This document shows, in pieces, positions 1-18,767 of a stretch of DNA of 18,767 bases. Positions within the stretch are counted from its first letter, which is position 1, and every line of letters starts with the position of its first letter. The notes beneath the pieces were generated by a model. The model was not told the DNA's origin. It saw nothing but the letters and a program-made list of their open reading frames with translations, and did not search any database. Source of the DNA: Gemmatimonadota bacterium (GTDB taxonomy: Bacteria; Gemmatimonadota; Gemmatimonadetes; Gemmatimonadales; GWC2-71-9); assembly GCA_039588295.1 (NCBI GenBank), contig JBDHAB010000061.1, forward strand, positions 1 to 18,767. Reading direction: 5' to 3'. Both the position numbers and the translations under genes were made by a program.

Positions 1-240
1 CGTATCGTTCTCGCTCGGGAGGCCAGTGAAGGTGATGGTCCCGGTGGCCGCGACCGAGGCCGCGGCAAGGGTGATATCCGACTGGCCTGGGAGTAGGAAG
101 ACCGGATCTGCGCTAACCGAGACTTGGACGTAGGCGGCACGCTGGTCGTTCGTCTTCGTGGGGATGGTCACGGTTCCGACGGTAGCCGTCACCGCCAGAC
201 TCGACGCGGACGCCGCTGGCTGCATCGGAGATTTCAGCAT
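1..240 (-). CDS. Partial (3'-truncated by window edge) putative virion structural protein, MLKSPMQPAASASSLAVTATVGTVTIPTKTND...AATGTITFTGLPSENDT
   Basis: Not in the ORF track because it runs off the edge. ATG at 240-238 preceded by AGGAGAAGG. Open for 80 codons with GC3-rich codons. Thr/Val/Ala-rich beta-type sequence directly downstream of the capsid genes. Confidence 0.7.
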   Translation of the reverse strand, partial: MLKSPMQPAASASSLAVTATVGTVTIPTKTNDQRAAYVQVSVSADPVFLLPGQSDITLAAASVAATGTITFTGLPSENDT

Positions 241-249
241 GACCTTCTC

Positions 250-600
250 CTAGCGGCGGATGATCCAGGTGATATCCGCTGTCGTCGCGGCGACCTGCTC
301 TCCGTTCGATTGGAGCTGCAAGGCGTCTCCTGGGTTCACGAGCGCCGTGCCTGTGATCTCCATGACCACGCCCGTCTCGTCCGGTGTGGCGTCCGGCAGC
401 ACCGCGTCCGCGGTCGAATCGGCACCGTTGACGAGAATGTCGAACGTCGTCTCGGCGTCGATGATCGTATGCACGTTGATCGCTACGCCGATCACCTTCC
501 CGCCATCGGGCACCACGGCAATCTCATCGGCGGTATTTCCGGCCGTCTGAATGGCGGTGAAGCTGCCGCCGAAGAGGAAATAGTCATTGAGCGTTCGCAT
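250..600 (-). CDS. Putative capsid accessory/decoration protein (116 aa)
   Basis: Strong SD (GGGAGG, 603-612 region). The MRTLNDYF...VPDGG...IIRR pattern is one I recognise from the gene that follows this type of MCP in uncultured phages. Beta-rich. Function is inferred from position. Confidence 0.7.
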   Translation of the reverse strand: MRTLNDYFLFGGSFTAIQTAGNTADEIAVVPDGGKVIGVAINVHTIIDAETTFDILVNGADSTADAVLPDATPDETGVVMEITGTALVNPGDALQLQSNGEQVAATTADITWIIRR

Positions 601-647
601 CGTTTCCTCCCGATGTTCTGCCGGTCGATGCCGGCTTCACCGGATCG

Positions 648-667
648 GGGGGGGCCGAAGCCCCCCC
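648..667 (-). terminator. 8-bp GC stem with C-UUCG-G tetraloop just after the MCP stop; no U-tract, so a stabiliser or weak terminator
   Basis: Minus strand reads GGGGGGGC-TTCG-GCCCCCCC, starting 11 nt after the TAG of the MCP. Confidence 0.6.
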
Positions 668-678
668 TATGTGGTGGC

Positions 679-1632
679 CTATGTCGTCAGGTCAGCGACC
701 GGACCCGAGCCCGCCTCGTTCGAGGCTCGCAGCGTCCACTCCACGAGGAGCTGCCTCTTCTCGGCATCGCCGGTCTTTGCCAGCGCGTGCTGCCGGAAGC
801 TCCGCAGATAGTCGAACGACCAGAGCTTCGGGGTGAGAACGTGAGCCGTCCGGTCCCGCGAGAAGCGGTTGGGTACGACCCGGTGCTCACCGAAGTCCGA
901 GACGTAGACGTCGATAGCGGTCACGAGCCGCTTGTCCTCGCTCTTGTCGAAGCGAGTCGAGCCCCCCGTGAAGCCCGAGATCGTCTGCTTGTTGACCGGG
1001 CCGACCATGATGACGGTCGGATTCCCGCCCTGGGTCCAACACTGCTGGATCACCGTCTTGAGCAGCGTCTCCGTGAAAGCCCGCTGCGTCCCGTCCGTGG
1101 CCGTCGCGGCAGCGTCGGGCTGCCCGGCCGTCTTGGCGGAGTTGGAGCCGCCGGACCCGTAGGAGCCGTTCGTCTCGTACCACACCTCGAGTGAGGCGAG
1201 CGTCCTGGCGGTCGTGGCGTTCCCGACCGTCAGGGCGTAGTTGCCGGTGGCGATGAGCTCCATGTCGCGCTTGAGCTCCTTCGCCTTCTTGGCGAGCTGG
1301 TAGGACAGCTCCGACTTCCGGCCGGCCGAGTCCACGGCCTCCTGCGTCCCGGACACGATGACCACCTTGCCCGAGATTTGCGTCCGGTTGTTGAGCCGTA
1401 CCGTGGCCGCGATTGCGTCACCGGCAGCGTCGTCACCCGAAACCAGCGCGTTCGTGGCCGCGGCTGCGAGCGAGTCGGTCTGCCACTCGTGAGAGATCGC
1501 GGAGGCCCGCCCCCTTCCGCACATCATCATGAACGGCGTCTCCGTCGGACTGATGTTGTAGATGATGTCGGAGAGATCCTCGCGGTTTCCTACCGCATCG
1601 TAGGCGTCGAACGTCTCTGCTGGCTGCGTCAT
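679..1632 (-). CDS. Major capsid protein (HK97-fold, DUF5309/SU10-MCP-like), 317 aa
   Basis: True start is MTQPAETFDAY (ATG 1632-1630, overlapping the scaffold stop as TAATG), not 2151. Motifs GNREDLSDIIYNISPTETPF, HEWQTDSL, NRTQISGK, YQLAKKAKELKRDME, DVYVSDFG, LAKTGDAEK. Confidence 0.93.
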   Translation of the reverse strand: MTQPAETFDAYDAVGNREDLSDIIYNISPTETPFMMMCGRGRASAISHEWQTDSLAAAATNALVSGDDAAGDAIAATVRLNNRTQISGKVVIVSGTQEAVDSAGRKSELSYQLAKKAKELKRDMELIATGNYALTVGNATTARTLASLEVWYETNGSYGSGGSNSAKTAGQPDAAATATDGTQRAFTETLLKTVIQQCWTQGGNPTVIMVGPVNKQTISGFTGGSTRFDKSEDKRLVTAIDVYVSDFGEHRVVPNRFSRDRTAHVLTPKLWSFDYLRSFRQHALAKTGDAEKRQLLVEWTLRASNEAGSGPVADLTT

Positions 1633-2720
1633 TACAGCATCCCCTCTATGAGTTTGGCGGCGTCTCGCTCGTCGCCCGTTTCTTCGAGCCGACGCCGGAG
1701 ATCGGCGCGGCGCTTGGTCGCGCCTTCGTCGGCATCTGCTCGCGCACCCGTGGGTAGGGCTTTCAGCTTCCGGCTCACCTTCTTGCGAGAGACTGGAGCC
1801 TTCTTCTGAACCCGGTGATATCTCATCGCGTCGTAGGCCACGAGAACGATGCGGCTGTCCTCCAGGGAGTTGAGGTCTTCGTCCGTGAAGCCCTGGGTTC
1901 GGAGGTACTCCTGCATCTCTTCCATCGCGGCCTTCGCGACCTTCGGCTCGCTCCACTCGGGAACGGCCTTGCGGATCTTCTCGGCCTCGGTGCGACGGAA
2001 CTCTTCGTGCGCCTTCGCCTCTTCCTCGGACCGCTTCCCCGCCTCCGCCTGCATCGCGTCGAGCGACTTGCGTAGCGTCGCGTCGCGATCGCGCAGCTTC
2101 TCCTTCTGGACCAGGAACTCGGTCGGGTCCTCTTCCTCGAGCTCCTTCCACTGTGCGGGCGTCATCGGCTCCTCGCCCTCGATCTGTGTGAGGAGCTGAT
2201 GGGTAAGACCCTGGAGCCGGCCCATCTGCTGATCGACTTCGGTCTTCCGGGCCTGCTCGCGCGCATCGAACTCGGCGACCCGAGCCTTGATCTGCTCGGG
2301 CTCGTCCTGGTCGTAGCGCTGGATCACATCGGCCAGGGACACGCCGTCGCGTACCTGGATATGGGAGAGGAACTCATCGTGTTCGGTCCCGAGCGCCTCG
2401 GACAGATCCTTGATCGTCTCGATCGGCTTCTCGTCCGATTCGGGCTCCTCGGCCTTGGCGGGCTCTGCCGGCTCCTCCGGCTCTGCCGGTTCCTCCGGCT
2501 CTGCCGGCTCCTCCGCCTTGACGGGCTCGGCCGGCTCCTCGGTCGGCTCCTTGGCGGGCTCGGCCTTGGCCTTACCCTTGCGGCGTTCCGCGTCCGGGTC
2601 CGTGGGAGCTACGTCGTCGAGGGCTCCTGACTTCTCCAGGAAGTCCCCGATTTCCGAGACGATGTTCTCGTCTGGAAGGCTGGCTCTGAGATCACCCGCT
2701 GGGTTCTGTGGTGCTGCCAC
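1632..2720 (-). CDS. Capsid scaffolding protein (362 aa)
   Basis: Immediately upstream of the MCP. Acidic Pro/Glu-rich N-terminus, coiled-coil middle, W-x-x-L-x-x-x-DP motif, IRKAVPEW, and a C-terminal LEETGDERDAAKLI coat-binding-type helix. GTG start. Confidence 0.85.
   Translation of the reverse strand: MAAPQNPAGDLRASLPDENIVSEIGDFLEKSGALDDVAPTDPDAERRKGKAKAEPAKEPTEEPAEPVKAEEPAEPEEPAEPEEPAEPAKAEEPESDEKPIETIKDLSEALGTEHDEFLSHIQVRDGVSLADVIQRYDQDEPEQIKARVAEFDAREQARKTEVDQQMGRLQGLTHQLLTQIEGEEPMTPAQWKELEEEDPTEFLVQKEKLRDRDATLRKSLDAMQAEAGKRSEEEAKAHEEFRRTEAEKIRKAVPEWSEPKVAKAAMEEMQEYLRTQGFTDEDLNSLEDSRIVLVAYDAMRYHRVQKKAPVSRKKVSRKLKALPTGARADADEGATKRRADLRRRLEETGDERDAAKLIEGML
2461..2514. repeat. Three tandem 18-bp units (GGCTCTGCCGGYTCCTCC) encoding EEPAEP repeats in the scaffold
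   Basis: Directly visible at 2461-2478, 2479-2496 and 2497-2514, with one mismatch. Confidence 0.9.
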
Positions 2721-3033
2721 CTTCGCCTGGTTTGGGGGATTGCCGCCTCAACGCTGCCACGATCGCAAGTTTCCCTGTCTCCATGAGCGTCGTCAAGTAA
2801 CCGCGCACCTCTTGGAGAGCCACGAACAGCCGATACGTCTCCTCCCGGAGGGCCGTCTCCTGGAGCTTGGAGGTCTTCCAGCGCTCCACGAGACGCTCCT
2901 CGAGCGCCAGGAACGCCTCTCGGAACATGGGGTCCTCCAGAATCCGCTCGGCCTCGCGGCTCCTCTGAACCTCGTCATCCTCCTGGTCCGTGAGGTTTAC
3001 GTCACGCTCCAGGTCGAGAGGTTGATCGCTCAC
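2692..3033 (-). CDS. Conserved small helical head-module protein between portal and scaffold (113 aa)
   Basis: Pattern A..IL..P.F.EAF..LE......W......RE..Y.....L..V...L...METGKLA is typical of the gene at this position in P22-like head modules. GTG start overlaps the upstream stop (GTGA). Confidence 0.8.
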   Translation of the reverse strand: MSDQPLDLERDVNLTDQEDDEVQRSREAERILEDPMFREAFLALEERLVERWKTSKLQETALREETYRLFVALQEVRGYLTTLMETGKLAIVAALRRQSPKPGEGGSTTEPSG

Positions 3034-3309
3034 TCGGGCGGGTCCTCGGCGGGCGGATCATGCACCGTCCCGCTCGGAATGTGCGTCGCGGCGCCCAGCT
3101 CGGGCTGCGCCGGATTGATCGGAGGCTCATCGGGCGGCTGTGCCGTGGGTGCAGGGGCGAGCCCCGCGGCCTCCGCGGCTGCCTCGATCGAGGCTTGGGC
3201 CTGCGCGCGTAGCTCGGCGGCCTTCTCCTCCGCGCGTTGCTTGAGGATGCGCCTGACGGGCTTCGGGTCGGGCGGGACGGGTGTACTCTCCGAGGTCTAT
3301 CTGGCTCAT
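3030..3309 (-). pseudogene. Frameshifted ORF (~92 aa if joined): MSQIDLGEYT + (P)VPPDPKPVRRILKQRAEEKAAELRAQ...EDPPE
   Basis: ATG 3309 has an SD (GGAGG) and an ATGA overlap with the portal stop, but that frame soon reads as GC shadow sequence. The +1 frame (3296-3030) has coding-like codons, no usable start, and ends in a GTGA overlap with the next gene. Confidence 0.6.
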
Positions 3310-5459
3310 GCTCCCTCCGATGGCCGGGCGTCTCCGTTGGAGGCGTTGGCCTGGGCCGCCTTCACCATCGCCGCGGCCTGGTTTTCCGATTTCTCCAGCT
3401 CGGCCTCGATCTTCGCGAGGGCGATCTTCTCGGCCGATCGGATCTTCTCCCGCTGCACCTCGGCGTCCAGCTCCATCTTCCGTTGCTTGAGAGCGGCGTC
3501 GGCCTCGATCCGCGCACGGTCCGTTTCGAGCTCGATGGAGTCGCGCCGGGACTTCCGCTCCGTCTCCAGCATCTTCGGGTCAGGTGGCGGCTTCGGTGCC
3601 GGGGCCCCCTGCGGGTCGGAGAAAAACTGGTCCGCGATCGTGAAGCCCATCGCCTGCGTCAGCTTCGAGACGGCGTTGTAGGTCTTGTCGGGCGTGACCA
3701 TCATGCCCCCCATCCCGTACTTGAGCAGCCCCTCCTGGATCTGGAGAACCTGGGTCAGGTGAGCGATCCGCTCGGCGGCCTGGCCGACTCCGAGGCCCAC
3801 CTCGACCTTGACGTCCATGTTCGCGTGCCAGCTCGACGGGTCCACCTTGACCCACTTCCCGCGGAGGCGGATCACGTCCCGCTTGACCGGGCCCTCGACC
3901 ACCAGGCGGAGCAGCTTGCGGAAGAGATCCTTGACCCCCGTCTCGGCGAAGATCCGGGCGACGAGCTCGATCCGCGCGGAGGCGGCGGTCATGATCTGCG
4001 TAATCCCGGTGGCGGTCTGGTTCAGGCTGGAGGCGTCGAGCCCCTGGTTGTAGCGGGTGATGCCGGTCCGATTCTCCCGGACGCCCTCCAGGTGCTCGAG
4101 CATCTGGAACGCCATGACCGGGAAGGGCCGTTGCTCCAGAGGCGTGACGGCATCCTTGGAGCGGGCGCGGATGATCCCACCAGGTCGAGAGGTCAGGAGA
4201 TCCTCTAGCTCCACCTCGCCCTCGATCACGATGCTCCGGTTGTTGTTGATGAGGTACAGGTTGTCGAGCATCTGCCGCAGGAGGGTGGAGCGGATGAACT
4301 GGAGGTCCATGACCAGATCGGCCAGGGAGAGCCCGAAAAACTTGTAGGGCATCGGGATCGGCGTGATCGCGGAGAACGGGTTTCGGTTCACCTCATGGTC
4401 ATCGAGGATCGTGACGGCCTGCTCGCCGACGACGAGGATGCGGCGCAGCTCTGAGTAGCCGTCGCCGTCCTCGTCCATCTTGCAGTAGCACTCGGTCGTC
4501 CAGATCTCCCGCGAGGCCGGATCTGCGCGCTCGGCGGTCGTGACCGGGAACGTCTCGTCCTCGGACAGCCTCTCCGTGCGGCCCTGGCTGTACTCGGGGG
4601 TGTCGTCCGAGGGGAGGTTGTAGACGACGCTCCGCTGGTAGCCCATCGCAATCAGGTCGGAGGCCGTCAGCTTCTTTCGGTGCGCGGTGAAAGGCGTCTG
4701 GTCGTTCAGGACGATAGCCCGGCGCGCGATCAGGAACTCCTCCGGGGGCACGCCATCGACCTTGATCTGCGTCGTGGTATCGGACCGGCGCACCTCGACG
4801 TCGAAGACGATTCGCTTCTCGGGTGGGCCTTGCTCCCCGTGGTCTACGATCTCTTCCCGCTGCTCGACGTTGATCGGGTCCGCGCGCTCATCGTCCAGGA
4901 GGAAGTCGACTTCCTCGGGCGTGAGGCCGCGATACGTTTCGACCTTCGGCTCGTACCGCTCCTCCAGGTACGATTTGACGATTCCGTTCTTCTCCAGGAG
5001 CGCCGTTTTGAACCAGTCGTGCATGACCATGAAGCCGTTGCACTCGTCGAGAAACAGCGTGTTGATGTAGTCGGTGGCCTGGTCGGCGGCCTCCTCCTGG
5101 TCCTCGCGGTTCGGCAGGTAACGCGCGACCCGGTTGCCGCCCAGGAACATTCGCATGAGGGACGGCATGATCCATTCGATCGTGTCCCGGACGTCCGTGA
5201 GGATCACGGAGCTCCGGCCTTCCTGCTCGTTCCCGAACGGGCGGCCGTAGTAATACTTGAGCGACTTGCGCCGCTGCTCGGACACCTCGGAGCCGAGGCC
5301 CCCGAGGGAGTCCTCGATCTCGCGCTGGATCACGTTCTTGACTTCGCCGTTCGTCAGGGGCCGTACGGGGCGGCCGGCAGCTCCGTGATCGTCCTCGTTA
5401 TCAAGGAACGTGGCGATGTTCGGGTCCGGGTCGAACTGCGGGTAGACCTGAGCACTCAT
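3306..5459 (-). CDS. Portal protein, P22-like (717 aa) with C-terminal coiled-coil barrel
   Basis: Follows TerL. Motifs YYYGRPFGNEQEGRSSVI..DVRDTIEWIMPSLMRMF, HDWFKTALLEKNGIVK, VPPEEFLI, PIPMPYKFFGLS, ENRTGITRYNQG, NQTATG, IFAETGVKDLF. SD GAGGTG. Confidence 0.93.
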   Translation of the reverse strand: MSAQVYPQFDPDPNIATFLDNEDDHGAAGRPVRPLTNGEVKNVIQREIEDSLGGLGSEVSEQRRKSLKYYYGRPFGNEQEGRSSVILTDVRDTIEWIMPSLMRMFLGGNRVARYLPNREDQEEAADQATDYINTLFLDECNGFMVMHDWFKTALLEKNGIVKSYLEERYEPKVETYRGLTPEEVDFLLDDERADPINVEQREEIVDHGEQGPPEKRIVFDVEVRRSDTTTQIKVDGVPPEEFLIARRAIVLNDQTPFTAHRKKLTASDLIAMGYQRSVVYNLPSDDTPEYSQGRTERLSEDETFPVTTAERADPASREIWTTECYCKMDEDGDGYSELRRILVVGEQAVTILDDHEVNRNPFSAITPIPMPYKFFGLSLADLVMDLQFIRSTLLRQMLDNLYLINNNRSIVIEGEVELEDLLTSRPGGIIRARSKDAVTPLEQRPFPVMAFQMLEHLEGVRENRTGITRYNQGLDASSLNQTATGITQIMTAASARIELVARIFAETGVKDLFRKLLRLVVEGPVKRDVIRLRGKWVKVDPSSWHANMDVKVEVGLGVGQAAERIAHLTQVLQIQEGLLKYGMGGMMVTPDKTYNAVSKLTQAMGFTIADQFFSDPQGAPAPKPPPDPKMLETERKSRRDSIELETDRARIEADAALKQRKMELDAEVQREKIRSAEKIALAKIEAELEKSENQAAAMVKAAQANASNGDARPSEGA

Positions 5460-5674
5460 ATCGGCACCTCGGGTGGCGGAGGCTCCGGCCGCGACTTCTG
5501 CGGCGGAGGCGTGAAGCCGAGCCGCCGGAGCACATACGGGAAGCGCAGGCCGTAGTAGGGCCCGTCGTCAATCGCCTGGACTTTCAGGTCAGCGCGGAGA
5601 GCCTCCAGGAGAGCCTGCACGTCTGCCATCTCCTGCTCGAGCCGCAGCACCTTCTGTTCCAGGACGATCGACAT
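5456..5674 (-). CDS. Hypothetical protein (72 aa, MSIVLEQKVLRLEQEM...), N-terminal coiled coil and Pro-rich tail
   Basis: ATG 5674-5672 overlaps the TerL stop (TAATG). Its own stop overlaps the portal start (ATGA). Confidence 0.7.
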   Translation of the reverse strand: MSIVLEQKVLRLEQEMADVQALLEALRADLKVQAIDDGPYYGLRFPYVLRRLGFTPPPQKSRPEPPPPEVPI

Positions 5675-6981
5675 TAGGCGATAGCCAGCTTGGGGTAGAG
5701 TCTCTCGGGCTTGGCGATGGGTTCCCGGAGCCCGCACGCGAGCGTGCGGAAGCCATCCGCCGGGTGCGAAGCCCAGTTGTGGAGGGGCGCGTCGCGGAAG
5801 ACGGGCGTCCCGTCCGGGTTTGTCTCGCCCTTCATGCGCTCCTTAGTGTACTCCTGGAGCGCCTGAACGCCCTTCTCGGTCTTCTTTTCGTCGAAGTAGC
5901 AGCGCGGGATCAGGGCCCGGGTGGAGGCGATCCCGTCCTCCAGCTTTGGAGTCTTAGGCACGACTCGGACCCGGATACCGAGGTCCCGCAGGATCTCCAC
6001 GCGGGTCTTCCCGGTCCCCAGGTCCCGGACCTCAGCATCGTGAGGGACCAGGTGCTCGGCGTAGGCGTACGGCTTCTCTTGCAGGATCTTCGCGTAGTGA
6101 TCGAGCCCGACGCCCGAGTGCCAGTAGTAGTCGATGATGCGGACTTCGGTTCGGAGCTGCTGGACGAACCAGATCGTAGTCGAATCTCCGATCCCGAGGT
6201 CCCAGGCCGTGAGAACGGGGAGCCGCGGATCATACGGCACGTTGCAGATCCGCCCATCCGCTCGAGCTGCCGTCATCTCCTTGCCGTAGTAGGCCCCGAC
6301 CAGGGGGGCGTCGAAGGAGCAGAAAAACTCCTGCTGAACGAGCTCCTCGGGCATCCCGTCTTCGCGCTCGTGCTCGATCGCCTCTTCGGTGATGGCGTGC
6401 GTATCGTCACAGGTGAGTACCTGGGCGAACCAGCGCTTGTTGCTCTCGGCCCGCTTGAACATTCGGTAGCCGTGGTTCCGCCCGCGCGGGGTGTAGATGA
6501 ACAGCGCCCATCCGTCGTTCTCCGCGAGGATCGGGCGGATCAGGTCCCACACGGCGGGGAGCTGGAGGCTGTACTCGGAGAGCACGACGCCGATCGGGTT
6601 CGCACCTACGAGCTTGTCCACGTCGTCCTGCGTCTCGGCTCCGACTACCTGCCAGACGGAGCCGTTCGCGAGCCAGAGGGTCATCTCGTCATCGCGCTTG
6701 CGGAGGATCGTCTCCTCGGGCCACGCGCTGATGAACGGGCGGCCGGTCTTCGTCATGCCTTCCCACACGATCCGGCGGCCCTGTTTGTAGGTCGGGAGAA
6801 TGTGCCAGTAGAGCCCGACACGCTGGAACGCCTGCGTCACGGTCCAGTTGAGGGATACCTGGTCCTTCCCGGCGCGGCGGTGCCAGACGGCGACGGCCCG
6901 GCGAGTGCCATTCTCCAGCGCGTTCCAGAGCGGCATCTGGTAGATGCGCGGCGCCCAATCGTTCGGGACGTTGATGTTCAA
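5674..6981 (-). CDS. terL: Terminase large subunit (435 aa)
   Basis: Walker A-like WHRRAGKD, Walker B GVVLSEYS, coupling motif FIYTPRGRNH, RNase H-like nuclease TAWDLGIGDST and HNWASHPADGFR. TTG start overlaps the TerS stop. Confidence 0.95.
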   Translation of the reverse strand: MNINVPNDWAPRIYQMPLWNALENGTRRAVAVWHRRAGKDQVSLNWTVTQAFQRVGLYWHILPTYKQGRRIVWEGMTKTGRPFISAWPEETILRKRDDEMTLWLANGSVWQVVGAETQDDVDKLVGANPIGVVLSEYSLQLPAVWDLIRPILAENDGWALFIYTPRGRNHGYRMFKRAESNKRWFAQVLTCDDTHAITEEAIEHEREDGMPEELVQQEFFCSFDAPLVGAYYGKEMTAARADGRICNVPYDPRLPVLTAWDLGIGDSTTIWFVQQLRTEVRIIDYYWHSGVGLDHYAKILQEKPYAYAEHLVPHDAEVRDLGTGKTRVEILRDLGIRVRVVPKTPKLEDGIASTRALIPRCYFDEKKTEKGVQALQEYTKERMKGETNPDGTPVFRDAPLHNWASHPADGFRTLACGLREPIAKPERLYPKLAIA

Positions 6982-7403
6982 CCGTTGCCCTCTTCGAGAC
7001 GGGAGAGCTCGGCGGCCACGTCCATGTCCTCGACCGAGACGAGTCCACCCTCACCGTTGAGCGTGATCTCCTCCCGCACCTCCTGTTCACCCGTCCCCAG
7101 CTTGAGCACGTTGACCTGAATCCGCGTGCCGCCCTGGTTCCCGCGGTGGACGATCTGCTGCGAAGGCTTCCCCCAGCCGTACTCCAGGATCACGCGCGCG
7201 GCTGCGATGCGGGCGGAGCTGGAGTTGTGCGGGTCGCGCATGATGTGGAGGCAATCCAGGATCGCGTCCTGGGTATGCTCCTGGGCGAGCTGGCGAACGA
7301 GATTTTTCTGGTTCGCTTCGAGAGTCTTTACGACTTCGGCGTCGGAGAGGGGTCGGACGATCCCTCTGGCTCCCGAGTTGGGGGTTCCGGCTTTCTGACC
7401 CAT
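6978..7403 (-). CDS. terS: Probable terminase small subunit (141 aa)
   Basis: Directly upstream of and coupled to TerL. Helical LAQEHTQDAI...ARIAAARVILEYGWGKPSQ motif is common in proteins at this position. SD GGAGG. Confidence 0.7.
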   Translation of the reverse strand: MGQKAGTPNSGARGIVRPLSDAEVVKTLEANQKNLVRQLAQEHTQDAILDCLHIMRDPHNSSSARIAAARVILEYGWGKPSQQIVHRGNQGGTRIQVNVLKLGTGEQEVREEITLNGEGGLVSVEDMDVAAELSRLEEGNG

Positions 7404-7705
7404 CCTCCGAACTCCTGTAGCACACGCTCGCAGACTTCGAGCATCAGAAGGCGATTCTCGTCCGGGAGGTCATCGAAGGGCACGACGCAGCCGGCGCTGG
7501 TCGTCCAGCCGAAATCGGGCGCGAGCATCTCGTAGGTGTCGTGAAAGAACGTCGCGAGCTCGTGAGCGGTCGGCTGCTCGACCAGGCGGAAGATGCGGCC
7601 GGGCTCCATCCCCTCAAACGCCTTCTCGAGGTCCCGCTTCTCCTGCTCGCTCATCGGAGTGCGAACCACGAACGCCTCACGGACGTCCCCACCCTCTATG
7701 CTCAT
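7328..7705 (-). CDS. Hypothetical protein with a RyR-repeat-like motif (125 aa)
   Basis: LATFFHDTYEMLAPDFGW...VVPFDDLPDENRLLM resembles the LA...H..W....GW...LVPY..L.E..K pattern of RyR repeats. ATGA coupling upstream. Overlaps TerS by 76 nt. Confidence 0.6.
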   Translation of the reverse strand: MSIEGGDVREAFVVRTPMSEQEKRDLEKAFEGMEPGRIFRLVEQPTAHELATFFHDTYEMLAPDFGWTTSAGCVVPFDDLPDENRLLMLEVCERVLQEFGGWVRKPEPPTREPEGSSDPSPTPKS

Positions 7706-7872
7706 TTGCCCCTCGCTACGCGACCCATGAGGCTCTTTGAGCTGGGGCGCTTGCGGCGTTCACGCTTGCGGAATTGCTTGACGTTCCCGGCGTTGGAGGC
7801 CGTGCAGACGGCGTGGGGGTTCTTGGCCTTCCCCCGGACGTGCTCGACGCACCGCTTGTAGGCGGCAGGCAC
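7702..7872 (-). CDS. Small basic protein (56 aa) MPAAYKRCVEHVRGKAKNPHAVCTASNAGNVKQFRKRERRKRPSSKSLMGRVARGK
   Basis: Below the ORF-track cutoff. GTG at 7872 after a G-rich SD. Stop overlaps the next ATG (ATGA). The RCV..V.....NP.AVCTAS pattern is familiar from small phage proteins. Confidence 0.75.
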   Translation of the reverse strand: MPAAYKRCVEHVRGKAKNPHAVCTASNAGNVKQFRKRERRKRPSSKSLMGRVARGK

Positions 7873-7875
7873 GAG

Positions 7876-8076
7876 CTATCGCCCCCCTCCCGAGGTCGGG
7901 GCCTTGTTTTCGCACCCCTTCGTCTGATTCACGTTGTAGAGCGGATCGCCGCCGAATCCGGCCGTATCGCACCCGTTGGCGTGCTCCGAGTCGGTGCCTT
8001 CCTTCCCCTTCGTGGGGATCTTGGCCTCCCGGTGCGCGTCGCCCTGTTTCCCGCCGTATCCCTTGCCCTTCGGCAT
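7876..8076 (-). CDS. Small Gly/Lys-rich hypothetical protein (66 aa)
   Basis: Strong SD AAGGAGG 5 nt before ATG. Fills the operon without overlap. Confidence 0.7.
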   Translation of the reverse strand: MPKGKGYGGKQGDAHREAKIPTKGKEGTDSEHANGCDTAGFGGDPLYNVNQTKGCENKAPTSGGGR

Positions 8077-8123
8077 GTTGGCCTCCTTCGAGGTTTCGAG
8101 TCGGACCCCGCGAGTCTACTCCC

Positions 8124-8465
8124 TCACGCCGCGCGCCGCCTCTGGACCGGCTTGAACACGAACCATTCGGCGTGAAGGTTGGGGCCGTCGTCCGCGACGT
8201 AGTGGAGGCACACGCGCTGGTCCTCCGCGAGCGACGCCATATCGGCGTCCGCGAGGTTCCCCTGGTAGTCGCCATCCGAGCCGCTGACGTAGGAGAGCGT
8301 CTTCGCCGCGACCAGCTCCGTGCTCTGGTCTGTGTCCAGGACCCGGCACGTCACGGCCGCGCTCGAGGTGTAGTAGTTGGCGTCGTCCTCTGCGAGCTGG
8401 GCGTTCGCCAGGCCGAGCAGCTCTAGGAGGTTGTCAGAGAAGAGGAAAAGCGGATCGCCGGCCAT
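8124..8465 (-). CDS. Putative beta-sandwich adaptor/virion protein (113 aa) of the fibre cassette
   Basis: TGATG coupling to the 1948-aa gene. AAVTCRVLD...LSYVSGSDGDYQG pattern resembles BppU-N/Ig-like adaptors (inference). Confidence 0.65.
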   Translation of the reverse strand: MAGDPLFLFSDNLLELLGLANAQLAEDDANYYTSSAAVTCRVLDTDQSTELVAAKTLSYVSGSDGDYQGNLADADMASLAEDQRVCLHYVADDGPNLHAEWFVFKPVQRRRAA

Positions 8466-11400
8466 CAGTCGTCCTCCCGCTTGTTGACCTTTGGATCGCC
8501 CGCGAGGGCTCCCTTCGTTCCCAGCTTACGGGACGCGAGGGCCGGCTTCGAGTCTGGAGTCCCGGCCAGGGCCGCGCGATTCGAGGGAAGCCCGATCAGC
8601 GTTCCGTAGAACTGCGTAATGAAGTCGAGCAGCGGGACCTGGCCCACCAGGCTCAGGACGCCGGCCGGGACCGTGATCGAGAAGGGCCCGAGTGTCGCGG
8701 TAGGCTCGCTCGCGCTGAGGGTCAGGCTCGCGCTCGAAACCTCGATGCTGAACGGGCCGAGGCTCGTGACCGGCACCTGGCCCGTGAGGCTCAGCGAGGC
8801 CGCGTTCACTTCGATGGAGAAGGGGCCGAAGCTGGTCACGGGGGCGAATCCGGTGAGATTCAGGGAAGCCGTCGGGACCACGACCGAGAAGGGCCCGAGG
8901 ACCGTCGGCACCTGGCCGGTCAGGGTGAGGGAGCCGCTCCCGGGCTGCACGAGCTCGTCCTCGGCGACCAGGAACTCCGCCATGACCAGCGACGCGCGAG
9001 TCGGGGCCCCGATGGTCTTGTGGAACTCGACGGTCTTCGTGCCCGCGCTCGTGACCTGGTGGTCCGCGACGGACCCGCTGCTCGAGCTGGACGTGTGGTC
9101 GATCTGTTCCGTGAAGTCGCTCAGGTCGTCCTGCGTCCAGGCGGAGCCAGCCGTTCCGGCCGTTCCGGCGGCGACTACGGCGACGAGGTACGCGCCGAGC
9201 GTTCCGTCGATCGTGTCGCTCATCGGGTTATCGGGGGGCTCTGCACCGAGCGTTTCTGTGTCCCCGAGTGGATCGCCTTGGTCGACGTTCTCGTACGTCG
9301 CGACGCTCCAGCGCTCGTTATTGGGAAGGTTCGACCAGCTCCAGGTCATCGCCTGTGAGCCGGCGAGAATGTCCGCGTCGAGCAAGTACCAGATTTCAGC
9401 TCCGGCCTTGAAGCCCGCACCTGTTTCGAGATTGACCGCCTTCGTGAGGTTGTTTCCGCCGAACTTGACCCAATTTAGGGTTGCCGATCCGGTGTCCTCC
9501 ATCTCGATCGTGACCACGAGCGCACGGTTCGTGCCGGCTCCCGCGGTGTGGTTGAAGGTCGTTCCTGGGTCCACATAGTCCGCCCAAGAGCCTACGCGCG
9601 CGACCACGTTGAGTCCGGGATCGGGGACCGGGACCTGGCCTGTCAGCGCCAGAGCTCCGGCGTCCGGGGTGATCGAGAACGGTCCGAGCGAGGAGATCGG
9701 CACGGCTGCGGTGAGCGTGAGCGTCGCCGAATCGGGCGTGACGCCGAACGGCCCGAGCGACGAGATCGGGGTCTGCCCGGCGAGCACCAGGTCGGCCTTG
9801 CCGACCGGAATCGTCTCTATCTCCTCCAGGTCCGCAATCGGCACCTGGCCGGTAAGTGCCAACGTCGCCGCGCCCGGTGTGATGTTGAACGGACCGAGAC
9901 TCAAAACGGGGATCTGCGCGGTGAGGATGAGCGCGGTCGATGCTGGACCGACCACCACGTCCTCTCCTGCAACGGGGACTTGGCCGGTCAGAGTCAGAGC
10001 CGTCGAGCCGACTATGATCTGGAACGGCCCGAGTGCGGGAGTCGGTGCAGCTCCGGTGATAGTCAGCGACGTCGAGTCGACCGTGATCGTGAAGGGACCG
10101 AGGGACACCGTGGGGGTCTGGCCTGCAAGTGTCAGAGTGGCACTTCCTACTTCGATGCTGAACGGCCCGAGCGACGGGACGGGCACTTGGCCCGTCAAAG
10201 TGAGCGCGCCGGCACCCGGGATCACCTCGACGTCCTCCGTTGTATCCGCGATCGGCACCTGGCCGGTCAGAACCAGCGCCCCCGCGGCGGGTGTGACGGA
10301 GAAGGGGCCTAGGCTCACGGTCGGCACCTGGCCGGAGAGAGTGAGCGTCGCGTTTGTGACCTGAATCGAGAAGGGGCCCAGGTCGGGCGTAGGCACCGCC
10401 GCGGTCAGCGTTAGCGTTGCGCTGCCGACCCCGATGGCGAACGGGCCCAGCGAAGGCGTCGGCACCTGGCCCGTGAGTACGAGTGCGGCGGCAGCCGGGG
10501 TGACGGAGAACGGACCTAGGGAGGACACGGGAGCGAACCCCGCGAGCGTCAGTGGCGTCGAGTCGACGAGGATTGCGCCAGTAACTACGTCCGCGACCGG
10601 AACCTGGCCGGTTAGAATCAGGGCGGCAGCGGCAGGCGTGATAGAGAAGGGACCGAGGTCAGGAGTGGGGACTTGGCCGGTCAGGGTGAGGGAGCCGCTG
10701 CCCGGCTGTACCAGCTCGTCCGTGGCGACCAGGAGCTCGACCATGAGCATCGCCGTACGGTTTGGAGCCCCGCCCGCGTTCTTGAACTCTGCCGTCTTCG
10801 TTCCGCTGCTCAGGACGTCCAACTGCGCGACCGATCCGCTGCTCCCGCTCGAGGCGTGATCGAGCACCTCGTTTAGATCGCTGCCGCTGTCCTGTGTCCA
10901 GGTATCCGTACCGAGCCCGCAGACGACGGCTACGATGTGGGAGTAGAGCGAGACCGATAGCGTGTCTGTGATGGGGTCTGGTGCGGGCGCCCCGGTGTTG
11001 ACCGCAGTATTCCCGATCGGGTCTGACTGATCGACATTCTCGTAGGTGGCAACGCTCCACCTCTCGTTATCCGGGGCCGCGGCCCACGTCCAGGTGAGCG
11101 TCTGCGAGCCCGCTGGGATATCGGCCTCTTTGAGGTACCAAAGATGCACCCCGACGTAAGTCCCGGGCCCCACGTTTATGCTGGTGGCTTTTGTCAGGGA
11201 GTTACCCCCGAAGGTCACGCTGGAGATAGATGCCGAGGTGTTGTCTTTCATCTCGACCGTCACCACGAGCAGACGATTCGTCCCGGCCTGGGCCGTGTGG
11301 GAGAAGCTCGTCCCGGGGTCTATGTACTCCGACCAGGAGCCGACGCGCTTGACCTGGCCGGCATCGACGTAGGGAAGCTGCGGCGTGAGCGTCAGATCCG

Positions 11401-14311
11401 TCTTTGCCACGGGAATCGTCACGTCAACCGAAACGTTCGCAACCGGGACCTGGCCGGTCAGCACGAGTGAGCCAGCGGCGGGAGTGATCGAGAAGGGTCC
11501 AAGCGAAGGCGTCGGAACCTGTCCAGAAAGCGTCAGCGCCGTGCTCCCGACTTCAATCGAGAATGGCCCTAGATCCGGCGTTGGAGCCGCTCCCGTGATC
11601 GTCAGGGAAGTGGAATCGACCGTGATTGTGAACGGACCGAGGGAGACGCTTGGAGTCTGCCCTGCGAGGGTGAGTGCCGTAGATCCCACCTCGATAGAGA
11701 ACGGACCGAGAGAGCTCACCGGGACCTGGCCGGTCAGCGCGAGCGCGGTGCTTGCGACCGGGATCGTGGTGTCCCCAGCCACGACGTCCACGACGGGGAT
11801 CTTCCCGGTGAGGGTGAGTGCGGCCGATCCAGGCTTCGGCGTTCGGTCGCCCGTCTGAATCGCCAGGTAGGTCCACTTCCTCGCGGTTGCAGCGACCGTC
11901 GTGTAGTTCAGCGTGAAGCCGTCCGAGTCGAGCGACGACGGCTCCGCCATGATCCCGACGTTTCCGGCGTTGTTCAGCGCCTTCAATCCGTCTCGGCTAT
12001 AGACCTGATTCGTGTTCGACTCGGCGACCGCATCCTGATCTGACCAGGAGTACGATGCCGAGTTGTCCGTGCCAACGATCGGCATCCCGAAGAATATGGC
12101 ACCCGCCTGGGTATCGGTTTTTTCGGAGTCAACCGTGTCGATCATTCCGCCGACGAGCATCAGATGAGAGGGCTCGAACCCAACCCCGGTGTACGCCTTT
12201 GTGCCGGTCGAGCCCCCCTTCGTGTCGATCGTGCCAACATCGACGCTGCGCCCCGCCGGCAGCTTCACGGCGAGGTAATGCAGCGTGATGCTCCCTGAAC
12301 TGACTCGCGTCGTCATCACGAACCCGGTCGCGGTCCATGAGGTGATCTCGGCTGCGCGTGTGCCGCCGAGACTTGTCGTGCGCGCGATGTACGAGGACGA
12401 GTGGAAGCCCACCGGCTGCATGTCGGGCACGGCATCGTCTGAGGAATAAGCCTGACAGCCTTGCGGGTTTCCGGTGACGTTCGCGGCGAATCCGACGCCC
12501 AGGTGAGCATCGGATGCGGGAGTAGTGGCCCCCAAAGCGTGCACTCCGATCAGAAAGTCCGCCTCGAAAGGCACATCGGTAGCCGTCGCCGTGGCGTCCT
12601 GCGTCGCGTTGCCGGTGAGGTGCCCGACGTAGAACTCGGCGTCGTCACCCCCGAACAGGACGATGAAGAACTTTTTGGAGGCCCCAACGTCCGCCACGTT
12701 CACCTTGATGCCGTCTTTGATCCAGTGGAGGTGCCAGAACTGCCCCTCCGTCAGACCGCCCGAGCTGGCATGGCGCTCGTAGAGTGGCACTCCGAGTGCA
12801 GATAAATCACCGTCACGCGATGTGTCTGCCGCTGCTTCGGCATCGTCGGCGTTTATATTGATCTGCCACGATTTCTCGGGCTCTGCGTACTGGTTCCGCC
12901 CGACGACGGCCCCCCAATTCGAGTGAACGTGCGCGGCAATCGTCTCGGCGGTGACGCCTGCTCCCCCAAACAGAAACGCCGCTTTCGGCCAGCCGAAGCC
13001 AGAAGAAGTGAACGTAGCTTCGCCGGTTGCGGTCGGCTCCGTCGCCTCGATGATGGCGACCTTGAAGTCGAAGCCCTGGTTGTCGGAGATGACGTAGGTG
13101 AACCAGGCGTTGTGGAGAAAGACCGTGTTCGTGTCGTCGTTCGCGTACGAGTTCGCGAGGAATCCCGTCGCGTTGCTCGGGGTGATGTGTTGCCCACCGA
13201 TCGTGCGCCAATCGTCTTGCGTGCTTAGCACCTTCCATTCGGTGCCCCACGTCCAGGTGCCCGACTGTGATGTGGTACGTCGGGTCCAGGGTTGGCCGGT
13301 GTTGCCGAGGAAGTTCTTCATGTAAGTAACCATGACTTCCTCGCCGGCCGGAGCGGAGCGATCCCACTGGATGATGACCTGATAGGTGGTCGTGTCGGCG
13401 GCTACGGGGTCCGTAATGTCCGTCTTGAACGTGAAGCCGCCGGTCGTATCGTCGTGGTCGGCCTCGAACACGTTTAGCGCGGAGGACGCCGACGGGGCAG
13501 CCTCCCATATCGCCACCAGGGCTTTCCCGTTGTCGGGTCGCACCATCGCGTCGAAGTTTTTGTAGGCGGCGCTCAGGATGTGTCCGCCCGACGCCCCCAT
13601 GTCCTGATCGCCGTCCCAATCCGGCGTACCCGCCCCCGCGTTGTACCAATTCATCGCGACCGTGTTCGCGTCAGGCGGGGTGTCCTGCCAGAGCACGAGC
13701 CACCAGTCGTCGGTGCTGTTCGACTCTCCGGCAGGAAGGAGGAGCCCCCAATCCGTCTGCTCGGTCGCTCGGCTCCACTTCGATGCGCCCTTTGCGGAGA
13801 AGCTCGCGGTTGCGCCCTTCGTGGTCGAGACGATGAAGAAGTGCGCGGCGTCGGTGTTGTTGACGCGGCAGACCGCGCCGACGTGCCCGGCACGGTTCAC
13901 CGAGATCGAGACGTGGTAGCGAGCCGGGGCACTGGAGGCTGCGCCCGCCTGGCTCGGGTCGAAGTTCTTTTCTGCCGTCGTGGTGAACGAGTCGGACGCC
14001 ATGTCGATCGTCCGGTAGTAGAACTGACCGTTGGACGATCCGTCGCGAGAGACGTACCCGACGTGCAGAAGACTCCCGGTGTCCCCGGGAGTTTCCCAAT
14101 CCGCGTGCGCGTCGATCTTCCACGCGGCACTCGTAAAGAAGCTGGTCAGCTCAGACCATGTTTCCCCGTAGTCGGTGCTCTTGCGGACGACCGCCGTCGT
14201 CGTACCGGTCTGGATGATCTCGATCATCCGGTTCTCGTAGGAGAACGGACCGACAATCCCCCACCACGTATTGCAGTTTGCGAAGGTCGTGCCTATCTGA
14301 ACTTCCGGCAC
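8465..14311 (-). CDS. Giant fibre/adhesin-like virion protein (1948 aa): N-terminal propeller-like domain, second beta domain, ~28 x ~23-aa repeats and two duplicated ~205-aa inserted domains
   Basis: Long open frame with a GTG start. Asp-box-like STDYGETWS near the N-terminus. GFGWPKA / VPFEADF / VGFEPSH internal motifs. LGPFSI.V.S.ALTLTGQVP repeats. Confidence 0.85.
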   Translation of the reverse strand: MPEVQIGTTFANCNTWWGIVGPFSYENRMIEIIQTGTTTAVVRKSTDYGETWSELTSFFTSAAWKIDAHADWETPGDTGSLLHVGYVSRDGSSNGQFYYRTIDMASDSFTTTAEKNFDPSQAGAASSAPARYHVSISVNRAGHVGAVCRVNNTDAAHFFIVSTTKGATASFSAKGASKWSRATEQTDWGLLLPAGESNSTDDWWLVLWQDTPPDANTVAMNWYNAGAGTPDWDGDQDMGASGGHILSAAYKNFDAMVRPDNGKALVAIWEAAPSASSALNVFEADHDDTTGGFTFKTDITDPVAADTTTYQVIIQWDRSAPAGEEVMVTYMKNFLGNTGQPWTRRTTSQSGTWTWGTEWKVLSTQDDWRTIGGQHITPSNATGFLANSYANDDTNTVFLHNAWFTYVISDNQGFDFKVAIIEATEPTATGEATFTSSGFGWPKAAFLFGGAGVTAETIAAHVHSNWGAVVGRNQYAEPEKSWQININADDAEAAADTSRDGDLSALGVPLYERHASSGGLTEGQFWHLHWIKDGIKVNVADVGASKKFFIVLFGGDDAEFYVGHLTGNATQDATATATDVPFEADFLIGVHALGATTPASDAHLGVGFAANVTGNPQGCQAYSSDDAVPDMQPVGFHSSSYIARTTSLGGTRAAEITSWTATGFVMTTRVSSGSITLHYLAVKLPAGRSVDVGTIDTKGGSTGTKAYTGVGFEPSHLMLVGGMIDTVDSEKTDTQAGAIFFGMPIVGTDNSASYSWSDQDAVAESNTNQVYSRDGLKALNNAGNVGIMAEPSSLDSDGFTLNYTTVAATARKWTYLAIQTGDRTPKPGSAALTLTGKIPVVDVVAGDTTIPVASTALALTGQVPVSSLGPFSIEVGSTALTLAGQTPSVSLGPFTITVDSTSLTITGAAPTPDLGPFSIEVGSTALTLSGQVPTPSLGPFSITPAAGSLVLTGQVPVANVSVDVTIPVAKTDLTLTPQLPYVDAGQVKRVGSWSEYIDPGTSFSHTAQAGTNRLLVVTVEMKDNTSASISSVTFGGNSLTKATSINVGPGTYVGVHLWYLKEADIPAGSQTLTWTWAAAPDNERWSVATYENVDQSDPIGNTAVNTGAPAPDPITDTLSVSLYSHIVAVVCGLGTDTWTQDSGSDLNEVLDHASSGSSGSVAQLDVLSSGTKTAEFKNAGGAPNRTAMLMVELLVATDELVQPGSGSLTLTGQVPTPDLGPFSITPAAAALILTGQVPVADVVTGAILVDSTPLTLAGFAPVSSLGPFSVTPAAAALVLTGQVPTPSLGPFAIGVGSATLTLTAAVPTPDLGPFSIQVTNATLTLSGQVPTVSLGPFSVTPAAGALVLTGQVPIADTTEDVEVIPGAGALTLTGQVPVPSLGPFSIEVGSATLTLAGQTPTVSLGPFTITVDSTSLTITGAAPTPALGPFQIIVGSTALTLTGQVPVAGEDVVVGPASTALILTAQIPVLSLGPFNITPGAATLALTGQVPIADLEEIETIPVGKADLVLAGQTPISSLGPFGVTPDSATLTLTAAVPISSLGPFSITPDAGALALTGQVPVPDPGLNVVARVGSWADYVDPGTTFNHTAGAGTNRALVVTIEMEDTGSATLNWVKFGGNNLTKAVNLETGAGFKAGAEIWYLLDADILAGSQAMTWSWSNLPNNERWSVATYENVDQGDPLGDTETLGAEPPDNPMSDTIDGTLGAYLVAVVAAGTAGTAGSAWTQDDLSDFTEQIDHTSSSSSGSVADHQVTSAGTKTVEFHKTIGAPTRASLVMAEFLVAEDELVQPGSGSLTLTGQVPTVLGPFSVVVPTASLNLTGFAPVTSFGPFSIEVNAASLSLTGQVPVTSLGPFSIEVSSASLTLSASEPTATLGPFSITVPAGVLSLVGQVPLLDFITQFYGTLIGLPSNRAALAGTPDSKPALASRKLGTKGALAGDPKVNKREDD
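8625..11845 (-). repeat. Degenerate ~69-bp (23-aa) coding repeats in three blocks (about 7, 16 and 5 units) separated by two paralogous domains
   Basis: Counted by eye from the translation. Blocks at roughly 11845-11360, 10720-9620 and 8960-8625. Consensus LGPFSI(E/T)(V/P)xx(A/S)LTL(T/A)GQVPxxx. Confidence 0.85.
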
Positions 14312-14314
14312 GGG

Positions 14315-14626
14315 TTAGATCCCGAAGCGCGTGCGTAGCTCCGCCTTCGTGGTGTAGTGGTAGCCGGCTTCGCCGAGCAGCAGAACGTCGTGGAGTGCCT
14401 GCGAGAATTTGAACCGTTCCGCCGCTGGCATCGCCTGGCCGGCCGAGATCAACGCATCCAGCTCCGTCTCGTCCTCGGCAGACAGGTTGAACGCGGTCAC
14501 GATCTGCGCGCGAGTGACTTCCCCGCGCTCCAGCTCGCCCATCGCGGCCATGAAGGCGTGAACGCCAATCTTCCCGCCTACCGCTGGGTCCTGAGTGGTG
14601 TGGTAGAGCCGGTCTACGAGGCCCAT
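14315..14626 (-). CDS. Hypothetical helical protein (103 aa), possible fibre chaperone/partner
   Basis: Strong SD GGAGGAG. Ends 3 nt before the giant gene start. Function is inferred from position only. Confidence 0.75.
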   Translation of the reverse strand: MGLVDRLYHTTQDPAVGGKIGVHAFMAAMGELERGEVTRAQIVTAFNLSAEDETELDALISAGQAMPAAERFKFSQALHDVLLLGEAGYHYTTKAELRTRFGI

Positions 14627-14656
14627 CGCTCCTCCGATCCAGCGGGGCGATTTGGC

Positions 14657-15103
14657 CTAGCCGCTGAGCTGGAAATACCCGTTGGCGTGAATCTGAATCG
14701 TCAGCGTGTTCCCGTCGTTCACCGTCACGTTCGCGGGAGTGTTGTCGAGCAGCGAGTAGCTCACGAGCGGATCGAGCGGCGAGGCAGGAGTGTCATCCCA
14801 CAGAACCGCGAACCGGCAGATGATCGACCCGCCGGCAGCGGTCCAGGTCGGATCGTCCGAGTCGAATGTCACGGTCCCCGAAGACTCGACCCACGTCCGC
14901 GTCACCGCGTCCCCGCCGGTCAAGTACCCGAACTGCTGGGCGTGCTCGTTCGTCAGGTCCCCCTTGAGTGAGTTCGTCAGCGTCGCGGCGTTCGACGTGT
15001 CCAGGTACAGGGCGACCTTGAAGGCATCGCCGTCCAGGTCCATCGACCCGTCGGCCATGTACTCCTTGAACTTGTTGTAGTGCTTCCACGCATCGGCGGC
15101 CAT
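14657..15103 (-). CDS. Conserved beta-rich phage virion protein (148 aa), candidate fibre subunit
   Basis: Pattern W..YN.FK....DG..DLD.D.FKVAL...GY..GG.....W....G.VTFD..DPTWTA.GGSI..R.AVL.DDT...DPLV....LD....TV..G.TLTI.....G.F.L is a recognisable family that typically precedes long repeat proteins. SD GGAGGG. Confidence 0.85.
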   Translation of the reverse strand: MAADAWKHYNKFKEYMADGSMDLDGDAFKVALYLDTSNAATLTNSLKGDLTNEHAQQFGYLTGGDAVTRTWVESSGTVTFDSDDPTWTAAGGSIICRFAVLWDDTPASPLDPLVSYSLLDNTPANVTVNDGNTLTIQIHANGYFQLSG

Positions 15104-15104
15104 G

Positions 15105-15344
15105 TCAGTTGCCCTCCAGGCTCAGCTCCGCGGGCGGGATCGTGATGCTCACGTCCCCCGCGCGGCGCTTGCGAAGTGCGGCCACCCGAGCCTCGGCGTG
15201 GGCCAGCTCCAGGGACTCCCTGAGCTCCCCGATCGTCTTCTTGATCTTCTCGGCTCGCGGACCACTCACGGTCCCCAGCCGGGCCGTCAGCTTCGCGATG
15301 CTGTAGCGGACCCTCTCAGATCGTAGCGATGCCTTGTCCGGCAT
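15105..15344 (-). CDS. Small basic helical protein (79 aa) ending in one copy of the fibre-repeat-like strand (GDVSITIPPAELSLEGN)
   Basis: SD GGAGGAGG before ATG. Stop 1 nt before the next ATG. Confidence 0.75.
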   Translation of the reverse strand: MPDKASLRSERVRYSIAKLTARLGTVSGPRAEKIKKTIGELRESLELAHAEARVAALRKRRAGDVSITIPPAELSLEGN

Positions 15345-15615
15345 TTGGAGCCTCCTCCAGTGGTATCCCCACGATTGTCAGCTTGGGCTTCAATCGGAAG
15401 TACCGCTTGCACGTCGTACAGAACGGGGGCTCTTTCGCCTCGAACGCCACCGTCCCGTCCGCGGATCGGTCCAGGCGGATGATGGCCGCGCCGATCGGCT
15501 CGTACGGACACGCGATCCGATGGAACTCGGACGTCTTGCCGCGACCGAGCGTTTCGATCCGTTGCTTCGGCAGGGCCTTCGGGCCGGATAGTTCGTCCCC
15601 CACGGGGACGAGCAT
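15316..15615 (-). CDS. Hypothetical protein (99 aa) with H-x3-C and CxxC (possible zinc ribbon); first gene of the leftward operon
   Basis: Coding-like codon usage, with FHRIACP and FCTTCKR. The SD-like GAGGT abuts the ATG, so the start is less certain. Confidence 0.6.
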   Translation of the reverse strand: MLVPVGDELSGPKALPKQRIETLGRGKTSEFHRIACPYEPIGAAIIRLDRSADGTVAFEAKEPPFCTTCKRYFRLKPKLTIVGIPLEEAPNAGQGIATI

Positions 15616-15627
15616 ACCTCAAAAGGT

Positions 15628-15696
15628 GGCCGGGGGCGCGGCGCTGCGCCGGCTGTCTGGACGGACCGTCCAACGGAGCGCGCATCGCCCCCGGCC
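15628..15696 (-). promoter_or_regulatory. Long imperfect leader hairpin at the 5' end of the leftward operon
   Basis: Perfect 11-bp inverted repeat 15628-15638/15686-15696 enclosing further pairings (TGCGC/GCGCA, GCT/AGC, TGGACG/CGTCCA). Followed on the minus strand by ACCTTTT. Confidence 0.65.
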
Positions 15697-15702
15697 GATC
15701 CC

Positions 15703-15708
15703 AGGATA
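15703..15708 (-). promoter_or_regulatory. Putative -10 element (TATCCT) of the leftward/late promoter; no recognisable -35
   Basis: TAnnnT hexamer with 6 nt between it and the first base of the leader hairpin (15696). Confidence 0.45.
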
Positions 15709-15713
15709 CCCAC

Positions 15714-15742
15714 TTGCCCCGGACCCCGCCCAGGCGTACTCT
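15714..15742 (+). promoter_or_regulatory. Putative sigma70-type rightward promoter TTGCCC-N17-TACTCT
   Basis: Canonical 17-nt spacer. ATG of the first rightward ORF lies 8 nt downstream of the -10. Confidence 0.6.
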
Positions 15743-15750
15743 CGCGGCCG

Positions 15751-16011
15751 ATGGGGACGGACCGACCAGGCTGCTCAGGACTCCCGGAAAGCGTGTTCAC
15801 GATCGACCGGGACGATCACGGCGCGATCTACGTCTCCGTCCGCGGCGGCCCCACGCTCCTACTCCTCGGGGCGATCACCGCGCGCGACCTGAGCCAGAAC
15901 CAGGTGCTCCCCTTCATCCGGGACCGGCTCGAGGAGTACGTTGACCAGGGCGCGATCCCGGAGGATATCGCCCGCCGAATCCACGAAACCCTATCCGAGG
16001 AGGACCCATGA
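15751..16011 (+). CDS. Hypothetical protein (86 aa; alternative GTG start at 15793)
   Basis: Coding-like codons from 15793 onward. ATGA coupling to the next gene. Promoter immediately upstream. Confidence 0.7.
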   Translation: MGTDRPGCSGLPESVFTIDRDDHGAIYVSVRGGPTLLLLGAITARDLSQNQVLPFIRDRLEEYVDQGAIPEDIARRIHETLSEEDP

Positions 16012-16262
16012 CACAGCCAGAGAGCCCATCCGAACGTCCGAGCCCGATCTCCGCGCTGAGGCTCGGGGACTGGTTCACCCACCACCCGCCCAAGAATGAC
16101 GAGCAGATCCAGGGCTACGTCCAGATCCGCAACGCCGGGCACGACTTCGCGCGGACCATCGTCGCGAACTGCCCGCCGAGTGCGGACACGACCGCGGCGG
16201 TCCGCAAGGTCCGCGAGGCGGTGATGACGGCGAACGCCGCTATCGCCTGCGAGGGCCGGTGA
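16008..16262 (+). CDS. Acb2/Tad1-like helical-hairpin protein (84 aa), candidate cyclic-nucleotide sponge (anti-CBASS/anti-Thoeris)
   Basis: WFTHHPP...Q...Y..IR.....FA..I...CP.SADTTAAVRKVREAVMTANAAIA matches the FTYH-P...SRE.S.A.TKLEEA.MWANA.IA family pattern. Strong SD GAGGAGG. Confidence 0.65.
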   Translation: MTQPESPSERPSPISALRLGDWFTHHPPKNDEQIQGYVQIRNAGHDFARTIVANCPPSADTTAAVRKVREAVMTANAAIACEGR

Positions 16263-16552
16263 TGAGCCCCGAATCCACACCGAAGGCCACGCTCCGCGAG
16301 CGCATCCTCGCACTCCGCGAGTTCGCCCTGGAGCTGACGAACCTGGCCGCTGCCGTCCAGAACAACGTCGACGTCCCCGTCCCGACCGAGGTGCTCGACC
16401 AGCCGGAGAGCCCGGACGCCCCGCTCTCCGTGATCGCGAGCGATGCGATCAACTACCTGGCGTCGGCCCGCAAGACCCTCCAGGAAACCATCGGCCAGGT
16501 CGAGCCGAGGGACCGCAGCACAGGCGCAGCCGCGCAGGTCAAGCCGTTCTGA
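16259..16552 (+). CDS. Hypothetical helical protein (97 aa; GTG 16259 or ATG 16262)
   Basis: GTGATG overlap with the upstream stop. Coding-like codons. Confidence 0.7.
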   Translation: MMSPESTPKATLRERILALREFALELTNLAAAVQNNVDVPVPTEVLDQPESPDAPLSVIASDAINYLASARKTLQETIGQVEPRDRSTGAAAQVKPF

Positions 16553-16553
16553 C

Positions 16554-16583
16554 TTGACAGCCCCCACCTGACAACGGCATGGT
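16554..16583 (+). promoter_or_regulatory. Putative promoter TTGACA-N18-CATGGT
   Basis: Perfect -35 in the short intergenic gap, with an imperfect -10. GTG of the next ORF is 8 nt downstream. Confidence 0.55.
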
Positions 16584-16591
16584 TCGGGGCC

Positions 16592-16963
16592 GTGGTGAGG
16601 AAGAACACGCAAACCGAGTCCCGCGATCTTTCTCACCACAGGGACAGATCGTCAGAAGCCCCGGGGGCGCAAGCCTCCGGGGTTTCGCGTTCCATCTCCT
16701 TCATCCGCAAAGACGACCCGAAGGGCATCTACCTCGTCCTGGACGACCAGGCCCCGCAGATCCTCATTTCCGCCTTCGAGGAGAAGATCGCCAAGTACCC
16801 CGGCGACCTACAGCGTGCGGCCAAATTCACCCTCATTACCCGCCGCCACCACAAGGAGACTCTCCCGCCCGCGCTCGTCGCCCAAATCTGCGCCGAGCTG
16901 AGCGGCTTCCTCTACCGCGAAAAGCACCCCGGACTGCCCGCATCGGGGGACGCCGGCTCGTGA
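16592..16963 (+). CDS. Hypothetical protein (123 aa) whose first ~32 codons are RNA hairpins
   Basis: Downstream part has coding-like codons and a GTGA overlap with the next gene. The only in-frame starts are GTG GTG at 16592/16595. Confidence 0.6.
   Translation: MVRKNTQTESRDLSHHRDRSSEAPGAQASGVSRSISFIRKDDPKGIYLVLDDQAPQILISAFEEKIAKYPGDLQRAAKFTLITRRHHKETLPPALVAQICAELSGFLYREKHPGLPASGDAGS
16655..16686 (+). terminator. 14-bp hairpin with GCAA (GNRA) loop; terminator/attenuator-like
   Basis: GAAGCCCCGGGGGC-GCAA-GCCTCCGGGGTTTC. Two G-U pairs work only on the plus strand. Confidence 0.65.
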
Positions 16964-17694
16964 CCGACTTCCGCGCGACCAAGCGTTACGTCATCCCGAA
17001 GGCCAGATTCCGGCTCCTCCACTTCCTCAGGCGAGGCCACCAGCTCGTCTACGAGCACACCCGCACGGGGGACGGAACCTGCTGGGTTTCGCTCGAGTGT
17101 TCGCGCGCCGATTGCCACTGGCGGCTCGCCAGTACCGCCTTCCCGCCGAAGGCTGGTGAGCGCTCCGAGCTCGCCCAGGCCCACGCCCGAGATTCCCTCC
17201 AGTCCTGGCCGTGCCCCTGCGGCTTCGCACGCATCGGCCCGTTCTGCGACCGCTGCGGCTGGGACGGCAACCGGCTCGGAGTCTTCGCTGACCACCCGCT
17301 CGCTACGGAACCGCGCGGCCAGTCTGCCCCGGGGGCGGGTCTAGGCAACCCCGTCGACGAACCCCCGGGGCCCACCCTGCTCTCCTACTTCGGAGGCGCC
17401 GAGACGGTCGGCCCGACCCTCAAGGACCACCCGCTCGCCGACGGCGGCCTTCGCTGCCCCTGCGGCCTCACGACTCACAGCGCCATCTACCCCGCTTTCT
17501 GCGAGGGGCTCCCAGCGCCCCCCGCCACATCACGAACGAACCAAGCACCTCCTCGGCTCTCGGGAACTGGCCCGAGCACGCCCTCCATGCCGGTTGAACC
17601 TGGACAGACACCCGCGCCGGCATCCGAGAAAGCCCATGACCAGGGCGAGCGTGACCCGAGCGATTCGGACGGTCCCCCTTCCAGGCTCCGCTGA
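16960..17694 (+). CDS. Cys/His-rich hypothetical protein (244 aa) with putative zinc fingers and a disordered Pro-rich tail
   Basis: Likely start is GTG 16960 (GTGA overlap), not 16579. Motifs CSRADC, CPCG...CDRCG, CPCG...H...C, and DHPLA twice. Confidence 0.6.
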   Translation: MTDFRATKRYVIPKARFRLLHFLRRGHQLVYEHTRTGDGTCWVSLECSRADCHWRLASTAFPPKAGERSELAQAHARDSLQSWPCPCGFARIGPFCDRCGWDGNRLGVFADHPLATEPRGQSAPGAGLGNPVDEPPGPTLLSYFGGAETVGPTLKDHPLADGGLRCPCGLTTHSAIYPAFCEGLPAPPATSRTNQAPPRLSGTGPSTPSMPVEPGQTPAPASEKAHDQGERDPSDSDGPPSRLR

Positions 17695-17812
17695 CCGACC
17701 CCGTTCGCCGCGTACCGAGAGTGGGAAAATACCAACGCCGCGAAAAATCGCGCGCCACCCCTATAAGAGGTGCGGAGTCCTCCACTCACCCTCCCCATGC
17801 TACGAGTCGTCC

Positions 17813-18030
17813 ATGCCGGTGACTCGCACGGGGGGTGGAGTCGGCAGGAGATCGGGGGCGGTCGCCACAACCGTCGGGGTAGCTCGGGCCCGATCGACCG
17901 GCGTTCATCAGAAACCCCCCCGTAGGACCGCACCGATTCCGCGGAGCGGAACTCGGGAGGACCGCACGCCCTCGGCAGAGAGGTCCCCTGCCCTCGATAC
18001 CTCGACTCGCGCGAGCGTCGAGGCATCATC
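17813..18030 (+). ncRNA. Putative structured non-coding RNA upstream of the tRNA-like gene
   Basis: Consecutive and nested stems: GACTC/GAGTC, GATCGGG/CCCGATC enclosing GGCGGT/ACCGTC, TTCCGC-GGA-GCGGAA, GGCAG/CTGCC, CCTCGAC/GTCGAGG with GCGA loop. AGGACCGCAC direct repeat at 17924 and 17958. No convincing ORF. Confidence 0.45.
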
Positions 18031-18039
18031 CCAGGTCTT

Positions 18040-18111
18040 CGCGGGAGCGCGTGGGCGCACGCTGGGCCCATAACCCGGCACCGGGGGGTTCGACTCCCCC
18101 TCCCGCTACCA
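18040..18111 (+). tRNA. Atypical initiator-type tRNA-Met(CAT), 72 nt including encoded CCA, with shortened D-arm
   Basis: Acceptor CGCGGGA/TCCCGCT with C1:U72 mismatch, discriminator A and CCA. T-arm GGGGG-TTCGACT-CCCCC. Anticodon arm CTGGG-CCCATAA-CCCGG with three consecutive G-C pairs; CAT at 18069-18071. Confidence 0.85.
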
Positions 18112-18476
18112 GGGCGGATTCCGCCGCCACCTCACATCAGATCCCGCCCTTGACCGCAGGTGCGAATTGAACCCCGCCGCGCACCATTTCGCACCCATCC
18201 AGAGCCGGGGGGGGAGCTGATACCCCCCACCCGAGAGCCTGTTCGTATGGGACCCGATGAGACTCTGGCGGTGCGCGTTGGGGCCCCAAATCGGGTTTGC
18301 TTGACGGGGTCCGTCTCTCCTGCGCTCGCGCGCGAGCTGCCCGCTGCGCCGGCCTGGCGATGTCGCCTCTCCGGTAGAAGCGACACGCACGAGGGAGCTC
18401 GATGACGCTCGTGCTGTCTGCGGCCTTGAGAGCGCATGGCACGCGCGTCTGTATCGGCCCCGCACCTGGTGCTCGG

Positions 18477-18485
18477 TGCTACTCT
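18477..18485 (+). promoter_or_regulatory. Putative extended -10 promoter TG-C-TACTCT
   Basis: TGnTAnnnT with ATG 7 nt downstream. Same TACTCT hexamer as at 15737. Confidence 0.55.
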
Positions 18486-18492
18486 GGCCGGC

Positions 18493-18767
18493 ATGGCGAG
18501 AGGTGGATCGGCGAGGGATGACAGCCGAGCCCAGGATGGGGGGAGGCCATGGGTCAGGGATCACCGTCTGATCTTGCGGGTGACGGCCGGGGAGCTGCGA
18601 ACGCTGGCGCGGGTGGCGGAGGACTGGGGGCTGCCGGTCGGGACGGCTGCGTGGGCGATTCTCCGGGAGCGGCTCGACCAGTCCCGGCGTCGGGAGGTGT
18701 CGGTGCGGACGCCCGCGAGCCTGGCGCTGGCGCGGTTCATTCTCCGGGCGGACAGGCCGGGCGACAG
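18493..18767 (+). CDS. Partial (runs off window) ribbon-helix-helix-like DNA-binding protein, MARGGSARDD...VRDHRLILRVTAGELRTLARVAEDWGLPVGTAAWAILRERL
   Basis: Open from ATG 18493 to the edge. The RxxRLxLRVTxxExxxLxxxAxxxGxxV pattern is typical of CopG/MobC-type RHH proteins. No SD, so probably leaderless. Confidence 0.65.
   Translation, partial: MARGGSARDDSRAQDGGRPWVRDHRLILRVTAGELRTLARVAEDWGLPVGTAAWAILRERLDQSRRREVSVRTPASLALARFILRADRPGD

Follow-up and report, generated by a model that had tools for sequence, protein, structure and literature searches.

A likely beads-on-a-rope virion fibre encoded by a compact gene cluster in a Gemmatimonadota contig

The window (the whole stretch of 18,767 nucleotides that was analysed), which comes from an uncultured phage, carries five consecutive genes on the - strand encoding, in order, proteins of 79, 148, 103, 1948 and 113 aa. 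Coordinates and lengths were rechecked, and the lengths, the gene order and the 1 nt between the 79-aa stop and the 148-aa start were all as the initial annotation had given them. The features discussed below are as follows.

15316..15615, - strand: 99-aa four-cysteine protein, upstream of the 79-aa gene; start codon uncertain
15105..15344, - strand: 79-aa protein with a charged, helical-looking body and a C-terminal cut-off docking unit at 15108-15155
14657..15103, - strand: 148-aa bead subunit, phrog_644, gp80/whisker-like fold, predicted two-fold dimer on the rope
14315..14626, - strand: 103-aa protein, between the bead and rope genes
8465..14311, - strand: 1948-aa rope protein with 28 docking units, interleaved globular domains and a short C-terminal tail
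11849..14311, - strand: rope N-terminal ~820 residues, probable head that would lie distally
11369..11848, - strand: rope repeat array 1, 7 units, residues 822-981
10721..11359, - strand: rope inserted globular domain, copy A; phrog_2106 'minor tail protein' (E 2.7e-6), no Pfam family
9626..10720, - strand: rope repeat array 2, 16 units, residues 1198-1562, of which 1265-1333 went into the complex model
8960..9619, - strand: rope inserted globular domain, copy B, 55% identical to copy A; no Pfam or PHROG match
8630..8959, - strand: rope repeat array 3, 5 units, residues 1785-1894
8468..8629, - strand: rope C-terminal 54-residue tail, candidate anchor peptide for the 113-aa protein
8124..8465, - strand: 113-aa protein, candidate Ig-like collar/adaptor, its start overlapping the rope stop

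No Pfam or PHROG family was found for the 79-, 103-, 113- and 99-aa proteins or for the giant protein as a whole. The 103-aa protein has one homologue, immediately before the rope gene of a related locus, L022 (E 4e-9), and homologues of the four-cysteine protein recur just upstream of bead genes (L020, L030, L031, L033 and L045, E 6e-14 to 0.008). Within 7000-16200 no match to a sigma-70 promoter was found, and terminator matches were at chance level (5 vs 4.4 expected). The contig stops just past the capsid genes, before any tail gene, and no other contig in the rest of the assembly matched any of the 8 proteins tried.

The giant had been noted as carrying some 28 copies of a short repeat, and exactly 28 units were counted, in arrays of 7, 16 and 5, with the inserted globular domain (two copies, ~220 aa each) lying between them. 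Within arrays the unit spacing is 23 in 19 of 25 cases (22-25 in the remainder), a period which is atypical, as 473 of 486 short spacings in other ropes are even. A profile of the repeat, with the giant's own units in its training set, was run against 22,181 six-frame ORFs from the whole assembly (4.66 M residues) and found two or more units in one ORF only, the giant; the repeats are not due to chance. Units are at most 86% identical to one another in DNA (mean 53%), which makes it unlikely that assembly produced a false count. The unit consensus, V-x-P-x-x-G-x-L-T-L-x-G-x-x-P-x-V, is a mirror-symmetric pseudo-palindrome. In a test independent of the complex model described below, the mirror score of 644 units from 68 ropes was 0.53 about that model's centre and did not exceed 0.27 about any of 24 others, and only 22 of 40,320 column permutations reached 0.53. 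The N-terminal ~820 residues match no Pfam or PHROG family; they carry one Asp-box-like motif (at residue 45) and share residues ~420-820 with the N-terminal parts of the ropes in L022 and L096, and they are probably the head of the rope, at what would be its distal end. The inserted globular domains may serve adhesion or receptor binding.

The 148-aa protein matches phrog_644 (E 7e-26), and phrog_644-type proteins form 4,477 clusters at 50% identity (E up to 0.001). Its AF2 model (pLDDT 95.7) has a helix at residues 10-18 followed by strands, which is the N-terminal helix and beta-sandwich of the gp80/whisker fold. The fold aligns with gp80 of the Ralstonia podophage GP4 (8jou_a; Z 8.8, rmsd 3.0, 117 residues aligned), which was also the best Foldseek match (E 0.041, probability 0.96), with Sf14 neck chain 9c39_K (Z 6.4, unrelated rows being below 4) and with 9d93_Ra of Bxb1 (Z 8.1). 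The highest match (Z 12.1) was to one domain of a baseplate chain of 1031 residues, and there are also matches to tail-collar fibre domains, so a gp80-like fold does not by itself imply a bead. No link to Gp80 was seen by sequence profiles (HMM 2.6 bits, HHalign < 1%), neither the window bead nor any of 118 homologues (E up to 0.1) matched Pfam PF23140 Gp80 (curated cut-off 27 bits), and sequence searches of solved structures with the bead, the giant and the bead and rope profiles returned nothing useful. Among 8,000 scored candidates there were no natural bead-rope fusions, and 7 longer proteins were found, including two tandem bead-bead fusions.

The initial annotation had proposed that the 148-aa protein binds the repeats by strand addition, with the giant as the thread. 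Both ideas are supported by a complex model of three beads with three rope units (rope residues 1265-1333), the former being also the mechanism solved in structural relatives (PMC12609058, PMC13730344) and the latter being borne out by gene linkage. The bead-rope complex score was 0.84 (runs 0.86, 0.63 and 0.84), compared to 0.02 for the best of 3 controls; the runs shared at least 65% of contacts and partner pLDDT was at least 53. Among solved pairs 116 of 157 attain the pass mark, and among mismatched pairs 2 of 215; this calibration is on single-chain pairs while the bead-rope model has 3+1 chains with their own alignments, and the pass may reflect likeness to the solved GP4, Sf14 and Bas63 complexes. 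The rope is predicted to run along bead strands 132-148, which form the interface together with bead residues 1-8. Two bead copies contact the rope in mirror about T37 (136-31/136-43, 144-33/144-41, 144-34/144-40, 144-36/144-38 and 145-35/145-39), and unit residues -6 and +6 would occupy an equivalent pocket (W6, L117, I136) in the two monomers. Read from these rope contacts, a two-fold bead pair is predicted on each repeat, which over 28 repeats would give about 56 beads per rope.

This departs from the one bead per repeat (28:1) first suggested. The same fibre with 28 beads, each dimer spanning two units, would agree with GP4, in which gp79, in our reading the likely rope, has about ten units of 20-22 residues for the five dimers reported in the text of PMC13730344, a ratio that one monomer per unit would explain. 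We nevertheless consider it very unlikely, as the three modelled beads cover only 40 rope residues (about 13 per bead) with two of them placed symmetrically on one unit, the unit is itself internally mirror-symmetric, and the Pseudomonas podophage A1002 uses about 20-24 rope residues per dimer (PMC13730344). Also very unlikely is that the repeats fold by themselves, for example as a homotrimeric beta-spiral shaft, with the 148-aa protein as a separate fibre-base or collar piece: the baseplate and tail-collar matches and the beads fused to other domains (P0123, P0126) would suit this and the rope was folded only as a monomer, leaving room for a homotrimer, but that monomer showed no secondary structure and no fold (pTM 0.30), the bead-rope score is strong and specific, distant beads adjoin ropes of other motifs with single-unit small proteins resembling the local motif (by eye), and the lone cut-off unit on the small bead-adjacent protein makes sense only as a bead ligand.

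The pairing of bead and rope genes extends beyond the window, and a neighbourhood survey found a rope gene adjoining the bead gene in 38 of 41 well-flanked loci, the motif being absent in the other 3, and in 66 of 87 loci in all (median gap 305 bp); as the loci are related, these counts are not independent. Two units of this rope motif were found at 0 of 7 distant bead loci, which adjoin ropes with different motifs (judged by eye). Searching from the rope first, a collection scan with the window's array returned 0 loci, and single-rope queries returned 3 and 2, L124 being the one new locus among them. This locus also has a bead, and so have two Gordonia phages matched in this way, PatrickStar and Gibbles.

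Strand complementation as in chaperone-usher pili had been offered as the comparison. In these pili each subunit donates an N-terminal extension to the next, with a dedicated chaperone and an outer-membrane usher. Both have a beta-sandwich that is incomplete until another chain lends it a strand, but here a single long chain of its own would carry all the donor strands, and the gene would fix the length. The window bead has no extension before its fold, the candidate donor strands lie on another gene, and no usher or pilus chaperone Pfam family was found among the 22 window proteins scanned. The rope-and-bead fibres of GP4, Bas63/Sf14 and A1002 fit instead, and therefore the fibre is of a kind already described. 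Fibres of this kind sit at the neck or tail of the virion; their beads pair two-fold through the N-termini, and the rope is anchored by an Ig-like collar/adaptor or by fusion to the nozzle. In Fiber I of GP4 (PDB 8JOU), as set out in the article text (PMC13730344, PMC12609058), gp80 dimers sit on a separately encoded rope with a gp77 adaptor. The window shares the bead fold and the separate rope gene beside the bead gene, and the Pfam Gp77 adaptor is above cut-off in 6 related loci (L022, L026, L030, L044, L050 and L124); it differs in that its bead has no sequence link to Pfam Gp80, in the motif (no unit of GP4 gp79 reaches 0 bits on the window's rope profile), in having 28 sites compared to the five reported dimers, and in adding large inserted domains and a protein with a cut-off unit. 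The Bas63 whisker monomer is an N-terminal helix with an incomplete sandwich, and dimers lie on a rope "such as beads on a string" which completes the sandwiches (PMC12609058). The Ounavirinae collar-whiskers of Bas63 and Sf14 resemble our model in bead fold and in having bead residues 1-8 at the interface, but their rope is the N-terminal arm of an Ig-like collar protein and holds two dimers, whereas here it is a separate 1948-aa chain. The chain-like fibre of A1002 has gp40/gp41 dimers which add to beta-sheets with the nozzle-rope gp39, 226-268 residues serving 11 dimers (PMC13730344). Bead size (147 vs 148 aa) and rope residues per dimer (about 20-24 vs a period of 22-25) agree with the window, but the A1002 rope is fused to half of the nozzle, holds 11 dimers and uses two bead types. 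The words "repeat" and "palindrom" occur 0 times each in the text of that paper, supplements aside.

The initial annotation had also recognised one repeat unit at the end of the 79-aa protein, and this was confirmed, with the qualification that the unit is cut off early. On the left 15 profile columns the tail scores 19.0 bits, near the 25th percentile of true units and above the maximum of 8.8 among 742 control small ORFs, but on the full 19-column unit it scores 11.8 compared to 20-40 for the 28 rope units, owing to its early end. In the window's copy, as in each of the 8 aligned relatives with the strand, the sequence runs 0-2 residues past +3 and ends before the +6 proline that is the second anchor. 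It is somewhat probable that the 79-aa protein binds a bead dimer through this cut-off unit, with one pocket filled and the other empty. That the rope's own N-terminus supplies the missing half-site was considered and rejected, as the N-termini of the ropes in L022, L026, L030, L032, L050 and L084 do not share it.

Conservation of the terminal strand was mixed; it recurs in relatives, but some probable helical relatives lack it. Most loci have no such strand, 39 of the 47 small genes upstream of beads scoring below the 99th percentile of controls. The function may therefore reside in the helical body, with the strand a dispensable add-on inherited in one clade, and we regard this as quite possible, though short of an even chance: helical proteins without the strand occupy the same position in L020, L025, L028, L044 and L045 (weak homology, E 0.07-4), and the best six strand scores all adjoin beads of at least 214 bits, that is, close kin. 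Against this, the strand is enriched upstream of beads (8/47 vs 8/742, Fisher p 8e-7, uncorrected for kinship), it is borne by two helical subfamilies with hardly any match between them, and lone units in small proteins beside distant beads (L015 and MiniFlayer gp7) resemble the local rope motif, as judged by eye. A structural mini-rope or tag, which would use one bead dimer to tether the helical body to the virion or fibre end and stay in the particle, is a rather doubtful reading; the left half-site scores like a true unit, but in all of these proteins the sequence ends before the +6 proline, which is more in keeping with a weak, displaceable site than with a permanent one. Equally tentative is the proposal that the 79-aa protein is a placeholder displaced by the rope. 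Our own reading is of an optional part, with placeholder and cap as its candidate roles.

The 113-aa protein as anchor is a positional lead. Its gene lies where Gp77 adaptors lie in related loci, and many ropes have, past their last repeat, a short tail without repeats, with a small Ig-like gene coming next. An ESM search gave BppU_N as a sub-threshold lead (0.88, 27% of cluster members), HHalign gave < 1% with a profile of two sequences, and a collection scan found one homologue and no viral locus. The rope C-terminal tail may be anchored by this protein.

Taken together, the genes and the model make it likely that the 28 pseudo-palindromic repeats, each clasped by a dimer of the 148-aa protein, form a flexible beads-on-a-rope virion fibre. 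The rope would be roughly 75-210 nm long, its length being set by repeat number, and would display the globular domains between runs of beads. The 113-aa protein probably fixes the fibre to the particle, and a first contact with the host is the fibre's likely role.

The same bead and rope anatomy is seen in the Caulobacter phage phiCbK (gp72/gp75 with gp76) and in the satellite MiniFlayer (gp6 with gp8), and this gives a testable make-up for the ~200-nm head filament of phiCbK, for which gp76 alone has been proposed and gp76 went undetected (PMC3556154). A bolder reading, which we offer as speculation and think improbable, is that the phrog_644 module serves as a general kit for building fibres, with bead dimers positioned by a mirror-symmetric peptide code; the 79-aa protein would be the first assembly chaperone of such fibres, its three-quarter site holding a dimer until a full site displaces it, and the kit would also build the flagellum-binding phiCbK head filament (gp76 rope, gp72 and gp75 beads) and the fibre that lets MiniFlayer hold on to the neck of its helper (rope gp8, bead gp6). 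The literature search, with subscription papers mostly outside its scope and supplements aside for the motif, turned up neither a paper that connects gp72/gp75 of phiCbK with the head filament, nor a palindromic rope motif, nor a chaperone for rope-and-bead fibres.

The fibre architecture itself is not new. Should the cut-off unit prove to be a placeholder, it would add an assembly step absent from the structure papers (PMC12609058 and PMC13730344, supplements aside), and specific genes can now be named for the old question of what the phiCbK head filament is made of. A rope with a programmable number of sites and inserted domains would be a simple display scaffold. For the family, a large unannotated group of proteins is assigned a likely job, and a readable sequence rule for bead sites would make bead number and fibre length predictable from genomes.

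The repeats described in the initial annotation were borne out: the 1948-aa protein (the rope) contains 28 units, grouped into three arrays (7, 16 and 5) with most neighbours 23 residues apart, and a ~220-aa domain, present twice, separates the arrays. Of the 22,181 six-frame ORFs in the assembly, this protein was the only one matched by a profile grown from the units. Unlike the units of the ropes in related loci L001-L096, which are nearly always an even number of residues apart (20, 22 or 24; 471 of 486 short spacings), those of the window rope are set 23 apart by a Gly-Pro linker, and this may alter the twist between successive dimers.

Three units folded without a partner were predicted as an extended chain with no structure, while a model of three 148-aa proteins (the beads) with three units scored 0.84 versus 0.02 for the best control. 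This passes a mark reached by 116 of 157 solved pairs and 2 of 215 mismatched pairs in a calibration set unlike the present job, and the pass may be owed to likeness to solved complexes. Runs had at least 65% of contacts in common (partner pLDDT at least 53), and contacts for the three beads fell on rope residues 11-50 only.

The bead belongs to phrog_644, which comprises 4,477 clusters when grouped at 50% identity, and its structure was predicted with a pLDDT of 95.7. Among 48,161 solved chains, its top fold match was one domain within a 1031-residue baseplate chain from a Klebsiella phage (Z 12.1); further matches were GP4 chain 8jou_a (gp80, 140 aa, present in 10 copies) at Z 8.8, a tail-tip chain of Bxb1 at Z 8.1 and a neck chain of Sf14 at Z 6.4. 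Profile searches and comparison found no sequence link to Pfam Gp80; a language-model search did list a Gp80 cluster (0.85), which is no more than a lead. Two bead paralogues occur per locus in L035, L058, L065, L091 and L118 and two beads are fused in one protein in P0125 and P0127, recalling the two bead types of A1002 and a covalent dimer; P0123, P0126 and P0121 fuse the bead to large additional domains, so payload can be borne by the bead and not just by the rope.

In phage Bas63, each whisker monomer is described as an incomplete sandwich joined to a helix at its N-terminus; the monomers pair up, the dimers are strung like beads on a rope that completes the sandwiches, and an Ig-like collar serves to anchor it (PMC12609058); Sf14 whiskers are shown in PMC11821841, and bead dimers on the rope are given as 11 for A1002, five for GP4 and three resolved for VP1 (PMC13730344). 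The strand completion proposed initially for the window is thus one already published in 2023-2026 for other phages, and the window is a variant of a known rope-and-bead architecture. It differs in having a bead family unrelated by sequence, a rope that is regular and palindromic, with 28 sites and domains inserted among them, and a protein with a cut-off site that is optional to the module. The "bead-chain" fibre of A-1(L) was ruled out as the same kind, being built of trimers (PMC10966104). PMC12796354, PMC13252515 and PMC13419713 do not bear on this reading, apart from leaving the capsid-fibre proteins of 7-7-1 unassigned.

The initial annotation had proposed one bead per unit (28:1), and gp79, which we ourselves identify as the probable GP4 rope, would agree with this in having about ten units to the five reported dimers. 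Against it, two bead copies in the model contact a single unit in mirror image about T37, with V31 and P43 meeting the same bead residue, 136, and the unit itself is by sequence a pseudo-palindrome: over 644 units from 68 ropes its mirror score was 0.53 at that centre and at most 0.27 at 24 other centres, and was matched by 22 of 40,320 column permutations; for the window's own 28 units it was 0.35 versus 0.15. The complex model favours the proposed binding of units by the bead and, together with the mirror symmetry, argues against the 28:1 ratio. Each symmetric unit would instead be held by a two-fold bead dimer, giving ~56 beads per 28-unit rope. A fully extended 23-residue strand measures ~7.5 nm. 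With this as upper limit and the 2.7 nm per dimer of A1002 (300 Å over 11; PMC13730344) as lower, we infer a fibre length of 75-210 nm.

The 79-aa protein ends, as first described, in a unit-like strand that corresponds to the left three quarters of one unit; 1 nt separates the stop of its gene from the bead gene that follows. Its tail scored above all 742 control ORFs; among small genes immediately 5' of a bead, 8 of 47 exceeded the controls' 99th percentile versus 8 of 742 controls (P = 8e-7, uncorrected for kinship of loci), and 6 of 47 exceeded the control maximum. The aligned strand-bearing members all end 0-2 residues past the glycine position at +3 from the palindrome centre, ahead of the +6 proline, which the model places in a pocket of the second bead monomer. 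By eye, a lone unit like the local rope also ends the small gene preceding the L014/L015 bead and opens gp7 of the satellite phage MiniFlayer, in both cases beside a distant bead. Such a gene is absent from most bead loci surveyed, and weakly similar helical proteins in the same position in L020, L025, L028, L044 and L045 lack the strand, which by the initial annotation's own standard counts in part against its reading. The strand is probably a ligand of the bead, and an optional one; the protein could serve as placeholder, cap or tag. The 113-aa protein is a likely candidate for the anchor: it occupies the position held in related loci by Gp77- and BppU-like Ig proteins, and its nearest named cluster is BppU_N (0.88, under the tool's line of 0.9 and of low recognition value), while HHalign with a two-sequence profile gave under 1%.

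The window is one whole contig of a 4.5-Mb assembly. Its minus-strand gene content (rope-bead module, small and large terminase, SU10-type portal, scaffold and SU10-type major capsid protein, with the contig end shortly beyond) reads as a phage late region, and eight of its proteins had no match on other contigs of the assembly. The following genes accompany these:

7702-7872, minus strand: short charged ORF, 56 aa, no family match, between module and terminase genes
7876-8076, minus strand: short charged ORF, 66 aa, no family match, likewise between module and terminase genes
15316-15615, minus strand: four-cysteine protein, probably zinc-binding, with homologues in five or more distinct loci, immediately 5' of the bead gene
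16008-16262, plus strand: protein of 84 aa, Acb2/Tad1 hairpin domain over the Pfam cut-off (43.3 bits)

Short lysine-rich genes resembling the 66- and 56-aa ORFs also trail the module in L033 and L049. The 84-aa protein, whose gene belongs to a small plus-strand group pointing away from the late genes, is from its domain likely to act as a sponge that binds the signal molecules of CBASS/Thoeris.

For gene linkage, 104 bead loci and further loci from another search gave 94 distinct beads after filtering, leaving out duplicates, the window's own locus, rope-first loci and named phage records. A protein with at least two units lay near 66 of the 87 beads scoring at least 120 bits, and near 38 of those 41 for which both flanks reached 3 kb (the exceptions being L004, L035 and L091, the last carrying divergent units by eye); as bead loci are kin, these counts indicate linkage and not independent origin. 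Ropes held 2 to 36 units. None of 7 distant beads had two units of the window-type motif nearby; tandem repeats of other kinds were seen by eye in L005, L006, L011, L013 and L015. In the marine podophage-like L006, L011 and L019 (including Roseobacter phage CRP-901 gp53/gp51), a protein whose tandem repeats are rich in glycine and follow a different motif lies two genes away from a distant phrog_644 bead and is a probable third rope type. A reverse search from the rope alone, covering few loci, found an adjoining bead where checked (L124 and Gordonia phages), and Pfam Gp77, the GP4 adaptor, adjoined bead or rope over its cut-off in six loci and was fused to the rope, slightly below cut-off, in L097.

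Beads and ropes also occur in named phages:

phiCbK gp72, gp75 and gp76 (L016 8918-20876): two bead genes (Gp80 and phrog_644) ahead of the 2799-aa gp76
MiniFlayer gp6-gp9 (L128 5186-10334): bead, 68-aa protein, 1376-aa rope with LamG, 111-aa protein
Gordonia phage PatrickStar gp38 and gp39 (L127 8302-10386): bead and rope, gp39 with nine units of period 24
Mycobacteriophage MooMoo gp20 and gp21 (L017 5973-7432): bead and rope, gp20 with four weak units

In phiCbK, gp75 is a bead homologue (HHalign 98.4%; phrog_644) and gp72 a true Gp80 (61 bits; E 7e-5 to 8jou_a). In the adjacent gp76, residues 1711 to 2545 hold 31 detected, proline-punctuated units, spaced mostly by 22-24, and the gaps among them would fit about five more; its seed motif occurs 23 times (mean 1.65, maximum 6 in 500 shuffles), and 24 further matches of the self-trained profile outside this region are mostly glycine-rich noise. 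The 31-36 sites would predict a filament of 85-270 nm, and PMC3556154 describes a head filament of ~200 nm with gp76 as a named candidate; gp72, gp75 and gp76 are not among the eight virion proteins detected there, and its authors suggest that the filament was lost during purification. MiniFlayer gp6 is a phrog_644 member (152 bits), gp8 carries two LamG domains and 11 detected units whose palindrome is shorter (mirror score 0.67), the 68-aa protein opens with one unit, and the 111-aa protein is annotated "tail fiber". These genes, described as a possible adsorption module (PMC10690885), are a candidate module for gripping the helper's neck with a rope-and-bead anatomy like that of the window. 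PatrickStar and MooMoo, as cultured actinophages, are ready for testing the bead-rope fibre, and the main value of the window finding lies in the site rule and in the testable predictions for phiCbK and MiniFlayer.

What the first reader, a model, noticed from the sequence alone, without database searches (positions are those of the whole stretch)
18040..18111. Non-canonical initiator tRNA: fMet identity elements kept, D-arm shrunken, C33 instead of U33
Seen: 1:72 mismatch (C:U), three G-C pairs at the bottom of the anticodon stem, CAT anticodon, intact T-arm and encoded CCA. Established: the mismatch and the three G-C pairs are bacterial tRNA-fMet hallmarks. Seen: only 15 nt lie between acceptor and anticodon stems (about 19-20 is normal), U8 and A14 are missing, and a mini hairpin CGTG-GGCG-CACG replaces the D-arm. 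The loop reads CC-CAT-AA, and C33 is rare in bacteria. All stems remain paired, which argues against simple decay. Inference: it could be a nuclease-resistant initiator tRNA, a decoy for anticodon nucleases or toxins (VapC/PrrC-type), or a tRNA-like processing tag for the upstream RNA.
Basis: partly seen in the sequence, partly recalled or inferred. Interest (0 to 1): 0.75.

Follow-up and report, generated by a model that had tools for sequence, protein, structure and literature searches.

The report
Phage initiator tRNA with compact D-arm
A phage contig carries a start-codon (initiator) tRNA gene whose D-arm is shrunk to a tiny hairpin, and the same odd design recurs in about thirty other, unrelated phage sequences, so it looks like a selected phage version of this tRNA rather than a broken gene.

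Summary
Window 18040-18111 (+) is a 72-nt tRNA(CAU) with a C1xU72 mismatch, three G-C pairs closing the anticodon stem, A73, encoded CCA, an intact T-arm, C33, and only 15 nt where a D-arm of about 19-21 nt belongs.

The contig is an SU10-type phage fragment. The gene is not a copy or att remnant of the binned host's initiator tRNA.

Motif scans gave 42 distinct non-host-type short-D initiator-like tRNAs. Of these, 31 have this compact hairpin, against 2.9 expected from shuffles. All four D-stem pairs covary, and the D-loop covaries with the T-loop. The 1:72 mismatch is kept in 42 of 42. C33 occurs in 12 of 42, and in 0 of 401 genomes of the host phylum. Rfam's tRNA model passes 1 of 20 members.

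Best reading: a working, structurally remodelled phage initiator tRNA. Its purpose, possibly escape from tRNA-targeting enzymes, is inferred. No expression or charging data exist. I found no published description.

The parts
18040..18111 (+). Whole tRNA(CAU) gene, 72 nt including encoded CCA
   Evidence: ARAGORN. My own covariance model R1 scores it 84.2 bits. Below Rfam's thresholds.
18040..18046 (+). Acceptor stem, 5' strand. C1 is unpaired opposite T72; positions 2-7 pair with 18101-18106.
   Evidence: Sequence; ARAGORN drawing. In relatives, pair 7:66 covaries as GC 15, UA 8, AU 6, CG 6, UG 1.
18047..18058 (+). Compact D hairpin: stem GCGC (18047-18050), loop GTGG (18051-18054), stem GCGC (18055-18058). 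No nucleotides correspond to U8/N9.
   Evidence: Pair probabilities 0.85-0.88 against 0.11 for the ARAGORN register. Same layout in 31 of 42 relatives against 2.9 expected. All 4 pairs covary.
18059..18061 (+). 3-nt connector ACG between the D hairpin and the anticodon stem
   Evidence: Class layout. The same ACG occurs in relative L281.
18062..18078 (+). Anticodon arm: stem CTGGG/CCCGG with three G-C pairs next to the loop, loop CCCATAA, C33 at 18068, anticodon CAT at 18069-18071
   Evidence: Sequence; ARAGORN.
18079..18083 (+). Variable region CACCG. The host phylum's initiator has AGGTC here.
18084..18100 (+). T arm: 5-bp stem GGGGG/CCCCC, loop TTCGACT
   Evidence: The T stem covaries in relatives. 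T-loop 55-56 covaries with the D-loop.
18101..18111 (+). Acceptor 3' strand TCCCGCT (T72 at 18107), discriminator A73 (18108), encoded CCA (18109-18111)
   Evidence: Sequence. The host's own initiator gene does not encode CCA.

Best explanation
This is a real gene for a phage-encoded initiator-type tRNA(CAU). It belongs to a recurrent structural class found almost only in phage and metagenome contigs. In this class the D-arm is replaced by a 4-5 bp hairpin that starts directly after the acceptor stem, or after one nucleotide. The hairpin carries a 3-5 nt loop, usually containing GG, and is joined to the anticodon stem by 2-3 nt.

Shown here: the architecture is under selection, with covarying stems and a covarying D-loop/T-loop contact. 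The sequence marks of a bacterial initiator are retained across the class: CAU, three G-C pairs, a 1:72 mismatch, A73, and often CCA.

Inferred: the RNA is cut out like other tRNAs, charged by the host MetRS and formylated. It is then used in the ribosomal P site to start translation during infection.

Further inference, the weakest step: the remodelled D-arm and C33 make it differ from the host's invariant initiator tRNA at sites read by some tRNA-targeting or tRNA-modifying enzyme. That enzyme could be a host defence or the phage's own shut-off factor. The phage would then keep an initiator supply when the host's is attacked. One documented consequence of C33 is loss of t6A37 formation by the E. 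coli enzymes in vitro (PMC8887486, passages).
For: (1) Gene and fold: ARAGORN cloverleaf; MFE structure with the compact hairpin.

(2) Recurrence: motif scans of IMG/VR, metagenome and genome contigs gave 210 sequences, of which 77 are tRNA-like and 63 distinct. Of these, 42 do not have the host-type variable loop. 31 of the 42 have the compact hairpin, against 2.9 +/- 1.6 (maximum 10) in 2000 shuffles, and 0 of 21 host-type ones have it.

(3) Covariation on 36 aligned members: 96.8% of cells paired against 72.1% shuffled, score 0.632 against 0.150. The D helix has 4 of 4 pairs with double changes.

(4) Tertiary signal: D-loop GG goes with Y55-C56 in 28 of 28, and D-loop AG goes with G55-C56 in 4 of 4. 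T54:A58 is swapped to A54:T58 in 4.

(5) Initiator marks: position 72 never pairs with C1 (C:A 18, C:T 17, C:C 7 of 42). A73 is present in 38 of 42 and CCA in 24 of 42.

(6) Members sit inside phage tRNA arrays beside canonical tRNAs.

(7) Not host-derived. The host initiator has a normal D-arm, U33, another T-arm and no CCA. The longest shared stretch with the assembly is 17 nt. C33 is absent from 401 genomes of the host phylum, while the U33 form is present in 359.

(8) The gene lies on the + strand, downstream of a + strand block that includes an Acb2/Tad1-hairpin protein (Pfam E 4e-11). This fits an accessory or counter-defence region.
Against: - There is no expression, processing, charging or formylation evidence of any kind.
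- The canonical core contacts (U8-A14, R15-Y48) have no counterparts, and the minor formylation determinant A11:U24 (recalled) is absent. Acceptance by RNase P, MetRS, formyltransferase and the ribosome is therefore unproven.
- No PIN/VapC gene (PF01850) was found in the binned host genome, which is 96% complete. The most obvious initiator-specific nuclease is thus not in evidence. Host assignment rests on binning only.
- The gene is sporadic. None was found in 75 loci (918 kb) around related portal genes or in the 5 nearest whole virus records.
- The class was collected with fixed motifs (CGCGGG and GGGCYCATAACCC).
- The alignment used for pair counts was fitted to my model. L281 was added to the class by hand.
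Confidence: 0.55

Rival explanations
1. Decoy or sponge. The RNA is made but not used for initiation. It mimics initiator tRNA to occupy or titrate an enzyme that attacks or modifies tRNA-fMet, such as an anticodon nuclease, an acetyltransferase toxin acting on Met-tRNAfMet, or a CCA-end modifier.
For: The anticodon stem-loop features are kept, while the body is remodelled and C33 changes the loop. The gene lies near an Acb2/Tad1-like sponge gene. Phage tRNAs as counters to tRNA-targeting defence are proposed in PMC10264068 (passages).
Against: Features needed only for charging, formylation and EF-Tu avoidance are also kept class-wide: the 1:72 mismatch in 42 of 42 and A73 in 38 of 42. The D-loop/T-loop contact is kept too. 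A pure nuclease decoy would not need these. No PIN gene was found in the host bin.
Confidence: 0.15
2. Cis-acting tRNA-like element. It would be a processing signal (RNase P/Z entry site) or a 3' tag for the long non-coding transcript around it, not a free tRNA.
For: It lies in about 1 kb without coding periodicity (about 17.5-18.5 kb), flanked by GC-rich hairpins.
Against: Relatives share only the tRNA itself, with no flank similarity. Many sit in arrays of ordinary tRNAs. Conservation of the CAU anticodon, the three G-C pairs and the 1:72 mismatch is not needed for a processing tag.
Confidence: 0.08
3. Decaying or dead tRNA gene: a captured initiator tRNA that lost part of its D-arm and is on its way out.
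For: It fails Rfam's tRNA threshold. The same scans also found 21 host-type short-D sequences that look like damaged host initiator genes, with no D hairpin. The gene is absent from the phage's nearest relatives.
Against: All four helices pair perfectly apart from one G-U. The same compact design recurs with compensatory changes in unrelated phages. The damaged host-type copies never show the hairpin (0 of 21).
Confidence: 0.07
4. Attachment-site (attP or attL/R) duplicate of a host tRNA gene.
For: Phage integration sites often overlap tRNA 3' halves (established knowledge).
Against: No integrase family appears among 26 ORFs. The T-arm, variable loop and D-arm all differ from the host initiator. 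The longest match in the host assembly is 17 nt. In 400 genomes of the host family only three chance matches of 27-30 nt were found, all inside coding-looking sequence and none called a tRNA. The 5' half is present and pairs with the 3' half.
Confidence: 0.03
5. A CAU tRNA of another identity: elongator Met, or tRNA-Ile2 read after lysidine modification.
For: The anticodon CAT is shared by all three kinds (established knowledge).
Against: The 1:72 mismatch and the three G-C pairs are initiator marks, not elongator or Ile2 marks (established knowledge, recalled). Both are present here and the mismatch holds across the class.
Confidence: 0.02

Closest known systems
Bacterial initiator tRNA (tRNA-fMet), including the binned host's own copy on contig C4 of the assembly
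   Same: CAU anticodon, C1 mismatch with position 72, G2-C71/C3-G70/G4-C69, three G-C pairs next to the anticodon loop, A73, 7/5 acceptor/T branch, 5-nt variable region.
   Different: - The D-arm is 15 nt instead of 20 (host), with no U8/N9, no A14, and a 4-nt loop.
- C33 replaces U33.
- The T-arm and variable loop are different.
- CCA is encoded.
- It fails Rfam's tRNA threshold.
tRNA-Sec and allo-tRNAs (Mukai et al., PMC5389517; passages read)
   Same: The D-arm is a closed stem with a tetraloop containing GG, and the usual 8-14 and 15-48 core contacts are missing. Rfam's best relaxed hit for the window is tRNA-Sec. Allo-tRNAs and (8/4) tRNAs were reported in bacteria and in phage tRNA clusters.
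   Different: Those tRNAs have 8/4, 9/3 or 8/5 acceptor/T branches, a 6-bp D stem, long variable arms and other anticodons. This class has 7/5 (first T-stem pair kept in 35 of 36), a 4-5 bp D stem abutting the acceptor stem, a short variable region and initiator identity. The words initiator, fMet and tRNAMet do not occur in that paper's main text. I did not open its supplements.
Phage tRNAs proposed to escape anticodon nucleases through anticodon-loop substitutions (van den Berg et al., eLife 2023, PMC10264068; passages read)
   Same: It is phage-encoded, differs from the host tRNA in the anticodon loop (C33), and lies in an accessory region.
   Different: That work concerns point changes in the loop. 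It states that phages generally avoid encoding tRNA-fMet where VapC-LT2 targets it. It does not mention the D-arm (0 occurrences). Here the body of the tRNA is remodelled.
Eukaryotic cytoplasmic initiator tRNAs with C33 (PMC8887486; passages read)
   Same: C33 occurs in an initiator tRNA.
   Different: That paper lists U33 for the prokaryotic initiators it examined, and shows that U33C blocks t6A37 formation by E. coli TsaBCDE in vitro. The window's tRNA is of bacterial initiator type in every other respect.
Metazoan mitochondrial tRNAs with reduced or missing D-arms (recalled; PMC4394434 seen only as a search listing)
   Same: Working tRNAs can exist with a strongly reduced D-arm.
   Different: Those tRNAs co-evolved with dedicated mitochondrial factors and often lose the D-loop/T-loop contact. 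Here the contact seems to be kept, and the host machinery is an ordinary bacterial one.

Membership tests
Bacterial initiator tRNA (tRNA-fMet) | Anticodon CAU | tested here: met
   CAT at 18069-18071.
Bacterial initiator tRNA (tRNA-fMet) | No Watson-Crick pair at 1:72 | tested here: met
   C1 opposite T72. Same as the host copy. Never G72 in 42 of 42 class members.
Bacterial initiator tRNA (tRNA-fMet) | Three consecutive G-C pairs closing the anticodon stem | tested here: met
   GGG 18064-18066 pairs with CCC 18074-18076. For the class this was fixed by the search motif, so it is not informative there.
Bacterial initiator tRNA (tRNA-fMet) | Canonical D-arm and core (U8, A14, 7-11 nt D-loop; A11:U24 as a minor formylation determinant, recalled) | tested here: not met
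   15-nt D region, 4-nt loop, stem pairs G-C/C-G only.
Bacterial initiator tRNA (tRNA-fMet) | U33 | tested here: not met
   C at 18068. The C33 form was found in 0 of 401 genomes of the host phylum and the U33 form in 359 of 401.
Bacterial initiator tRNA (tRNA-fMet) | Charged by MetRS, formylated, used in the P site | not testable with these tools
   Needs biochemistry or tRNA-seq.
Rfam tRNA (RF00005) | Score at or above the gathering threshold of 29 bits | tested here: not met
   No match at gathering thresholds. Only 1 of 20 class members passes.
tRNA-Sec (RF01852) / allo-tRNA | Gathering score of 47 bits, long variable arm, 8/5, 8/4 or 9/3 branch, UCA or other non-initiator anticodon | tested here: not met
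   25 bits, 5-nt variable region, 7/5 branch, CAT anticodon.
Compact-D phage tRNA class (defined here) | Hairpin of 4-5 bp starting 0-1 nt after the acceptor stem, loop of 3-5 nt, connector of 2-3 nt, D region of 13-17 nt | tested here: met
   The window has offset 0, 4 bp, a 4-nt loop and a 3-nt connector. R1 scores it 84.2 bits, but the window was one of the 10 sequences the model was built from.
Compact-D phage tRNA class (defined here) | GG in the D-loop together with Y55-C56 in the T-loop | tested here: met
   Loop GTGG and T-loop TTCGACT. 28 of 28 in the class.
tRNA-derived attachment site | 3' half identical to a host tRNA, with an integrase nearby | tested here: not met
   Longest shared stretch is 17 nt. 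No integrase family among 26 ORFs.
Tymovirus-type tRNA-like structure (RF00233) | Gathering score of 40 bits | tested here: not met
   19.4 bits, E 0.24.

The most novel reading that the evidence does not exclude
Phages have evolved and spread among unrelated lineages a distinct tRNA body plan. It has a tRNA-Sec-like closed D hairpin fused to the acceptor stem, often with C33. This plan still works with the host's MetRS, formyltransferase and ribosome, but is not recognised by enzymes that read the canonical D-arm, U8 or U33. That would be a structural route, not only an anticodon-loop route, for escaping tRNA-targeting immunity or the phage's own host shut-off. The same plan is also used for some elongator tRNAs in phage arrays (Ile, Ala). 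Standard tRNA models miss nearly all of these genes, so phage tRNA repertoires would be under-counted.
Probability: 0.3. Interest if true: 0.8.

Novelty: new variant of a known kind. Interest (0 to 1): 0.64.

Why it matters
Initiator tRNA is a single point of failure for translation, and its sequence is almost invariant in the host phylum. A phage-borne version with a different body would give three things:

- A natural test of how much of the tRNA core MetRS, formyltransferase, IF2/IF3 and the P site really need.
- A lead to defences or shut-off factors that act on initiator tRNA.
- A compact orthogonal initiator scaffold for engineering.

There is also a practical point. Rfam's tRNA model passes 1 of 20 such genes. 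ARAGORN called 4 of the 12 class members from the virus collection. Surveys of phage tRNAs therefore probably overlook them.

Tried and rejected
- **Similar DNA in deposited phage genomes.** Blastn of 17700-18767 gave no match.
- **Relatives of neighbouring proteins in IMG/VR.** The neighbouring 371-aa ORF and the N-terminal 504 aa of the 1948-aa protein gave none.
- **The tRNA in relatives of the phage.**
  - ARAGORN found no tRNA-Met on 75 portal-related loci.
  - RF00005 found nothing in the 5 nearest whole records. RF00005 is a poor detector of this class.
  - Model R1 found nothing in the same 75 loci or 5 records.
- **The tRNA in 400 genomes of the host family.** Only three short matches turned up, all inside coding-looking sequence and none called a tRNA.
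- **Flank similarity between class members and the window.** None was found. One weak tblastx hit of L090 to the capsid gene region was not supported by the portal search.
- **An 8/4 acceptor/T alternative, as in allo-tRNAs.** The first T-stem pair is kept and covaries, so 7/5 stands.
- **Promoter and terminator consensus scan of 15000-18767.** It found 0 promoter-like sites, and 2 terminator-like sites on the other strand, no more than in shuffles.
- **Sequencing runs.** None was listed for 15700-18767, and no RNA holder was listed.
- **MAFFT alignment A1 of 32 members.** It misplaced gaps in the acceptor stem and was not used for counts.
- **Stop-to-stop frames in class-member flanks.** I listed 188 frames but did not search them, because the flanks are too short and GC-rich.
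- **Literature.** Eight full-text searches found no description of phage tRNAs with a shortened D-arm or of a compact-D initiator tRNA. Subscription-only papers and supplements were not seen.

Full report
**What is there**

ARAGORN finds one tRNA in the 18,767-base window, tRNA-Met(CAT), at 18040-18111 on the + strand.
- C1 opposite T72
- six acceptor pairs
- a 5-bp anticodon stem whose three loop-proximal pairs are G-C
- loop CCCATAA, so position 33 is C
- a 5-nt variable region
- a 5-bp T stem with loop TTCGACT
- A73 and an encoded CCA
- only 15 nt where the D-arm belongs

Rfam's curated thresholds report nothing in the window. With relaxed thresholds the best match is tRNA-Sec at 25 bits (gathering 47, E 0.026), followed by the tymovirus tRNA-like element at 19.4 bits (gathering 40). 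The 72-mer folds at -39.6 kcal/mol, z = -2.14 against 200 shuffles.

It uses a hairpin that starts directly after the acceptor stem: GCGC, loop GTGG, GCGC, then a 3-nt connector ACG. Evaluated as full cloverleaves, this register gives -34.6 against -31.5 kcal/mol. Pair probabilities are 0.85-0.88 against 0.11.

**Surroundings**

The window is the whole of contig C61 of a 4.5-Mb, 160-contig assembly. GC content is 65.6% for the contig and 64.2% for the genome.

The contig is phage DNA. On the minus strand it carries:
- an SU10-type major capsid protein (Pfam E 6e-93)
- a scaffold protein
- an SU10-type portal (E 1e-204)
- a large terminase
- a 1948-aa protein with no family match

A + strand block follows from about 15.75 kb. 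It includes a protein with the Acb2/Tad1 hairpin domain (16008-16262, Pfam E 4e-11). A third-codon-position GC plot suggests the listed 371-aa ORF (16579-17694) is really two genes. The same plot shows no coding periodicity from about 17.5 to 18.5 kb. The tRNA lies in that stretch, on the same strand as the block.

No sigma-70-like promoter or terminator-like site was found near it. That says little for this phylum. No integrase family was found among the 26 ORFs scanned.

**Not a host copy and not an att remnant**

The assembly's own initiator tRNA (contig C4) shares the acceptor stem except pair 7:66. It has a normal 20-nt D region, U33, variable loop AGGTC, another T-arm and no encoded CCA. 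The longest stretch of the window's tRNA found elsewhere in the assembly is 17 nt.

In 400 genomes of the host family only three short matches appeared (27-30 nt). All lie inside coding-looking sequence, and none is called a tRNA.

In 401 genomes sampled from the host phylum, the initiator motif with U33 occurs in 359 and the motif with C33 in 0. The 5' half is nearly invariant there. Four of these genomes (G192, G073, G505, G478) are flagged unpublished. Without them the tallies are 355 of 397 and 0 of 397.

**Relatives of the phage do not have it**

A portal-based search of IMG/VR returned 75 loci, with up to 59% protein identity.
- ARAGORN finds no tRNA-Met in them.
- RF00005 finds nothing in the five nearest whole records.
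- My model R1, which unlike RF00005 detects this class, finds nothing in the 75 loci (918 kb) or in those five records.

Several of these records are fragments, so this means 'not found in those searched'.

**The same design recurs elsewhere**

I scanned for CGCGGG, then 10-20 free bases, then GGGCYCATAACCC. A canonical D-arm gives 22-23 free bases.

Of 210 sequences parsed, window included, 77 have a T stem with at least 4 of 5 pairs plus a complementary acceptor 3' strand. 63 of those are distinct. The other 133 are chance matches or fragments.

The 63 fall into two kinds.
- **Host-type, 21 sequences.** They carry the host-type variable loop (AGGTC and close variants) and mostly TTCAAAT/TTCGAAT T-loops. 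None meets the compact-hairpin criterion. They look like damaged host initiator genes.
- **Non-host-type, 42 sequences.** 31 of them have a hairpin of 4-5 bp starting 0-1 nt after the acceptor stem, a 3-5 nt loop and a 2-3 nt connector. Shuffling each D region gives 2.9 +/- 1.6 such cases, maximum 10 in 2000 trials. This test is independent of my later selection.

I then took those 31 plus L281 as 'class A', 32 sequences including the window. L281 was added by hand; its first hairpin pair is A-C in this register. Their sources are 12 IMG/VR, 14 metagenome and 5 genome contigs, plus the window. All five genome contigs are MAG contigs of 2-51 kb, none from an isolate chromosome.

The nearest to the window are:
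- L135: 87% identity over 68 nt, same GCGC stem, also C33.
- L091: also C33.
- L281: same loop GTGG, connector ACG and variable loop CACCG.

Between the window and L281, the third hairpin pair changes from G-C to T-A. That is compensatory in the class register and meaningless in ARAGORN's.

Similarity to the window never extends beyond the tRNA. None of 18 virus records carrying short-D initiator-type genes has a portal like the window's. These records range from 5 to 311 kb. The design is therefore spread over unrelated phages.

**Evidence that the structure is selected**

A covariance model (R1) was built from 10 members with identical layout. It aligned 36 sequences from the class-A loci.

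On that alignment 96.8% of cells pair, against 72.1% in shuffles. The covariation score is 0.632 against 0.150, and at most 0.159 when partners are slid by 1-3 columns. All four D-hairpin pairs show changes on both sides (for example GC 15, CG 9, AU 4, UG 4 at the first pair), with 96.5% paired. Two caveats apply: the alignment is fitted to the model, and the class was chosen for having a hairpin. The shuffle test is the unbiased one.

Two tertiary signals were not selected for.
- The D-loop contains GG in 28 of 32, and all 28 have Y55-C56 in the T-loop. The four with AG instead all have G55-C56 (Fisher p 3e-5, relatedness not corrected).
- T54:A58 is replaced by A54:T58 in four members.

These fit a retained D-loop/T-loop elbow contact, that is, an L-shaped tRNA.

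**Initiator identity is kept**

Position 72 was free in the search, yet it never pairs with C1: C:A 18, C:T 17, C:C 7 of 42. A73 occurs in 38 of 42 and encoded CCA in 24 of 42, against 6 of 21 in the host-type group. The first T-stem pair is kept in 35 of 36 and covaries. The branch is therefore 7/5, not 8/4 as in allo-tRNAs.

From established knowledge (recalled, not tested here):
- CAU, A73 and the first acceptor pairs are the MetRS and formyltransferase determinants.
- The 1:72 mismatch excludes EF-Tu and peptidyl-tRNA hydrolase.
- The three G-C pairs serve P-site and IF3 selection.

**C33**

C33 occurs in 12 of the 42 non-host-type sequences and in 0 of the 21 host-type ones. In IMG/VR it also occurs with normal-length D regions: 29 loci, 14 of which parse as tRNAs.

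C33 is therefore a recurrent feature of phage initiator-type tRNAs and is not tied to the compact D-arm. My counts agree.

PMC8887486 (passages read) states that the prokaryotic initiators it examined have U33 and those of multicellular eukaryotes have C33. It also reports that U33C abolishes t6A37 formation on E. coli initiator tRNA by E. coli TsaBCDE in vitro.

**Why it has gone unnoticed**

Rfam's tRNA model passes only 1 of 20 class members at its curated threshold, while picking up 12 neighbouring canonical tRNAs in the same loci. ARAGORN called 4 of the 12 IMG/VR class-A members.

Those neighbours show that many members sit inside ordinary phage tRNA arrays. In such arrays the compact D hairpin also occurs with other anticodons: TAT, GAT and TGC.

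**Mechanism**

Shown: a maintained tRNA-shaped gene of initiator type with a compact D hairpin, carried by a phage and recurrent in unrelated phages.

Inferred: it is processed, methionylated, formylated and used to initiate.

Weakest step: the purpose. Phage tRNAs have been proposed to counter tRNA-targeting defences through loop substitutions (PMC10264068, passages). That paper notes phages mostly avoid tRNA-fMet where VapC-LT2 acts, and it does not discuss the D-arm. A body remodelled at U8, the D-loop and U33 would differ from the host's invariant initiator at sites that nucleases or modifiers could read.

Against a VapC story in this host, no PF01850 PIN gene was found in the 96%-complete bin. 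Host assignment is by binning only. The decoy, processing-tag, dead-gene, att-site and other-identity readings are scored in the rivals section.

**Comparison with known things, and novelty**

The nearest published structures are tRNA-Sec and the allo-tRNAs of Mukai et al. (PMC5389517, passages). Their D stem-loop is a long stem with a tetraloop, and some occur in phage tRNA clusters. They have 8/4 or 9/3 branches and long variable arms, and that text does not mention initiators.

Eight full-text searches found no description of phage tRNAs with shortened D-arms. Subscription papers and supplements were not seen.

I therefore rate it a new variant of a known kind, phage-encoded tRNA. The scan has noted other remodelled phage initiator tRNAs on other DNA (oversized D-loop, extra arm), but not this design.

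**Limits**

- The class was collected with two fixed motifs, so its true breadth, host range and frequency are unknown.
- Relatedness among members is not corrected for.
- There is no expression or biochemical evidence.

Noticed in passing
window 16008-16262 (+): An 84-aa protein with the Acb2/Tad1 hairpin domain (Pfam PF24729, E 4e-11; PHROG 1454). This family contains sponges for cyclic-nucleotide immune signals. It suggests the + strand block upstream of the tRNA is a counter-defence region.
   Followed up: no
window 16579-17694 (+): The listed 371-aa ORF is probably not one gene. Third-position GC follows the frame of 16592-16963 first, and the 16579 frame only from about 16950. The first third of the long translation is Arg/Pro-rich nonsense. 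The later part is Cys-rich and zinc-finger-like, with no family match.
   Followed up: partly
window about 17500-18500: About 1 kb without coding periodicity surrounds the tRNA. A GC-rich hairpin lies just upstream (18000-18023). A short one lies directly after the CCA (about 18113-18125, read from the sequence)..
   Followed up: no
window 8465-14311 (-): A 1948-aa ORF between the terminase side and the + strand block has no Pfam or PHROG match. No IMG/VR relative was found for its N-terminal 504 aa.
   Followed up: no
window about 18570-18767 (+), runs off the contig end: An open frame reads like a small ribbon-helix-helix-type DNA-binding protein. This is my reading of the translation. No family hit.
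   Followed up: no
G000 contig C14, 47.6-63.8 kb: An array of 19 tRNA genes, about 16 with encoded CCA, including three CAT tRNAs. Two of those have initiator-like GGG/CCC anticodon stems and T1. The rest of the genome mostly lacks encoded CCA. This may be another phage or a mobile tRNA island in the same bin.
   Followed up: no
L181:550-620, L120:242-312, L120:494-564, L145:711-782: Compact D hairpins also occur in non-initiator tRNAs of phage arrays, with anticodons TAT, TAT, GAT and TGC. The body plan is therefore not restricted to initiators.
   Followed up: partly
L235:472-543 and L235:566-637 (-): Two tandem compact-D copies on a Planctomycetales MAG contig differ by a single base in the anticodon loop: position 38 is A in one copy and T in the other.
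   Followed up: no
L084:215-290 and L089:356-431, beside L084:301-373 and L089:266-338: Two jumbo-phage records of about 310 kb carry a canonical-D CAT tRNA with a GGG/CCC stem directly next to a compact-D one. Both forms therefore coexist in one genome.
   Followed up: no
L259, L297, L218, L157, L136/L155 and others (21 distinct): These are host-type initiator tRNA genes with internal deletions or replacements in the D-arm, found in bacterial genomes and metagenomes (for example Kitasatospora and Streptomyces records). None has a D hairpin. They are probably damaged duplicate copies or recombination scars.
   Followed up: no
L099 and L230 T-loops: Two class members have A54 and A60 in the T-loop (ATCGACA). 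As I recall, this combination is typical of eukaryotic cytoplasmic initiator tRNAs.
   Followed up: no
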